DNA from: Candidatus Latescibacterota bacterium
GTDB taxonomy: Bacteria; Latescibacterota; UBA2968; GCA-2709665
Assembly (NCBI GenBank): GCA_965219455.1
Contig: OZ244744.1
Location: forward strand, 5,728,001 to 5,792,000
Reading direction: 5' to 3'
Length of the DNA: 64,000 nucleotides
Shown here: piece after piece, positions 1 to 64,000 of the stretch
Position numbering within the stretch: the first letter of the stretch is position 1
Layout of the letters: every line of letters begins with the position of its first letter
The notes under the pieces: generated by a model
Told to the model about the DNA's origin: nothing
What the model saw: only the letters and a program-made list of their open reading frames with translations
The model's database searches: none
Position numbers and translations under genes: made by a program

Positions 1-651
1 CGTCAGCAGTCCCCCGCTGAGCCGCCCGCTGGCTACCCCGTCGTAAACACTTGCGAAGTCGAAAGCGCCGACCTTCCAGAACACGATCATAATACCGATG
101 AAAAAGCCGAGGTCGCCCACACGGTTCACCAGAAATGCTTTCTTGCAAGCCGCTGCCGCCGACGGTTTTTCGTACCAGAATCCGATCAGCAGATAGGAAG
201 AGAGCCCCACGAGTTCCCAGAACACGTAAAGCAGCAGGAAGTTGTCAACCAGAACCAGACCCAACATCGAAAACGAAAAAATCGCCAGAAACCCGAAAAA
301 CCTGGAATAACGCGGATCTCCGTGCATATAACCTACCGAATACAGGTGCACCAGTCCACTCACGACCGTTACAACCATCAACATGACGGCAGTTATATTG
401 TCGACCAGCAGGCCAACGGTAATCTTCGCGGCGTTCAAATCAAGCCAGACCCAAGAATCGAGCTCGAGGCGCCAGCCCGGATCGTAGGCCGAAAGCGCCT
501 GGATGAAATACCGGAGAGAAAGAAGAAACGCAACGGCAATGGCCGCCAGGGGTACCCAATCGCCGCCACGGGGCAGGCGCCGTCCCACGAAAGTCTGTAC
601 GACAAAGGCCGCAAGCGGTAGAACAGGGATTAGTAGCAGATCTACGGGCAT
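1..651 (-). CDS. nuoL: NADH-quinone oxidoreductase subunit L (5' part; runs off the window edge)
   Basis: Manual translation from ATG at 651: MPVDLLLIPVLPLAAF...VHLYSVGYMHGDPRYSRFF...WELVGLSSYLLIGFWYEK...KAFLVNRVGDLGF, typical NuoL/ND5 motifs; follows nuoK. Confidence 0.95.
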   Translation of the reverse strand, partial: MPVDLLLIPVLPLAAFVVQTFVGRRLPRGGDWVPLAAIAVAFLLSLRYFIQALSAYDPGWRLELDSWVWLDLNAAKITVGLLVDNITAVMLMVVTVVSGLVHLYSVGYMHGDPRYSRFFGFLAIFSFSMLGLVLVDNFLLLYVFWELVGLSSYLLIGFWYEKPSAAAACKKAFLVNRVGDLGFFIGIMIVFWKVGAFDFASVYDGVASGRLSGGLLT

Positions 652-667
652 TACTCCCCCGGGGACG

Positions 668-973
668 TCATCCGCTCAAAGAGTCCAGTCTATCGATGTT
701 GACCATCTGATAATTGCGGTAGATATTCAAAACGATCGCCAGCGCAACCGCCGCTTCCGCCGCCGCAAGAACAATGACGAAAACGGCGAAAACCTGCCCC
801 TCCAATCCCGAATCGGAGAACCGCGCAAACGCGACAAGATTCAGATTCGCGGCATTCAGTATGAGTTCCACACCCATCAGAATGCTGATCGCGTTGCGGC
901 GCGTGGCAACCGCCAGAATACCCAGGCAGAAAAGAATGGCCCCCACGACCAGATAGTGCTCCAATCCAATCAT
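668..973 (-). CDS. nuoK: NADH-quinone oxidoreductase subunit K
   Basis: C-terminal part of ORF 668..1561: MIGLEHYL...RRNAISILMGVELILNAANLN...AAAEAAVALA; ATG at 973 overlaps the nuoJ stop. Confidence 0.95.
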   Translation of the reverse strand: MIGLEHYLVVGAILFCLGILAVATRRNAISILMGVELILNAANLNLVAFARFSDSGLEGQVFAVFVIVLAAAEAAVALAIVLNIYRNYQMVNIDRLDSLSG

Positions 974-1491
974 AAGTCCCCCTCCTCCTCCTCCTCCCCC
1001 TTCCCCTTTCCGGCCAGCATCGAAGCCCCGATCAGGGCCGCCAGCAACAGCATGCCAGCCACCTCGAACGGCAGGACGTAAGTTGTCATCAGCGACTTGC
1101 CGATCTCCGCGGTACTGGAAGCCGGCGTGGGACCCTCTGAAAGCGGCCAGGACGTTTTCACGATCACCATAACCAGCAGCGCGAAACCGGCGCCGACAAC
1201 AACCACGCTGGGCAGAAACTGCACCCGTTCGGCCAGCAAATTCAAATCGTAGATCCGGTTGGTCAACATCACACCGAAGAGCAATAGAATCAGGATTCCT
1301 CCGACATAGATCAATACCTGCGCGCCCGCCAGGAAATCGGCATCGAGAAAGACGTACAGACCGGCAACACCGAAAAACGTAAACAGCAGGGCAAACACAG
1401 CATAAATCAGCCGGCTCACAAACACGACTGCTGCCGCCGAGCCCACGGTCACGGCGGCAAACAGGTAAAACACGATCGTCGAGAGCTCCAT
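970..1491 (-). CDS. nuoJ: NADH-quinone oxidoreductase subunit J
   Basis: Hydrophobic protein with AQVLIYVGGILILLLFGVML and YVLPFEV motifs; operon position. Confidence 0.95.
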   Translation of the reverse strand: MELSTIVFYLFAAVTVGSAAAVVFVSRLIYAVFALLFTFFGVAGLYVFLDADFLAGAQVLIYVGGILILLLFGVMLTNRIYDLNLLAERVQFLPSVVVVGAGFALLVMVIVKTSWPLSEGPTPASSTAEIGKSLMTTYVLPFEVAGMLLLAALIGASMLAGKGKGEEEEEGDL

Positions 1492-1597
1492 ACAACAACC
1501 ATTTCCGGAAGCCCCGGGACATCAATAGACGACCGCCTTCGTCTGCAAGGCTGGCCCCCATGTTCCCGGCACCCTGAAGTGACGGGGCCGCCGCAGT

Positions 1598-2086
1598 CTA
1601 TTGACGCTCCGCCGACTCCGCGACAGCGGGCTTTTGTTCGTAGTCCCAGGGACGGGCGTAACGGTAGATCAGATCCGTCCGATCGTAAACGGACGACTCG
1701 TAATTGGGGGTCATAATCAGACATTCGGTGGGGCAGGGATACACACAAAGACCGCAATAACAGCAAAGCCCCATGTCGATATCAAAACGCAAAACTTTGA
1801 GCCGCTTCTTTGTTCCCTTGGACGTCAGGCCCAGATCCTCGTCCGGACCGGCCTTTTCGCATTCGATATAAATGCAATCCACCGGACAGGCTCTTGCGCA
1901 CTGATCGCAACCGATGCAATCGTCGATATCGTTGAATAACTGATTGCGCGACCGCTCAGGCATCTGCCAGCGCTCGTCCGGGTACTGCAGGGTAACTGAT
2001 GGCGTGAACATATGCTTCAATGTGATATTCAAGCCCACCCAGATGGAAGAAGCCGACTGATAGAGATTCCTGAAATACAAACCCAT
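1598..2086 (-). CDS. nuoI: NADH-quinone oxidoreductase subunit I (2x[4Fe-4S])
   Basis: TLQYPDE, CIGCDQCARACP and CCYCGLCVYPCP ferredoxin motifs; start set at MGLYFRNL (ATG 2086, GAGG upstream). Confidence 0.93.
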   Translation of the reverse strand: MGLYFRNLYQSASSIWVGLNITLKHMFTPSVTLQYPDERWQMPERSRNQLFNDIDDCIGCDQCARACPVDCIYIECEKAGPDEDLGLTSKGTKKRLKVLRFDIDMGLCCYCGLCVYPCPTECLIMTPNYESSVYDRTDLIYRYARPWDYEQKPAVAESAERQ

Positions 2087-2156
2087 TGCATCACCTCTGG
2101 AGAAAGTGTCCGGTTGATCCTGACCGTGGCTCAAATGCGCAAAGCTCGCGCGATAC

Positions 2157-3329
2157 TCAGGCTGTCTGGGCCCGCTGTGTCCGCCCCTGCATCAACCCCT
2201 GGGCCGCCGAACGCAACAGGAAGAATAGAACGACGGCCATCACGCCCATCAGTCCAACCTTGGCGAGCTCCTGCAGCCATCCTGGAGCGGCGAAGTGCCA
2301 AACGACCGATCCGAGCAGACACAGAAACGCGCCAGGCGTCAGTACTTTCCAGCCCACGAACATCAACTGATCGACGCGCAACCGGGGAAGCGTCCATCGT
2401 ATCCAGATCTGCACCGCCACCAGCAGGAGGCCCTTTCCGATCATCCAGATGGGACCCGCCGGAAACGAACCGCCCCAGGGCGCCTGCCAGCCACCCAGAA
2501 ATACCACCGCGCCTACCATGCTTACAGCCACCATCGCCGCGTATTCCGCCACGAAAAAGAACGAGAAGCGCATGCCGCTGTACTCGGTATGATATCCCGC
2601 CACCAGTTCGGATTCGGCTTCAGGTATGTCGAATGGGGTCCGGTTGACCTCTGCGAGCGAGGCGATAAAGTAAAGGATGAATGCAAGAAACGTAAACGGA
2701 TTGCGAAAGACGAACCAGTGATATAACGACCCGGACTGCGCTGCGACCAGGTCCTGCGTGCTCAGTGTACCCACAAGCGGAATCACACTCAAAAACGCCA
2801 TGGCCACCGGGATTTCATAGCTCACAACCTGGGCCGCCGAGCGCATTGCGCCGAGCAGAGACCACTTGTTATTGGACGCCCACCCGGCCATGAGTATACC
2901 CAGAACGCCCAACGACGAAATGGCCAGAATATAAAAGATACCGATATCCAGATCGCTCACGATCAGGTTGCCGCCGAAGGGGATGCACACAAAGACGGCC
3001 AGAGCCCCGGAAAAGACCAGCAAGGGCGCCAGAATGAACAGCCCTTTATCCGCCGCCGCCGGAATGATGTCCTCCTTCAGCAGGAGCTTGACGCCGTCGG
3101 CAAGCGGCTGAGCCCAGCCGTGCCACCCCCCGGTTCGCATCGGCCCCAGACGGTCCTGGATATGGGCGGATATCTTCATTTCCATGTACACCATAATCAG
3201 GCCCAGTACGGCGACGAGCGTTACGACAACGATCCCGGCGAGCAGCCCCAGCGCAAGGGACACCAGACCGACCGGCACGGCGCTCAAAAAGCCCACCTGA
3301 TTTACAAGAGCCTCCGCTAACTCCAGCAT
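2157..3329 (-). CDS. nuoH: NADH-quinone oxidoreductase subunit H
   Basis: QDRLGP, QPLADGVKLLLKED, NRTPFDIPEAESELVAGYHTEYSG, PRLRVDQL; start at MLELAEAL after AGGAG. Confidence 0.96.
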   Translation of the reverse strand: MLELAEALVNQVGFLSAVPVGLVSLALGLLAGIVVVTLVAVLGLIMVYMEMKISAHIQDRLGPMRTGGWHGWAQPLADGVKLLLKEDIIPAAADKGLFILAPLLVFSGALAVFVCIPFGGNLIVSDLDIGIFYILAISSLGVLGILMAGWASNNKWSLLGAMRSAAQVVSYEIPVAMAFLSVIPLVGTLSTQDLVAAQSGSLYHWFVFRNPFTFLAFILYFIASLAEVNRTPFDIPEAESELVAGYHTEYSGMRFSFFFVAEYAAMVAVSMVGAVVFLGGWQAPWGGSFPAGPIWMIGKGLLLVAVQIWIRWTLPRLRVDQLMFVGWKVLTPGAFLCLLGSVVWHFAAPGWLQELAKVGLMGVMAVVLFFLLRSAAQGLMQGRTQRAQTA

Positions 3330-3339
3330 AGGGTACTCC

Positions 3340-4539
3340 TTACCTGTCGATCTCGCCCAACACGATATCGATGCTTCCGATAATGGCAATGATATCGGCC
3401 AGATAATGGCCCCTGGCGAGTTCGTCAAAAACACTCATCACGGTAAAACAGGGCGACTTCACCCGCACCCGGTAAGGCACGTTGGAACCGTCACTGATTA
3501 CGTATACCCCCAGTTCGCCCCTGGGATTTTCGCTACGAACGTAACACTCCGCGTCTTTGGGGGGCCGTACGTTTCTGGGGACCGCCGCCTGAACGTCTCC
3601 GCCCTCGGGCAGTTGATCGAGCGCCTGAGACACGATCCTGGCGCTTTGCTCCATCTCGCGAATCCGCACCATGTAGCGATCCCAGCAATCCCCCAGGGTC
3701 CCCATTTCTCCCATGCCGACGGGCACGTCGAACTCGAACCGGTCGTAAATTGAATAGGGTTCGTCCCGACGCAGGTCCCATTTCACCCCGCAACCCCGAA
3801 GATTCGGTCCGGTAATGTTGTGACTGTAGGCCAACTCCCGCGACAGGACGCCAACCTTGGCGGTGCGTTCAATGAAAATCTTATTGTACGTGAGCAGTTC
3901 GTTATACTCATTCAATTTGCCCTTGAATGCGGCCAGGAAGTGCCGGCAGCGTTCGATGAACCCCGGCGGCAGATCGTGGGAGACCCCGCCCACCCAGATG
4001 TAATTGTACAACATCCGGGCTCCGCACGTCATTTCAAACAGGTCGAAAATATCCTCCCGTTCCCGGAAGGCAAACAAAAAGGGCGTAAACGCCCCTATAT
4101 CCATCCCATAGGTCCCGAAAGAAACCAGGTGGCTGGCAATCCGGTTCAACTCACACATGATGATCCGGATGTAGTCCACGCGTTCCGGAATCTCGAGTCC
4201 CAGGAGTTTTTCAACGGCCAGAACATACCCCATATTGTTGTTCATCGCCGCCAGATAATCCATCCGATCCGTGAATGGGATCACCTGCGGATACGGCAGA
4301 TTCTCGGCGTGTTTTTCGAAGCAACGATGCAGATAACCGATATGGGGTTTTGCCTCTTCGACAATCTCTCCGTCTGTCTTGATCTCCAAACGCAGCACCC
4401 CGTGCGTACTCGGATGCTGAGGCCCCATATTAATTGTCATCAACTCGCTGTTTAGATTATCGTCCCCCATGTCCGCTACCCGCGGCAGTCCCGGCCGCTC
4501 CACCGTCACTTCTGCCGCCCCCCGTGAAATCTCTGCCAT
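3340..4539 (-). CDS. nuoD: NADH-quinone oxidoreductase subunit D
   Basis: NMGPQHPSTHGVLRL, GYLHR, DRMDY, ENPRGELG, C-terminal DIVLGEIDR (no NiFe CxxC motifs). Confidence 0.97.
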   Translation of the reverse strand: MAEISRGAAEVTVERPGLPRVADMGDDNLNSELMTINMGPQHPSTHGVLRLEIKTDGEIVEEAKPHIGYLHRCFEKHAENLPYPQVIPFTDRMDYLAAMNNNMGYVLAVEKLLGLEIPERVDYIRIIMCELNRIASHLVSFGTYGMDIGAFTPFLFAFREREDIFDLFEMTCGARMLYNYIWVGGVSHDLPPGFIERCRHFLAAFKGKLNEYNELLTYNKIFIERTAKVGVLSRELAYSHNITGPNLRGCGVKWDLRRDEPYSIYDRFEFDVPVGMGEMGTLGDCWDRYMVRIREMEQSARIVSQALDQLPEGGDVQAAVPRNVRPPKDAECYVRSENPRGELGVYVISDGSNVPYRVRVKSPCFTVMSVFDELARGHYLADIIAIIGSIDIVLGEIDR

Positions 4540-4542
4540 AAT

Positions 4543-5013
4543 TTATACCTCAACCCTGATGCCGCGATAAAATTCCTGGACCTGGTAATCCTTGCGCAGC
4601 GGCCACCCTTCCCAGTCGTCGGGACACAGAATCCGCCGCAGATCGCTGTGCCCGTCGAAGACAATTCCGAACATATCGTACGTCTCCCGTTCGTGCCAGT
4701 TCGCCACACGCCATATACCCTCCACTGTTGGCACACGGGGACCGTCTCTACCCACGTCCGCCTTCAGCGTTATCTTGTGACGGCAGGACGTTGAAAACAG
4801 ATGATAGACCAGCGTCAGGTGTTCCGGATAATCCACGCCGCTCAGACACATCAACGACTCGAACCCCATTGCTTCGTCGTCTCGCAGATACAGACCAATT
4901 TCTGCAATTGCATCGGCCCTTACCCGAATAAAGGGATCCACATTTTGAGTCAGATCCAGAACCTGATCGGCGAACTTCGTCTTTAGCCGGTCGTAAATCT
5001 CCTGCGGCGTCAT
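4543..5013 (-). CDS. nuoC: NADH-quinone oxidoreductase subunit C
   Basis: ANWHERETYDMFGIVFDGHSDLRRIL...WPLRKDY motif. Confidence 0.96.
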   Translation of the reverse strand: MTPQEIYDRLKTKFADQVLDLTQNVDPFIRVRADAIAEIGLYLRDDEAMGFESLMCLSGVDYPEHLTLVYHLFSTSCRHKITLKADVGRDGPRVPTVEGIWRVANWHERETYDMFGIVFDGHSDLRRILCPDDWEGWPLRKDYQVQEFYRGIRVEV

Positions 5014-5057
5014 TGATCACCCCCACATCCGGTCCGGCGAAAGTCTGTTGGCGCTGC

Positions 5058-5543
5058 TCAACCTACTTTCGCGATGGAATCGATGCGGATCTTGTCCTGG
5101 AGTTTCAGAACGCCCTCCAACAAGGCCTCCGGCCTCGGAGGGCAGCCCGGTACATAGATATCAACCGGTACAACCCGGTCGACACCCTTCAATACGTGGT
5201 ATCCGTGCTGCCAGTACGGGCCGCCGGAAGTGGCGCAACAACCCATGGACATCACGTATCTGGGTTCAGCCATCTGGTCGTACAATTTCTTCACGCGAGT
5301 GGCCATTTTCAAGGTAACCGTGCCGGCCACAATCATCAGATCGGACTGCCGGGGCGTGGCGCGCGGGACCATGCCCAACCGCGACCAATCGTACCGCGAC
5401 GCCCCCGTGGCCATCATTTCTATGGCGCAACACGCCAATCCGAACGTCATCGGCCAGAGCGAGGACAGCCGCGCCCAGTTGACGAAATAATCGACCGACG
5501 TTACAATTACGTTATCCTGAAAACGGCCTGTGAGCTTTCCCAT
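5058..5543 (-). CDS. nuoB: NADH-quinone oxidoreductase subunit B
   Basis: [36 protein letters not shown]; start at MGKLTG after GGAGG. Confidence 0.96.
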
Positions 5544-5687
5544 GGACGAACATGCCTCCTGAAGCGTCCAACCAAGACTATGGAACTCGAACACCGTGAA
5601 AGGCTGCGAATTGAGACCAGGTAAACAAAACAAGTGGGGCGCGGTTCAACCCACGCGCCTTGGGCCTGACCGGATCCGGTGAGCGGA

Positions 5688-6107
5688 TCAGGCAACGCGG
5701 CTCCCGGCGACGGAAGCTGGCACCGGCGCCTGCCGCCCGGACAGTTTTGGGCGAACCCATTCGAGGGCGCCCTTCCGCCAGGCATACGCGAGACCGAGCA
5801 AGAGCACGGCCACAAATATCGACATCGCCCCGAAGCCGTACCAGCCGAAATCATTCGCCACCACCGCCCACGGATACAGCAAAACCACCTCTACATCGAA
5901 GATGATGAAATCCAGGGCAATCACATAGAAGCGAATATTGAACTGAATCCACGATCCACCCACGGGTTCTTCACCGCACTCGTACGTACTCAGTTTCTCC
6001 GCGCTGGGATTCCGGGGTCGGATCAGACTGCCAATGAACAGATTGACCACCACGAATAGAGCGCCGATCCCAAGAAAAATCAGAACGTTGGCATATTGAT
6101 CCAGCAT
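5688..6107 (-). CDS. nuoA: NADH-quinone oxidoreductase subunit A
   Basis: KLSTYECGEEP, FYVIALDFIIFDVE, LYPWA, AWRKGALEW; AGGAGG upstream of ATG 6107. Confidence 0.96.
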   Translation of the reverse strand: MLDQYANVLIFLGIGALFVVVNLFIGSLIRPRNPSAEKLSTYECGEEPVGGSWIQFNIRFYVIALDFIIFDVEVVLLYPWAVVANDFGWYGFGAMSIFVAVLLLGLAYAWRKGALEWVRPKLSGRQAPVPASVAGSRVA

Positions 6108-6206
6108 CGTATCAGGGCCTCCTGAGGAGCGGCGCAATAAAACGGGGACGGCGACATGGCGCAGGCCTTATTTCCATCGTTGACTGCAATCCGAACCAAC
6201 GGCGAT

Positions 6207-6236
6207 AAATTAGCGAAATCCTGGCGCATCTGTCAA
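6207..6236 (-). promoter_or_regulatory. Putative sigma70 promoter of the nuo operon
   Basis: Minus strand TTGACA-N18-TAATTT about 100 nt upstream of nuoA. Confidence 0.5.
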
Positions 6237-6303
6237 GAGAAAAGCACCCCTCGCGCATCCATTCCCCCGGTTGAGCCGGTCCCCGCCTGATAGTGAATCC
6301 ATG

Positions 6304-6328
6304 AAACTTGACTTTTTCGTACATTTTT
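6304..6328. promoter_or_regulatory. Candidate Rrf2/IscR-type operator
   Basis: AAACTTGACTTTTTCGTACATTTTT resembles the IscR type-1 arrangement (TTGACT-spacer-AGTCAA); the right half is degenerate; lies just upstream of the suf -35. Confidence 0.35.
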
Positions 6329-6332
6329 GATC

Positions 6333-6361
6333 TTGACACACGGATACGGATTGGGTATGTT
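6333..6361 (+). promoter_or_regulatory. Putative sigma70 promoter of the suf operon
   Basis: TTGACA-N17-TATGTT upstream of sufB. Confidence 0.6.
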
Positions 6362-6446
6362 AAGTTTGAATTCAGAAAATGTTATCGTCGCGTTGCATAA
6401 ACAACAACAAAACTAATGCCCTTTCAAGCGATGGAAGGAGCACCCG

Positions 6447-7913
6447 ATGAGCGAAGAAGTTCAGGAAATCGAAGAACTGGCGACCAGAGAATACAAATAC
6501 GGGTTCATAACGGACATCGAACAGGACGCCGCGCCCCCGGGTCTGAATGAAGATATTATCGCCTTCATTTCCGAGAAGAAGAGCGAACCCGACTGGCTCT
6601 TGCAATGGCGCCTTAAAGCCTATCGCAACTGGCTCAAAATGGATGATCCGACCCGTCGCAAGCGAAGCCGGCAATGGGCCATGGTCGACTATCCGGATAT
6701 CGACTATCAAAAAATCATCTATTACTCGGCGCCCAGGAATGCGGAGACACTGCAGAGCCTCGACGAGGTCGACCCCGAAATCCTCCGTACATACGAAAAA
6801 TTGGGCATCCCCCTTGAGGAGCAGAAAATACTTTCCGGCGTCGCGGTCGACGCCGTTTTCGACAGCGTTTCCGTGGCCACGACCTTTAAGGACAAGCTTT
6901 CGGAGGTGGGCATCATTTTCTGCTCGTTCTCGGAAGCCGTGCAAGAGCACCCCGACCTGGTAAAGAAATACCTCGGTTCGGTCGTGCCTTACAATGACAA
7001 TTTCTTCGCCGCACTCAACTCCGCGGTCTTTACGGACGGCTCCTTCTGCTACATCCCCCGGGGCGTGCGATGCCCCATGGAACTGTCCACTTACTTCCGC
7101 ATCAACGCGGCCAACACAGGCCAGTTCGAACGGACGCTCATCGTCGCTGAGAAAGGGGCTTACGTATCGTATCTCGAAGGCTGCACGGCCCCCAAGAGAG
7201 ACGAGAATCAGCTCCACGCCGCCGTTGTGGAATTGGTTGCCCTCGACGACGCGCAGATCAAATACTCGACCGTGCAGAACTGGTATCCAGGCGACGAAAA
7301 CGGCGTGGGCGGCGTCTACAACTTTGTCACCAAACGCGGCGCCTGCCGCGGCGTCAACGCCAAGATCTCCTGGACGCAGGTTGAAACCGGATCGGCAATC
7401 ACGTGGAAATATCCCAGTTGCATTCTCCAGGGCGACAACTCCATCGGAGAATTCTACTCCGTGGCCCTTACCAGCGGGCGGCAGCAGGCCGATACGGGCA
7501 CCAAAATGATCCATCTCGGCAAAAACACCCGCAGCATTATCGTATCGAAAGGCATCTCCGCGAAGAACGGGCAGAACACCTATCGGGGCCGCGTGCAGGT
7601 CCTGAAGGGTGCAACGAACGCCCGGAACTTCACCCAATGCGACTCCATGCTCATCGGCGACCGTTGCGGGGCCCACACCTTCCCGTACATCGACGTGAGA
7701 AACACCACCTCCCAGGTAGAGCACGAAGCCTCCACATCAAAGATCGGTGAAGATCAGATATTCTATTGCAACCAGCGGGGCATCTCCACCGAAGACGCCG
7801 TGTCCATGATAGTCAACGGATTTTGCAGGGAGGTGCTGGCCGAACTCCCTATGGAATTCGCCGTCGAAGCGCAGAAGCTGCTTGGCATCAGCCTGGAAGG
7901 CAGCGTCGGATGA
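6447..7913 (+). CDS. sufB: Fe-S cluster assembly protein SufB
   Basis: [45 protein letters not shown]...LEGSVG. Confidence 0.98.
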
Positions 7914-8049
7914 AACGGATGAACGAACTCGCTCTGACAACGCAGAGCATCTGAGAACACGTCGAAGGCTTTGCTAGTGGCCCGAAGTTACCCCCTGTCA
8001 CACCGGGTTTCACGACTGCAACAAAAACAGTTTTCCAAAAGGAACACGC

Positions 8050-8823
8050 ATGCTTGAAATCAAAGACCTCCGCGCAAGCGTCGACGGCATCGGCATCCTT
8101 TCCGGCATCGACCTGAAAATCGACGCGGGCGAAGTCCACGCCATTATGGGTCCCAACGGGTCCGGTAAGAGCACCCTCGCCCAGGTATTGGCCGGGCAGG
8201 AAGAATACGAAGTGACCCAGGGTGAAGTTCACTACGAAGGCGAAGACCTGTTGGAGTTGGATCCGGAAGAACGCGCCCATGCCGGCGTATTCATGGCCTT
8301 TCAATACCCGGTGGAAATTCCCGGCGTCAACAGCGCCTATTTTCTCCGGACAGCACTCAACGAACTCCGCAAGGCACGCGGCCAGGATGAACTCGATGCC
8401 ATGGATTTTCTAGTCCTCTCCAAGGAGAAGCTCAAACTGGTGGAAATGGATGAATCCTTTCTCAATCGGGCGGTCAACGAGGGCTTCTCCGGTGGCGAAA
8501 AAAAGCGAAACGAAATTTTCCAGATGGCAATGCTCGAACCCAGGCTGGCCATCATGGACGAAACGGACTCCGGATTGGATATCGACGCCCTGAAAATCGT
8601 GGCCAACGGCGTGAATGCGCTCCGCCAAAGAAACCCCGAAAGCGCAATCCTCTTGGTCACCCACTACCAGCGGCTGCTGAACTACATTGTACCGGATTTC
8701 GTACATGTCCTTCTGAATGGCCGGATTGTTAAATCGGGCGGCAAGGAACTCGCCCAGAAGCTGGAAGCTGAAGGCTACGATTGGATTCGCGAAGAGTCGA
8801 CGGCCCGATTCGCCAGCCCATAA
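8050..8823 (+). CDS. sufC: Fe-S cluster assembly ATPase SufC
   Basis: [52 protein letters not shown]. Confidence 0.98.
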
Positions 8824-8839
8824 AGGAGATCGCCTTACC

Positions 8840-10165
8840 ATGGGGATCAATGGCACGCACGCCTATCTGTCGGCGTTTGCTACATTTGAAGAAAGCCTGA
8901 ACGGGCGGTCCGGCTCGCCCCTGCACGCACTTCGCAAGTCGGCAATCGGACGATTCGAGGAACTCGGATTTCCGGGCAGGAGGGACGAAGCCTGGTTTCA
9001 CACAAATGTCGCACCGCTTGTCCGTACTCCGTTTCGCACAACGACGGCAAAGGACGCACATCAGGTCTGGAACACGGAAGACGCCATCCGGAAACTGGCT
9101 GCGACACGCCTGGTTTTCGTCAATGGGTTCTACAGCGCTGAAAATTCCCGCACCGGGAACCTCTCTAACGGCGTGCGGGCGTGCAGTCTTTCCGAATTGA
9201 TGGCCTCCGAACCCGGATGGGTGGAACGCCATATCGCGCGGCACGCCGCCTACAAGGAGCACGCCTTCGTCGCGCTCAACACCGCATTTCTGCAGGATGG
9301 CGCCTTTATATATATCCCTCGAGGCACCGCTGTAGAATCTCCCATTCACGTTGTGTTTAATTCAACACCTTCAGGCGCCCCTTCCATCTCACACCCCCGC
9401 ACGCTTGTCCTGGCTGAAGAAAACAGCCAGGCCACGATTGTCGAAACATATACGGGCGGCGGGACCTATTTCACAAACGCGGTCACCGAAGTCATCGCGG
9501 ACGACGGTGCGGTGGTGGACCACTACAAACTGGAACTCGAGAGCCCGGACGCGTTTCATATCGCCACCATGCAAAGCCGTCAGGGCGCCCGGAGCAATCT
9601 GTCCACGCACGCCATTTCTCTCGGCGGAAAATTGGTGCGCAACGAAGTCAACGCGTTGCTGGCCGGTGAAGAAGGTGAAGCCACGGTCAACGGCTTCTAT
9701 CTGACCGACTGCGAGCAGCATATCGACAACCATACCCTGATCGAACACGCCGAACCGAATTGCAACAGCCACGAACTCTACAAGGGAATACTCGGAGGCA
9801 GATCCAGCGGCGTGTTTCGCGGCAAGATACACGTCCACCGGAAGGCTCAGGAGACCGACGCCTACCAGAGCAACCAGAGCCTGCTCATTTCCGAAAACGC
9901 CGGCATCAATACAAAGCCCCAACTCGAAATCTACGCCGATCAGGTCAAGTGCTCCCACGGCGCAACAATTGGTCAACTCGATCAGAACGCGGTCTTTTAC
10001 CTGCGCTCGCGCGGGTTGCGTCTCCCGACCGCACAGCGCATCCTGGCACATGCGTTCGCGGTCGACATCCTGAACAGAATCAAACCCGATTCGGTTCGGA
10101 ACTATCTCGAACGGATTGTAATGGATAAATTCGAACGGGCGCAAGGCGCCGGGAACATGCCATGA
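8840..10165 (+). CDS. sufD: Fe-S cluster assembly protein SufD
   Basis: FVALNTAF, KPQLEIYADQVKCSHGATIGQLD, FYLRSRG; start ATG 8840 after AGGAG. Confidence 0.96.
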   Translation: MGINGTHAYLSAFATFEESLNGRSGSPLHALRKSAIGRFEELGFPGRRDEAWFHTNVAPLVRTPFRTTTAKDAHQVWNTEDAIRKLAATRLVFVNGFYSAENSRTGNLSNGVRACSLSELMASEPGWVERHIARHAAYKEHAFVALNTAFLQDGAFIYIPRGTAVESPIHVVFNSTPSGAPSISHPRTLVLAEENSQATIVETYTGGGTYFTNAVTEVIADDGAVVDHYKLELESPDAFHIATMQSRQGARSNLSTHAISLGGKLVRNEVNALLAGEEGEATVNGFYLTDCEQHIDNHTLIEHAEPNCNSHELYKGILGGRSSGVFRGKIHVHRKAQETDAYQSNQSLLISENAGINTKPQLEIYADQVKCSHGATIGQLDQNAVFYLRSRGLRLPTAQRILAHAFAVDILNRIKPDSVRNYLERIVMDKFERAQGAGNMP

Positions 10166-11442
10166 GCCTTGCGGCGCATCCCCTCGCCGAGCGGCTTTCC
10201 TGCCCGCTCATCGAACGCACGGGGCCTTTCGATCCCTACCATATCCGGCGGGATTTTCCGGTTCTAAGCCAATCCATTCGGGGCAAACCGCTGGTTTACC
10301 TCGACAACGCCGCGACAACCCAGAAGCCCAGGGATGTACTGGACGTCCTTGAAGTCTTTTACGAGGCGGCGAATGCCAACGTGCATCGGGGGGTTCATCA
10401 TCTCAGCCAGATCGCAACGGATTCCTACGAGGGCGCACGCAGCAAGATCCGTCAGTTTCTGAATGCCTCCCACGACCGTGAAATCATCTTCACCAGCGGC
10501 ACGACGGACAGCATCAATCTGGTTGCCCAGACGTTCGGGCGTACGAACGTAGAAACAGGCGACGAGATCCTCGTTTCCACCATGGAGCACCACTCGAATA
10601 TCGTGCCCTGGCAGATGCTCTGCGAGGAAAAAGGCGCAAAACTGCGCGTAATTCCCATTAATGACCGGGGGGAGTTGCTGATCGACGAGGTTGAACGACG
10701 ACTGAACGAGCGTACGAAACTCGTGGCCGTCGTTCACGTATCGAACGTCCTCGGTACCCTCAATCCGGTTGCCGAAATCGTGAAAATGGCACACGAACGC
10801 GGTATCCCCGTCCTGCTGGACGGCGCACAGGCGGTCCCGCATTTCAAAGTGGACGTTCAGGCGTTAGGGTGCGACTTCTACGCCTTTTCGGGGCACAAGC
10901 TGTACGGTCCGACAGGCATTGGAGTACTTTACGGGAAAAGTGAACTGCTGGATTCGATGCCGCCATACAGGGGTGGCGGCGGCATGATTCGCGAGGTTTC
11001 GCTCGAAAAAACCACCTATGCCGCTCCACCGGCCCGTTTCGAAGCCGGCACACCCCATATTGCCGGTTGTATCGGCCTGGGCGCCGCCGTCGACTATTTG
11101 GACCGGATCGACATGGAATCGGCAGCCGCATACGAGAATGACCTGCTCGCCTATGCCACAGACGCCCTTTCCGAGATATCGGGTCTGCGAATCATCGGAA
11201 CGGCGGAAGAAAAAGTCAGCGTCATTTCCTTTGTTATGGATGGAGTACACCCGCATGACGTCGGCACCGTCGTTGATCAGCATGGCGTGGCGGTCCGCGC
11301 CGGACACCACTGCGCCCAACCCGTCATGAGGCATTTCAACATTCCCGCGACGACACGAGCGGCCACCGCGTTTTACAATACGCGGGAAGACATCGACATG
11401 CTCGTACGAGCGTTGCTCGCGGCCAATGAGGTTTTCCATTAA
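10162..11442 (+). CDS. sufS: Cysteine desulfurase SufS
   Basis: YLDNAATTQKP, EHHSN, FSGHKLYGPTG (PLP lysine), RAGHHCA (group II). Confidence 0.97.
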   Translation: MSLAAHPLAERLSCPLIERTGPFDPYHIRRDFPVLSQSIRGKPLVYLDNAATTQKPRDVLDVLEVFYEAANANVHRGVHHLSQIATDSYEGARSKIRQFLNASHDREIIFTSGTTDSINLVAQTFGRTNVETGDEILVSTMEHHSNIVPWQMLCEEKGAKLRVIPINDRGELLIDEVERRLNERTKLVAVVHVSNVLGTLNPVAEIVKMAHERGIPVLLDGAQAVPHFKVDVQALGCDFYAFSGHKLYGPTGIGVLYGKSELLDSMPPYRGGGGMIREVSLEKTTYAAPPARFEAGTPHIAGCIGLGAAVDYLDRIDMESAAAYENDLLAYATDALSEISGLRIIGTAEEKVSVISFVMDGVHPHDVGTVVDQHGVAVRAGHHCAQPVMRHFNIPATTRAATAFYNTREDIDMLVRALLAANEVFH

Positions 11443-11894
11443 TGTCCGACCTCCGAGAACTCTATCAACAGGTCATCCTGGACCACAATCGGAGTCCGCG
11501 AAACTTCCGGTCCATGTCCAACGCGGATTGTACATCCCAGGGGCACAACCCGTTGTGCGGCGATCATCTGAACCTCTACGTCAAACTCGACGGCGCCAGG
11601 ATAACAGATATCGCTTTTCAAGGCGCCGGATGCGCCATTTCCAAGGCTTCGGCTTCTCTGATGACCGACGCGGTCAAGGGACGGACCCTTCATGAAGCCC
11701 AATCGCTCTTCGGTAAGTTTCGCGACATGGTGACAAGCGACGTCTCTACCCAACCCGTCACCGACGGCATAGGCAAACTGGCCGTCTTTGCAGGCGTGAG
11801 AGAGTTCCCTGTGCGCATCAAATGTGCAACACTGGCTTGGCATACGCTCGTGGCTGCACTTGAAAACCGCGAATTTCCGGTGACCACCGAGTAG
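11442..11894 (+). CDS. sufU: SUF system NifU-like sulfur acceptor SufU
   Basis: LYQQVILDH, NPLCGD, GCAISKASAS, RIKCATLAWH. Confidence 0.95.
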   Translation: MSDLRELYQQVILDHNRSPRNFRSMSNADCTSQGHNPLCGDHLNLYVKLDGARITDIAFQGAGCAISKASASLMTDAVKGRTLHEAQSLFGKFRDMVTSDVSTQPVTDGIGKLAVFAGVREFPVRIKCATLAWHTLVAALENREFPVTTE

Positions 11895-11917
11895 GCATCC
11901 ATCGGGAGGAATCCATC

Positions 11918-12427
11918 TTGCTAGAGCGACTGTTAAACCGCCTGTACAGAAACGAAGAAGAAGATGCGCCGCGAAAGGACGTACCGAACGCCAACACGAC
12001 AGACGAGGCGAATCCCGTCGACACGAGCGCGCTGGAAGCGCACACCGCCATACGCCAGAAGGAAAAGCAAGAAATGGCCGAAGCGGGCGAGACCGCGGCC
12101 GAGTCCGACGATCCGATAGACACCGAAGTCGTCAGGGAGAACATTATCGCGGCCCATCGCACGGTCTTCGACCCGGAAATTCCGGTCAACATTTACGACA
12201 TCGGCCTCATTTACGAAATCAAAGTCGAACCCACCGGGATGACTTACGTCCAGATGACCCTGACCTCCCCCGCCTGTCCTGCCGCGGGAATCTTGCCCGG
12301 ACAGATAGAAAGCGCTACCCGCTCGGTTTCCGGTGTCCGAGACGTCAACCTGGATCTGACCTTCGACCCGCCGTGGAACCCGGAAATGATGTCCGAAGCC
12401 GCAAGACTCGAACTCGGGCTGCTTTAG
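11918..12427 (+). CDS. sufT: SufT-like DUF59/MIP18 Fe-S assembly factor
   Basis: VFDPEIPVNIYDIGLIY, TLTSPACP, FDPPW..MMSEAARLELG. Confidence 0.88.
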   Translation: MLERLLNRLYRNEEEDAPRKDVPNANTTDEANPVDTSALEAHTAIRQKEKQEMAEAGETAAESDDPIDTEVVRENIIAAHRTVFDPEIPVNIYDIGLIYEIKVEPTGMTYVQMTLTSPACPAAGILPGQIESATRSVSGVRDVNLDLTFDPPWNPEMMSEAARLELGLL

Positions 12428-12568
12428 TCGGATTCCATTTACAAGCCGGCAAATTCCCCCGTCGCGTACGCGGAGTTCGAATACGCAGTCTCTGGGGATC
12501 TGTGGAGCCGCTAACCGAACCGGTACAATAAACCAGACGTCCAACCCATCCAGGAATGCGATAGCTCC

Positions 12569-13048
12569 ATGAAATTGAGCGCTGGGGAAGAATACGGGCT
12601 TCGGTGCCTGCTTCAGATTGGCCGGCGGCAGAAAGAAACCGGCGGCGGCCTTTCCATACCGGAGATCAGCCAGATGGAAGGCCTCTCCATCCCCAATGTC
12701 GCAAAACTGATGCGCCTTCTGCGCCTGGGGGGATTCGTGGCGAGCGTTCGAGGTCAGTCCGGAGGGTATAGACTCGCGCAATCGTCCGATCTGATTGTTG
12801 TTGGCGACGTACTGGAGGCGCTCGGGGGTCGTCTGTTCAGTCCGGAATTCTGCGAAGAGCACGCTGGCCAGGAAGCACTGTGTACGCACTCCGTGGACTG
12901 TTCTATTCGGTCGCTTTGGTCCTCAGTGCAGTCCGTGATCGATCAGCTGCTGAGCCGAGTTACACTGGATGACCTGCTGGGAGAAGAACAGGCCATGGAT
13001 GCCTGTCTTCAGAACGTCACGGACGAGCTGATACAGGTCTCCGGTTAG
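12569..13048 (+). CDS. Rrf2-family transcriptional regulator (three Cys, likely Fe-S binding)
   Basis: EYGLRCL, SVRGQSGGYRLA wing motif, FC-x9-C-x5-C. Confidence 0.92.
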   Translation: MKLSAGEEYGLRCLLQIGRRQKETGGGLSIPEISQMEGLSIPNVAKLMRLLRLGGFVASVRGQSGGYRLAQSSDLIVVGDVLEALGGRLFSPEFCEEHAGQEALCTHSVDCSIRSLWSSVQSVIDQLLSRVTLDDLLGEEQAMDACLQNVTDELIQVSG

Positions 13049-13153
13049 CAGCCCGTCTGTGGCGCGCAGCGAACCGGATGAGTCGGCGGTGGCTTGCCGC
13101 CGCCGATGCACAAACGCAGGCGACGAATCCAACCAAACTGTCAGAGGTGATCA

Positions 13154-13648
13154 ATGGGACTTGAGACGGGACTTGGCGACAACGTTATCACGACCACGCT
13201 GTCGAAAATGATTAACTGGGCGCGCAAGTCATCCCTCTGGCCAATGCCATTCGGCACGGCTTGCTGCGCCATCGAAATGATGGCCACGCTTTCCGGGCGC
13301 TTCGACATGGCTCGCTTCGGCGCGGAAGCTGTACGGTTCTCGCCACGTCAGTCCGATTTGCTCATTGTATCAGGCCGGATATCGATCAAGATGATGCCGG
13401 TACTCAAGAAGATATACGATCAGATGCCGGATCCAAAGTGGGTGATCTCGATGGGCGCCTGCGCATCGTCTGGGGGTGTTTTCAATACGTATACGCTGGT
13501 ACAGGGCGTCGATCAATTCCTGCCGGTCGATATCTACGTGCCCGGCTGTCCACCCCGACCCGAGGATCTGCTGTTTGCGCTGATGAAGATCCAGGAAAAA
13601 ATAGACCGGGAACATCCTGCAAAGCCAGCAGTGGCGCTTGAGTCCTGA
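13154..13648 (+). CDS. nuoB: Second, stand-alone NuoB-family Fe-S protein
   Basis: [49 protein letters not shown]. Confidence 0.93.
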
Positions 13649-13688
13649 CCGCCCTGGCAACGCACATCTCTCTAGGGGGAAGGTCGAT

Positions 13689-14273
13689 ATGAACATTACC
13701 GTAACCGAAGCCGCGCAGAAGGAGGTTGTCAACCTGATCCGGAATCAGGAGTCGGCCATCGTTGGCGTTCGTGTCAAGGCAGAGGCTGTATCGCCTCTGC
13801 AGGCCAACTACCGACTCGCTTTTGTCGCCAGTGGACAGGAAGACGAAGAAGACGACGTCACCCCGTTCGATGGGTTCAATGTCTACATAGACACGGAAAG
13901 CGCCCCGTATGCCCAGGACATCATCCTGGACTTTGTGGACGGCCTGATGGGTAGAGGTTTCAAGATAGAAAACCCCAACAAGGTACCCCCTCACCTGAAA
14001 GGCACCACTGCCGAGAAGATCCAGAACATCATCGACGAGAAGATCAACCCCAGCGTGGCCATGCACGGCGGACATATCTCACTGATCGACGTAAGAGACA
14101 ACAAGGCATACATCCAGTTCGGGGGCGGATGCCAGGGTTGCGGCATGGTGGACGTGACGCTCAAGCAGGGGGTCGAAGTCCTCATCAAGGAGGGCGTGCC
14201 CGAAGTCGAAGAAATCCTCGACGTGACCGAACACGCGGATGGCTCAAACCCCTACTACCAGCCCTCGAAATAA
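13689..14273 (+). CDS. nfuA: NfuA-like Fe-S carrier (A-type-like N domain + Nfu C domain)
   Basis: ITVTEAAQ...GFKIENPN N-domain; INPSVAMHGG, FGGGCQGCGMVDVTLKQGVE, DVTEH..G.NPYY. Confidence 0.9.
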   Translation: MNITVTEAAQKEVVNLIRNQESAIVGVRVKAEAVSPLQANYRLAFVASGQEDEEDDVTPFDGFNVYIDTESAPYAQDIILDFVDGLMGRGFKIENPNKVPPHLKGTTAEKIQNIIDEKINPSVAMHGGHISLIDVRDNKAYIQFGGGCQGCGMVDVTLKQGVEVLIKEGVPEVEEILDVTEHADGSNPYYQPSK

Positions 14274-14349
14274 CAAGAGTATACACCAATCGGCAGACTT
14301 CCGGGGGGTGCCCCCGTGTCTGCCGTATTGTTTTCAGGACAAACAACCG

Positions 14350-15777
14350 TTGCCTACCATCTCCCGATCGCGTCCGTTCAAAGTCGTGCTGGTGTCCACC
14401 TACGAATTGGGTCGTCAGCCGTTCGGTCTGGCCTCGCCGGCCGGATGGCTACGTAGAGCTGGTTTCGACGTTGTCCAAGCGGACGTTTCAATAGACGACT
14501 TTCCTGACAAAGCCGCTCGCGACGCCGATCTGGTGGCATTTTACGTGCCCATGCATACCGCGACGCGGCTTGCCGTACCGCTTGCCTTAAGAACCCGCGA
14601 ACAGAATGCCGACGCTCACCTGTGTTTCTATGGGCTTTACGCTTCCGTTAACGAATCCTTCCTGCGAAGCCTGGGCGCACAGACCATACTCGGCGGTGAA
14701 TTCGAAAACGGACTGCTTCAACTCTGCAACCGCCTCCGGGGGACTTCAGGCACTACGGGAAACCAGGACGAAACCGTCGTTTCCCTCGACAGACAGCGGT
14801 TTCTTCCGCCCGACAGGACAGGCCTTCCGGACCTGTCCCTTTACGCGCGACTATCCACGGGTGACGGGCATCTGAAAACCGTCGGCTATACAGAGGCCAG
14901 CCGAGGCTGCAAACACCTCTGTCGCCACTGCCCCGTCGTACCCGTGTACGGGGGCAGATTCCGGATCGTGCAACCGGAGATTGTGCTGGACGACATCGTG
15001 AAACAGGTTGCAGCGGGGGCCGGTCATATCACGTTTGGTGATCCGGACTTCTTCAACGGCATCGGCCACGCAATGCCACTTGTCGAAAAGCTCCACGCGG
15101 AATTTCCCGACGTGACCTACGACATCACCGTCAAGATCGAACATCTGCTGAGGTATAGTCGCTATCTGACCGTCCTCAGAGATACCGGGTGCGCACTTGT
15201 CACGACTGCCGTAGAGTCTCTCGACGACCGCGTCCTCACGCTGTTGGACAAGGGCCATACGGTCGCCGACTTTTTCGAGGTCGTACACCTCTTCCGAAGA
15301 CACGGACTCGTCATGAATCCGACGTTTATCCCGTTTACGCCCTGGATCACCGTGGCGGGGTATGCCGGCTTCCTGGACACCCTCGCCGACCTGAACCTGA
15401 TCGAGCATGTCTCCCCCGTTCAACTCACCATCCGGCTGCTCATCCCCAGGGGATCAAAGCTTCTGGACCTTGCCCAGGTTCGCGACTCGGTGGGTCCGTT
15501 CACACCCGAAGCCCTGTCTTACCCGTGGGCGCATCCGGACGTCCGTTTGGACCGTCTCCAACGCGAACTTACCCGGTTGGTCACCCGGTGTCAGAATCGG
15601 GACGCCACCCGACGAGAGATCTTCCACGGAATCCGGTCGTATGTCCACGGCCTGATAGGCCGCCCGGCCCCAGTGACAGATTCCGACGCGGACTCGACCC
15701 GCCAATCCCTTCCCCGCCTGACCGAGCCGTGGTATTGCTGAGCGGAGCCAACCGAAGAGCAGTTCGCTCTTGTCTAA
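14350..15777 (+). CDS. CUAEP/CCAEP-tail radical SAM selenoprotein (TGA 15739-15741 read as Sec)
   Basis: CKHLCRHC radical SAM motif and N-terminal B12-binding-like domain; past the TGA the frame reads GCG GAG CCA ACC GAA GAG CAG TTC GCT CTT GTC TAA = C-U-A-E-P-T-E-E-Q-F-A-L-V*; start uncertain (TTG 14350 after CAGGA). Confidence 0.88.
15742..15771 (+). promoter_or_regulatory. Bacterial SECIS-like hairpin
   Basis: AAGAGC (15755-60) / loop AGTTC / GCTCTT (15766-71); loop starts 19 nt after UGA with G at its second position. Confidence 0.7.
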
Positions 15778-15848
15778 TCGGAAGAACCTCGTAGAAAGAA
15801 TGACCTGGACACACCGGTCTCGGTCCCACCGGATTGCATGTGACTTTT

Positions 15849-17078
15849 TCATCCCTCAATCACAACTGCGATCCGGCCGTTTGCCTCGCGAAGGGCCGCT
15901 TCCGCCGCCTCGGGTGTCTTCTCGCGTACGAGGATGAACCCCAGATACCGGTCTCCCTCGGGCAGCGGTTGTACGGACTGACCCGGAGCAATGGTTATCA
16001 TGACGTCGATAATTCCAGGCACACGCCGTGCACGTGTGATCCCCCGAACGCACCGCAGAATCCCCGGCTTCGACACCGGCAGCATCAAAACGCCGGCCGC
16101 GGTGTTTTCCCTCCGTAAATCGCCAGGAGCGCGCCCCGTTGCCTGGCGTAGAATCAGTTCCTCCAACGACCTGCCGGTGCCAAAACGCAATACGCGCGAA
16201 CACAGCCCGCCGATGGACCGCGCTGCGATTTCAACCACGTAGATGCCCCGCGTGTTCAGCCGAAGCTCGGCATGTACGGGACCCACGGTCAATCCCAGGG
16301 CACGCGCGGCCTTCTGCGCGGTCTCACGGACCTGCGCCTGCAGGCATTCGGACAGCCGGGAGGGCGTTATGTACAGCGTCTCGGCAAAATACGGCCCACG
16401 CAGCGGATCCGGTTTGTCGAACAAGGCGAGGGTCTGCAACTCTCCCTCAACAAGCAATCCCTCCAGCGCCACCTCCCGGCCGGGAATGTAGTCCTCCACC
16501 AGAATACAATCTCCGCCTTCGGGCAGTTTGCGCGCAGATTCCGAAATCAACCCCAGAATCCGGTGGAAAGCAGTCACGAAATCCACTTTTTTATCTGCCC
16601 GAATCACACCGCGGCTGGCAGACAGAAACACGGGCTTCAGTACGCACGGATAGTCCACCATCGCGGCGGCGGCTTCCGGTTCTTCCGAAACTAAAAAAAG
16701 CCTGAACCCCGGCGAGGGCAGGCCTTTTCCAGCAAGCATCTGGCGCATTACGTGTTTGTACCGGGACGCCCGGACGGACTTGACCGAATTGTGCGGAAGT
16801 CCGAGTGCGCTGCAGGCCATCGCGGCGAGCACGACGGTCTCATCGTCCACTCCCACCACCGACCGGACGGGGTACGCCTTCGCAAACGCGACAATCTTCT
16901 CGACCGAGGCTGCCGGCTTTGCAAAATCCAACGCCAGCGTATTTCCCGGTGTCTGACTCGCCAGCGCCTGGCGGCGGTCGGACCCCACGACCACGGCCAC
17001 ATCGAGCGTCGCCGCTGCGGCCATAAAATCTTGAGTGCGATAGGACGTTGTCGGAATAAGTAGCAGAAGCCGGTTCAT
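15849..17078 (-). CDS. ATP-grasp domain ligase (L-amino acid ligase-like)
   Basis: YPCVLKP...SASRGVIR, LVEDYIPGREVALEG, PVHAELR, VEIAARSIGG, C-terminal RYLGFI domain. Confidence 0.88.
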   Translation of the reverse strand: MNRLLLLIPTTSYRTQDFMAAAATLDVAVVVGSDRRQALASQTPGNTLALDFAKPAASVEKIVAFAKAYPVRSVVGVDDETVVLAAMACSALGLPHNSVKSVRASRYKHVMRQMLAGKGLPSPGFRLFLVSEEPEAAAAMVDYPCVLKPVFLSASRGVIRADKKVDFVTAFHRILGLISESARKLPEGGDCILVEDYIPGREVALEGLLVEGELQTLALFDKPDPLRGPYFAETLYITPSRLSECLQAQVRETAQKAARALGLTVGPVHAELRLNTRGIYVVEIAARSIGGLCSRVLRFGTGRSLEELILRQATGRAPGDLRRENTAAGVLMLPVSKPGILRCVRGITRARRVPGIIDVMITIAPGQSVQPLPEGDRYLGFILVREKTPEAAEAALREANGRIAVVIEG

Positions 17079-17091
17079 GGCCGCCCCGGCC

Positions 17092-17154
17092 TAACAGCCC
17101 GTTAAAAAGTCCATCCGGCCTCGCCTGCAGAGCAACTTTATCAACGGACCGCTA
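17092..17154. mobile_element. Degenerate MITE-like element with imperfect terminal inverted repeats
   Basis: TAACAGCCCGTTAAAAAGT ... ACTTTATCAACGGACCGCTA; right end supplies the TAG stop of the GerW-family gene. Confidence 0.45.
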
Positions 17155-17553
17155 CGCGCTCACGTCGTCATCACCGGAATCTGTCTCGGCCTCTGCCTCG
17201 GCTTTCTTCCGGTCTCTCTTCTCCTTGAACGCTTTCACCCTTGCCAGAAGGTCCGGTGCCAAATCCAACAACCCTTTAATGGACCCTTCTTTCTCCTGTA
17301 CGGGAAGAATCTGGGCCTTTCCGTCTCGAATCACAACGAATGCCACGGGTTCCACGGATGCCCCGCCTCCCGTGCCGCTTCCGCTGCCGTCCGTCTTGTC
17401 CGCACCCCCGCCCGCGCCGAACCCGAACGAAATCCTGGAAACAGGCACCACGACAGTCTCGCCTATTTCGATCGGCTCTCCCACGACCGTCTCCGCCTTG
17501 ACAATTTGTCGGAATTCCGTCATCACAGTCCTGATGAGATCCTCAACAGACAT
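17152..17553 (-). CDS. GerW/YtfJ family protein
   Basis: TVVGEPI, VPVSRISFGFGAGGG, GGGASVEPVAFVV. Confidence 0.88.
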   Translation of the reverse strand: MSVEDLIRTVMTEFRQIVKAETVVGEPIEIGETVVVPVSRISFGFGAGGGADKTDGSGSGTGGGASVEPVAFVVIRDGKAQILPVQEKEGSIKGLLDLAPDLLARVKAFKEKRDRKKAEAEAETDSGDDDVSA

Positions 17554-17573
17554 AATGCCTCCTCAAAGCCCGC

Positions 17574-18272
17574 TCAACTCGTCGCGCCGACCCGCATTAC
17601 GCCCTCCTGCTGACGTTTCTTGCTGCGTCGTTCGGAAAACCATGCAAGCACTCCGCGCCATGCAATGTAAACAGACGCGCACAATAGCCGGTGTGGAAAA
17701 ATCCAGACTTCCACTTCGCCTTCACCGTCCAGGTGCTGCCGCCTGAAATCGGGTGTCGCGTCTACGCATCCTCTTGACCCCATTAAAGACGAGGCCGCCA
17801 TGAAGTATCCGAAAACCTGCCCGGTCGTGGCCGGATCGGATGCGCCGAAAGCGACCTTGCATGAAATGCGGCGCAAACGGAACCCGTTCAGAAGTTGCGA
17901 CGCAGACCGTCGCAGAGGCAACCACAGTCTTTTGAGATAGAGCCCAAACCGCTCCAACCGTTCGACCGTTGTCCGGAACCCGTCCGGAACATCCGGTTCC
18001 GTTTTAACTCGATCCTTAGCGTTTCGTTTCTTCTTTCGATCGTCTTCCTTCTTCAACGACGCTGCCCACACTGTCCACCAACCCAAAAGCGCACCCACAC
18101 GCCAGCCGCCGCCAGCATAGAAAAGCCGGATACCCGCCAAACCGATCCACGGCCTCAAACGAATTTCCAGCGCCGGTTCCCGCCCTCCGCCGAAGTGGCC
18201 GCGCGCCCACAGACGGGCCGGTGGCAAAACAATCAATACGACCGCAAAAAGCAGGAAAACGAGTATAGTCAT
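17574..18272 (-). CDS. DUF2953/YtfI-like membrane-anchored protein
   Basis: N-terminal TM segment, FGASDPATTG..G and PDF motifs; usual partner of YtfJ. Confidence 0.7.
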   Translation of the reverse strand: MTILVFLLFAVVLIVLPPARLWARGHFGGGREPALEIRLRPWIGLAGIRLFYAGGGWRVGALLGWWTVWAASLKKEDDRKKKRNAKDRVKTEPDVPDGFRTTVERLERFGLYLKRLWLPLRRSASQLLNGFRLRRISCKVAFGASDPATTGQVFGYFMAASSLMGSRGCVDATPDFRRQHLDGEGEVEVWIFPHRLLCASVYIAWRGVLAWFSERRSKKRQQEGVMRVGATS

Positions 18273-18461
18273 ATGACCAACTCCTTATAACTGTTTCACT
18301 TACGAACAATATGCACAATGCAATCCGAAAGTCAAGCAATTTATCTGTTGATCGAGGCGTCCCATGAGATATATTAAAAAGCGCGGTACCGGCAGGCACA
18401 CACGAAGCATACGGCTTTTTGTCCTCAACGGAAATGGCGTGTATTCAACAGGAGCGCTCCT

Positions 18462-20309
18462 GTGAAAAAAACGGCGGTGGGCACTTTAAAAAAAATCAAG
18501 GACTGGGTCGCTGGGGGCGAACTCTCCGAAGCCGCCGGAAAGAACGCCGCGCTCTGGCTTACCGACCCCGGGTACGACGCTTCCGTCGAGCAAATCAATA
18601 ACCTTCTGCAGGCTGGAGACCTGGACGAACTCGAAGACGCATTTCGCGTGCGGATCGAATTCGGCACCGGCGGGATTAGAGGTGCCATGGGACCGGGCCC
18701 GAACCGCATCAACATGCGAACCGTGGGTGAAGCGGCCCAGGGAATTGCGCAATACGTCCTCAAATCCGGGGCCGATGCACCGCGTCGCGGCGTCGTAATC
18801 GCCTACGACACCAGACGCAATTCGAAAGACTTCGCCAACGAGGTTGCGGCCATTCTCGCCGGCAACGGTATCCACGCCAGTGTCTTTGAAACCTGCCGCT
18901 CCTCCCCGGAACTTTCCTTTGCAGTCCGGCTGACCAACGCTGTAGCCGGCGTGGTGATCAGTGCCAGCCACAACCCGCCTTGCGACAACGGCATCAAGGT
19001 GTACTGGTCCGACGGCGGCCAGGTCGTACCCCCTCACGACAGAAACATTATCGAGGAAATCAACTCGGTACGCGCCATCAGGAAGTGCGACTTCAATCGG
19101 GCGGTTGAACAGGGCCTCATTGGAATACTGGATAACACCGTCGACACGCCCTATCAACGGGAATTGGCCAACCTTTCGCTCAGCCCCGAACGCAACGTCC
19201 GTGTGGTATACACGCCGCTGCACGGCGTGGGTAACACGTCGATATTTCCGGTACTGAAAATCCTCGGCTACAGAGACCTGGAGGTTATCCCGTCGCAGGC
19301 GCAACCGGATGGCAACTTCCCCACGGTTCCGGGAGGCATAGCCAACCCCGAAGATCCCCGCGCGCTCGCTTTGGCCATTCAAAAAGCCGCCGAGATCGAC
19401 GCCGATTTGGTCATCGCGAGCGACCCGGACGCCGACCGGCTCGGTTGCGCCGTTCCTGTTTCCCGAACCGGATGGAACGCCCCCCCTGAGGATCTTGCAC
19501 TCAACGGCAATCAGATTGGCGTTGTTCTGTGCCACTACCTCTTACAGACAAAAAAAAACCGCCGGGAACTGCCTGGCGGTGGTATTGTCGCGAAAACAAT
19601 TGTCACAACCGACCTGATCTCCATCATCGCACGCGCCTTCGACGCCAGTGTCATAGACGACCTGCTGGTCGGCTTCAAATACATCGGCAGGATCATCGCC
19701 GATCTTCCGCCGGACGCCGAATTCCTGTTCGGAACCGAAGAAAGCCATGGCTATCTGGCCGGGTCGTTCACCAGAGACAAGGACGCTGCCGTCGCCGCCG
19801 TCCTCCTGTGCGAATGCGCCGCAGGCCTCAAAGCCCGCGGTCGCACGCTGCGAGAATACCTGGACGACATTTACGCGGAATATGGTTACTTCCGGGAGAT
19901 CCAGGAGTCCGTTTCCAGAACCGGAGCGCAGGGCAGCCGCGATATCGTCCACATTATGGAATCCCTACGGGCTCATCCACCCAGAAACGTCGGCAGCTGC
20001 GACGTCGTGGAAATCATCGACAGGAGGGCGGGGAAGGCACTGAACGTCCGGACGGGCGCCACCCGAACAATCGATGCCGCGAAGGGCGACGTCATCGCCT
20101 TTACCTTCACCCATGCCGGCCATACTCGCGTCACCGCCCGACCGTCAGGAACCGAACCCAAAATCAAGTACTACGTCTCCGCCGCATCGGTGGACCATCC
20201 CCACCTGTGCGGATCCAACCTGGAGGAGACGAAAAACGAAATCGACCGGCTTGCAGCACGGATTCTGAAGGGTATGGTGGACGAGGCCGAAGCGCGGCTC
20301 CTCGACTGA
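18462..20309 (+). CDS. Phosphoglucomutase/phosphomannomutase family protein
   Basis: FGTGGIRG, ISASHNP (phosphoserine), DPDADR (metal), GTEESHG, RPSGTEPKIK. Confidence 0.95.
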   Translation: MKKTAVGTLKKIKDWVAGGELSEAAGKNAALWLTDPGYDASVEQINNLLQAGDLDELEDAFRVRIEFGTGGIRGAMGPGPNRINMRTVGEAAQGIAQYVLKSGADAPRRGVVIAYDTRRNSKDFANEVAAILAGNGIHASVFETCRSSPELSFAVRLTNAVAGVVISASHNPPCDNGIKVYWSDGGQVVPPHDRNIIEEINSVRAIRKCDFNRAVEQGLIGILDNTVDTPYQRELANLSLSPERNVRVVYTPLHGVGNTSIFPVLKILGYRDLEVIPSQAQPDGNFPTVPGGIANPEDPRALALAIQKAAEIDADLVIASDPDADRLGCAVPVSRTGWNAPPEDLALNGNQIGVVLCHYLLQTKKNRRELPGGGIVAKTIVTTDLISIIARAFDASVIDDLLVGFKYIGRIIADLPPDAEFLFGTEESHGYLAGSFTRDKDAAVAAVLLCECAAGLKARGRTLREYLDDIYAEYGYFREIQESVSRTGAQGSRDIVHIMESLRAHPPRNVGSCDVVEIIDRRAGKALNVRTGATRTIDAAKGDVIAFTFTHAGHTRVTARPSGTEPKIKYYVSAASVDHPHLCGSNLEETKNEIDRLAARILKGMVDEAEARLLD

Positions 20310-20312
20310 ACA

Positions 20313-21383
20313 CTAAAAGATATCGCTCCACCAGTAAAACGGTCCTTCGCACTTCGGCAAAGATTCCATCCATCCCGACGTCGATTCATCCAAACCGACG
20401 ACGTCCTGACCGAATAACGCGCGCCAGAACGCACCCTCGGCCGCCGGCGCTGGCCCGCGCGGCGGGTCTCCGTTCAGTTTTTCCTTGAGTGTGCGCCAGT
20501 TGGTCCCCTTCAACATCATTTCATCGTGGCGGCTCCATGTTGCAATGGAACCGCAGACCTCTTCGAGCGCGCGCACCAAGCCGTGGCCCACGGGAAGACT
20601 GCCCTCCACCCGCGTCAATCCGTTCCGGCGGGCGCACCGGCAGATCAAGCGTGCCAGGTCGTCGAATACTTCCTCATGCACAGGCGCAACGCAACCTTCT
20701 TTCACCCAGATCCGATCCCCGGTTGCGTCGAAGGTCGCATAACCGCACAGATCCGCATCGTGCTCAACGCCCCACTGAGGGAAAACACCCCGTAATCGCG
20801 AGGGGCCGGCCGACCAGTACTCCCCTGGTCTCATTTCAGGACCGGTCAAGCGACTGGAACATTGCTCGTAAATCGCCATCACGGCATCCAGGTCGCGTAC
20901 AACATCCAGAGCCCTGACATGGGTAGGCTTGCGGTCAGTGGGCCCAGATTCCAGGTCGATGGCAAACGTCGGCAGCGGTATCGGTGTCCAACCCAGCGCC
21001 TCGTAGAACGGTGTTCCGATAATCGTGAAGAGGAGTCCGATGTCGTATCCGGCGTTCAGCATATACGCTTCAGTATTCCGCATCAGCGCACGCGCAAATC
21101 CCCTGCCCCGGTATTCCGGGTGGGTCAGCACGCTGCCGATACCGCCGGCGCGAATCACAGCCCCGCGCACGCGAATTGCCCGATCCCATACCCGCAAATG
21201 CGCCACAATTCGCCCGTCTTTCAGGAGAACTCGCGACTGATCCAGCCGGTAGCTCGGATCGTCCCGCACGTACGTCCGGTAACGTTCGAGCGCCCCGGCC
21301 CCCTCGTCCGGACGGAATACCAGCCGCTGGAGTTCCAACGTCTCCTCGATTTCGTCCTCACGGACGGCTCGAATCTCCATCAT
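20313..21383 (-). CDS. GNAT acetyltransferase (Eis-like)
   Basis: GGIGSVLTHPEYRGRGFA acetyl-CoA motif, FYEALGW. Confidence 0.85.
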   Translation of the reverse strand: MMEIRAVREDEIEETLELQRLVFRPDEGAGALERYRTYVRDDPSYRLDQSRVLLKDGRIVAHLRVWDRAIRVRGAVIRAGGIGSVLTHPEYRGRGFARALMRNTEAYMLNAGYDIGLLFTIIGTPFYEALGWTPIPLPTFAIDLESGPTDRKPTHVRALDVVRDLDAVMAIYEQCSSRLTGPEMRPGEYWSAGPSRLRGVFPQWGVEHDADLCGYATFDATGDRIWVKEGCVAPVHEEVFDDLARLICRCARRNGLTRVEGSLPVGHGLVRALEEVCGSIATWSRHDEMMLKGTNWRTLKEKLNGDPPRGPAPAAEGAFWRALFGQDVVGLDESTSGWMESLPKCEGPFYWWSDIF

Positions 21384-21447
21384 TACCCCGAAAAAAGGTC
21401 GCGCGCGGACGCGATGCGCCGCCCGGGCGGATTGCGTCCGTATCTAC

Positions 21448-22221
21448 TCAAACGGGCGCGAGCCAGCCGCCGTCCACCGGCAACGCCACCCCGGTAATCC
21501 ACTCCGCATCCGTGGATGCAAGAAAAACGCAGGCCCGGCCGATATCCCGGGGCAATCCGAACCGGGGAAGGGGCGTGCTGTCCAGGGCATCCTGGATCTG
21601 TTCCTCGGTCAAATAGTCCTGTATGGCGGTTTCGATATACCCCGGACAGACCGCATTTACCGTAACCCCTTCCGGCGCCACTTCCATCGCCAGATCGCGC
21701 GTGAGGTTGACCACGCCGGCTTTGGCGGGCGCATAGGCAGGACCCCCGCCACCGCCAAAAGAATGCACCGATGCGATATTGATAATTCTCCCGGCTTGAG
21801 ATCGTTTCAAATGAGGGATCGCGGCTTTGGAGGCGACGAATACGCCCCGTAAATTGACGCCCATCACCTGGTCCCACGCCTCCAGCGAAAGAGACTGGCT
21901 ATCCCCCGGAATATGTATCCCAGCGTTATTTACCAGAATGTCCAATCCGCCGAACGCGTCGACCGTCCGATTCACCAGCGCCCCAACCGCGTCGGCGTCG
22001 CCCATGTGGGTTTCGATAAACATGCCGTCGCCACCCAACCTTCGCACCTCCTCCAGGGTGGGTGGCCGGACCTCCTGCTCGTGATATTTACCCTGCTTAG
22101 GCGCCTCCTGTACATCGGCCACCACCACCCTCGCCCCCTCTCTTGCGAATTCCAGAGCGACGCCCCGGCCGATTCCCGAACTCCCACCCGTGACGACAGC
22201 CACCCGGTCTTTCAGCACCAT
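21448..22221 (-). CDS. Short-chain dehydrogenase/reductase
   Basis: TGGSSGIG, NNAG, YAPAK, PG.I.T, VDGG. Confidence 0.95.
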   Translation of the reverse strand: MVLKDRVAVVTGGSSGIGRGVALEFAREGARVVVADVQEAPKQGKYHEQEVRPPTLEEVRRLGGDGMFIETHMGDADAVGALVNRTVDAFGGLDILVNNAGIHIPGDSQSLSLEAWDQVMGVNLRGVFVASKAAIPHLKRSQAGRIINIASVHSFGGGGGPAYAPAKAGVVNLTRDLAMEVAPEGVTVNAVCPGYIETAIQDYLTEEQIQDALDSTPLPRFGLPRDIGRACVFLASTDAEWITGVALPVDGGWLAPV

Positions 22222-22331
22222 GAAGGACCTCCGTTTCTAACGATACACGCAATTCGACGCCCAGGGATAATTCACCATCGAACACCATTGCGACCTTGCG
22301 CAACGATCATCCACTATTTGCTTGCGGTCAT

Positions 22332-23834
22332 TCAACTGGACACCCAGATGGGGCTGGCCCAGGCCCACTGATTGTTCTCCTGCGCCACCCGGACGTAATA
22401 GAAATCGGTTTGGTACTCCGGTTCGTCGTCTTCAAACACCAGTGTCGCCTGCAACTGAGCCTCCGGTACCGCCCGGTGCACGAGCATCGCCTCGGATCGC
22501 CATCCCCTGATAAACTCGCTCCTCGATCCCGTAAGGAGGTCCGACAGAAGATAGCGATAGGTCGCGCCATTGAGACTGAATTCCAGCGAGGCGGAGCGTG
22601 GCGCATCCAGTTCCAGGATCAACGCGTTTGTCCCCCGCAAGTACGGATGCGCGTTGCCCCGGGTATGGGAAAACCAGGCCACATGCCGTTCATCCTGCGC
22701 CACAATGCCGTGAATCGGCTCCTCACCGGTTGCCGTAACGGCACCGTCCGCCGAGGGCGCAAGCACGGGGTCGCCGGTGAAACAGGGCTCCGCGGAAACC
22801 AGCCGTCCACGGGAAAGCCGAACCCTCGCATCCCACCGCACCCACTCCTCTTTGTCGCCCCAGCCCCATTCCACGCGGACCTTCGCCCGGACCGGGTCCG
22901 GTGGCGCCGCAACGGGCGCGGGCCCGAAAATCCGTTTCAGCGGCCGGTTGTTCTTCACCACCTCTATCCGATCCAGTGCGTCGGCTCCACTGACGGCCAC
23001 CCTGATTTCACGGGCGCCCGAAACGGTCGTCTCCTCCCCCATCACCGCATCGTTAATGGAAAATTGCAACCCGATGCGATCCCCCGTTACCGCATAACAG
23101 CGCCTGGCGCGGATCGCGTCCCAAATCGCCTGGCGCGTGAGTTCCGGCGCGTAGACGCCCGTTCTTCCCTCTCCGTAATGTCCGGGATATCCCCCGTGAT
23201 GATCCGTGCCTCCCAGAAATCCGAACCGGTGGCCGAGTTCCAGCCCGTATGCCAGCGTCCCCCGATATTGCCTGGGTCCCATTGTGTGGTACATCGGGTA
23301 TGGCCCGCCGTCCCGCTCCGACCCCCCATGGCCGGACAGAATCTCGACGGCCGGAGACCGCCGAGCGTCGAAATGGGACCAGTTTATCCCCCGGTAACCT
23401 TTGCCATAACCGATATGATGGGGATGAATCATAACTTCCTGCCCCTTGAGCGCTTCGTCCAGTTCCTCCAGGCTATCGCGCTCCACAATCTTGCCGCCAT
23501 CCTCCAGGTAGTACACGTTGTGGTCGCCGTAAGCGCACGAGTGCCACTCATAACCCAGAAACGTGACGAACCGCCCCGGCTGATTATACCGATTCACCGT
23601 TTCCTGCACGTGCTTCCAGTTTCGCTTCAGCGTGGCAAATCCCTCTCTATGGTAGTCGATGATGAATCCGTGACGATCCCGATCGACCGGCATGTCGTGC
23701 CACGTTGCATGCCCCACCACCGAACAGAAATCCAGATGCTCGCGCCCCAGTCTGAAGGCCCGGTCCAGACTGCCGTAACCATAGCTGATCGCACAATGCG
23801 TATGCAGGTCTCCCCAGAACAGCGAATCGTCCAT
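22332..23834 (-). CDS. DUF3604/PHP-like metallohydrolase
   Basis: WGDLHTH, FLGYEW, HPHH, GGTDHH, RRCYAVTG, YYVRV.Q...AWASPIW. Confidence 0.75.
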   Translation of the reverse strand: MDDSLFWGDLHTHCAISYGYGSLDRAFRLGREHLDFCSVVGHATWHDMPVDRDRHGFIIDYHREGFATLKRNWKHVQETVNRYNQPGRFVTFLGYEWHSCAYGDHNVYYLEDGGKIVERDSLEELDEALKGQEVMIHPHHIGYGKGYRGINWSHFDARRSPAVEILSGHGGSERDGGPYPMYHTMGPRQYRGTLAYGLELGHRFGFLGGTDHHGGYPGHYGEGRTGVYAPELTRQAIWDAIRARRCYAVTGDRIGLQFSINDAVMGEETTVSGAREIRVAVSGADALDRIEVVKNNRPLKRIFGPAPVAAPPDPVRAKVRVEWGWGDKEEWVRWDARVRLSRGRLVSAEPCFTGDPVLAPSADGAVTATGEEPIHGIVAQDERHVAWFSHTRGNAHPYLRGTNALILELDAPRSASLEFSLNGATYRYLLSDLLTGSRSEFIRGWRSEAMLVHRAVPEAQLQATLVFEDDEPEYQTDFYYVRVAQENNQWAWASPIWVSS

Positions 23835-23923
23835 CGGTTACTCACCCGCGCTTTCGTGGCGGCTCCCGCCTCGATAGGATCGGCGGAAAAATGGCTCTCG
23901 TCACATTCGTCGATATCGTGGCG

Positions 23924-25123
23924 TTACGCCGCCTGCAACACCGCGGCGATCGATTCGCAGAGATAGTCCACGTTCGCAGCCGTGATGCCAGCCACGTTAA
24001 TCCGCCCCGAACCCACCATGTAGATTGAAAATTCCTCTCGAAGGGCATCCACCTGTTCGCTATTCAAGCCCGAGAACGAGAACATCCCCTGCTGCCGGGC
24101 GATGAAGGAAAAATCGCGACGAACACCCTTCCGTTCCAGGGTATCCACAAATAGAGAACGCATGCGGTTGATCCGGTTCCGCATCTCCTTCACCTCGCCC
24201 TCCCATTGGCTGCGAAGACCGGAATCGTTCAGCACCTCCGTGACGATGGCCGCGCCATGGGCCGGAGGATTCGAATAGTTGGCCCGGATGCAGATCATCA
24301 CCTGGCTCATCAACGCCCTTGCCGCCTCAGGAGACGACGCCACGAGGGTCAACGCGCCGACCCGCTCGTTATAAAGGCCGAAGTTCTTTGAAAACGAACT
24401 GGACACCATCAACTCGGCGCCCGACAGGCACAGCGCCCTCAATCCCTGCCTATCCTGCTCGAGCCCATGCCCCAGCCCCTGGTAGGCGAGGTCGACAAGC
24501 GGGATCCAACCGCGAGCGCCGGCCACGTCCGCAATCTGCGTCCACTGTTCGGGCGCGGGATCGATACCCGTCGGGTTGTGACAACAGCCGTGCAACAGTA
24601 CGACATCTCCCTCCGGAACTGCGCTCAGGGCATCGAGCATGGCGGGGAAATCCAGATCGTTTGACTCCTTTTCGAAATAAGGATACGTCTCGATGGCGAC
24701 CCCTGCGTGTCTGTAAACATTGGGATGATTCGCCCAGGTCGGATCGCTCAGCCAGATCCTGGCGTTCGGAAACAGCTTGTGAACGAAATCACCGGCAACC
24801 CGCAATCCCCCGGTTCCACCGGGAACATGTACGGTTGCCGCCCGTTTGCCGGTAACGATTTCATGACCTGGGCCGAACAACAGGGCCTGTACTGCTGCCG
24901 CATATTCCGGCCCGCCCGAAATCGGCAGATAGTCCTTTGTGGTCTGCTGTTCGAGGATCCGGGCTTCCGCGTTTTGCACCGACTTGAAAACGGGCGTGTT
25001 GCCATCGCCGTCTTTATAGACACCGACGCCGAGATTGATTCGGTTGGGATTGGTATCTGCACTATATACCGCGGTCAATCCCAGAATCGGATCTGCGGGC
25101 GCAACCTCCAACGCTTCGAACAT
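23924..25123 (-). CDS. aspC: Aspartate/aromatic amino acid aminotransferase
   Basis: APADPILGL, NLGVGVYKD, LHGCCHNPTG, DLAYQG, SFSKNFGLYNERVG, SGRINVAG. Confidence 0.93.
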   Translation of the reverse strand: MFEALEVAPADPILGLTAVYSADTNPNRINLGVGVYKDGDGNTPVFKSVQNAEARILEQQTTKDYLPISGGPEYAAAVQALLFGPGHEIVTGKRAATVHVPGGTGGLRVAGDFVHKLFPNARIWLSDPTWANHPNVYRHAGVAIETYPYFEKESNDLDFPAMLDALSAVPEGDVVLLHGCCHNPTGIDPAPEQWTQIADVAGARGWIPLVDLAYQGLGHGLEQDRQGLRALCLSGAELMVSSSFSKNFGLYNERVGALTLVASSPEAARALMSQVMICIRANYSNPPAHGAAIVTEVLNDSGLRSQWEGEVKEMRNRINRMRSLFVDTLERKGVRRDFSFIARQQGMFSFSGLNSEQVDALREEFSIYMVGSGRINVAGITAANVDYLCESIAAVLQAA

Positions 25124-25265
25124 TACGTTTCCTCTCTCTGTTTTCACTACTCATGTGACGAAGAACCCCCTTCTCGCTTGACCTGAGGAGAATGATGACC
25201 GCAGCCCTGGCACCGCGGCGTGGGCGAAAAAACTGGCAACGGCCGGCGTGATCCACGTCTCATTC

Positions 25266-26891
25266 TCACATTGCCGCCATCGCCATTCCCGGTGAACCGG
25301 GATCCGCCCCGCCGTCGAGGGCTCCCGTTGACGGATCGAGAATAATGCCATGCACCGACGCAATACCACCGTAGCCGTCCAGCAGGGAATGAATTCCGTG
25401 GCCCATCCCACGCACGCCTTCACATACGGAAGGCGCAATTCTGGAGTGGGCGACGATCACGTCACTCTGGCAATCAAACCGGGGGGCCGCGATGGCCTCG
25501 GTCGCCGTCATTCCCTGGTCGATCACGTTCAGAATGGCGTGGAGAATCCCGGTCACAATCCGTGTACCCCCGGGCGCGCCCACACTGAAGAAGGGGTCGT
25601 CACCCATTTTCACCAGTGTCGGCGCCATTCCCGTTGTTCTTGATTTGCCCGGTTCGATGGAATTCACCTGCCCGGGCACGGGGTTGAAACAATTCATACA
25701 GTTATTGTACATGAACCCCAATCCCGGGGCAATCACATCCGAACCCGAACCCAGCGAGTGCGTCAGGCCCACAACGTTGCGCCAACTGTCCACAACGGAG
25801 ATATGCGTGGTACACGGCGGCTCCGGCGGATGCCATCGAGGGATGGTGATTTTCTCCCGGGCGTCGATGCGCCGCCGCCACGCCGCCGCGCGTTTCTCGC
25901 ACAGCAAGTCGTCAACCGGCACGTCCACGAATGCGGGGTCCCCAATCAGATTCGCCCGGTCCGTCCAGGCGGCCTTCATCGCCATCGATACAGTGTACAC
26001 GTACTCCGGCGACAGGTATTCCATATCCGCCAGATTGTAACCCTCAAGGATCTTGAGCATCTGCAGAATGGTCAGCCCCCCTCCGGGAGGCTGGTTGGAG
26101 GCGACGGTATATTCCCGATACCGTGAATGCAGTGGCCGGGTAACCGTCACCTCGTAACGTTCAAGATCTTCCAGCGTCACGAATCCGCCGCCCTTTTCCA
26201 TATCCTCGGCGATTGCCATGGCCACGTCCCCGCGATAGAAAACTTCGGCGCCGCCTTCGGCCAGAATTGAGAATGTCCTGGCCATTTCCGGGTTGGCGAT
26301 CAACTCACCCCCGCCCTCGTAGGGCGACGTCGCCACTGTTTGCCACGGAGTCGACTCAGGAGTCGGTATCCGTTTCCAGGACGCCGCCCCCGCGCGGGTC
26401 ACCTCGAATCCGTCCGTTGCAACCGCGATGCCCGGTTGGAGAGCCTCCCGCCACGGCAAGGTCCCGAAATCCGTCTGGGCTTTGTAAAGGCCGGCCACCG
26501 TACCGGGTGTCGTTACCGCGCCATAGCCGTGTTCGTTGACGTGCCCCCTGAGCGTGTATCCGTACCCCGAGGCGTTCTCGCTGATGATGTCTTGCTCCCA
26601 CATATCGGAACGGACCCGTGCGCCGGCTTTCCCGTGGAAATCCAGAATCGTATCTGTTTCCCGGGTATGAATGTACATCATGCCGAAGCCGCCGACTCCA
26701 CAGCTGCGCGGCGTCGTCACCATCTGAACAAATGCCGCCGCTACGGCCGCGTCAACGGCATTCCCTCCATCGGCCAGCACCTTAACGCCGGCGTCTACCG
26801 CCAACGGCTGGGGCGCGGTAACCATGCCTTTCACGAGATTTCCTTTCGATTGCAGGGGCGAAAATTCACATTGGTGAAGAAGTCCGGTCAC
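25266..26891 (-). CDS. ggt: Gamma-glutamyltransferase family (Ntn hydrolase)
   Basis: GGNAVDAAVAAA, TPGTVAG, CTTHISVVD autocleavage Thr, GAPGG, GGADP. Confidence 0.92.
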   Translation of the reverse strand: MTGLLHQCEFSPLQSKGNLVKGMVTAPQPLAVDAGVKVLADGGNAVDAAVAAAFVQMVTTPRSCGVGGFGMMYIHTRETDTILDFHGKAGARVRSDMWEQDIISENASGYGYTLRGHVNEHGYGAVTTPGTVAGLYKAQTDFGTLPWREALQPGIAVATDGFEVTRAGAASWKRIPTPESTPWQTVATSPYEGGGELIANPEMARTFSILAEGGAEVFYRGDVAMAIAEDMEKGGGFVTLEDLERYEVTVTRPLHSRYREYTVASNQPPGGGLTILQMLKILEGYNLADMEYLSPEYVYTVSMAMKAAWTDRANLIGDPAFVDVPVDDLLCEKRAAAWRRRIDAREKITIPRWHPPEPPCTTHISVVDSWRNVVGLTHSLGSGSDVIAPGLGFMYNNCMNCFNPVPGQVNSIEPGKSRTTGMAPTLVKMGDDPFFSVGAPGGTRIVTGILHAILNVIDQGMTATEAIAAPRFDCQSDVIVAHSRIAPSVCEGVRGMGHGIHSLLDGYGGIASVHGIILDPSTGALDGGADPGSPGMAMAAM

Positions 26892-27062
26892 GCGTGTCTA
26901 TCGGTCGGTTTGTGCGACACGTGGATCGAGCGCTTCCAATTCCGGTCCAGCGACGGCTACCGGAAGCACAGGAAGCGCTGGCAAAGCTTACGGCGGGATA
27001 TTATATTCCCACTCCGTTGTAAAAGCAAGAGCAAACCCAAACCAACGACGGAGGCAACCCCC

Positions 27063-27884
27063 ATGGAAATCTCACTCGCGGGCTGGAGCATTCAACGGCG
27101 GTTCAGGAATTCCGATAACCCCCTGCGTCTCCTTGACTTTCCAGCTCTTGCCGTCGAAGAATTCGACATTCGTCTCCTGGAACTCAACAGCCCTTTCTTT
27201 GTTTACGCCGATCCGGACAGCCCCGCGACCAGTCGTCTGGCCGATGGATATCTTGTCGAACTGCGTCGACGCGCGGAGGATTCGGGCGTACGGTTGCTGA
27301 ACATCGCGGTGGACAGCCACGGCGACCTTTCCTGCCCGAACGAAAAGGAACGAAAACGAGCCGTAGAGAATCACAAAAAATGGATCGATGCATGCCTGGC
27401 GCTGGGTTGCAACGCGTTTCGCGCCAACACCGGCCCGGGTCGGGGCGAACCCGTCAACGAAACACATATGGAACAGTGTATCAACAGCTTTGGCGAACTC
27501 TCGGAACTTTGCGCCCCGGCGGGCATCCGACTGCTGATGGAGAATCACGGAGGCGTATCGGTATCGGCGGCCAACGTCCTGCGGATCATGGACGCGGTCG
27601 GAAGCGACCACTGCCGCGTACTTGCCGATTTCCTCAACTGGCCGGCCGAAGACGACAAGCTGGAAAACCTCAGAAGGGTCGCCCCGTACGCCTGGGCGAC
27701 CCACGCGAAATTTCTCAGCTTCGCGGCGGACGGGGAATCAAAGGAAATCGACTGCGCCGCTGCCCTCCGCATCCTCAGGGAGGCGGGTTACAACAACCCC
27801 TGCGGTATCGAATACGAGGGCAAAACCGACGATCACGAGGGTGTACTCAAGAGCAAGGCACTTCTCGAAAAACACGCCTGGTAG
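27063..27884 (+). CDS. Sugar phosphate isomerase/epimerase (xylose isomerase-like TIM barrel)
   Basis: MEISLAGWS after GGAGG; LMENHGG, DFLNW, THAK, GIEYEG metal motifs. Confidence 0.88.
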   Translation: MEISLAGWSIQRRFRNSDNPLRLLDFPALAVEEFDIRLLELNSPFFVYADPDSPATSRLADGYLVELRRRAEDSGVRLLNIAVDSHGDLSCPNEKERKRAVENHKKWIDACLALGCNAFRANTGPGRGEPVNETHMEQCINSFGELSELCAPAGIRLLMENHGGVSVSAANVLRIMDAVGSDHCRVLADFLNWPAEDDKLENLRRVAPYAWATHAKFLSFAADGESKEIDCAAALRILREAGYNNPCGIEYEGKTDDHEGVLKSKALLEKHAW

Positions 27885-27970
27885 ATCGTCTGCGGGGCCG
27901 ACTGCAAGAACGAAATGGCCTGGAAATCGGCCGATCTTTTCCAGCGAGTTCCTCAGCGGAGCTCACGGAA

Positions 27971-29521
27971 TCAACCGGAGGACGTGAATTGAAACGCATA
28001 CAGCTTGCAGTCGCGCATGACAAAACGTATCCTGATCGGCCTCCCCGACAACTCGCCGACCTTCGTCCTCTCTCCCCACCGCACGGGCATCCGTACGGAG
28101 TTGCCGCACAAAAATGAGGCGTCCGATTCGGTATAATTCGTTAACGGCCGACCCTGATGATCCTGCAACTCCACCTTCACCGAGCCTCCCCCGCCGGTAT
28201 CCAGGTTCAATTCCAGTTGCGCCCCCTCAAATCGAATTGCCGGCGTGACAAGTTCGCCGCCTCCGTAGTCGGCGTCCGCTGATACGAATCCATCCAACCG
28301 CATCACGGCACGGCCGATACCGCTGAGATGCCTTCCGGCCGACGGATCCACAACGCCGTCGTGATCCCTGTTTGTACCGCTGTAGTAAATCCACAACTCG
28401 TCCCCCATCGGTACGGGACTCGGCGTCGCCCATACCATGCGGGAAGAGAAACTCCCCTCCTTGCCGGGCGTCAGGAAGGCCTTGCGCCCGCCGCATCGCT
28501 GAAAGTTGACGCCGTCCCGGCTTACGGACAGCCGGGCGTCGAAGCGGCTGGGACCATAGATATTCTGGGTCTCTTCACGCGCAACGCCCATATCATCGCG
28601 CATGACGGTGACAATCGGCTCGCGGTCGTACCAATACCAGTTTGCGTTGGCCAGCATGACGTACACACCCTCGGGGTCCGGATATTTGAAGACCGAAGCG
28701 CCGTAGTAGTCGACCGGTACCCGACCGTAAGGGCGTTCCGGTCCCTCAGGTCGAAGGGGAAAGGGCGTCTCATAGGTGTCCATATCCACGTCGTCGGGTC
28801 GCATTACAATTCGCTGATTGCCCCATTCAAGCAGGTCGTCGGACTCCAGCCTGCGCACCGTCCGGTAGTTTATGTTTCCTCCGGCGGTCCCGTGCCGCTT
28901 TGCAAACCAGTGTCGGGTATACATGACGTAGCGCCTGACCGGCGGATCCCAGAAGACGATGGTTTGCGTATCCCACCCGCCGCGACTGAGCTCGACGTCG
29001 CGCAGCAACTTCCAGTGAATCCCGTCGGGCGACCCGTGCATGTGCAGATGCCCCCATACCTCGGGCGGCGAGTAGACTTTCGCCTGGTTCTTGTAGCGGA
29101 CCTCGGGCGGTGCGTGAGGATCGATCCACACGGAACTTCCCCCGATATCGCCGGGGATGACAACGTTATTCTGCGTTGTTCCGTTGGACTCAAACAGATC
29201 CAGGACCGGCTTGGTGAAATGGACGCCATCGTCGGACTCGGCGTAGGCCACGTGGGCTTCGTCCTTACCGGACCGGTAGTCGCCGATGCGAACGTGATAC
29301 CAGGCGCGTATCCTTCCGTCTGCGTCCTTTAAAATGCTGCTGTAAATTCCGTAACTCGCTCCAGGCCGCCGTTCCCAGGTCTGATCCGGCATCAGTACCG
29401 GTTCGTCCGCCTGATACGGCGGGTTCATCACCAAGTCGACACCTGCACTGGACGCAACGAACTTCGAATCCACGAACAACTGCTTTCCGGATCCCACTTC
29501 GATAATTTCATTCTGCATCAT
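27971..29521 (-). CDS. Hypothetical beta-propeller protein (GH32/43/130-like)
   Basis: QLFVD, YAESDDGVHF, SPDGIHW and SRDGVNF Asp-box-like repeats, WDTQ, LWIYYSG, MRLDGFVS. Confidence 0.65.
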   Translation of the reverse strand: MMQNEIIEVGSGKQLFVDSKFVASSAGVDLVMNPPYQADEPVLMPDQTWERRPGASYGIYSSILKDADGRIRAWYHVRIGDYRSGKDEAHVAYAESDDGVHFTKPVLDLFESNGTTQNNVVIPGDIGGSSVWIDPHAPPEVRYKNQAKVYSPPEVWGHLHMHGSPDGIHWKLLRDVELSRGGWDTQTIVFWDPPVRRYVMYTRHWFAKRHGTAGGNINYRTVRRLESDDLLEWGNQRIVMRPDDVDMDTYETPFPLRPEGPERPYGRVPVDYYGASVFKYPDPEGVYVMLANANWYWYDREPIVTVMRDDMGVAREETQNIYGPSRFDARLSVSRDGVNFQRCGGRKAFLTPGKEGSFSSRMVWATPSPVPMGDELWIYYSGTNRDHDGVVDPSAGRHLSGIGRAVMRLDGFVSADADYGGGELVTPAIRFEGAQLELNLDTGGGGSVKVELQDHQGRPLTNYTESDASFLCGNSVRMPVRWGERTKVGELSGRPIRIRFVMRDCKLYAFQFTSSG

Positions 29522-29562
29522 TCGGGCATCCCCTCTTTTGTGCCGAGACCGCGGTTGTGTGG

Positions 29563-31326
29563 TTAAGAGCCGTCACGACCCGGTGCGCGATTGTGTGCCT
29601 CACTCCATTCACGGACGTTTCGCCATAAATTCTCCGCATCGACTTTGAATCCGTGTTCAGTCAGACGTATGTAGGTACAACCCTCGTAGAAATTGTAGAT
29701 TTCGAATCCGTCACCGGCGATACGATGGATATTCCGCAATTCCATGTCCACGAATTCTTCCTCGCCCATGCCCTCGTATCTCGGATCGGGGGTGTAGGCC
29801 ATTCGCAGGTCAAGTTCCCTGCAGTGGTTCAGCGCTTTTCGATAGAATCGGTCGATTTCCCCCCGCTGTCCGGGCGAAAGACCCCTCGCCTGGAATCGCT
29901 TGAAATTCACAACGTCCACCCAGCCTTCCGCCAACCATTTCCGCCAGTTCCAGTACATCTGATAGATGCTCTGCTGCCGGGGCTGCCGATCCATGCCCGG
30001 ATATCCAGTCAGGTGTATCCATCGTTCTTTTCCGCGTGACCGAATCAGATCGGATGCGTCCTTCAGAAACAGATCGAAATATTCTCCCCGCAATTTCCGC
30101 CAGGCGCCCCGGTCGAATGATTCCCGCGTTATATCCACGCCGTATCGATCCCGAAACGCGTCGACAATGGGTTGCCCGAATCCGTAATTTTCCAAATCCA
30201 TATTCTGTGTATGACATTCCACCCGAATGTCCACCCCGTCGCAACCCGCGTCCAGTTCATACTGAACGACGTCGAGCAACCAGCGTCTGACGTCAGGATA
30301 CCCGAGTTCGACCGCAGAGGACAGAAACCGGTTTCTGCCACGGGCAATTCCGACAAAGGGAACCTTATCCACGTTCAGCCGATACCTTCCGGACGAATAC
30401 TGCCAGTCGACACCCCCGGGATGGTCTTCGAAAGGAACATGCCAGTTGGCGTCAAACCCGATGCCGGCTTCTTCGAACGAGCCGAGAGATTTCGAATAAT
30501 CCGACCGGGGGCAGAATCCCCACGTCAAGACGACGGGTTCTCCGTCCACGTCCTCCACTTCCACGAGTGCCGCGAGGGTGTTGGTAAGACCGACTTTATC
30601 TGCGAACCGGACACAAAAAAACGGTTGCGATATCTCGAGGCCGGAGATTTCGATGCAGGCAAAATCCCCTTCCTGCCCGAAACGTCTTTCCGGCGCCGGC
30701 GCAAATACCGGTGGCTTTCGCCTTCGCACGGAAACGTCGATCTCCCTGCGGCCCTTGTAGCGCGCGTAACGCGCATTCGTCTCACTCACAAACAACTCAA
30801 TGCCCGGAACTCTTCCCAGGCGATCGGTTTCGTGCCAGAAACGGATGGTCCCCACGGGTTTCCGGATACCCGCGGCTTCCATTTGACGGGGGTGGATCTC
30901 CACCCTCCGATCCGGGTGCTGACGGAGCCATCGGAATGCCATCTGGCCCGATCCCCCGATCTGGTGAATGCCCGGCATCACGTCGGGTGCGGTTCCCAGG
31001 GGATAAAACCGTCCTGGGCCGAAACTGGCCATATCGTTGATCTTATGCACAGCGTAAACTTTCATTCCGACACGATGCGCCTCCTCGCACAGAAACACCA
31101 GGGGATCGGGAACGGCCTCCACGAACTCGCGGGCTCTGCCCCTGAGATCGGTAGACGAACCCCGATCCCATTTGCCCATCTCCTTGTCCCCCATCTCAAT
31201 CCAGTGAATACCCGTCATCCCCAGATCGGCAACAAGGCGTATGTATTCCCGGAATCGTTCGGCGGTCCATGGAATCGCGCTGGCGGTGAAGTCGTCCCTG
31301 AAATCCAGAGTCAGATGAAATTCCAT
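29563..31326 (-). CDS. Hypothetical TIM-barrel protein (glycoside hydrolase-like)
   Basis: Long ORF; EAHRVGMKVYAV, YPDVRRW, GCDGVDI, FRDRYGVD, NWRKWLAEGWVD resemble GHL10-type barrels. Confidence 0.55.
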   Translation of the reverse strand: MEFHLTLDFRDDFTASAIPWTAERFREYIRLVADLGMTGIHWIEMGDKEMGKWDRGSSTDLRGRAREFVEAVPDPLVFLCEEAHRVGMKVYAVHKINDMASFGPGRFYPLGTAPDVMPGIHQIGGSGQMAFRWLRQHPDRRVEIHPRQMEAAGIRKPVGTIRFWHETDRLGRVPGIELFVSETNARYARYKGRREIDVSVRRRKPPVFAPAPERRFGQEGDFACIEISGLEISQPFFCVRFADKVGLTNTLAALVEVEDVDGEPVVLTWGFCPRSDYSKSLGSFEEAGIGFDANWHVPFEDHPGGVDWQYSSGRYRLNVDKVPFVGIARGRNRFLSSAVELGYPDVRRWLLDVVQYELDAGCDGVDIRVECHTQNMDLENYGFGQPIVDAFRDRYGVDITRESFDRGAWRKLRGEYFDLFLKDASDLIRSRGKERWIHLTGYPGMDRQPRQQSIYQMYWNWRKWLAEGWVDVVNFKRFQARGLSPGQRGEIDRFYRKALNHCRELDLRMAYTPDPRYEGMGEEEFVDMELRNIHRIAGDGFEIYNFYEGCTYIRLTEHGFKVDAENLWRNVREWSEAHNRAPGRDGS

Positions 31327-31486
31327 TGTGCATCCTTTCGCGGTTTGGGTCTTATCCGGAGACGTCAATCGCCGGACACCAGACGTGGGGCATGAAGACC
31401 TCCCCCCTTGACATTGGCGATGCGAGGCCCTATCTTGTAGCGTCAAGCCAAATCCTTTTTCGCACACAGAATCGAGTACATGCCGT

Positions 31487-31864
31487 ATGCCGCTGACCAT
31501 CAACAAAACCATCCGGCCAAACGCGATCTGGCAGGAGATGTATCTGCGGGTACAAAGCGATCAGCGCCTCGTCATTTCGGCCGAGGGCATATGGTCGCCC
31601 GAGATGCGTCCGGCCACCATCGTCTGGTGCAGCGCGAATGGAATCGAAGGCAACCTGGCCGGAGACGACTATCTTCTGCCCGGCACCAACGTAGGCGCCC
31701 TGATCTGCAGGGTCGGTTCGGATAATCCGCCCCTTGTTGCAGGGGTCTATTTCGACTTTTTCTCACCCTACCAAGGACCGCTATATATGGCAATGAACGA
31801 AAACCCCGAATATCAGAACCAGGCCGGCTCGATTCAGGCCCAGATCATTCTGTTTGAACCGTGA
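31487..31864 (+). CDS. LecA/PA-IL-like small beta-sandwich protein
   Basis: LVISAEGIWS, GALICRVG, QGPLYMAMNE...YQNQAGSI align by eye with PA-IL ITIVAAGWAS, GALVMKIG, QGAITLIYND...YGNNSGSF. Confidence 0.65.
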   Translation: MPLTINKTIRPNAIWQEMYLRVQSDQRLVISAEGIWSPEMRPATIVWCSANGIEGNLAGDDYLLPGTNVGALICRVGSDNPPLVAGVYFDFFSPYQGPLYMAMNENPEYQNQAGSIQAQIILFEP

Positions 31865-32652
31865 TCCTGGTCAACGTCGTCCGCTATCTCATCAGGGAGT
31901 ACGGCCTCTCCCTGGTCTTCGTTTCCCTCACGCTTGGCATATGGGAAGTGCTGGTGTTTGCATGGGACATTGCAGACTATATCCTGCCGGCGCCGTCGCG
32001 AATCCTCGGTAAACTGATCTCGGCGCGCTACACGCTTTTGTCCCACGCCTGGGTGACCCTGCAGGAAGCGCTCTGGGGTTTTCTTCTCGGCGCCAGCACG
32101 GGCATCGCCGGCGCGATTGTCATGGCTCGTTCTCCCATAATCGAGCGAATGCTCTATCCCATCGTCATCTCTTCCCAAACCTTTCCAAAAGAAGCACTGG
32201 CCCCGCTCTTTATCGTCTGGTTCGGCCTCGGGCTGCTCCCGAAGGTGATTATCGCCGCGCTCATTTCTTTTTTTCCTGTCATTATCAACACGACACGCGG
32301 CCTGCTTGCCGTGGACCCGCTCATTCTGGATCTGATGCGGGCGCTTTCCGCGGGGCGGCACCAGATTCTAATCAAAGTCCGCCTGCCGAACGCCATTCCT
32401 TATCTTTTCGCCGCCCTTAAAATCTGCGTCACCCTGAGTGTTATCGGTGCGGTTGTGGGAGAATTCGTGGGCGCCAGCGCCGGCCTGGGGCACCTCACGC
32501 GGCTGGCCAACTCCGAGCTGGCTACGGATCTGATGTTCGCCGCGCTGATTGTGCTTGGCGCGATGGGCACGCTCCTTTTTTTGATTGTGGAAGGCCTGGA
32601 AAAACTCCTGCTCAGACGCTGGGGCGATTTCCATGAACCACTCAGGCGATAG
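31861..32652 (+). CDS. ABC transporter permease (SsuC/TauC/NitT type)
   Basis: ILPAPSRI, PKEALAPLFIVWFG, KVRLPNAIP, GAVVGEF...GLG. Confidence 0.93.
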   Translation: MILVNVVRYLIREYGLSLVFVSLTLGIWEVLVFAWDIADYILPAPSRILGKLISARYTLLSHAWVTLQEALWGFLLGASTGIAGAIVMARSPIIERMLYPIVISSQTFPKEALAPLFIVWFGLGLLPKVIIAALISFFPVIINTTRGLLAVDPLILDLMRALSAGRHQILIKVRLPNAIPYLFAALKICVTLSVIGAVVGEFVGASAGLGHLTRLANSELATDLMFAALIVLGAMGTLLFLIVEGLEKLLLRRWGDFHEPLRR

Positions 32653-32674
32653 AACAACCCACGGGGGGATTCCA

Positions 32675-33646
32675 GTGAACCGTCTGGTCTGGCTGCTTTT
32701 CGCCTTTCTGACCGCCTGCGGCAAACCACCGGAGACATTACAGCAGATTCAGTTGCTTCTGGACTGGAAAGCACAGATGGAACACGCCGGCTTTTTTGTG
32801 GCGAAAGCGAAGGGATATTACCATGCCGAGGGGATCTCGGTTGAGATTCTCGAAGGTACAGGAGCGCCTACGACCGCTCGCCTGGTGGGCAGTGGCAAGT
32901 ATCAGCTCGGGATTTCCAGCGGCTCAGCCACGCTGATCGCGCGCGCAAGAGACATCCCCGTGGTCTCCCTCGCCGTGATAAACCAGCATTCGCCGGTTGT
33001 GGTGTACGCGTTGGAAGAGAACGACATCCGAAAACCGGAAGATCTTATCGGCAAACGGGTTGGCGTCAATGTCGGGGGCACCAAACATCGGGAATTCCAG
33101 GCTTTTCTCAAAAAGGTGGGCATCGATGAAGACCGCGTTCGGCTGATGGGAATGACGGAATCCAGCCCCGCCCCCCTGCTTGCCGGAAAAGTCGATGCCA
33201 TGCTGGGTTATACCGAAGACCAGCCGGTAACCGTAGAACTCCGGGGTCGGGAGGTAACCCGTATTTCGTTTGCCCAATACGGTATCGACCTGTACAGCAC
33301 CAACGTCATTGCCAATGCCGACTATCTGAAAAAGAACCCGGACGTCGTGCGCAAATTCGTCCGCGCCAGTATGAAGGGCTGGCGCTACGCCGTCGATCAC
33401 CCGGAAGATGCCGTTGCCGCATATACGGCCTACCGCCCGGAAAGCAATGCCGAATTCAATCGGGCCAATTTCGAACAGCTCGTCCCCATATTGATGAGCC
33501 CGGACGTTGAACGCCTCGGGTTGGGTGCGCAAACCACCGAACGGTGGTCGCACACACAGGACATTCTGTTCGATCTGGGTCTGATCGACAGAAAGATCGA
33601 AGTTTCCCGGCTGTTCGTTGCCGACCTGCTGCCGCCGGTTCCCTGA
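32675..33646 (+). CDS. ABC substrate-binding lipoprotein (NMT1/THI5/SsuA type)
   Basis: Lipobox LTAC, LDWKAQMEHAGFFVAKAKGYY..EG, LLAGKVDA, KGWRYA; GTG 32675 (alternative ATG 32633). Confidence 0.9.
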   Translation: MNRLVWLLFAFLTACGKPPETLQQIQLLLDWKAQMEHAGFFVAKAKGYYHAEGISVEILEGTGAPTTARLVGSGKYQLGISSGSATLIARARDIPVVSLAVINQHSPVVVYALEENDIRKPEDLIGKRVGVNVGGTKHREFQAFLKKVGIDEDRVRLMGMTESSPAPLLAGKVDAMLGYTEDQPVTVELRGREVTRISFAQYGIDLYSTNVIANADYLKKNPDVVRKFVRASMKGWRYAVDHPEDAVAAYTAYRPESNAEFNRANFEQLVPILMSPDVERLGLGAQTTERWSHTQDILFDLGLIDRKIEVSRLFVADLLPPVP

Positions 33647-33734
33647 TCGTGGCACTTCGGTCTTCCTGGCGGAACCGCGTAATCTCCCAACACAGGTAGT
33701 CTGTGGCGACGCCCTATCCCGGCGGCCAGGCGAA

Positions 33735-34493
33735 TCACGTGTCCCGTCCCGCCAGCAGAGTCCTGAGGTGCGCCACCATCTCCACGAAACTCGGCTGGAC
33801 CAGCAATTCCACGTTTCTCGGTCTCGGAAAATCCACCTCGACGTTGCCCACCAGGCGGCCCGGACGAGCCGACATCACGACGACCCGGTCCGAAAGCAGA
33901 ATGGCCTCCGGGATGCTGTGGGTAATAAAAAGGACCGCGGGCTTTGTAACCCGCCATATTCGCAGCAACTCCAGCTGCATTCTCTCCCTTGTAATTTCGT
34001 CCAGAGCGCCGAACGGTTCGTCCATCAGCAATACGGCGGGGCGGTACGTCAGCGCCCGGGCGATGGCCACCCGTGACTGCATGCCACCCGAAAGCTGCCT
34101 CGGATAGGACTGCTCGAACCCCTGCAGCCCCACGGCCCGAATCATCTCCCCGGTCTGCGCTCCCACCTCAATATCGTTAAAGATCTCTCCAGGCAGACGC
34201 ACATTTTCCTCCACCGTGCGCCAGCCCATCAGGGCGGGACTCTGAAAGACCACGCCAATCTCCCGTGCTCGTCTCGCGTCCGCCGGCAGCTTTCCGTTCA
34301 CCCGAACCATACCCGACGTCGGCACCTCCAGGTCGCCGACGATGCGCATCAGGCTGGTCTTTCCGCAACCGGAGGGCCCGACAACACTCACGAAAGCGCC
34401 CTGCTGAACCTGCAAATTCACGCCTTTCAACGCCGCCACCCGCCCGGAATCGCTCTCAAACACCTTGCTCACGCCACAGACGTCAATGGCCAC
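33735..34493 (-). CDS. ABC transporter ATP-binding subunit (SsuB/TauB/NitT type)
   Basis: GPSGCGKT, YPRQLSGGMQSRVAIARAL, MDEPFGALDEITR, THSIPEA, MSARPG. Confidence 0.95.
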   Translation of the reverse strand: MAIDVCGVSKVFESDSGRVAALKGVNLQVQQGAFVSVVGPSGCGKTSLMRIVGDLEVPTSGMVRVNGKLPADARRAREIGVVFQSPALMGWRTVEENVRLPGEIFNDIEVGAQTGEMIRAVGLQGFEQSYPRQLSGGMQSRVAIARALTYRPAVLLMDEPFGALDEITRERMQLELLRIWRVTKPAVLFITHSIPEAILLSDRVVVMSARPGRLVGNVEVDFPRPRNVELLVQPSFVEMVAHLRTLLAGRDT

Positions 34494-34503
34494 GTCATGT
34501 TGG

Positions 34504-36501
34504 CTAGTATCCGTGAATATAGTGACCGCCTTCGGGAAACCAGATCAGATCCACCAAAAAAGAACATCCCACTGCAAATACATACCCCACAATCAACCCG
34601 TAGCAGCACGGTTTTACGCGACGGTACAGGGAGATGCCGCCAAACCTGAGAACCATCAATTTGGCCAGCCACACCAGGAAGATATCCAACACATAGAGGC
34701 TAACGTAGCCGCTCGACATCAGCATGACGCCCAGAGGATGAAGCGGCCACCAGGAGAATCGGCTCTGCATCAACTGTATTGCGCCCGCGGTCAGGCCCCC
34801 GAGGATCCACACGCCGATCTTTCCCGGATCGGTTACTTCGGGGTCGGTGTCGGCAACCGCCTTTGCGATTCCCTCGTACATCCCCCGCGGCGCGCCCACC
34901 AGAGACCACGTACGGAACGTGCTGCCTCCCTCCTCGTAACAGATTGAAACCGTGTAAATGATCGCCGCCAGCATGCCGACCACGAGGCTGCCGGCCACCA
35001 CCCATCCCGTACGACCCGACCGCCCGAGCAGACGTTCAACGTGAGGTAGCGCCGCCGGCAACCGCCAACCCGCCAGGAGTCGCCAGTTCACCAGGCGAAG
35101 CCCCACCAGGGTGGATTCATTCATGCGGTTTGCGCCCACGGTCATATTCAGGATGGAAGTTCCGAAACTGGGAAACAGATACGCAAACCCGCTCGCGGCC
35201 AGAAACTTCATCACCACCAGGATACTCGCCCAGAACAACAGTAACCACGACAGGCCGATTGTCACGCTGTAGCCCGCCCTGTTCAACCAGAAAATCATAT
35301 AGATGCCGCCGGCCAGAATCGAAATCAGAGCCAGCCGGGGACGGAGAATGGCGGTTTCCGCCTCTTCGTCATTGCGCGGGCGTACCACCTGCCGAAAGAC
35401 TTTTTTCAGGTGACCGCGGGCGGCCCACAGGGTCCATACCACGAGTCCCATGCTGACGCCGTGGGTGAACAGACCCAGAATTGCCGACGGTTTGGCCTCC
35501 TGCCCCACCAGGCCGACCGAAAACCCGACCCTGGACATTGCGTACAGGCCCAGTTGACCGGAGAGCCACAACGACCATATGCTGAACAGGATATTCAGAT
35601 CGCACAAGAACGTAAAGCCCAGGACGGTGGGTAACATACGGTAGGAAAACGGCTGCAAATAACGCGACAGTTCCGCACCCCTGGGCCCGGTCGGACCATA
35701 ATATGCGTCGAAAATCGCCAGGCGGGGAAAACCGGGCGTCCAGTATTCAATCAGGTTCCACAGCAGGGGAACCGCCGACACCGCAAAACCCGCCCAGAAC
35801 AACCACTGGCGTGCAAACGGCGGCCAACCTCGCTTGCGGTCGAAACCTTCCGTCAAGTCGATCGGCACCTGCGCCAGTGGATAGGTGAGGCGTTCGTGCC
35901 GCACCCACTGCTTCTGGAATACCGCCGTCACCCCCACGCCGATCGCCGTCATCGCCACGCCGGCGGACATCGCCCAGAAAACGGGTCCAAGCCATGCCCC
36001 CCAGGGCACCCCGGCGCCTCTCTCGATCCCAAGGAAAAACCCCTCGGTCACCCCCGGAAAATCTGCCGGAAACATCCACCACGGCAAATGGTCGAAAATC
36101 AACTCCTGCCACCGGTTTTCGGGCGAGGCGTAATACCTGGGCGCCGCCATGGCGCCCACCCACTGTGTAATCCAGTTGTAACCCGCAAACGATCCACCCA
36201 CCCAGAGCATACTCAAGGCCAGCCGCAACTCTGCCGAAGTCAGGGACAGCCGGGGAACAAACCGCTTTAATAAGGCGTTTACCATTAACCATGCGACGAA
36301 GGGCAACAACACCGCCAGGGGAAGGTTCGCCATGGCCATATGCGCGGAGCGGGATCTGAACTCCAAGAATGTAGCAGCGACACACGCAAAAACCAGCATG
36401 GCAACCGAAAGCGCGACAACGGTTCGGCGAAGTCCTTCGTCGGCCGACACGTGCGAATCTCCCGGGTGCGGGACTCGATTCTGGAAGTCGGGCTGGCTCA
36501 T
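34504..36501 (-). CDS. DUF6785/DUF6784-like polytopic membrane protein (putative transporter), copy 1
   Basis: Many TM segments; YYASPENRW, W.AW..P, QW..HERLTYPL, WWPLHPLG, LVWLAK, GLIVG. Confidence 0.75.
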   Translation of the reverse strand: MSQPDFQNRVPHPGDSHVSADEGLRRTVVALSVAMLVFACVAATFLEFRSRSAHMAMANLPLAVLLPFVAWLMVNALLKRFVPRLSLTSAELRLALSMLWVGGSFAGYNWITQWVGAMAAPRYYASPENRWQELIFDHLPWWMFPADFPGVTEGFFLGIERGAGVPWGAWLGPVFWAMSAGVAMTAIGVGVTAVFQKQWVRHERLTYPLAQVPIDLTEGFDRKRGWPPFARQWLFWAGFAVSAVPLLWNLIEYWTPGFPRLAIFDAYYGPTGPRGAELSRYLQPFSYRMLPTVLGFTFLCDLNILFSIWSLWLSGQLGLYAMSRVGFSVGLVGQEAKPSAILGLFTHGVSMGLVVWTLWAARGHLKKVFRQVVRPRNDEEAETAILRPRLALISILAGGIYMIFWLNRAGYSVTIGLSWLLLFWASILVVMKFLAASGFAYLFPSFGTSILNMTVGANRMNESTLVGLRLVNWRLLAGWRLPAALPHVERLLGRSGRTGWVVAGSLVVGMLAAIIYTVSICYEEGGSTFRTWSLVGAPRGMYEGIAKAVADTDPEVTDPGKIGVWILGGLTAGAIQLMQSRFSWWPLHPLGVMLMSSGYVSLYVLDIFLVWLAKLMVLRFGGISLYRRVKPCCYGLIVGYVFAVGCSFLVDLIWFPEGGHYIHGY

Positions 36502-36740
36502 CAGATCCGGGACCTCATAGACATATACAACCCAATGAGAACACACACGTCAACGTGTGAGTTGGAGCGCATTCAATCCGGCGCGGTCGCAGACTGAAGT
36601 GGCAGACGACATGGGTCGGTAACCCCGGCTGCCGTGTGGCGACACTGTCGGAATGTCGTCGGTAAAAATCGCACAAAAAACAGAGGCCGCCCCTCCAGGA
36701 TTCAGCCTCGGTTAACCTTTATCCGCCAAACTTGGAATAC

Positions 36741-37880
36741 TTAAGGATTGTACACCAACGCATTCTCGAGATATGAAAACTCCTCGTCCACGCCCCCGGC
36801 CACCAGCACCCGGCCATCGTTCAACAGGGTGGCGGTGGCGCCGCTTCGAACCCTGCCCGCGTCTCCGCCCACAAACTGAAACCCCCGTGTACCGGGATCG
36901 TAAATCTCGGCATCGGCGGCCGCGCCGCCCACAATGAGCACCTTACCATCGCTCAGCCGCGTGGCTACATGTCCAAACCTTGGGGTTTGCATAAATCCCT
37001 CCTCCCGGAACGACGGGAATTCGGGATCGAAAATCTCGGCGCTGCTCACCGGGGTGAACACCTGTGAAACGATCTCGGCGCTGCCGCCGGCCAGCAACAC
37101 ACGTCCATCGGCCAGCAACGTCGCCGTATGCCCGAATCTGACGACCTGCAGGCTGGCGCTGCCCGGCGACGTAAGTGCGTCGGTTGCCGGATTGAATCGC
37201 TCGGCAAGTCCCCGGGCGCCGCCCGCGACGAGCACGTCTCCGTTGCCCAGCAGCGTCGCGGTCTGTTGCACGCGCCTTGTGCCCACAGTGACCCTCTTTA
37301 CAATTTCGTCTTCTTCAGGGTCGTAAATTTCCGCCGCGAAACTCAAATCGCCCAACAGCAGCACCCTGCCATCCTGTAGCGTCGTCGCTGTTCGCAGGCG
37401 CTGAATTCTGCTTATTGCCCCGCTTCCGACAAAGGAATCGGAATCGGGATCGTACAGGAGGAACGGTTGCTGGCCTCCTCCAGCAATAAAAACCTTGCCG
37501 CTTTTCAATAAGGCGGCCACGTGCCCGCTCCGTCCTTCGGGCAGGCTCTCGATAAGCCGAAACCGTCCCGTGACCGGATCGAAGACCTCCGCACTGGTCA
37601 GCGGTTCTTCAACACCCGCGGATACCACGTGTATCCCTCCGGTAATCAACACGGTGCCGTCGGAAAGTCGGGTGGCCGTGTGATCCCTCCTGGGTTCAAC
37701 CATGGGCCCGACCACGCCAAACGACCTGGGCGTTACACCCCCCAGGGGTGAACCTGCTTCGTCGACCCCGCACGCGCACAGAGTCAGCCCTGCGAGGCCG
37801 GGCCATACGCCGCACAGAACCCGGCGGATCCCAGCCGTCAGTCGTGTGAATCGCGCGCCAACAGGGCTCCATGAGATCAT
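36741..37880 (-). CDS. Kelch-repeat (galactose oxidase-like) beta-propeller, probable lipoprotein
   Basis: Repeated R..HTATxLxDGxVLxxGG / AEIYDP units; LCAC lipobox-like motif. Confidence 0.88.
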   Translation of the reverse strand: MISWSPVGARFTRLTAGIRRVLCGVWPGLAGLTLCACGVDEAGSPLGGVTPRSFGVVGPMVEPRRDHTATRLSDGTVLITGGIHVVSAGVEEPLTSAEVFDPVTGRFRLIESLPEGRSGHVAALLKSGKVFIAGGGQQPFLLYDPDSDSFVGSGAISRIQRLRTATTLQDGRVLLLGDLSFAAEIYDPEEDEIVKRVTVGTRRVQQTATLLGNGDVLVAGGARGLAERFNPATDALTSPGSASLQVVRFGHTATLLADGRVLLAGGSAEIVSQVFTPVSSAEIFDPEFPSFREEGFMQTPRFGHVATRLSDGKVLIVGGAAADAEIYDPGTRGFQFVGGDAGRVRSGATATLLNDGRVLVAGGVDEEFSYLENALVYNP

Positions 37881-37896
37881 TGTTTCGTGTCGCTTT

Positions 37897-38820
37897 CTAT
37901 TCCACCGCCCCGTAATGCGGGCCCCAGTCTGCGGCTACCTGCCGCCCAATGCGCTCCGCCGCGAAGCTATCCACCGCATCCAGCGGTGTAATCTGGCGCG
38001 CCCATTCCACGTTCTGTGTCAGTTCAGCCTCGGTGTATACCCCCACAACCGCCGTGCCGACCCCGGGCAGCCCCAGCGCGTACCGGAGCGCCGGTTCATG
38101 ATCGTGCGGCCCGTGCGCGGCCAGAGCCGAAAGCGTCGGCTTGTCGTAATTCATCCCCAACGCCCCCCCGTAGACCTTCATGGCCGCCACCCCGACGTTC
38201 TGTTCACAGGCGATAGGCAGCACTTCGTTCTCGAAGTTGTACGTATATCGGTCGGCAATGTTCATGGCAAGCATCACCACGTCGATATCCGCTTCCCTCA
38301 ATACCCGGACGGTGCGCCACGGTGCGTTGTGCGCCGTGGCTCCGATAAACCGGGTCCATCCTCGCCGCCGCGCCTCACGCAGCCCCTCGATCGCGCCATC
38401 GGGTGCCAACACGCGGTCCACGTCCCGATTGCCCATCGAATGCACGTAAACCAGGTCGACCTGGTCGGTCTGCAGGTCTTTCAGACCCTTCTCCAACATC
38501 GACAGCGCCTGCGCCGCGTCGTCGGTCGGCGTCTTGGTGACGAGGAAGACTTCATCCCTGCGGTCAGCCATGACCTGCCCCAGCTGGAGATGCGCGCGAC
38601 CATACCCGGGCGCCGTATCGATAAATGTCACGCCGAGATCGATGGCTCTATGGCACAGCGAAATAGCGGCATCGTCGTCCATGCCGATCCCGCCCGGGGC
38701 CGAGCCGTAGCCAAGAACGGGAACACGCACACCTGTTTTGCCCAGCACCCTTTGGGGTAACGGCAATGCTTCATTCTTCGTCACCTGTGCAACCAGACCA
38801 CTCTCGATAGACTCCGACAT
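37897..38820 (-). CDS. Aldo/keto reductase
   Basis: RVLGKTG, IDTAPGYG, LVTK, DLVYVH, AMKVYGGG. Confidence 0.92.
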   Translation of the reverse strand: MSESIESGLVAQVTKNEALPLPQRVLGKTGVRVPVLGYGSAPGGIGMDDDAAISLCHRAIDLGVTFIDTAPGYGRAHLQLGQVMADRRDEVFLVTKTPTDDAAQALSMLEKGLKDLQTDQVDLVYVHSMGNRDVDRVLAPDGAIEGLREARRRGWTRFIGATAHNAPWRTVRVLREADIDVVMLAMNIADRYTYNFENEVLPIACEQNVGVAAMKVYGGALGMNYDKPTLSALAAHGPHDHEPALRYALGLPGVGTAVVGVYTEAELTQNVEWARQITPLDAVDSFAAERIGRQVAADWGPHYGAVE

Positions 38821-38938
38821 GGCATTCTCCCGGATGTATGGTTCCCCGACGGCCCGTTTTCCGCACACCTCCAATATGGCATCAAGGTGCTCGATCTGTC
38901 AACGATTGATCCCGCGGGCGGTTTCCCATCCGCGCCCT

Positions 38939-39274
38939 TCAACCCTGCCGTTCCTCGCCCATGTTTCGCAAGGAATCGTACGTATAGATTCCGGTATCGT
39001 GGCCGTCACCCCAGCTGATCTGTATCGCGTACCGGCCCACCGGAATCACATCCGTCACCTCGGCCGATGCATCGCGCTCCTGGGCCGTCAACATGTGCAG
39101 ACCCTGATCCCGGACCTGATGTTCGCGCTGGTCCGAACACAGCGCGCACGGGCACCAGCGCCGCAACTCGGAAAGCGGAAGACGGTCAACGCGGCCGCCG
39201 CGCCACTCAATTTCCATCTCGCCGTTGTCCCGCCGCACGTCGATCCGGACGGGAGTGCCCGTTCTACTGTTCAT
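38939..39274 (-). CDS. DUF971 (GBBH-like N-terminal) protein
   Basis: LRRWCPCALC, VGRYAIQISWGDGHDTGIY. Confidence 0.88.
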   Translation of the reverse strand: MNSRTGTPVRIDVRRDNGEMEIEWRGGRVDRLPLSELRRWCPCALCSDQREHQVRDQGLHMLTAQERDASAEVTDVIPVGRYAIQISWGDGHDTGIYTYDSLRNMGEERQG

Positions 39275-39336
39275 ATCATAACGTCCATAGCCCACCGTGT
39301 TGTCGTGGATGCGCACCGCGTTTTCAAGTTTGCGCT

Positions 39337-39364
39337 TGACATTTCGTACGTCTGGACTAACTTA
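39337..39364 (+). promoter_or_regulatory. Putative sigma70 promoter upstream of the tonB-like gene
   Basis: TTGACA-N16-TAACTT. Confidence 0.45.
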
Positions 39365-39657
39365 GTGATTTGTGGCGGTCATGCACGTCTGCGTGACCGC
39401 TGTGCGACGAATATTCGCGAGCGAAGATTCATGTCGTCTCAGCATCTGCCGGGCCGGGCTGAGGAGAGCCGTCGGCCCGGAACCTTTTCCCGACTTGAGG
39501 GTATAAGTGGAAGAGAGACGAAACCGGCCGCGGGGCGAACGCCGTTGATCACAGGCATGAAAGTCCTGCTCTCCAGGACTTGATCCGGAACGAAGAGCGA
39601 ATCCATTCCAGGCGCCAGCATTATTGAATTCTACACATGACCTCACCGAATTGAACA

Positions 39658-40416
39658 ATGAATATCGTTCACCATCGCTTCAGTCACTCGCTCCTGGCAC
39701 AGTTGGCACGGTTTCGTGAGCGCCAGGGGAGATTTGTGCGTCTTCTACAGGATCATCCAACGGGTGTTCGCGTTTCGGTTCGCTCCAAAAACCCCGATAT
39801 AGACCTCAAACTCGACTATCGGGATCGCTTTCTCAAATCGGTGGGCGTATCCTTTCTTTTCATCCTGCTCGCCGTACTCATCTACCCCGAGCATGTCCCT
39901 ACCGTGGTTTTGAACGACCCCCAGATCGATGTCGTCCAGTGGGCGCAAATTCCCGAGACATCCCAGGCCCATCGTCCGCCCCCACCGCCTCGTCCGAGTG
40001 TTCCGATCGAGGTTGAAGGGGAGGAAGTCCCTGAAGACATTACGATCGAAACCACCGAACTGGATCTCGACGCACTCCCGCTGGATCTTCGCCTGAGGGG
40101 CCCGATAGCGACAGGCCCGCCGTCCGACGCTCCGATGGACGTGTTCGACATCGAGTACAAGCCGCATCCTATCCGCATCGTTGCGCCAGAATATCCGCCT
40201 GACGCTCACAGGAAAAAGCTGGAAGGAGAGGTTAAAGTTCGCGTCCTGGTGGACAAAAGGGGCCGCGTCGAAAAAGCGGAGGTCATCAGCGGTCCGGAGA
40301 TCTTTCGACGCTACGCCATCGACGCCGCACGGCAATTCCGCTTCCGCCCCGGTAAGCACGAAGGCCAAAAACGCAAGGTCTGGATGATAATGCCGATCAC
40401 TTTTTCGCTCAAATAA
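39658..40416 (+). CDS. Energy transducer TonB family protein
   Basis: TM anchor, Pro-rich PPPPPRP linker, PEYP..A...EGEVKVRVLVD..GRV, FRPG, MPITF. Confidence 0.88.
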   Translation: MNIVHHRFSHSLLAQLARFRERQGRFVRLLQDHPTGVRVSVRSKNPDIDLKLDYRDRFLKSVGVSFLFILLAVLIYPEHVPTVVLNDPQIDVVQWAQIPETSQAHRPPPPPRPSVPIEVEGEEVPEDITIETTELDLDALPLDLRLRGPIATGPPSDAPMDVFDIEYKPHPIRIVAPEYPPDAHRKKLEGEVKVRVLVDKRGRVEKAEVISGPEIFRRYAIDAARQFRFRPGKHEGQKRKVWMIMPITFSLK

Positions 40417-40555
40417 CCCCTATTTCCCATCGTTCCGTTCATTCCAATACGACATCCCCCCGATTCGCCACACCCGTGTCTGCCGAACTCCCGCAATACG
40501 TTGTTCCAATAAACGACGCCCTCGGAAGATCCTGGAATTCCTGCTCCCGAATCGT

Positions 40556-41257
40556 TCACCGTCCGAGTCGATGTCTCAGGACAAGCTCCTGAAGCAGAAT
40601 TCCATATTGTTCGCGCAATCTGGGGTTCAGCCTGAATGCGGTCTCGAAGGCCTGCCGGGCATCCTCAAAAAAGCCCTGAGCCGTCAGAACACGTCCCATC
40701 AGCACGTAATTCGGGGCGTATCCGGGCGCGAGTTCGGTGGACTTCGCGATCATATTCATGGCATCCTGAAGCTGGCGCCGCTGCAAAAGGATCCATCCCA
40801 TGCCCTGATACGCCTGAATCATTTCGGCGTCTTTCTCCAGCGCTTCCGTATACGCCATAAGGGATCGGTCCAAGTCTCCCAGCTTCTCGTGCAAGAAACC
40901 AAGGGCGACCCTGGCGCCCGCATCCGCGGAATCCAGCACGGCAATCCGCTCGCAAACAGGAACGGCCGGCGCGTAGGCTTCCTGGCGAAGATAAGCGCTC
41001 GCGAGCATTCGCAGCGCGTCGACGTTTGCAGAGTCTTCCAGGGTAAGCGCCTGAAGTTCCGTTGCCGCCAACGGATAGTCTCCCGCTTCCATTGCAGCCA
41101 CGGCCACAAGCAATTCCGGAGCCAACTGTACATTAAGCGAATCCGCGGCAACATTCAGACTGTCTTCAAATACCGGCGCCATCGGATCCGGCTCCCGGGC
41201 CTGGGCGTGCGCCGACAGGCAAAACACGACGGCCGCAACCCCCAACATCCGCTTCAA
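40556..41257 (-). CDS. Secreted tetratricopeptide repeat protein
   Basis: Signal peptide (SAHAQA) and TPR-like helices (ARVALG, AYQGMG, YVLMG, AFRLNP). Confidence 0.85.
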   Translation of the reverse strand: MKRMLGVAAVVFCLSAHAQAREPDPMAPVFEDSLNVAADSLNVQLAPELLVAVAAMEAGDYPLAATELQALTLEDSANVDALRMLASAYLRQEAYAPAVPVCERIAVLDSADAGARVALGFLHEKLGDLDRSLMAYTEALEKDAEMIQAYQGMGWILLQRRQLQDAMNMIAKSTELAPGYAPNYVLMGRVLTAQGFFEDARQAFETAFRLNPRLREQYGILLQELVLRHRLGR

Positions 41258-41450
41258 CGTTGCTCTCCTTCCGCGTCACCGCGCCATCATGTGAGTCGGC
41301 GGCTCCTCTTGTGGAAATCACCTGTCAAATTAGAGGTGGAAGGCATCCTTACCTCCCCCTTTTTTTTGTTTGACATGAGAAAATCGAATTCGTATTTCAT
41401 GCCTCAAATCCGCATTCCGTTCCAAGCTCCATTTCAAGCGAGGTACAACT

Positions 41451-42221
41451 ATGTTACTAGACGGCAAGAAGGCACTCGTCACCGGCTCGAGACGCAGCAT
41501 TGGCAGGGGGATCGCCCAGGCGCTGGCGGAAGCCGGATGCGACGTGGGCATCAACGACGTCGAGCGGGACGCCGATGCCGAAACAACCCTGGACCTTATC
41601 CGGGAAGCAGGCCGCGAAGCCGCCTTTTTTGAAGCCGATATCTCGAGCGCGCAGGACGTGGAGCGGATGTTCGGCGCTTTCCTGGATCGTTTCGGACGGA
41701 TCGACATTCTTGTGAACAACCCCTATTGGGCCGAAAACAGGCCCTTCATGGAAATCACCGAAGCGATCTGGGACCGCACGCTGGACGTCTGTCTGAAAGG
41801 GTATTTCCTGTGCAGCCAGGCGGCGGCGCGAAGCATGTCAGACCAGGGCGATGGCGGGAGCATCGTAAGCATTTCCTCGGTACACGCGCAGGCCGTATGG
41901 GAAAACGACACGTGTTACGGCACCGCAAAGGCGGGCATCCTGCGGCTTACCATGAGCATGGCCTACGAATTGGCGCCCCTCGGCATTCGCTGCAACGCCA
42001 TCCTGCCCGGTTATATGGACACCGTACACGCCTTCGGGCAGAACCCGCCTCCGCGCGGCAGCGCGCCCGAAAACCTCCACGGCTTCATCCCCACGCGCAG
42101 GGGCGGCACACCGGAAGACATCGGACGCGCCGTGGTCTTTCTCTCCAGCCCCCACGCCGCAAACATAAACGGCGTCTCACTGCCTGTGGACGGCGGCCTC
42201 CTCCTCACCGGCGTCCCATAG
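41451..42221 (+). CDS. Short-chain dehydrogenase/reductase
   Basis: TGSRRSIG, DILVNN, YGTAK, PG..DT, VDGG. Confidence 0.93.
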   Translation: MLLDGKKALVTGSRRSIGRGIAQALAEAGCDVGINDVERDADAETTLDLIREAGREAAFFEADISSAQDVERMFGAFLDRFGRIDILVNNPYWAENRPFMEITEAIWDRTLDVCLKGYFLCSQAAARSMSDQGDGGSIVSISSVHAQAVWENDTCYGTAKAGILRLTMSMAYELAPLGIRCNAILPGYMDTVHAFGQNPPPRGSAPENLHGFIPTRRGGTPEDIGRAVVFLSSPHAANINGVSLPVDGGLLLTGVP

Positions 42222-42244
42222 CGACGACAGTCCCAACGTTGCTG

Positions 42245-43003
42245 CTACTGGCCGAATTGTTGGGCGAACGCAATAAAGTCCGAAAAATCTACACTCCCGT
42301 CCCCACTCAGGTCGAACCGGGCGTCGAAGTTCGCGTCCCCCTCGCTCCGCCCGAAGTTCTGCGCAAACGAAATAAAGTCCGAAAAATCTACACTCCCATC
42401 CCCATTGAAGTCCGCCGAGGTCCCGGGCTCCGGCGGATCAACGGTAGGAGGTTCTTCTTCTACCTTCGCGAACCCCATCACGGCCAGGGGCGCTTCCAAA
42501 TTGAAGGTAGCCAATAACGGGCCATATTGACCGAGCGGAACGACCTGAACCAGAAACAGGGAATCTTCCCTGACGGAAAATCCCAAACTATCCCTCACTG
42601 CCTCATCCGCATCCTCGGGCGTATGCTCCAGAATCAGGTTGAAATCCTTGACTTCGTAGACGCCCTCCTGTTTCCGCAGCACGACAAACGTACTATCGAG
42701 GCTGAGATTGAACGTTGGCACGGACAGCTTCACCTTTACCGATGCGACGTAATCCGCCTCGTAGGTACCGGAATCGGCATCTAGAGTCAGGGTTCCGTCT
42801 ACCACTCCGTCGATGGTCGGATCGGCTAGTATAGCCAGCAAGCCCGGGGCCGCCCAAACCGGCAGCGCCGTCGAGTCCGCCATCCACGCGCCCGCGGGGT
42901 CACCGCCCTTGGGTTCCGGTTTCTCATCCAACAACTGCGCGTGCCCGATTGCCGGCCACAGCAACGGCATTCCAATGATGATCCATGTCACGAAGAAACG
43001 CAT
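42245..43003 (-). CDS. Secreted protein with C-terminal dockerin-like (paired EF-hand) domain
   Basis: Signal peptide; ADFNGDGSVDFSDFISFAQNFG and FDLSGDGSVDFSDFIAFAQQFG. Confidence 0.82.
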   Translation of the reverse strand: MRFFVTWIIIGMPLLWPAIGHAQLLDEKPEPKGGDPAGAWMADSTALPVWAAPGLLAILADPTIDGVVDGTLTLDADSGTYEADYVASVKVKLSVPTFNLSLDSTFVVLRKQEGVYEVKDFNLILEHTPEDADEAVRDSLGFSVREDSLFLVQVVPLGQYGPLLATFNLEAPLAVMGFAKVEEEPPTVDPPEPGTSADFNGDGSVDFSDFISFAQNFGRSEGDANFDARFDLSGDGSVDFSDFIAFAQQFGQ

Positions 43004-43347
43004 CGTAGCCCTCCCTTGAATTTGTTATCGGTAATCTTTGCAATCCGGCAACTGATTTACGCGATTGTCTACTATTCAGGAATACGGCGGAGCGTGGCAG
43101 CACAGTTCTCCACTGCCAAACCGCACGCGTCGTTTCCGTCATTCGATCGAACAGATACCTATGATTTAATACACAGCGGTGACCGGCGACCTTCCTCAGC
43201 CAAGCAGCTGGTTTGACCTTAAGCAAGTCATTCCGGGTGTAGAACCGATTGCCGGAAAGTCCTGTTTATGGAGCATTTATCGCACCAGCCGGCACGTTGT
43301 CCGACATCGTCCGATTCATTCCGTCGTCCGCGTCGCAAAGTCTTCAC

Positions 43348-43376
43348 AACATAAGCAAATCGACCCCCCAAGTCAA
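43348..43376 (-). promoter_or_regulatory. Putative sigma70 promoter with a long leader to 43003
   Basis: Minus strand TTGACT-N17-TATGTT. Confidence 0.4.
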
Positions 43377-43614
43377 GAATACGCGCCCCCGACGCGCAAA
43401 GATACTATGCGGTCTGTTTCAAACGTGACGGGCCGCACTTACCAGAAACATAAATAAAAGCCCTCTGATTGCAAGGGCTTGAATGTCGTTTTCAAAGGCA
43501 TAAACTGCGCTTGAGGCGGTTCGTCCGCGCGAGAATGCAATCCATCCATGCGCTTCAAGCTACCGACGCGGTAGCGGATCAGGTTTGTACAATGATGTTG
43601 GCACGGGCCGGTTC

Positions 43615-44382
43615 TCACCTGCCCTTTTCGAACGCCATCATGTCAACGGGATCGGGGCTTTCAAACACAGCCCGTGGCAGGTCATCGAAAACCGCAACGT
43701 CGGTATGCGACGTCCGTCCTCGACTCGCAGACAGCATGATTCCGCCGTGCGGCTTCCAGCCGGTCCACGGACCGACAAAACGCGGTTCGGCGTCTGCCGC
43801 CTTTCTGTAGAACGCCCACTGTTCCACCAGCATACGTTCCTTGTCCACATAAACGTCGTATTTATTCTGCGGGGTCACGCCGACGTTGTCGAACGTCAGC
43901 GTCAGAACAAACGCGTCCCGCCCATTCTCCATCGTTCCCTCGCCGCTAAATTTCAGTGTCACGCCTGAATCCTTCAGCTTGTATGGCATCACCAGCCAGT
44001 ACGAATCGTTGATCCAGGCGCGGTACCCGCGGTTCAGATATTTTTTCAGTGAATCCGGCTCCGCGATTTCCTCCCCGCCTTTCCACGCGCGCCCGTTCCT
44101 GCTATTGACGTTCATCAGGGTGACGCGATCGGCCTCCTCAAAGCGGACGTCGCCGGTCCATCGGTCCCACACGTGCAACCCCCGTCCGAAGAATCTCCAG
44201 GTGAGATACCGGGTTCCGTCCCAGTTCCGGCGGCCTCCCATTTTCCTCATTACGGCATCTGCAATCTCAATCGCCCTCGCGTCGGAACCGGCAACATCGA
44301 ATCCTTCAGCCGGCGGATTCCCGGCACCTGGGGCGCACGCGGCCGCGAAGAGCAGCAACAGCAATAGTCGCAATGGGGTCAT
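43615..44382 (-). CDS. Conserved hypothetical lipoprotein
   Basis: Signal with AAAC lipobox; MGG..NW, WINDSYWLVMPYKLKD.GV.L, VGVTP.NKY. Confidence 0.7.
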   Translation of the reverse strand: MTPLRLLLLLLFAAACAPGAGNPPAEGFDVAGSDARAIEIADAVMRKMGGRRNWDGTRYLTWRFFGRGLHVWDRWTGDVRFEEADRVTLMNVNSRNGRAWKGGEEIAEPDSLKKYLNRGYRAWINDSYWLVMPYKLKDSGVTLKFSGEGTMENGRDAFVLTLTFDNVGVTPQNKYDVYVDKERMLVEQWAFYRKAADAEPRFVGPWTGWKPHGGIMLSASRGRTSHTDVAVFDDLPRAVFESPDPVDMMAFEKGR

Positions 44383-44395
44383 GTGGTGTACCGCC

Positions 44396-45226
44396 TCACG
44401 GCCAGCGTGTTTCAAATGCATCGGCGCCTTCTCCGTAAACCACGTCACCGTATCCCTTCCAGGCCGCCATCTCATCCGGACCCGGCTCGCCAGGCTCTGT
44501 CAACACCGTCAGATTTTGCCGCAGGTGAGTCTCGCTGGCGGGCGCGGTCAATGCCAGGTGGACAGCCGGGTGCTGCAGGACGAAGCGGTAACAATCCGCG
44601 GCCGAGGGCGCCTGCCCCGGCCAATCGGCATGCCCCTTCAGCAGCGAACCCCAGCGTGTACAGGTGAACGCGACCACGGGTACGCCCGCCTCAATTGCCG
44701 CGGGTAACACTGCGTGCTCCGACTTCCGATGCGCCATGTTGTACCGGTGCATCAGCACCTGGACCCGACCGCTCTCGACAAGGGCAATCGAAAGCGGACG
44801 GCTATGGGCGGTTGCGCCAACGTAACGGACGTTTCCGTCGTTCTTCCATTTCCAGATTTCGTCGATCGCGCCGCCCTTTCCCAGCACCTTCTGAATATCA
44901 TCCGCAGGCGAAACATACTCGGCAAAAAACAGGTCGATCGCATCCACACCCAGCGCCCCACGCGCCGCGTCAAAATAATCCCGCATCTCAACCGGATCTC
45001 GGGACTCCGTACCGGTCGCGACGAATACCTCGTCTCGACGTTGCCGGAGCAGACGCTTCACGCCGTCGACCAATCCGCCAAAGTTCAGGCCGTAAAAGAA
45101 AAAGAAATTCACCCCGGCCTGGTGTGCGATCGGGGTGAACTCGCTCTGCGTCTCGGGAGAACCCGCAAGGCCCAGCGGCTGAACCGCTCCACCCGCCAAT
45201 GTTCTGATGTCATTGGAATCGTTCAC
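44396..45226 (-). CDS. Aldo/keto reductase-like protein
   Basis: GNVRYVGATAH, MHRYNMAHR, FTCTRWG, CYRFVL.HPAV. Confidence 0.8.
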   Translation of the reverse strand: MNDSNDIRTLAGGAVQPLGLAGSPETQSEFTPIAHQAGVNFFFFYGLNFGGLVDGVKRLLRQRRDEVFVATGTESRDPVEMRDYFDAARGALGVDAIDLFFAEYVSPADDIQKVLGKGGAIDEIWKWKNDGNVRYVGATAHSRPLSIALVESGRVQVLMHRYNMAHRKSEHAVLPAAIEAGVPVVAFTCTRWGSLLKGHADWPGQAPSAADCYRFVLQHPAVHLALTAPASETHLRQNLTVLTEPGEPGPDEMAAWKGYGDVVYGEGADAFETRWP

Positions 45227-45284
45227 AAGTCACCCGGGGCAAGAACGACGATGGGTCGATCATCTCCAACTTCCACTTCATCTC

Positions 45285-46358
45285 TCATGAATGCACCCCG
45301 ATCCGGCGGCCGGTTTCGCTGGATTCGTAGGCCGCCTCGATGATCCTGGCCACCTTGAGCGCGTCGTCGCCGGTGGCCGGCGGCTCCCCGTCTCCGTTCA
45401 CTGCGCGAAAAAACCGTTCCAGGAACGCCATTCCGAACGCGCCTCCGTAACAGTCCACCTGGGGCAACGCGTACCGATACGAGCGCGCCGGGGAGGCCTG
45501 CCAGCCCGGTGTCGCGCTCTCTGCGTGCAATACAGGCGGTTTGTCGACTGGATTCCAGTACACCCTTCCTTCGGTGCCGCGAAACCCGACGTAGTTGTCG
45601 TACGTCGCACCCGAATAACCAGGGATGCTCACCGCGAGCTGATACCCGGCATGCAGGCTGCCGATGGCGCCCCCTCTGAACCGGAATGCGAGCGATGCCA
45701 CGTCTTCCACGTCGATGTCCTCGCCGCTCAGCGTGTCGGCAATCGCACAGACCTCGACCACGTCATCGTCCATTACATAGCGCAACAGATCGATGTAGTG
45801 ACATCCCAACCACGAGAGGATCCCGCCGCCCGCTTTCCGTTTGTCGAACAACCAGTGCTGGGGATTTCGAAACCTCACTTGCGACGTAATCATCCTTGCC
45901 TCGCACCCCGTGACCCGGCCGATGATCCCCTCCTTCACCAATCGGCGCGCCTCGCGGGAGACCGGATGGTACCGGTTCTGGTACATCACGCCCAGTTTCA
46001 CGTCCGATCGCGCCGCGGCGTCGACAATCCGAGACAGTTCCGCCGAGGAATCGGAAATCGGCTTCTCGCTGATCACGTGGACGCCGCTGTCGATCAGCCT
46101 GAGGCAAAGCGGCCCGTTAAGGTGATTCTGAAAATCCGCGATTCCCACCTCGAAGGATTCTTTATCGAGCATCTCATCCAGGTCGTGGTATCCCCCTTCG
46201 ACCTTGTTTCGCATTGTCTTCTGAACTTCGGCGACAACCCGCGGGTCGTCGTCATACAGCACGATACCACGCACCAAATCGGACAACTGCAGTGTTTTCA
46301 GGTGCGCAAGAGAATGGGGGTGCGCCAGCCCGAATTGAGCCACTCGTATCCTGTCCAT
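45285..46358 (-). CDS. Gfo/Idh/MocA family oxidoreductase
   Basis: HVISEKP, YQNRY.P, GGGIL.WLGCHYID, DVED. Confidence 0.92.
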   Translation of the reverse strand: MDRIRVAQFGLAHPHSLAHLKTLQLSDLVRGIVLYDDDPRVVAEVQKTMRNKVEGGYHDLDEMLDKESFEVGIADFQNHLNGPLCLRLIDSGVHVISEKPISDSSAELSRIVDAAARSDVKLGVMYQNRYHPVSREARRLVKEGIIGRVTGCEARMITSQVRFRNPQHWLFDKRKAGGGILSWLGCHYIDLLRYVMDDDVVEVCAIADTLSGEDIDVEDVASLAFRFRGGAIGSLHAGYQLAVSIPGYSGATYDNYVGFRGTEGRVYWNPVDKPPVLHAESATPGWQASPARSYRYALPQVDCYGGAFGMAFLERFFRAVNGDGEPPATGDDALKVARIIEAAYESSETGRRIGVHS

Positions 46359-46488
46359 ATCTCCGAATTCTCTCCCTGAGCGTGGAAACACCCTCGCACC
46401 GGTCTCCACCCAACTCTACGCCTGCCAACTCGCCTGCGACGCCCCGTGCAAGGGCATTGTGCAAGCTGCGAGTCGGATGTCAAAGCAC

Positions 46489-48105
46489 TCACGCACGATG
46501 CAACTTCACCCGATCCAGTATCCGCTGGAAATTCCCGCCCAGAACCTTCTCTTTCACCTCCAGGGGCAACTCCGCCCAAACCACCCATCCGAGCTGCTGC
46601 CGCGGGTCTCTCATGGGGGCGTCCGTGCCGAACAGCACGTGGTCCTCATCCGTTGCCGACACCAGAAACTCCACCACGCGGTTCGTCACGGGGGTTAGTG
46701 TGATCTCGGCATAGACGTTCGGATGCTCCCGGATACAGGCGGCCACTTCCTCCGCGAACGAATAGCTCCCCCCCGCGTGCGCAATCAGCCAACTCACCTC
46801 CGGGAACCGATCCGCCAACCTTCCGATACCTACCACCCCGCCCGTATGCCCGGCCACGTGCATCAACGCGTACAGGCTGTGTTCGTTTCCAAACTCCCAC
46901 CAGGGCGTGAATTTCTCATCTTCATAATTCAGGTTCATCCGCACGTAGGGCTTCATTCCCACGAATCCCTGATCGATGTACCGAAGGCGTATCTCGGCCT
47001 GCATCTCGGCGGCTGTCATATGGGTTGGATCGATAACCGCCACGCCGATCACCCGGTCGCAGAATTTCCGCATGGCCCGCCAGACAATTTCGTTGCCGTC
47101 GTGAGCATCCACGCAGACCGGCGCATTCCAGCTCATCATGGCGGTCCGGTCGATGCCGCAACGCGCGTTAAGGGACAACATATGTTCGGCGTCACCATCG
47201 TACATAAGGTAATTCACACCCGCCGTCTGCCCGCCTTCGTGCAGCACGTGGGAGTGGGCGTCCAGGACCGGAACGGACAGAGGTTGACCCGCCCTGGCCT
47301 CGGCCACGATTCCATCGGCTCCCTCCGAGGGCGATGCCGATTCGACGGGACCCTGTCCCTTCAACAACCTTTTCAGGTTCCCCCCCGCGATCCGGCGTTT
47401 GGAAGTCTCCGGGATCTGCGCGTAATCCACGTAAAAACGCGCCGCCCCGGGCGACTTCTCCGTGCCTCCGGTACCGAACAACAGGCGCTCGTCTCCGAAA
47501 TCCGCCACGTATTTCTCAATACCGCGGTTGATCTGGTATGACGAAAACTCCAGGTGCAGGTTCTCGTGCCGCTGCATCAACGCGTAAACGTGGCGCTGCT
47601 GGCTCCAGACATGATCTGTCAACAGAACCGGCAACCGTGGGTACCGGCACAGCAATTCGTGGAAGAACGTAAAGAGATCCGGCATTCCCCACCCCACCTC
47701 CAGCAACGTCAGGATTCCGTGGTGTTGCAGCGCCTCAAAAGTGGGACCCACCACTTCCGGATGCATGGAATATCCGCCCGGCGCCAGTCGCACGGCCCGC
47801 ACGTCCTCCTCCTCCATCGCCCCGATCAACGCGTCTCCGTCGGCGAAGAAACCGGGATCTCCGAGCGGAACGATACACCACGCGGCAAACAGCCTGTCCG
47901 GCGCTTTTGCCCGTTCCGACTGCAGCCGGCGATTTCCGTACGCGGAGTCGTAACTCAGGGCCACGCCGTGCGTCACCAGCGCGCCGGATATCTCGGCCAG
48001 GTCCATATCTTCAAGAAGATGCTCGGTAGACCAACGCACCCGCGGATGTTTCATGGGGCGCTGACCAACGGTTGCGTGACAATCAAAATAGAGCAGATTC
48101 GACAT
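46489..48105 (-). CDS. Tandem two-domain amidohydrolase (Amidohydro_2-like x2)
   Basis: FDCHATVG...RLLFGTG in the first half; LDAHSH...IAHAGG...VLFGTDAP..DP in the second half. Confidence 0.85.
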   Translation of the reverse strand: MSNLLYFDCHATVGQRPMKHPRVRWSTEHLLEDMDLAEISGALVTHGVALSYDSAYGNRRLQSERAKAPDRLFAAWCIVPLGDPGFFADGDALIGAMEEEDVRAVRLAPGGYSMHPEVVGPTFEALQHHGILTLLEVGWGMPDLFTFFHELLCRYPRLPVLLTDHVWSQQRHVYALMQRHENLHLEFSSYQINRGIEKYVADFGDERLLFGTGGTEKSPGAARFYVDYAQIPETSKRRIAGGNLKRLLKGQGPVESASPSEGADGIVAEARAGQPLSVPVLDAHSHVLHEGGQTAGVNYLMYDGDAEHMLSLNARCGIDRTAMMSWNAPVCVDAHDGNEIVWRAMRKFCDRVIGVAVIDPTHMTAAEMQAEIRLRYIDQGFVGMKPYVRMNLNYEDEKFTPWWEFGNEHSLYALMHVAGHTGGVVGIGRLADRFPEVSWLIAHAGGSYSFAEEVAACIREHPNVYAEITLTPVTNRVVEFLVSATDEDHVLFGTDAPMRDPRQQLGWVVWAELPLEVKEKVLGGNFQRILDRVKLHRA

Positions 48106-48221
48106 GCCCTGTTCCTCCTGCGGGATGCATTTTCCTGCCGCGTTACACCTTCAGAATCCCGTCCTGGAAATGGTCGCCATTCATCCGCCTGCCTCGCATG
48201 CTTCAGCAGGCAGGCCGGTTC

Positions 48222-49040
48222 CTACTGACAATGCGATCCGAATTCCCTGTACTGCCTGACCGGCTGTTCGTGGTATTCCCGAACCAAATGCTCCAGACGG
48301 TCCACCGCCAGGTTGAAGACCCGCTCGCCCTTCTCCCTGCTGGCCGCGCTGGAACTGCCCATCGTGCCGGTGATATCGCGGGTATCCCTGCGGCGTTCCG
48401 AGAACCCGCCGAAATGCCGGAGATCATCGCTGAACGGATTCGGGAAAATATCGTCGTTCATCAGGTGTTTCGCGATGAGATGCTCCCGCAGATACAGCAT
48501 GACCGATGTCTCCCACTCTCCGCCGTGTCCCACGCTGCCGTTGTCCGCATCGCTCCACTCCAGCATCTCCTCCGCAACGGACTGCCACCAGCTATAGGCC
48601 ACCACAAACACGTTCTCTTCCGCTATGGTGTCCCGAACCACGTGGTTGGGCGCCATATTGCCCCCGTGCCCGTTCACCATCACGATACGCTTGAAGCCGT
48701 TGTCACAGATACTCCGACAGACGTCGCCAACCAGGTTCAGGTATGTCTCGATGCGCAGGCTGATCGTGCCGGCAAACCCCTTGTTGTAGTGTGTGAACCC
48801 GGACCAGATGGGCGGCGCGACGATCACGGGAAAGTCATCCACACGCTGCGCCACGCGCGCCGCCATATAGAATGGCCCGACGATATCTACATCCATCGGG
48901 CAATGGGGTCCGTGCTGCTCCACCGAACCGGTCGGCAAAATCACCACGGGATCGTGTCTCAGGGCCTCTTCGAACTCGTGGCGCCACATCTCCTGCCAGA
49001 GGACCTTCTTATTCGTGCCGTCGTAGGACACCTTGTACAT
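48222..49040 (-). CDS. Creatininase/creatinine amidohydrolase family
   Basis: PTGSVEQHGPH.P.DVD, GTIS, NGHGGN, GHGGEWETS. Confidence 0.93.
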   Translation of the reverse strand: MYKVSYDGTNKKVLWQEMWRHEFEEALRHDPVVILPTGSVEQHGPHCPMDVDIVGPFYMAARVAQRVDDFPVIVAPPIWSGFTHYNKGFAGTISLRIETYLNLVGDVCRSICDNGFKRIVMVNGHGGNMAPNHVVRDTIAEENVFVVAYSWWQSVAEEMLEWSDADNGSVGHGGEWETSVMLYLREHLIAKHLMNDDIFPNPFSDDLRHFGGFSERRRDTRDITGTMGSSSAASREKGERVFNLAVDRLEHLVREYHEQPVRQYREFGSHCQ

Positions 49041-49064
49041 GGATGCCTCCTCCATGGTCAGCCG

Positions 49065-49883
49065 TCAGTCGAACGGCCAGAGCTTGAGCACCGTCTTGCC
49101 CAGAATCCACTCCCGGTCCGATTCGTTCAGAAACGCCAGTTCCCTCCTTACCAGATCCAGCGCTCCGGTATAGCCGCACTTCTGTTCAACGAGCGGCCAG
49201 TCGGTGCCCCACATGAGCCGTTCCGGTCCGAACGCGTCGTACACCTGTTTCACCACCGCGTGCGTATCCCGGTACGGATACGATTCATGAGACACCGCCC
49301 AGGTGCCCGAGATCTTCACGTACACCTCCGGATACCGTGCGAGTTGCAGCAGATTCCCGGCGCCGTCGGGCCGATCTACCAACGGTCTGGCCATATGGTC
49401 GACGCAAACCTGTACATCGTCGTACTTTCGAATCCAGCGCTCCAGGTCCGGCAACCGTGCCTGTTCAGTTAAGATGCACATCGGCACCTTCAATTCTCGC
49501 GTTCGCCGCCAGAGCCGGTCCAGTCCGGGCCGTGTGAACCAGTCTCCCTCCGGCCCCGCACCCGGGCTCAACCGCACGCCTCGGAAACCATATTCCTCTA
49601 CCCATCGGCTGAGATCGTCGGCAGCAGACGGACTGTTCGGATCCACGCGGCAGACGGCTTCGAAAAGATCCGGGTATTTTTTCAGACAGTCGCCCGCGTA
49701 CCGGTTGTCCCACTTGTAGTGAATCACCTGCACCAGCACGGTCTTTTCCGTACCGTGACGCGCCATCTGCTCCAGCAGCATGTCACAGGACGCATCCTCC
49801 CCCGGCGGATTCGGATTGTCAGGCGCCCAGGGATATGCCGGGTCGTTCACCCATACGTGAACGTGAGGATCGATGATTCGCAT
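49065..49883 (-). CDS. Amidohydrolase (lactonase-like, Amidohydro_2)
   Basis: IDPHVHVW, VDHMA, YVKISG, RLMWGTDWP. Confidence 0.92.
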   Translation of the reverse strand: MRIIDPHVHVWVNDPAYPWAPDNPNPPGEDASCDMLLEQMARHGTEKTVLVQVIHYKWDNRYAGDCLKKYPDLFEAVCRVDPNSPSAADDLSRWVEEYGFRGVRLSPGAGPEGDWFTRPGLDRLWRRTRELKVPMCILTEQARLPDLERWIRKYDDVQVCVDHMARPLVDRPDGAGNLLQLARYPEVYVKISGTWAVSHESYPYRDTHAVVKQVYDAFGPERLMWGTDWPLVEQKCGYTGALDLVRRELAFLNESDREWILGKTVLKLWPFD

Positions 49884-49942
49884 AGGGTAAGAGGTTGCTC
49901 GCGTGCCGCCGGTAAGTACTTATTTTGCCGCGCGCACAGGTC

Positions 49943-51466
49943 TCAGGAAGTGGACCGTCCAAAGTGCCTGACAAACTCCAGAAAGTCGGGGAAATTGACC
50001 TGCCCATCATTATTCAGATCGTAGACCTGATCGTAATCCGAAGCAAGCTCGACTTTGCCGAAGTTTCTTGCGAACAGCAGAAAGTCGTTGAAATCGACCA
50101 ACCCGCTGCCGTCGAAATCCACGGCGCCGATCGCCTCCAGATCCCAGGTGCGGACGGTTCTCATAAACGCCAGAATGCCATCGGTGTCGACGTCCCGGTC
50201 GCTTTCCAGAACCAACACGTCCCGTCTCTCCCGCGATAGTGTATAGCGGGTACCGTCTGACGGGTATTTCAGCACCAACAGGTCGGCGTAAAGGTCTTGA
50301 AACTCGGTCGCATCGTCGTCGCTGTCCCAGCTGGTATAAAGCATGTATAATAGCGACCGGCCGTCCCGCGATCTGAACATCGCGAACCGGTCTCCGTTCC
50401 ACCCTTCCGCGGCCGATTCACCGGCAGTTGCCATGTCAAACTCGGCGAAAACATAACGCCACCTCAGCTCGCCAATCGTATCTTCATGCATCAATTCCCA
50501 TTCATCGAACAGGTTCTCTTGTTCAAACGGCGGCCATGCGAGCCGGTCCGCCGTCTCGCCGGCCAGCCATTTCTCCGGATGCAGAATCTGTTCGGTCGAT
50601 ACCGGCGGATCCGTAAACAACCGATCGACGTGCTCCCAACCCTGCTTCCAGTTTTGATGCTGCTTCCGGATATGATTGACAACATTCATCCCTAATCCAG
50701 GGACCTGGGCACGCTGGAGGACGGCAAATCCGGGGATTGAATCCATCCTCGCCGCCCGCGCCGCCGCAACCGATTCACTCTCCGTCGATGGCCCGTGCGC
50801 CATCCCCCTCCGAATCTCCTGCGCGCTCCGCCCCAGGCTGGAGCGGATCGCCGTCTGTAACACGCCCAGCGAGGGCAATCGGCCATTCCAATTTATCTGC
50901 CACAGGATCTCCTCTATGTATCTCGCCTCGCCTTCGACGACGGCCCGGCGTGCCAAAAGCTCGTCGGCGTTCAAAGGGGCGGCCTTGTCGAGGAAGAACT
51001 CGTTCAGGTCGAAGTACTGGTCTTGCAGACCATGATACAACTCAATTGCCAGACGGCCCTCCCAGTGTTCGACAGCAACGTCATCACTGAGCAGAAATAA
51101 CGTGTCCGCGTCGAAGTCGTAATAGGCGGCAACTCCAATTGCGGTTACGCCCTGAAGGTAAGATCGTTCCAGGACGACCTCTCCCCTGTACAGGCCCAGT
51201 TTCCGAACGCATCGATCCAGGTCTTCAAGGTGCAACACCGAGCGCGGCAGCGCCGCCCTGCGTTCGAGATAGGCCCCGAAGCCCGGCCTGCCATTAAGCT
51301 CCATCTCTACCGCCTGTTTGAACTCTCGCCCCCGGATCTCGGCGACCTGCTCTTCCAGCGCCCGGGCCCTCGAGCGGATTGCCGTGAGATTCTGAGCGCT
51401 TACGGAGGCGTCGGCGACAAGGACCCCCAGCACAATGAAAAACCCCCAATGTGTGGCTGATTTCAT
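49943..51466 (-). CDS. Secreted zincin-like protein with degenerate HExxH and C-terminal dockerin-like domain
   Basis: Signal peptide; AAYYD, IELYHGLQDQYFDL, AVVEGEA, PVSTEQILHPEK, AAEGWNGD; tail DFDGSGLVDFNDF...DLNNDGQVNFPDF. Confidence 0.75.
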   Translation of the reverse strand: MKSATHWGFFIVLGVLVADASVSAQNLTAIRSRARALEEQVAEIRGREFKQAVEMELNGRPGFGAYLERRAALPRSVLHLEDLDRCVRKLGLYRGEVVLERSYLQGVTAIGVAAYYDFDADTLFLLSDDVAVEHWEGRLAIELYHGLQDQYFDLNEFFLDKAAPLNADELLARRAVVEGEARYIEEILWQINWNGRLPSLGVLQTAIRSSLGRSAQEIRRGMAHGPSTESESVAAARAARMDSIPGFAVLQRAQVPGLGMNVVNHIRKQHQNWKQGWEHVDRLFTDPPVSTEQILHPEKWLAGETADRLAWPPFEQENLFDEWELMHEDTIGELRWRYVFAEFDMATAGESAAEGWNGDRFAMFRSRDGRSLLYMLYTSWDSDDDATEFQDLYADLLVLKYPSDGTRYTLSRERRDVLVLESDRDVDTDGILAFMRTVRTWDLEAIGAVDFDGSGLVDFNDFLLFARNFGKVELASDYDQVYDLNNDGQVNFPDFLEFVRHFGRSTS

Positions 51467-51489
51467 TTTTCACCCTTATTCGGAAGGGT

Positions 51490-51580
51490 CGCATCTTGTG
51501 CCAGCGGATTCGGAACCTCGGGCGACCAAGGGTATGCCAGGTCGTTCACCCAGACGTGAACGTGAGGATCGACAATGCAA
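51490..51580 (-). pseudogene. Remnant of an amidohydrolase 5' end (paralog of 49065..49883)
   Basis: Encodes IVDPHVHVWVNDLAYPWSPEVPNPLAQDA vs IIDPHVHVWVNDPAYPWAPDNPNPPGEDA; 66/80 nt identical by manual count; no in-frame start. Confidence 0.85.
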
Positions 51581-51683
51581 AAATGCCGTAATATGCGCTT
51601 GCCGGATTACGTTAACATTCCTTACTTTCGGATCTCTGGCACAGGATGACAGGTATCAGATCCTTCAATGGTTGTTCAGCGAT

Positions 51684-51857
51684 TTATAACAAACTTCGAT
51701 GGTTGGCCATGATTAATTCAAGCGCCGAGTCGATGACGTCTTTTTTGATTTCTACAAGGCTGGCAGCCTCGATATACAAACCGTCAACAGCGCTTTGAGC
51801 ATAAAAAAACCTGCGACTAACGATCCTGGATAGCCTTCGCTGAATATATGCGTTCAT
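51684..51857 (-). pseudogene. Decayed DUF1902/HicB-like small gene
   Basis: 57-codon ORF ending FYAQSAVDGLYIEAASLVEIKKDVIDSALELIMANH; a shifted frame upstream reads RIYSAKAIQDR*SQVF; locally low GC. Confidence 0.55.
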
Positions 51858-51866
51858 AGATTTCGA

Positions 51867-52961
51867 CTACGCCAATTCCTCCGCGACCGCGCAGACCGCG
51901 CGTGTGGCTTCATCGACGTCGCCCTGGCTGATACCAAGATACGGTATGGCGCGAATCGCCGTGGGGCCGGGCGTGCTCACGCGGACGCCCCATCCGATAA
52001 GCAACCGGCTTGCAAACTCTTTCGAAATCACCCCCGTACCGCCCACGTCGAATTTCACCATATTGGTCTCGACCTCGTCCGGATTCACCTGAATTCCCGG
52101 CGCGTCCGAGATGCCCACCGCCAGCCTCCTGGCATTGGCATGGTCCTCTGCAAGCCTGTCGATATTATGTCTCAACGCGTAGATCCCGGCGGCCGCAACA
52201 AAACCCGCCTGGCGCATGGCGCCGCCGACCCGCTGCTTCCACTGCCAGGCGGCTTCAATAAACCCGGTCTCGCCGGCCAGTACGCCGCCGATGGGCGCAC
52301 CCAGACCCTTGCTCAGATCGATCCAGAGCGAATCAAACGTCTCCGCGTAATCCCTTGCGGAAATCCCGGACGCGACCACCGCGTTGAACAGACGGGCGCC
52401 GTCCATGTGCGTCTTCACGTCACGCTCGTGTGCCGCATCGCAGACCGCCCGCATCTGTTCCAATGGCCAGACGCGCCCACCCGGCCGGTTTGTGGTCTGT
52501 TCAACGGCCACCAGGCGAAAGCCCGACCAGTAGCGGGTCGCTGGCTGAAGGGCATCCGCCACGTGTTCAGCCGTAAAGTGCCCATTGACGCCGTCAACGG
52601 GGTACAGGGTGGCGCTTGCGAGGACTGCCGCTCCGCCGGCTTCGGAATGCAACGGATGGGCGTTTCTTTCCAGTAGAACCATATCGCCGGGGCGGCAGTG
52701 CACCGCAAAGGCAATCTGGTTGCACATCGTACCTGACGGCAGCAGCAATGCGGCTTCTTTGCCCAGCATGTCGGCCACCATCTCCTGCAGTTCATTCACC
52801 GACGGATCTTCCCCGCGCTGCTCATCGCCGACTTCCGCCGCACACATAAACTCCCGCATTTCGCGGGTGGGTTTCGTTGCCGTATCGCTGTACAGGTCAA
52901 TTTTCAACAGAGAACTATCGACAGGCTCCGGATACACTGTTGTCTCCTTATGTTCAACCAT
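51867..52961 (-). CDS. ltaE: Low-specificity L-threonine aldolase family
   Basis: DLYSDT.TKPT, VGDE...EDP, PSGTMCN, HMDGARLFNA, LSKGLGAP, GGAMRQAG. Confidence 0.93.
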   Translation of the reverse strand: MVEHKETTVYPEPVDSSLLKIDLYSDTATKPTREMREFMCAAEVGDEQRGEDPSVNELQEMVADMLGKEAALLLPSGTMCNQIAFAVHCRPGDMVLLERNAHPLHSEAGGAAVLASATLYPVDGVNGHFTAEHVADALQPATRYWSGFRLVAVEQTTNRPGGRVWPLEQMRAVCDAAHERDVKTHMDGARLFNAVVASGISARDYAETFDSLWIDLSKGLGAPIGGVLAGETGFIEAAWQWKQRVGGAMRQAGFVAAAGIYALRHNIDRLAEDHANARRLAVGISDAPGIQVNPDEVETNMVKFDVGGTGVISKEFASRLLIGWGVRVSTPGPTAIRAIPYLGISQGDVDEATRAVCAVAEELA

Positions 52962-53129
52962 TGTGACGGGTTGCGACGCAGAGACCAGACCAGCCGGCCA
53001 CAGCAATCAATCGATTGAAGCGGGGCAACCGGCTCTGGCCGAACGGAGGGATGAAACCGGGATTCGCCGCGTTCCGAAAACTCCATAACGCGAAAACAAA
53101 ACATAAGGAATGGCTGGCGGAGTACCTCT

Positions 53130-54092
53130 TTAACCTCGATTGGGGCCGCTATCTTTTCGGAAGAGACCCAGGAACCTGTCCTCGTAAAGCCCATACAGGT
53201 TCCACCGGTCCAGTTCCCGCTTCAACAGGGACGCCTTTTCTTTGGACGTGTCTTGTTCGACCTCTCCAAACAGGCGCTCGATCCGCTCCATCACCACCTG
53301 AGGCACCTGCTCCTCGTCCACTTCTTCGAGTTCAATTTCATCCTCTTCCTCGTGTTCCATGGTGGAGAAGGTAGTGCGAATCTTCTCTTCGATCTGGGAC
53401 ATGGTGTCGTCCATGCGTTCAACGGCCTGGTCGATTTCCGACATATCCACATCCAGATCCAGCATTCTCGCCCAGACCCGAACGATCTCCCGCGATGCCT
53501 TGGGATTCGGCATCATCTGGGCGTACATCGGCATGGTCGCCAACATGCAGGCCGCCCGGATATTTCGAAGCCCGGCCGATCCCAGCAACAGTCCGTTCAG
53601 ACCGGCAATATGTCCTTCCTGCAAGATCTCCACGCCGTACTGCCCAAGCGCGTCGCGCAAGGCTTCCTCGTTGGCCGCGCCGAGGACCTGAACGCGTTCG
53701 TGGTGGCTGATGGGCATTGCGAACGCCGCGCCGGTATAGATGGCTTCCACCTTGAACTTCTGCGCAAGGTCAAGCATGTGGCCCATGAGAACCGTGCCTC
53801 CCATGCCCGGTATCTGTGCTTCGCTTTCGGATATAATTAACGGCGGCTCTTCGACGTAGTAAAAGACGTGGCTTGGCAGATCCGAAAACGAACGCGCGAG
53901 TCCCTTTTCCACAACCACCGCCTCCGGGGCGAAATATTCACTCATGTCAATCTCTGCGAACGGCAGCGCGTCCAGTTTCCGACGTAGGTAATCCAGCGCC
54001 CCAACGCCCACACTTCCCATACCCGGCCATGCGGCCAGCATAATCGAAGGGCGCATCCGATCTGAAAAATCTCTGGTGATTCTCGCATTCAT
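53130..54092 (-). CDS. PAC2 (proteasome assembly chaperone) family protein
   Basis: WPGMGSVG, GHIAGLNGLLLG, PNPKAS; acidic C-terminal tail with LKRELDRW..Y..YEDRFL. Confidence 0.82.
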   Translation of the reverse strand: MNARITRDFSDRMRPSIMLAAWPGMGSVGVGALDYLRRKLDALPFAEIDMSEYFAPEAVVVEKGLARSFSDLPSHVFYYVEEPPLIISESEAQIPGMGGTVLMGHMLDLAQKFKVEAIYTGAAFAMPISHHERVQVLGAANEEALRDALGQYGVEILQEGHIAGLNGLLLGSAGLRNIRAACMLATMPMYAQMMPNPKASREIVRVWARMLDLDVDMSEIDQAVERMDDTMSQIEEKIRTTFSTMEHEEEDEIELEEVDEEQVPQVVMERIERLFGEVEQDTSKEKASLLKRELDRWNLYGLYEDRFLGLFRKDSGPNRG

Positions 54093-54118
54093 CTTAATTC
54101 CACCTCCCGCCCGGGGCC

Positions 54119-54191
54119 TGGTGTCCCGTCGCAGAAATATGTCACCGTTCATCCGCCGAATTTAGGCAATCTATTTCGGGACAGAACACTG
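54119..54191. mobile_element. MITE-like element, family A copy 1
   Basis: Ends TGGTGTCCCGTCGCAGAAATA ... TATTTCGGGACAGAACACTG are imperfect inverted repeats shared with 55658 and 63121. Confidence 0.7.
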
Positions 54192-54444
54192 ATACCGACT
54201 GAAAAGGCTGGAAACCGATGCAATCCCGTTCAACACGGATTTGCGCCCGATAATATACGACAATCCCGTGGGATATCCAAAGCATCCGTAAATGAACCGC
54301 AGGATCGATTCAGCCTGATCTGGCTTCCGAACGACCCGATAGCACTGCGATCGCGCTCAGCTACGAAGCGATCGATAATAAACCGCCGTCGATCCGTATT
54401 CCTGGTTTCGTGGATACGGTACACAGACCAACACTGCATTTCGG

Positions 54445-55527
54445 CTATACGAATCCCTCAAGCGGATGGGTTCGGTCAGCCATCGGAAACGCCACGCGCC
54501 CGCCTGAAATCTGCGATGCATAGGCTCCCAGCACCATCTCCAGAGCCTTCACCGCATCCACACCGCTCGAGAGGGGTTGCCGATTATGTTCGATCGCATC
54601 AATCAGATCCAGAATCGCCAGCCGATTGCCGTCGGCCAGCGGCGCGGCTTCCAGATCCAGCACTTCCCAAACCTGCGATTCATCCTCCGGCAACCAGGCA
54701 CTGTACGGATAAGCGGCAACCACGGTTGGCGCGCCGCCTCGCAGCATAAACCGTCCGTCCCGCCCCACCAGTTCCAACCCGAAACACTGCCCATTGCCGG
54801 GCTGATTCGCCCGGGACACAAAAAAACCGGCGGCACCGTTTTCAAACGCAAAACAACTGTGTATACAGTCTCCTGCAATCAGTCCGACGGGTTCCCTGGC
54901 TTCAAAGGCGTCACCTGGGCACAGTTCCCGGTCTCCCACTCTGACCTGAGCGCTCATCCAGGCCACGTCGCCGACAAGGTACCGCATCAGATTGAACAGG
55001 TGCGTGCCCAGAACCATCATGTCCTCACCTCCGCCGCGATGGTCCTGCTTGCCGGTTGCGTAGATCGCCAGCAACGGGCCGATGCGACCTTCGTCCAGCA
55101 TGTGTTTTACGGCGTGAACCTGCGGCAAATAAACGCCCTGATGCGCTGCGGCCAGTTTCACGCCCCCTCGTTCCGCCGCCGACACCATGCGGTCCGCCGA
55201 TTCCAGACTGTGCGCCATCGGTTTTTCGCAATAGATATGGCAGCCCGCCGCCACACACGCCAGTACCATCTCCTCGTGGCAATCCACCCAGCGGGGGCCC
55301 ACGGTTACAATTTCCAGCGCTTCTTTTTCCAGCATCTCCCGATAGTCTTCATAGGTCCGTTCCGCACCCACCGCCGCCGCGACTTCCCGCCGACCTTGCT
55401 CATCCGGATCCGCCACGGCCACCATGTCCACAACGCCAGCCGCCGCCAGGCCCAGATGAAGGCCATGTCCGTAGCCGCCTCGGTCCGTCCGGCCAATCGC
55501 GCCACCTCGATACCGTTTTCCAGACAT
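54445..55527 (-). CDS. Gfo/Idh/MocA family oxidoreductase
   Basis: GGYGHGLH, VAVADPD, HIYCEKP, GGGEDMMVLGTH. Confidence 0.92.
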   Translation of the reverse strand: MSGKRYRGGAIGRTDRGGYGHGLHLGLAAAGVVDMVAVADPDEQGRREVAAAVGAERTYEDYREMLEKEALEIVTVGPRWVDCHEEMVLACVAAGCHIYCEKPMAHSLESADRMVSAAERGGVKLAAAHQGVYLPQVHAVKHMLDEGRIGPLLAIYATGKQDHRGGGEDMMVLGTHLFNLMRYLVGDVAWMSAQVRVGDRELCPGDAFEAREPVGLIAGDCIHSCFAFENGAAGFFVSRANQPGNGQCFGLELVGRDGRFMLRGGAPTVVAAYPYSAWLPEDESQVWEVLDLEAAPLADGNRLAILDLIDAIEHNRQPLSSGVDAVKALEMVLGAYASQISGGRVAFPMADRTHPLEGFV

Positions 55528-55657
55528 ATACAATTCCCCTTATGCTGCGTGAATTTCCAACAAGCTCGATTCGACAAGCTTGCTTCGACTGGCCGTTTCG
55601 ACACGCTCAACGCAAGCAGCACAGACAGTGCAAGCAACGCCGCGAGACGGGATCAAA

Positions 55658-55697
55658 CGGCGGAAGAGCGGTCACATATTTCCGGGACAGGATACTA
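55658..55697. mobile_element. MITE-like element, family A copy 2 (partial, inverted)
   Basis: Reverse complement TAGTATCCTGTCCCGGAAATATGTGACCGCTCTTCCGCCG matches copy 1 TGGTGTCCCGTCGCAGAAATATGTCACCGTTCATCCGCCG; begins at the TAG stop of the dehydrogenase. Confidence 0.7.
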
Positions 55698-56741
55698 TGG
55701 CACCAGCACCACGCCGAGCGCTTCGTTGGGACGCTGAATCAAGTCTTCACAAGCCTCCGGCGCATCGGAAAGCCCGACCCGGTGGGTGATCAGCGGTTCG
55801 ACCAGCATCCGTCCGGAAGCCATAAACCCCAGACACTCCTCCAGGTTCCGTCTTGTGGTCCATTGCATGAACACGGGCGGATAGTCCCGTCCGTGTTCCC
55901 AGGCTTCATCGTGGTATCCGGGGCCCGTCCGGGCCGCGCTCCGCACGTCCAGGTTGCCCAGGCCCGACGCGAATACGTGCTCGATCCTCGCCCCGCCGAC
56001 GATCGTGATCCGGCCCATCTGGTGCGTATCGGGCGCCCGCTTCATCATCGCCACGAGCATCTTGAAAGCCTCGGTGCCATCGCCACCGAAGGCGAGAATG
56101 CCGGCATCCAGACCGTATCCGCACGTAAAAGCCGTTGACACCCCTACGGTGTCTTCCTCGCTCACATTGACGACCCGGTCCGCCCCGGTCTTATTCGCCG
56201 CTGCCAGGCGCATCGGCAACCTGTCCAGCGCAAGCGTGTGGCAGCCGGCAAGCCGCGCCCATTGGCAGGAGAACTGTCCCACCGGCCCCAGTCCGACCAC
56301 CGCAACATATTCACCCAGAGTCAACTCGGCACGGCGGACGGCGTTTAACGCCGTCGCAACGAGATGAATGGCCGACGCATCCTCAAAGTGCACGGAATCG
56401 GGCATGGGAGCCGCCATATTCCTGGGTACGCAGACGTGCGTCGCGTGCAGCGCATAGCCTCCACCCATACAGGCCACGCGAGTACCCGTTGGAATTCCTT
56501 CACACCCCTCACCCCGTCCGATTACCACGCCGGAATTGGAATAACCGAACGGGCGGGGCGGGGCGCTACCCGGTTTCTCCCGAAGCCTCTTCACGCCGCC
56601 CAGTTCCGTACCCGGACTCACAAAACTCGCTCTGACCTCAACCAGGACCTGACCGGGACCGGGCTGTGGAATCGGTTCCTCAAGCACCACAATCCGTCCA
56701 GCACCGTCTTTGGCCGCTACCTTGCGAAAGCCGTCTGGCAT
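55695..56741 (-). CDS. Zinc-binding (MDR) dehydrogenase
   Basis: SPGTE, GYSNSG, RVAC.G...HA, GLGPVG, LITHR; AGGAG before ATG 56741. Confidence 0.88.
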   Translation of the reverse strand: MPDGFRKVAAKDGAGRIVVLEEPIPQPGPGQVLVEVRASFVSPGTELGGVKRLREKPGSAPPRPFGYSNSGVVIGRGEGCEGIPTGTRVACMGGGYALHATHVCVPRNMAAPMPDSVHFEDASAIHLVATALNAVRRAELTLGEYVAVVGLGPVGQFSCQWARLAGCHTLALDRLPMRLAAANKTGADRVVNVSEEDTVGVSTAFTCGYGLDAGILAFGGDGTEAFKMLVAMMKRAPDTHQMGRITIVGGARIEHVFASGLGNLDVRSAARTGPGYHDEAWEHGRDYPPVFMQWTTRRNLEECLGFMASGRMLVEPLITHRVGLSDAPEACEDLIQRPNEALGVVLVP

Positions 56742-56885
56742 TTCAAGTCTCCTTTTCCTGACCATTCGCCTGTTGCGGGACATTGGCTATCAATCTGCAG
56801 TCATCCTTGTTTCTGACGCGCGACGGGACGTCCTGAAACCCTATAGCCGGACACACCCGGGCCGGAAGGATCACACCTGACGTGC

Positions 56886-58889
56886 TCAATACGTATGGAC
56901 GCGGTGGCCGCGTGGCACGAACCAGGCGGCATCCAATACCAACCCAAGCGCGATCGAAAACACGTATCCCACAAGAAGCCCGATAAAAAATGGACGCGAG
57001 CGCCTGTAAAACCCGGCGCCGAAAAATCTAAGCAGGATCGCCTTCAGGCTCCATGCCAGAAATATCGTAAACCCGGTCAGGTGGGAGAGGGCGGACCCGG
57101 AAAGCGCAAAACCGATGGGATGAAAGGGCCACCACGCAAACCGGTAGCGCATGAACGTGATTGCCCCCATGGCCAGCAGGCCCACGACGAAAAACACATA
57201 CTCACTCGATTGCATCGGTTTGGGTGAAATGATATCGCTTACCGCCCCCTGAAAACCCCTGTGCCCCGCCCGCGTCACGAGCCAGTTCGGCTCGAAATTG
57301 TACCCGCCCACCGTGTACCCCAGCCAGACCACGTATAAGGTGGACGCCACAAGTCCCACGAGAAACGCGGCGCACACCGACCAGAACAACCGCTTTCTGT
57401 TGCCCTCCACGAATTCACCCAGCCGGTTGGCATGCATGCCGAATGTGAATATCGTACCCTTAAAATGACTCAATGCCACGGCCGTGGGATAGAACAAGGC
57501 GTGGGTTGCCGCCGGTATCCCCTGGGGACCCCCGAGAGCGGCCTGTACAAGGCTTCGCGCCGATGTCGGCGAACTCAGAAAAACCAGTCCCGAGTCGGCC
57601 AGTATCTTCCCCATGGCCAGATAAACCAGAAACATGGTCGGCACCGTGAGCAGAATCACACCCACGTCCATCCCGGCATTCCAGAGCCAGGCGATCGCAT
57701 AAACACACCCGACTCCCAGTCCGAGAAACGCCGAGCGGTAGGAAATGAGTTCGCGGCTATCGTCGATATGGGCGCTTTGCGGTCTTAACGCTTTCAGGAA
57801 CGCATCCCAAAGATGACGCCTCGAAATCAAAACCCAGAACACTGCCAGACCGACAAATGCGCCTGCCGTCTGCCACGTATATGGCCCGGCCGACCGGTAG
57901 GAATGCCAGGACGGCATACCCAGTCGGGTCAGTATGCCCGATTCGATCACGAAGAAGAGATCGAAAAACCAGAGGCTGAACAGGACTTCCAGGCTGGCAA
58001 AATAGGCAAAACACACCGCAAAGGTATTGAAGGAAATCCACAACGCGGGAAAGTCCCGCGCCAGCGGCAGGTACCAACCCGGCGTCATACGGAAACTGGG
58101 AAAGGCCGGGAAAAACCAGCCGATCATGTTCCAGCAATAGATGAAGGCGCTTACCGAAAACCCGGCCCAGAACATCCGCCCCTTCATCAGTTCCGGCAAC
58201 AGCCGCCTTCCTGATCCGGCGGAGGATGCCATTTCCACGATCGGCTCCATGGCCGGAAACACCAGCTTTTCGTATTCCGACCACTGGCGATGGATGATAA
58301 TGGACGCGCAGAAACAGGCGAATGCCACTGCCGCAATAAACGTGAACCACCAGAACAGCGGCCCCGCCCAGCTTTCCCAGGGCACGGCCGCGTCGGGAGG
58401 CAATCCGTTGTAAAACCAGCTCATCTCCCCCTTTCTGTTCTGGGGGAAGATGAAATCCGGCAGATACGGATGCAGAAACTCCGACCAGCGATTCTCGGGC
58501 GTGGCGAAATAGTACGGGGACACGATCACACCCACCAGGTATCCACTCACGCCATACGTGGGTCCGAGCGAACTCACAAACCCCATGGTGAAGACGGTCA
58601 GCCACTCCGACCTGGAAAACACAAAGGCCCTTCCGAATCGAAAGGCCAGAACTGAACAGAAGACCATTGACAGCAGGGTCAATATCAGGTTGCCCATGGG
58701 CATATGGCTGTAGGCCATCAGCGAGCCATGAACAAGATAGAGCACGGTATTGGCCAGGAGACTGACGGCCGCGGCCAGGCACAGTCCAAAGACGACGGAT
58801 CGAAGCGTGACGCCCCGGTCAACAGACGCCATGGGCGTTTCGAGATTTCGTTGTTCGGCCTGTCGAACGGCCGCACTTTTTTCAGCCAT
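56886..58889 (-). CDS. DUF6785/DUF6784-like polytopic membrane protein, copy 2
   Basis: PYYFATPENRW, W.SW..P, QWSEYEKLVFP, WWPFHPIG, LAWSLK, PFFIGL. Confidence 0.75.
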   Translation of the reverse strand: MAEKSAAVRQAEQRNLETPMASVDRGVTLRSVVFGLCLAAAVSLLANTVLYLVHGSLMAYSHMPMGNLILTLLSMVFCSVLAFRFGRAFVFSRSEWLTVFTMGFVSSLGPTYGVSGYLVGVIVSPYYFATPENRWSEFLHPYLPDFIFPQNRKGEMSWFYNGLPPDAAVPWESWAGPLFWWFTFIAAVAFACFCASIIIHRQWSEYEKLVFPAMEPIVEMASSAGSGRRLLPELMKGRMFWAGFSVSAFIYCWNMIGWFFPAFPSFRMTPGWYLPLARDFPALWISFNTFAVCFAYFASLEVLFSLWFFDLFFVIESGILTRLGMPSWHSYRSAGPYTWQTAGAFVGLAVFWVLISRRHLWDAFLKALRPQSAHIDDSRELISYRSAFLGLGVGCVYAIAWLWNAGMDVGVILLTVPTMFLVYLAMGKILADSGLVFLSSPTSARSLVQAALGGPQGIPAATHALFYPTAVALSHFKGTIFTFGMHANRLGEFVEGNRKRLFWSVCAAFLVGLVASTLYVVWLGYTVGGYNFEPNWLVTRAGHRGFQGAVSDIISPKPMQSSEYVFFVVGLLAMGAITFMRYRFAWWPFHPIGFALSGSALSHLTGFTIFLAWSLKAILLRFFGAGFYRRSRPFFIGLLVGYVFSIALGLVLDAAWFVPRGHRVHTY

Positions 58890-58958
58890 TGGACAGCCCC
58901 ATATATAGGCCGGAGAATTTGCGGCTCACCCGCGCAGCCTGGCAATACAATAGAGTCT

Positions 58959-60992
58959 CTAATACCATTTGTGGAGTGTGTGCCCCTGCTTTCCGAAGAA
59001 TACGGCGTCCACCACCAACCCGAGCGTTGTAACCAGAATATATGCCGTAAGCACTCCGATAAAAAACGGACGCGATTTCCTGTAGAACGCGGCCCCAACC
59101 AACTTCAGAAGGATGAACTTCACCAGCCAGGCCAGGAACAGCGTAAAACTCGTCAGCCGCGTCAGCCAGGCGCCCGAGATTGCGAAACCCACTGGATGAA
59201 CAGGCCACCAGCTGAGACGGTACCGCAACAGATTCAACGCCATCATAGCGACAAGGCCCGCCAGAAAGAACCAGTAGTCCTCCACCTCGGCCGGCTCCGG
59301 CGAGAGAATATCGTTTACCCCTCGCTGGTACCCGCCGATTCCGGCACGGATAATCAGCCAGTTGGGCTGGAAGTTGTACCCGCCGATCGTATATCCCAAC
59401 CAGATCGTAAACAGGGTCGATCCCACGACACCCACGATAAACGCGGCAAATACGCCGCCAAAGAACCATCGATGGCCTCCGACGAGAAAATCTCCGAGTC
59501 GGTTCAGGTGCATCCCCACCGAAAACGTGTATGCGCGAAAGTGGTTAAGCGATACCGACGCCGGATACTTGATCGCGTGGGTGGGCGCCGGGACGGCGCT
59601 GGCGCCGCCGAGCGCCGCTGTGGCCAGGTCCCACGACCTGGTCGCCGAACCTATATAGATATGACCCGTCTCTGCCAGAATCTTCGCCACCCCGAAATAG
59701 ATCAGAAACATAATGGGTATCAGTAGACAGATTACCTTAAGGTCCATTCCCGCCTGCGACAACCACGCAATGGTATAAACCGTTGAAATGCCCAACCACA
59801 GAAACGCCGCCCGATACGATATCAGATCCCGGCTGTCGTCTAGAGGGACGCGCTCGGGCCGGAGCGCCTTTTGGAACGCCTGGCGCAGATGCGTCCGCGA
59901 TACCAGCAGCCACCAGAAGGCAATTCCGACAAAGGCGCCCGCCGTCTGCCAGGCGTACCGTCCCGTCATATAGTGGGGTGAAATCGCCTCGACCCCGAGC
60001 CGGTTCAGGAACCCGCCCTCGAAAATAAACAACAGATCAAAGAACCAGAGACTGAACAATACCTCGAGGCTTGCAAAATAGGAAAAACAGATGACGACCG
60101 TACTCACGAAAATCCACTGCGGGGGAAATGCCTGGCCCAGGGGAATCCATGTTCCCCTGGCTGTGGGGAAAACGGGAAACCCAGGTTTGAACCACCCGAT
60201 GATATTCCAACTGAACACAAAAAAAACAATCGCGAATCCCGTCCAGAAGGCCTTGCCGGTCATGAATTCCGGGAGCCATCGTCTGCCCTTGCCTGCGTTG
60301 GCCGCCATCTCCACGATCGGTTCCATAGCGGGAAACACGATCTTTTCGTTCTCCGACCACTGCCTGTGGACAATCACGGACGCACACAGACACGCCAACG
60401 CCACCGCACAGACAAACGTAAACCACCAGAACAGGGGCATCGTCCACGCCTCCCACGGGATCGGGGCGCCCTGGGGCAACCCGTCGTAAAACCAGGTCAT
60501 CGCCCCGTCCTTGTTGGTCGGAATCATCCACTCAGGGAGGTACGGATGCAGAAACTCGGCCCACCGGTTCTCGGGTGTGGCGAAATAGTAGGGTGTCACG
60601 ATGACACCCACCAGGTAGCCGCTTACGCCGTAGGTCGGCCCGAGGGACGCTATAAATCCCATTGCAAAGACCGTAATCCACTCGCTGGACGAGAACACGA
60701 ACGTCCGGCCGAACCCTTTCGCCAGCGCCGCACAGAAAAGGATCGACAACAGCCAGACAATCAGATTCCCCATCGGCATGTGGCTGTAGGCCATAAACGA
60801 GGAATGAAGTATGTACCGTACGACGTTGCCCAGAACGCTAATGACGAGGGACAGACACAGCCCGAAAATCAGCGCCCTAATCGTCGTACCGCGATCTACC
60901 GCGGCCTGATGCGCCGGGTTTCTTTGAAGGCGCGCCAAACCCCGGGTGGAAATCGAATGTGGTTCAACCATCAATACGCCTCGATTGTCCAT
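58959..60992 (-). CDS. DUF6785/DUF6784-like polytopic membrane protein, copy 3
   Basis: Same motifs as copy 2 (MAYSHMPMGNLI, LGPTYGVSGYLVGVIV.PYYFATPENRW, WWPVHPVG); tandem paralog. Confidence 0.75.
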   Translation of the reverse strand: MDNRGVLMVEPHSISTRGLARLQRNPAHQAAVDRGTTIRALIFGLCLSLVISVLGNVVRYILHSSFMAYSHMPMGNLIVWLLSILFCAALAKGFGRTFVFSSSEWITVFAMGFIASLGPTYGVSGYLVGVIVTPYYFATPENRWAEFLHPYLPEWMIPTNKDGAMTWFYDGLPQGAPIPWEAWTMPLFWWFTFVCAVALACLCASVIVHRQWSENEKIVFPAMEPIVEMAANAGKGRRWLPEFMTGKAFWTGFAIVFFVFSWNIIGWFKPGFPVFPTARGTWIPLGQAFPPQWIFVSTVVICFSYFASLEVLFSLWFFDLLFIFEGGFLNRLGVEAISPHYMTGRYAWQTAGAFVGIAFWWLLVSRTHLRQAFQKALRPERVPLDDSRDLISYRAAFLWLGISTVYTIAWLSQAGMDLKVICLLIPIMFLIYFGVAKILAETGHIYIGSATRSWDLATAALGGASAVPAPTHAIKYPASVSLNHFRAYTFSVGMHLNRLGDFLVGGHRWFFGGVFAAFIVGVVGSTLFTIWLGYTIGGYNFQPNWLIIRAGIGGYQRGVNDILSPEPAEVEDYWFFLAGLVAMMALNLLRYRLSWWPVHPVGFAISGAWLTRLTSFTLFLAWLVKFILLKLVGAAFYRKSRPFFIGVLTAYILVTTLGLVVDAVFFGKQGHTLHKWY

Positions 60993-61038
60993 CAGAGCCG
61001 GGAATCGAGTTCCCTTCGCCCAATACAGGTCATCGCAA

Positions 61039-61830
61039 CTACATCGCCACGATCTTCTTCATTCGCCTTGCCGTCTCGATCTGCGCCTCGCGGCTGCCTG
61101 AAACCTCGTGGACTACCGGAGAACGATATCCAATGGCGCGCAGTTCGGCCATCACCGCGGGCCAATCGGTATCGCCGTCCATGAGATCCACAAAACGGTG
61201 TTCACTTCGTCTGAAATCCTTGAAATGCACCCGTACTATGCGTTCGCCAAGGCCTCGGATCCAGTGCTCAGGAAAGCCGTACGCCATCATATTCGCGGTG
61301 TCGAGATAGGTCCCCACCCGCGGGCTTGCAACGGCATCGACAAACGCGGCCATCTCCGGAGGACTCAACAGGAACTTGTTCCATACGTTCTCGATACCCA
61401 CTGAGACCCCCTTTTCTTCGGCCACCGGCGCCACGTCCCTGATTGCGCCCAACATCCCGTCCCACGCCAGTTGATAAGTGCCTTCGGCCGTGAGTTGCCC
61501 AGGATGTAGCAGCACCGCGTCGATTCCCAGAACGTGTGCGATTTCAATAGACCGCACGAGACACCTGACGCCCTGTTCACGATCGCTCATATTCAAGCTC
61601 AGGAAATTCCCGCGATCGGCATATTGCGCGATCGAACTGCCGATCTCCAGGCCAACGGCATCGCACTTTCTACGTACCGCCCGGATCTCATCGTCACTCA
61701 TATCCACGTCGGGGTCCCCGCCCTCGCCAAATACCAGTTCCAGAGACTCGTAACCGGCGACGCCGCACAATTCCAGCGTTTCGTCCAGCGAAAGCCGACC
61801 CAGGATAATCTGTGTCACGCCAATTTTCAT
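61039..61830 (-). CDS. Sugar phosphate isomerase/epimerase (hexulose-6-P isomerase-like)
   Basis: GIENVWNKFLLSP, YLDTAN...GFPEHWIR.LG, VHFKDF, GDTDWP. Confidence 0.9.
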   Translation of the reverse strand: MKIGVTQIILGRLSLDETLELCGVAGYESLELVFGEGGDPDVDMSDDEIRAVRRKCDAVGLEIGSSIAQYADRGNFLSLNMSDREQGVRCLVRSIEIAHVLGIDAVLLHPGQLTAEGTYQLAWDGMLGAIRDVAPVAEEKGVSVGIENVWNKFLLSPPEMAAFVDAVASPRVGTYLDTANMMAYGFPEHWIRGLGERIVRVHFKDFRRSEHRFVDLMDGDTDWPAVMAELRAIGYRSPVVHEVSGSREAQIETARRMKKIVAM

Positions 61831-61913
61831 AAACCTCTCCTCGTGTTAACCTGCCCGCGATTCCGGTCTCTGTACGACGCGGTTCCCGGGCAGTTGCGAC
61901 CCCGGCATTCCAC

Positions 61914-63104
61914 CTATCCGCGTTGCGCTTTCCACGAAATCAGAGCATTCGCAATTGTCTCCGTCATTTCTCTCACGTCGGCGCAGTGGGACTCGATACT
62001 ATCGGGAACGGCCTGCAGAAACGTCCGGATCGTACCCGCGTGCTCGCTCACGTACCGGTCTCCATAGACGTTGAGTTCCGGCTCTCTGGGATCGATCAAT
62101 ACACGCCGATTCTCCAGCGGCTGAACGTGGTAATTCTCCATGATCGCCGCCTCGACGACGGCGCCCTTCGCCCGCAAATGTTGCGGCATGGAATCTTTGT
62201 CGTGCATTCCGATGCTCCGGGTGAATCCCTCACGGGTAAAGTGGGCATGCACCTCGATCGAGGCATCCGGTCGGGTGTCCAGCAGATATTTCCAGAGCGC
62301 CTCGGTTTCCATCGGCGCACCCTTGCCTTCAACGAGGTTGTTGATTCCGAACTTGGGCACCTCGCCGACCGCGTTGGTAACGCTGTGGCCCACGAAGACA
62401 CCATCCGGATTCAGCATCGGCATCAGACAGAACTGAACCTTATCCAGAAGCCGCTGTGCTCGTGCCGTGGGGATGGTCAACCAGTGGGCGACGTGCATAA
62501 TGCCCCACGAAACCGGCTCACAGGACTGCATGGTAGCATCCACCAGCAGTTTCAGTTCGCGCGGCGGCGACTCCAGTACTGGAAGCGGTCGCCCATGGGC
62601 GGATGTCCCGATCTCTCGACAGGTCCAGACATCGGAATATTCGGCCAGTCGCTTAGCTTTCTCGAGCACTGTATCGGGCGCCTCATAGGGCGCCGAGGCG
62701 ATACGGACGGCTTCGCCGGGGTGGACATCCACGGAAGTGTCCATATATTCATGCTCGTGATAGTCCGTATCTTCCCGCGGCATCCATGCCCAACCCGTAT
62801 CTTGTCGCCAGACCCACCAGGGCGGATACAAATAGTTCGACCCCTTTCTGCTCAACAGAAATCGGAGTTTCACCCTGCGCGCGGCATCGCCCGAATTGCG
62901 TACACGCACATGGGCCATGTATTCTTTCGGAACGCCGGCCCCGGCAAATAGTTCATCGAGCAGATCCTGAAACCACCGGGGAATCTCCTCGGGCTGGTAG
63001 CCGATCTCATAGAGGCCGCAGGGCGTGATGCGCATCTCTCCCGCGCTGCTGCATGGAAACTCGTCGTCGATCTGAATCCCGGCATCCGTATCAACCAGTC
63101 TCAT
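61914..63104 (-). CDS. M14 zinc carboxypeptidase-like protein with atypical metal site
   Basis: IGTS..GRPL, MQSCEP (HxxE position), PMLNPDG, IEVH. Confidence 0.7.
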   Translation of the reverse strand: MRLVDTDAGIQIDDEFPCSSAGEMRITPCGLYEIGYQPEEIPRWFQDLLDELFAGAGVPKEYMAHVRVRNSGDAARRVKLRFLLSRKGSNYLYPPWWVWRQDTGWAWMPREDTDYHEHEYMDTSVDVHPGEAVRIASAPYEAPDTVLEKAKRLAEYSDVWTCREIGTSAHGRPLPVLESPPRELKLLVDATMQSCEPVSWGIMHVAHWLTIPTARAQRLLDKVQFCLMPMLNPDGVFVGHSVTNAVGEVPKFGINNLVEGKGAPMETEALWKYLLDTRPDASIEVHAHFTREGFTRSIGMHDKDSMPQHLRAKGAVVEAAIMENYHVQPLENRRVLIDPREPELNVYGDRYVSEHAGTIRTFLQAVPDSIESHCADVREMTETIANALISWKAQRG

Positions 63105-63120
63105 CGATCACTCCTCCTCT

Positions 63121-63170
63121 TGGTGTCCCGTCCCGAAAATAGGTTGCCTATTTCCGGGACAGAACACTAG
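63121..63170. mobile_element. MITE-like element, family A copy 3 (50-bp hairpin)
   Basis: GTGTCCCGTCCCGAAAATAGG-TTG-CCTATTTCCGGGACAGAACAC flanked by TG/TAG; ends at the comA TAG stop. Confidence 0.75.
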
Positions 63171-63949
63171 GCGCTGCCCGCATTGACGCCCAGTTCCCGG
63201 CGATATGCTTCCAGCGTCATCAGATCATCCGGCAGCACGTTGCCCAGATTCACCTCCGAACCGTACCGGTCGACAAGGATCCGCCGCATCTGGTGAATGT
63301 GGTGCGGGTTGACCCCCGAGATCCATGGCCCCGGCAATTCGAACATAACGTTCTCCAGGCCGGCGACCTTCACGGCCTGCTCGACCTGGCGCGCCTTGTC
63401 GGCATCATTGTCAACAAGTTCGGCCGCTTCCAGCAGAACGATGCGGGATCCTGCGTCCAGACACGCCTTCACGTCATCCGCCAGGGGTATGCTCACGTCC
63501 AAGCCCTCCTTCTGCCCGACCTCCCCCAACACCTTAAGCCCATGTACGTCTACTGCCTGCCGGATCATTTTCAGCTTCCATTCGTGTGTAACCACCGCCA
63601 GGTTGTCCGACACCTCGACCCAGCGATAGCCAGCGGAAACCACGGCAGGCAAGTACAGGGCGGCCTTGCTTTGCACCTCAGCGTATTCCAGGTATTGCCC
63701 GCCTGGAAACGGTTCGATATTGTGGTCCAGATAACGCTTGATTTTCGCTGTCAGCACATCGTTGGTCAGTAGCCTCGAAATGCCGACGGCCACCTTCGCG
63801 AAGTCAAAAAAAGGGGCCGCGGCCTCAATCAGATCAGACTGTGCCCCCGACCCGAGACCCCAGTCCACCACCATGGTCAACCCCAGATCACGAGGTTTTC
63901 CCGACCGATACCGGCCGTCCAACCCGCCAAAGATATGATCGCTGTACAA
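63167..63949 (-). CDS. comA: Phosphosulfolactate synthase (ComA family)
   Basis: KPR..GLTMV.D.GLG, DFAK, PGG...E, VEVSD, EVGQK, FELP, YGSEVNLGNV...LEA.R. Confidence 0.88.
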   Translation of the reverse strand: MYSDHIFGGLDGRYRSGKPRDLGLTMVVDWGLGSGAQSDLIEAAAPFFDFAKVAVGISRLLTNDVLTAKIKRYLDHNIEPFPGGQYLEYAEVQSKAALYLPAVVSAGYRWVEVSDNLAVVTHEWKLKMIRQAVDVHGLKVLGEVGQKEGLDVSIPLADDVKACLDAGSRIVLLEAAELVDNDADKARQVEQAVKVAGLENVMFELPGPWISGVNPHHIHQMRRILVDRYGSEVNLGNVLPDDLMTLEAYRRELGVNAGSA

Positions 63950-64000
63950 AATGCATACCCTCCTCAGACAAGCACGGATCCGGTCACACCGACGCCAGGC

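Follow-up and report, generated by a model that had tools for sequence, protein, structure and literature searches.

Genetic organization of the locus

The locus described here raises the question of what a predicted radical SAM selenoprotein does next to an amino acid ligase, and whether the two enzymes belong to one pathway. Both genes are located in the window, i.e. the whole 64-kb stretch of DNA that was analyzed. The radical SAM gene spans positions 14350 to 15777 of the forward strand, as delimited from its family match, the translation with TGA read as U and the length of its homologs. An L-amino-acid-ligase (LAL)-type ATP-grasp gene of 409 aa, recognized by its Pfam domains and solved relatives, lies at positions 15849 to 17078 of the reverse strand. 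The two genes are convergent with stop codons 71 nt apart, in accordance with the distance of about 70 nt given in a preliminary description of this DNA.

The same description had placed the pair directly after Fe-S supply genes, which holds true. Genes for SufB, SufC, SufD, SufS, SufU and a SufT-like protein as well as an Rrf2 regulator, a NuoB-like gene and an NfuA-like gene were found upstream on the strand of the radical SAM gene. The NfuA-like Fe-S carrier gene (13638 to 14273, forward strand; Pfam NifU and Fe-S_biosyn; TIGR03341 with 159 bits, below the cut-off of 269 bits) directly adjoins the radical SAM gene and is regarded as context. No terminators or promoters were predicted in the 71-nt spacer or upstream, and the window contained no tRNA genes. 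Neither arsM, arsQ, arsN, an aquaporin gene nor an ars operon was present in the 64-kb window.

The radical SAM selenoprotein

The frame of the radical SAM gene offers two candidate starts on the forward strand, ATG 14239 and TTG 14350. The latter is more likely the true start, since the homologs are about 457–466 aa long and the family profile begins at residue 49 of the ATG frame; ATG 14239 overlaps the NfuA-like gene. Towards its end the frame contains a TGA (15739–15741), which is followed by 11 more codons (AEPTEEQFALV) and a TAA at 15775–15777.

With 609 bits against the NCBIfam model NF040546 (CUAEP/CCAEP-tail radical SAM (seleno)protein, cut-off 500 bits) and positions 1–467 of the 468 profile positions covered, the protein is by sequence a full member of this family. 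It was the single copy found in a genome-wide search with the same model (602.8 bits, one TGA). Among species-representative genomes the gene was found in 577 stretches or more, and the matches listed comprise more than 8000 protein clusters. In the 2022 preprint by Haft the family is uncharacterised, with structure and function "not well known"; CU motifs are described there as rare and linked to heavy-metal proteins, and an ATP-grasp partner is not mentioned (10.1101/2022.07.06.499078). Our literature search on CUAEP, CCAEP and RCCLKC found no functional study of the family or of the ligase pairing. A second one on ACP, radical SAM, selenocysteine and ArsL found none either.

The CxxxCxxC core noted in the preliminary description is CKHLCRHC (14908–14931, forward strand), the predicted ligands of the radical SAM [4Fe-4S] cluster. 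C187, C191 and C194 were invariant in 43 family members and also in a 13-sequence alignment including ArsL-like proteins, and the Pfam model Radical_SAM (PF04055) matched with 41.7 bits at a cut-off of 29.5 bits. The N-terminal motif STxExGxQP is likewise present, here as STYELGRQP, and its E, G, Q and P are invariant across the CUAEP and ArsL-like families. Two other features had been overstated. The B12-like N domain corresponds to a match to the B12-binding model PF02310 of 21.6 bits, below the threshold of 32.1 bits, and the tail described as Cys-rich carries one Cys-Sec pair at a C-terminus that reads EPWYC-U-AEPTEEQFALV.

This tail motif, E-P-W-Y-C-U-A-E-P (15724–15750, forward strand), is strongly conserved. 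In 43 sequences E459, W461, C463, position 464, E466 and P467 were invariant, and P460, Y462 and A465 were each at least 90% conserved. At position 464, 50 of the 81 loci had Sec and 31 had Cys, and all 29 family members in the phylum of the window had the Sec form. A further residue, Cys281 (DTGC; 15190–15192, forward strand), is invariant in the CUAEP family and unconserved in the RCCLKC/ArsL-like family. It takes the first position of a strand predicted in the model at residues 281–286 and could possibly act as a third thiolate.

Conserved codons downstream, Cys orthologs and SelB in the source genome (366.6 bits, cut-off 242.25) suggest that the TGA at 15739–15741 (forward strand) is read as selenocysteine. 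In the 50 Sec-type loci in-frame conserved coding goes on past the TGA. A SECIS-like hairpin with a 6-bp stem (AAGAGC/GCUCUU) and the loop AGUUC begins 13 nt past the UGA (15755–15771, forward strand). At this position a stem of at least 6 bp was found in 36 of the 50 Sec-type loci compared to 10% of shuffles, with 22 distinct, covarying 5' arms and loops that were mostly AGUU. Among the Cys-type loci the hairpin is weaker but still found, with at least 6 bp in 12 of 31, and codon conservation may therefore account for a part of this signal. The single-sequence fold of 15730–15800 was no better than shuffles (z -0.16) and the hairpin therefore rests on the comparison of the 50 loci. In Rfam the whole window gave no match at gathering thresholds, and thus no curated SECIS family for the hairpin. 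With UGA, hairpin, SelB and Cys homologs all present, as expected for a bacterial selenoprotein gene, Sec insertion is predicted.

The AF2 model of the protein had a pLDDT of 89.9, and its tail (81–85) was not disordered. Foldseek placed AprD4 first (E 5.7e-16, TM 0.67–0.70), followed by TsrM, OxsB and MgmA. According to a review, AprD4 is a canonical 5'-dA-forming diol dehydratase whose Rossmann-like N domain lacks cobalamin, and neither AprD4 nor ArsL homologs bind cobalamin (PMC12931638). An assignment to the cobalamin-dependent enzymes (class B) was rejected, given the subthreshold B12-binding match and a best fold match that binds no cobalamin.

The second-best NCBIfam match by a wide margin was NF040542 (RCCLKC-tail, ArsL) with 267.6 bits (E 2e-79), the next family reaching 42.5 bits. 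ArsL is the radical SAM protein in the biosynthesis of arsinothricin, an antibiotic that contains arsenic. Identity to six RCCLKC/ArsL-like proteins was 29–33% across the whole core of about 400 residues. From these comparisons the CUAEP protein is a sister family of ArsL and not ArsL itself, since it scores below the cut-off of 450 bits, has a different tail and carries about 50 extra residues ahead of it.

The ATP-grasp ligase

The ATP-grasp protein matched ATP-grasp_4 (109.9 bits), LAL_C2 (66.7 bits) and ATPgrasp_N (45.5 bits), all above the cut-offs. Its best solved relative was BL00235 (3vot; E 1.5e-35, or 7.9e-69 with the family profile). Matches to BacD ranged from 3.5e-16 to 5.6e-16 with the single sequence and from about 3e-29 to 4e-29 with the profile; RimK and LysX were weak matches to the profile (about 3e-06 to 5e-06). 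The three-domain architecture identifies the protein as a LAL-type ATP-grasp enzyme, for which dipeptide formation is predicted. No NCBIfam equivalog was reached (BacD 67.8 of 850 bits, DdaF 45.8 of 840 bits). The ligase forms an orthologous group of its own, which tracks the radical SAM gene. Across 22 orthologs 64 columns were invariant, among them ones in the K148 and E271/E283 regions.

Co-occurrence of both genes

We compared 81 loci of the radical SAM gene, 80 of which came mostly from related Acidobacteriota. In 57 of them, from many phyla, a ligase ortholog was found within 8 kb. In 45 of these linked loci it followed the radical SAM gene directly and on the same strand; it was convergent in five, downstream past a gap of more than 400 nt in five (with a DUF169 gene in between in four) and upstream in two. 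The pair was seen, in differing arrangements, in MAGs labelled Latescibacterota, Gemmatimonadota, Acidobacteriota, Methylomirabilis, Verrucomicrobiia and Proteobacteria. The DUF169 copy of the window's own genome (L089) lies between lgt and a chlorite-dismutase-like gene and was rejected as a paralog (195 bits, compared to 315–375 bits for the co-located DUF169 genes).

Fifteen further genomes that lack the ligase gene nearby were searched. Eleven of these carried the ortholog elsewhere (508–622 bits) and in four it was absent. Three of the latter had another ATP-dependent amide-forming enzyme beside the radical SAM gene; GCS2, a Mur-ligase-like protein and an NRPS-like protein are the possible substitutes. 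Within the phylum of the window the agreement was complete: among 125 genomes the same 29 carried the radical SAM gene and the ligase ortholog (at least 373 bits), with no discordant case. By genus, ten had both, 27 neither and one only a paralog of about 180 bits, and the distribution was patchy by family (20/20, 0/27, 3/3, 3/54 and 2/2). Co-location together with the matching phyletic pattern shows that the two genes are functionally linked.

The reverse survey gave a radical SAM gene within 4 kb in only 24 of 80 metagenomic ligase loci, and it was lacking from 15 ligase loci whose flanks reached 1.5 kb or more on either side. The megaplasmid of Thermomicrobium roseum carried a Sec-type member and no ligase ortholog in its 0.9-Mb record, which does not cover the chromosome.

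Recurrent neighbours of the pair were housekeeping or Fe-related genes, namely those for aconitase (39 loci), a YggX-type Fe trafficking protein (46 loci) and an NfuA homolog (11 of 81 loci). Across the 81 loci no ars, metalloid-uptake, methyltransferase, exporter or self-resistance gene was conserved with the pair; an ArsR-family (L079) and a MerR-family regulator (L080) occurred once each. A recurrent precursor-peptide gene was found neither between nor beside the two genes. SelD was absent from four of ten Cys-type genomes, one of them a 2.3-Mb MAG that may be incomplete. This argues against selenium as an obligatory substrate and weakens the idea of selenium as the substrate.

The preliminary description had made its two-gene proposal depend on recurrence of the ligase in other genomes and on kinship with ArsL. 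Both were found, and its interpretation is supported in these parts; no arsenic or metalloid gene context was seen that would speak for As in this family.

Proposed function

The pairing in many soil bacteria points to an undescribed small-molecule pathway. For its chemistry we infer the site of SAM cleavage, the cargo of the Cys-Sec pair and the substrates of the ligase. By analogy to ArsL, and with somewhat less than even confidence, we propose transfer of the aminocarboxypropyl (ACP) group of SAM to a thiophilic atom on the Cys-Sec pair and subsequent ligation to a dipeptide. The radical SAM enzyme would cut SAM at the C-gamma–S bond, release methylthioadenosine (MTA) and pass the ACP group to the atom held by the pair, for which a chalcogen or a trivalent metalloid (As or Sb, for instance) would be candidates. 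This would yield a non-proteinogenic alpha-amino acid with the shape of methionine (2-amino-4-X-butanoate), which the ATP-grasp ligase could join to a second amino acid, as LALs do in bacilysin-type antimetabolite dipeptides.

ArsL cleaves SAM to MTA with formation of an ACP radical, and As(III) is bound by the Cys motif at its C-terminus (10.1101/2024.02.01.577332; 10.64898/2026.04.29.721666). It is so far the sole canonical-fold (PF04055) radical SAM enzyme known for the ACP radical and C-As bond formation. On methylarsenite the highest activity was seen with an ArsL variant (MCCA) in which just the CC pair is retained (PMC13598754). The products of BL00235 include Met-Gly and Met-Met (PMC6920838), and since this enzyme uses Met the ligase fits an ACP-type amino acid.

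Several observations count against the ArsL-like reading. Conserved arsenic, methyltransferase, export and resistance genes are lacking near the pair, the CUAEP tail offers two chalcogens where ArsL uses three Cys for As(III), and the tail is set off from the core by the extra residues. The four genomes without a ligase, the outcome of the reverse survey and the Cys-type genomes without SelD also count against it. Moreover, according to 10.64898/2026.04.29.721666 no feature of the sequence is known that determines whether cleavage occurs at C-gamma or at C5', so that the sequence does not tell whether MTA is formed.

A broader version of the proposal, rather doubtful in our view, is a very widespread two-gene route of soil bacteria, in which the Cys-Sec-tailed enzyme would form a carbon-heteroatom bond and so make an organo-metalloid or organo-chalcogen amino acid from SAM, and a dedicated ligase would turn this into a dipeptide. 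It would extend to ArsL-like plasmid clusters of Bacillus, Priestia, Alicyclobacillus, Pantoea and Klebsiella. In that case the product of these clusters would be an arsinothricin-type peptide instead of the free amino acid.

Canonical 5'-deoxyadenosyl radical chemistry on a small molecule or on a ligase-made dipeptide is unlikely, though the most probable of the alternatives. Epimerisation, dehydration and C-C or C-S bond formation are example reactions. The Cys-Sec pair would then not carry a substrate but donate H atoms, or form a redox-active selenenylsulfide arm like that of thioredoxin reductase. Cys/Sec interchange, seen here in 31 and 50 of the 81 loci, respectively, is typical of redox-active sites. 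The conservation beyond the two chalcogens (EPWYCUAEP) would suit a docking arm, and the housekeeping and Fe-related neighbours without metalloid genes would suit ordinary metabolism. The best structural neighbour, AprD4, forms 5'-dA, but at 17–18% identity this likeness reflects just the shared architecture. By sequence ArsL, a known ACP-radical enzyme, is the nearest relative by far, and the CUAEP protein has its chalcogen pair at the very C-terminus, in the place of the As-binding tail of ArsL.

It is quite unlikely that an ACP radical is formed without an exotic heteroatom. Here a selenol or thiol would quench the radical to L-2-aminobutyrate, or the ACP group would be joined to S or Se carried on the tail as a persulfide or selenopersulfide, giving homocysteine or selenohomocysteine; the ligase would then make a dipeptide. 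Such a route would be costly, as ordinary metabolism supplies amino acids of this kind. The Suf and Nfu genes of the window, which mobilise sulfur, and the Fe-trafficking genes of other loci would be consistent with it, but the absence of SelD from some Cys-type genomes speaks against a selenium-specific role. Arsenic-free ArsL gives homoalanine through uptake of H or D (PMC13598754), and the use of Met by the closest solved ligase (PMC6920838) would fit as well.

Slightly less probable still is a modification of a protein or peptide, in which the ATP-grasp enzyme, like RimK, LysX or PGM1, would add residues to a side chain or a C-terminus and the radical SAM enzyme would tailor a peptide; even the radical SAM protein itself could be the target, through its conserved tail. 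ATP-grasp enzymes do include protein and peptide ligases, the weak matches RimK and LysX among them, and the strong conservation of the tail and the C-terminus extends past the CU pair. However, the domain set (LAL_C2, ATPgrasp_N) is that of free-amino-acid ligases, LALs are the best matches by tens of orders of magnitude, and the pair lacks a recurrent precursor-peptide gene. That the genes are unrelated neighbours held by synteny is highly improbable: most of the 80 loci are from related Acidobacteriota in which aconitase and YggX are syntenic too, but the pair occurs in many phyla in differing arrangements, presence and absence match exactly in the 125 genomes despite the patchy distribution, and 11 of 15 genomes retain an unlinked partner.

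The fixed ligase partner turns an uncharacterised selenoprotein into a concrete two-enzyme hypothesis. If ACP transfer to an atom on the Cys-Sec pair followed by ligation is the right chemistry, it would represent a new class of heteroatom-containing amino acids or dipeptides in Acidobacteriota, Latescibacterota, Methylomirabilota and others, and would explain the use of the rare Cys-Sec motif.

Comparison with known systems

The window ligase has the three LAL domains in common with the L-amino acid ligases BL00235 of Bacillus licheniformis and BacD/YwfE of bacilysin synthesis. AprD4, TsrM, OxsB and MgmA have a two-domain architecture like the CUAEP model at identities of 14–18%.

Among plasmid records with an RCCLKC/ArsL-like radical SAM gene, 35 of 36 also carried a LAL-type ATP-grasp gene at a distance of 0.2–3.5 kb inside the arsenic clusters. 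The ligase suggests peptide forms of arsinothricin, and its near-constant presence in these clusters may matter more in practice. A literature search on arsinothricin combined with ATP-grasp, dipeptide, ligase or bialaphos found no paper on such peptides. The two ATP-grasp groups, i.e. the CUAEP partner and the enzyme of the ArsL clusters, are just about 19% identical (hhalign E 1.7e-25) and the parallel could therefore be convergent.

ArsL and the CUAEP protein differ in their gene context and in their tails. ArsL-like clusters contain arsM, arsQ, arsN and ars resistance genes, whereas none of these is present in the window or recurrent in the 81 loci. The tail of ArsL is R-C-C-L-K-C, with three Cys that hold As(III) (10.64898/2026.04.29.721666), and that of the CUAEP protein is C-U-A-E-P with two chalcogens. 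The approximately 50 extra residues ahead of the tail and the invariant Cys281 are likewise found in the CUAEP protein and not in ArsL. Common to both proteins are the motif S-x-[FY]-E-x-G-x-Q-P near the N-terminus, the radical SAM core and an N domain of Rossmann-like type. Each also has two vicinal chalcogens at its C-terminus, where only the CC/CU pair aligns. The CUAEP family is a much larger sister of ArsL, now with a fixed enzymatic partner that is predicted to act on amino acids.

Organization of the radical SAM gene and its surroundings

The radical SAM gene lies on the forward strand and can be read from an ATG at 14239 or, likelier, from a TTG at 14350 to a TGA at 15739-15741. The TTG was preferred since homologs are about 457-466 aa long and the family profile begins to match at residue 49 when the ATG is taken as the start. 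Beyond the TGA the frame stays open for 11 further codons up to a TAA (15775-15777), giving the tail ...LPRLTEPWYC-U-AEPTEEQFALV. The ATP-grasp gene (15849-17078, reverse strand, 409 aa) is convergent, and the stop codons of both genes are 71 nt apart. Located upstream on the forward strand are the genes for SufB, SufC, SufD, SufS, SufU, a SufT-like protein, an Rrf2 regulator, a NuoB-like and an NfuA-like protein. The preliminary description had this layout right: a selenoprotein gene and a convergent ATP-grasp gene behind Fe-S supply genes. Its 'Cys-rich' tail was overstated, as the tail holds one Cys-Sec pair, and the B12-like N domain that it described matched the B12-binding Pfam model under threshold (21.6 vs. 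32.1 bits).

Two NuoB-type genes are present in the window. One (~5020-5560, reverse strand) has its expected position in the nuo operon, flanked by nuoA and nuoC. The second copy (13154-13648, forward strand; TIGR01957, 230.9 bits) is inserted into the suf cluster a short way ahead of the radical SAM gene, with the Rrf2 regulator on one side of it and the NfuA-like gene on the other. Beyond the ligase (17152-18272, reverse strand) a GerW/YtfJ-family 'sporulation' protein and a weak DUF2953 protein are encoded. The former scored 81 bits, below the equivalog cut-off of 116 bits, and 78.8 bits with Pfam Spore_YtfJ. The closest relatives of the genome are labelled Latescibacterota or Gemmatimonadota, groups that are not known to form spores.

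An ABC transporter (31861-34493; permease, substrate-binding protein and ATPase) matched three models of the selenocysteine-assisted organometallic system described by Haft, namely SaoP, SaoX and SaoA, below their thresholds (107 vs. 295, 49 vs. 300 and 202 vs. 360 bits, respectively). Sulfonate, taurine or nitrate types were matched equally well or better, and the transporter is probably an ordinary one.

Family identity and selenocysteine

With Sec entered as Cys, the radical SAM protein scored 609 bits (cut-off 500) with NF040546, 'CUAEP/CCAEP-tail radical SAM (seleno)protein', and the match extended from position 1 to position 467 of the 468 in the profile. The gene is single copy in its genome. 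The family is very large, with at least 8000 proteins at E <= 1e-10 in a word-indexed search and at least 577 relatives, among at least 600 matched stretches, in species-representative genomes. A preprint by Haft names the family and flags it as uncharacterised (10.1101/2022.07.06.499078); the terms 'ATP-grasp', 'ArsL' and 'DUF169' have zero occurrences in its text. A search of open-access papers and preprints yielded no study on the function of the family, nor on that of the two ATP-grasp pairings.

Among 81 loci (the best 80 plus the window) the codon following the conserved Cys was TGA with [AV]EP in frame in 50 and Cys in 31. All 29 copies from the phylum of the window carried one TGA. A hairpin (15755-15771; stem AAGAGC/GCUCUU, loop AGUUC) is located 13 nt downstream of the UGA. 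Stems of at least 6 bp occurred at this position in 36 of the 50 Sec-type loci compared with 10% of shuffles; the hairpins had 22 distinct 5' arms and mainly AGUU loops. No SECIS family of Rfam matched, and the single-sequence fold of the region was not significant. The genome encodes SelB (366.6 vs. 242.25 bits). We conclude that the protein belongs to the CUAEP/CCAEP family and that Sec is encoded at its tail.

Cys-type loci (e.g. L016 and L020) showed a weaker hairpin: 12 of the 31 had a stem of 6 bp or longer, compared with 8% of shuffles. It is either a relic of a Sec-containing ancestor or a side effect of codon conservation in the E-E-Q-[LF]-A stretch.

The Cys-type form is present in an isolate of Nonomuraea (L015). 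A cultured carrier of the Sec-type form is Thermomicrobium roseum DSM 5159. Its megaplasmid encodes a member (L104:7947-9455) next to a PLP aminotransferase and an MFS transporter. The protein record ends early, at the Sec codon, since the DNA continues in frame with TGA-GCG-GAG-CCG (U-A-E-P).

Association with the ATP-grasp ligase

The conserved ATP-grasp partner postulated in the preliminary description was confirmed. A ligase ortholog (41-87% identity) was present within 8 kb of the radical SAM gene in 57 of the 81 loci. In 45 of these it followed immediately in the same orientation, in 5 it lay downstream past a gap exceeding 400 nt, in 2 it was upstream, and in 5, namely the window and its closest relatives, it was convergent. 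Seven of the 24 loci lacking a nearby ligase have short flanks. For the 17 with good flanks, 15 genomes were searched (L060 and L077 were left out); 11 carried an ortholog elsewhere, scoring in the range of linked copies (508-622 bits), and 4 had none. One unpublished genome (G015, locus L088) contributes one of the 81 loci, one of these 11 unlinked orthologs and one of the 10 DUF169 cases described below.

Among 125 genomes of the same phylum with a completeness of at least 90%, the radical SAM gene was found in 29, and the identical 29 carried a ligase ortholog that scored at least 373 bits; no genome had one partner gene alone. Three more genomes, all of one genus, carried only a ligase paralog of ~180 bits. 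The distribution was patchy by family (20/20, 0/27, 3/3, 3/54 and 2/2). Counted per genus, as kin among the 125 genomes are not independent, both genes were present in 10 and neither in 27.

In a reverse survey of 80 metagenomic loci matching the ligase profile, the radical SAM gene was within 4 kb in 24 and missing in 15 whose flanks measured 1.5 kb or more on each side; the flank was too small in 41. Adjacency is therefore common and not obligatory, consistent with the unlinked copies. Together, these results show that the radical SAM gene is functionally linked to the LAL-type ligase.

The ligase has the Pfam domains ATPgrasp_N, ATP-grasp_4 and LAL_C2 and reached no equivalog cut-off in NCBIfam. 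Among proteins of solved structure it matched best BL00235, an L-amino acid ligase (3vot, E 1.5e-35; E 7.9e-69 with the family profile instead of the single sequence), and BacD. Met-Gly and Met-Met are described as products of BL00235 (PMC6920838). Methionine and the product of an aminocarboxypropyl (ACP) transfer have the 2-amino-4-X-butanoate skeleton in common.

Other neighbouring genes

The most recurrent neighbour clusters encoded a YggX-type Fe(2+)-trafficking protein (46 loci), aconitase (39), glucokinase (24) and G6PDH (22). We read them as lineage synteny, since the records were labelled Acidobacteriota in the loci with inspected maps. NfuA was found near the radical SAM gene in 11 loci. 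No ars, uptake, export or resistance genes were recurrent across the 81 loci, and none were present in the window.

In three of the four ligase-less genomes another ATP-dependent amide-forming enzyme adjoins the radical SAM gene: GCS2 (L015), a Mur-ligase-like (L037) or an NRPS-like protein (L046).

DUF169 (PF02596) was a second recurrent neighbour, present in 10 of the 81 loci (e.g. L080:4543-5262 and L051:9540-10292) and in 4 of them separating the radical SAM gene from the ligase. In the genome of the window the only DUF169 copy is a more distant one at another site (L089), beside lgt and a chlorite-dismutase-like gene. Locus L046 (8001-16920), whose genome lacks a ligase ortholog, contains in order the radical SAM gene, DUF169, a UbiE-like methyltransferase and a 400-aa protein with a CdhD domain and a 2x[4Fe-4S] ferredoxin, an HgcA/HgcB-like fusion, together with a convergent NRPS-like gene (formyltransferase-A-T-TE). 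UbiE, DUF169 and MerR are listed beside HgcA-like genes of Nitrospina (10.1101/648329).

Proposed reaction and alternatives

We tentatively favour, as one possible chemistry, that the radical SAM enzyme would perform an ArsL-like ACP transfer onto a thiophilic atom held by Cys-Sec, and that the ligase would then join the product into a dipeptide. This reading is favoured by the kinship with ArsL, by position and nature of the tail, by the amino-acid ligase partner and by the parallel in true arsenic clusters. It is disfavoured by the lack of a metalloid, methyltransferase, export or resistance context, by a tail with two ligands and by the housekeeping neighbours. ArsL cleaves SAM into methylthioadenosine (MTA) and an ACP radical, and As(III) is bound by the three cysteines of its tail (10.1101/2024.02.01.577332; 10.64898/2026.04.29.721666). 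A variant of ArsL in which only the CC pair is kept (MCCA) is reported with the highest activity on methylarsenite (PMC13598754).

Canonical 5'-dA chemistry, with Cys-Sec as hydrogen donor or redox arm, would suit the housekeeping neighbours and is the less probable of these two readings given the ArsL kinship; a determinant of the SAM cleavage site is not known according to one source (10.64898/2026.04.29.721666). It is improbable that ACP chemistry ends in 2-aminobutyrate, homocysteine or selenohomocysteine. SelD exceeded its cut-off in 6 of the 10 Cys-type genomes and was missing from the other 4, so that selenium is unlikely to be an obligatory substrate. Modification of a protein or peptide by the two enzymes is a rather remote alternative given the amino-acid ligase relatives of the partner. 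That both genes occur together by synteny alone, as is assumed for the housekeeping neighbours, is highly improbable in view of the unlinked orthologs and the matching 29 genomes.

Comparison with ArsL and arsenic clusters

The AlphaFold2 model of the radical SAM protein (43-sequence alignment) had a pLDDT of 89.9 and a pTM of 0.90. The pLDDT fell to 70 in the linker and was 81-85 in the tail blocks, so the tail is predicted to be docked and not disordered. The best solved neighbour in Foldseek was AprD4 (TM 0.67-0.70), followed by TsrM, OxsB and MgmA, with 14-18% identity throughout. According to a review, neither AprD4 nor the ArsL homologs bind cobalamin (PMC12931638). A sequence search of the PDB found no ArsL structure.

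The resemblance to ArsL noted at the outset was borne out. The ArsL model (NF040542) was second best, with 267.6 bits against a cut-off of 450; the next family reached only 42.5 bits. A tblastn search of plasmid records gave 37 matches, one CUAEP member (T. roseum) and 36 RCCLKC-tail/ArsL proteins with 29-33% identity to the protein of the window. The whole core could be aligned (13 sequences), with invariant positions in both families including an N-terminal E-x-G-x-Q-P, and both end in a vicinal chalcogen pair. However, the CUAEP family has ~50 additional residues upstream of the tail motif and an invariant Cys281 of its own, and lacks the third Cys of R-C-C-L-K-C. Score, alignment and tail thus indicate a sister family of ArsL rather than a member.

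The RCCLKC-tail gene was found in arsenic clusters on plasmid records of the Bacillus cereus group (L106, pBc10987), Priestia (L107), Alicyclobacillus (L108), Pantoea (L109) and Klebsiella (L110). These contain an 'ATP-grasp domain-containing protein' and variously ArsM, an MFS transporter, an aquaporin, a CobW-like GTPase, GNAT and ArsR; a small CMD-family or unassigned protein often accompanies the ATP-grasp gene. A LAL-type ATP-grasp protein (ATP-grasp_4, LAL_C2) was present in 35 of the 36 records, which represent ~5 lineages as 20 Bacillus records are near-identical; the exception was the arsQLM cluster of Pseudomonas amygdali. Open-access papers and preprints yielded none on peptide derivatives of arsinothricin or on arsinothricin together with ATP-grasp. 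The CUAEP-linked and RCCLKC-linked ATP-grasp groups are only ~19% identical (hhalign probability 99.7%, E 1.7e-25), and BL00235 was the best match of both. The ATP-grasp gene in the RCCLKC clusters suggests that peptide derivatives of arsinothricin are formed there.
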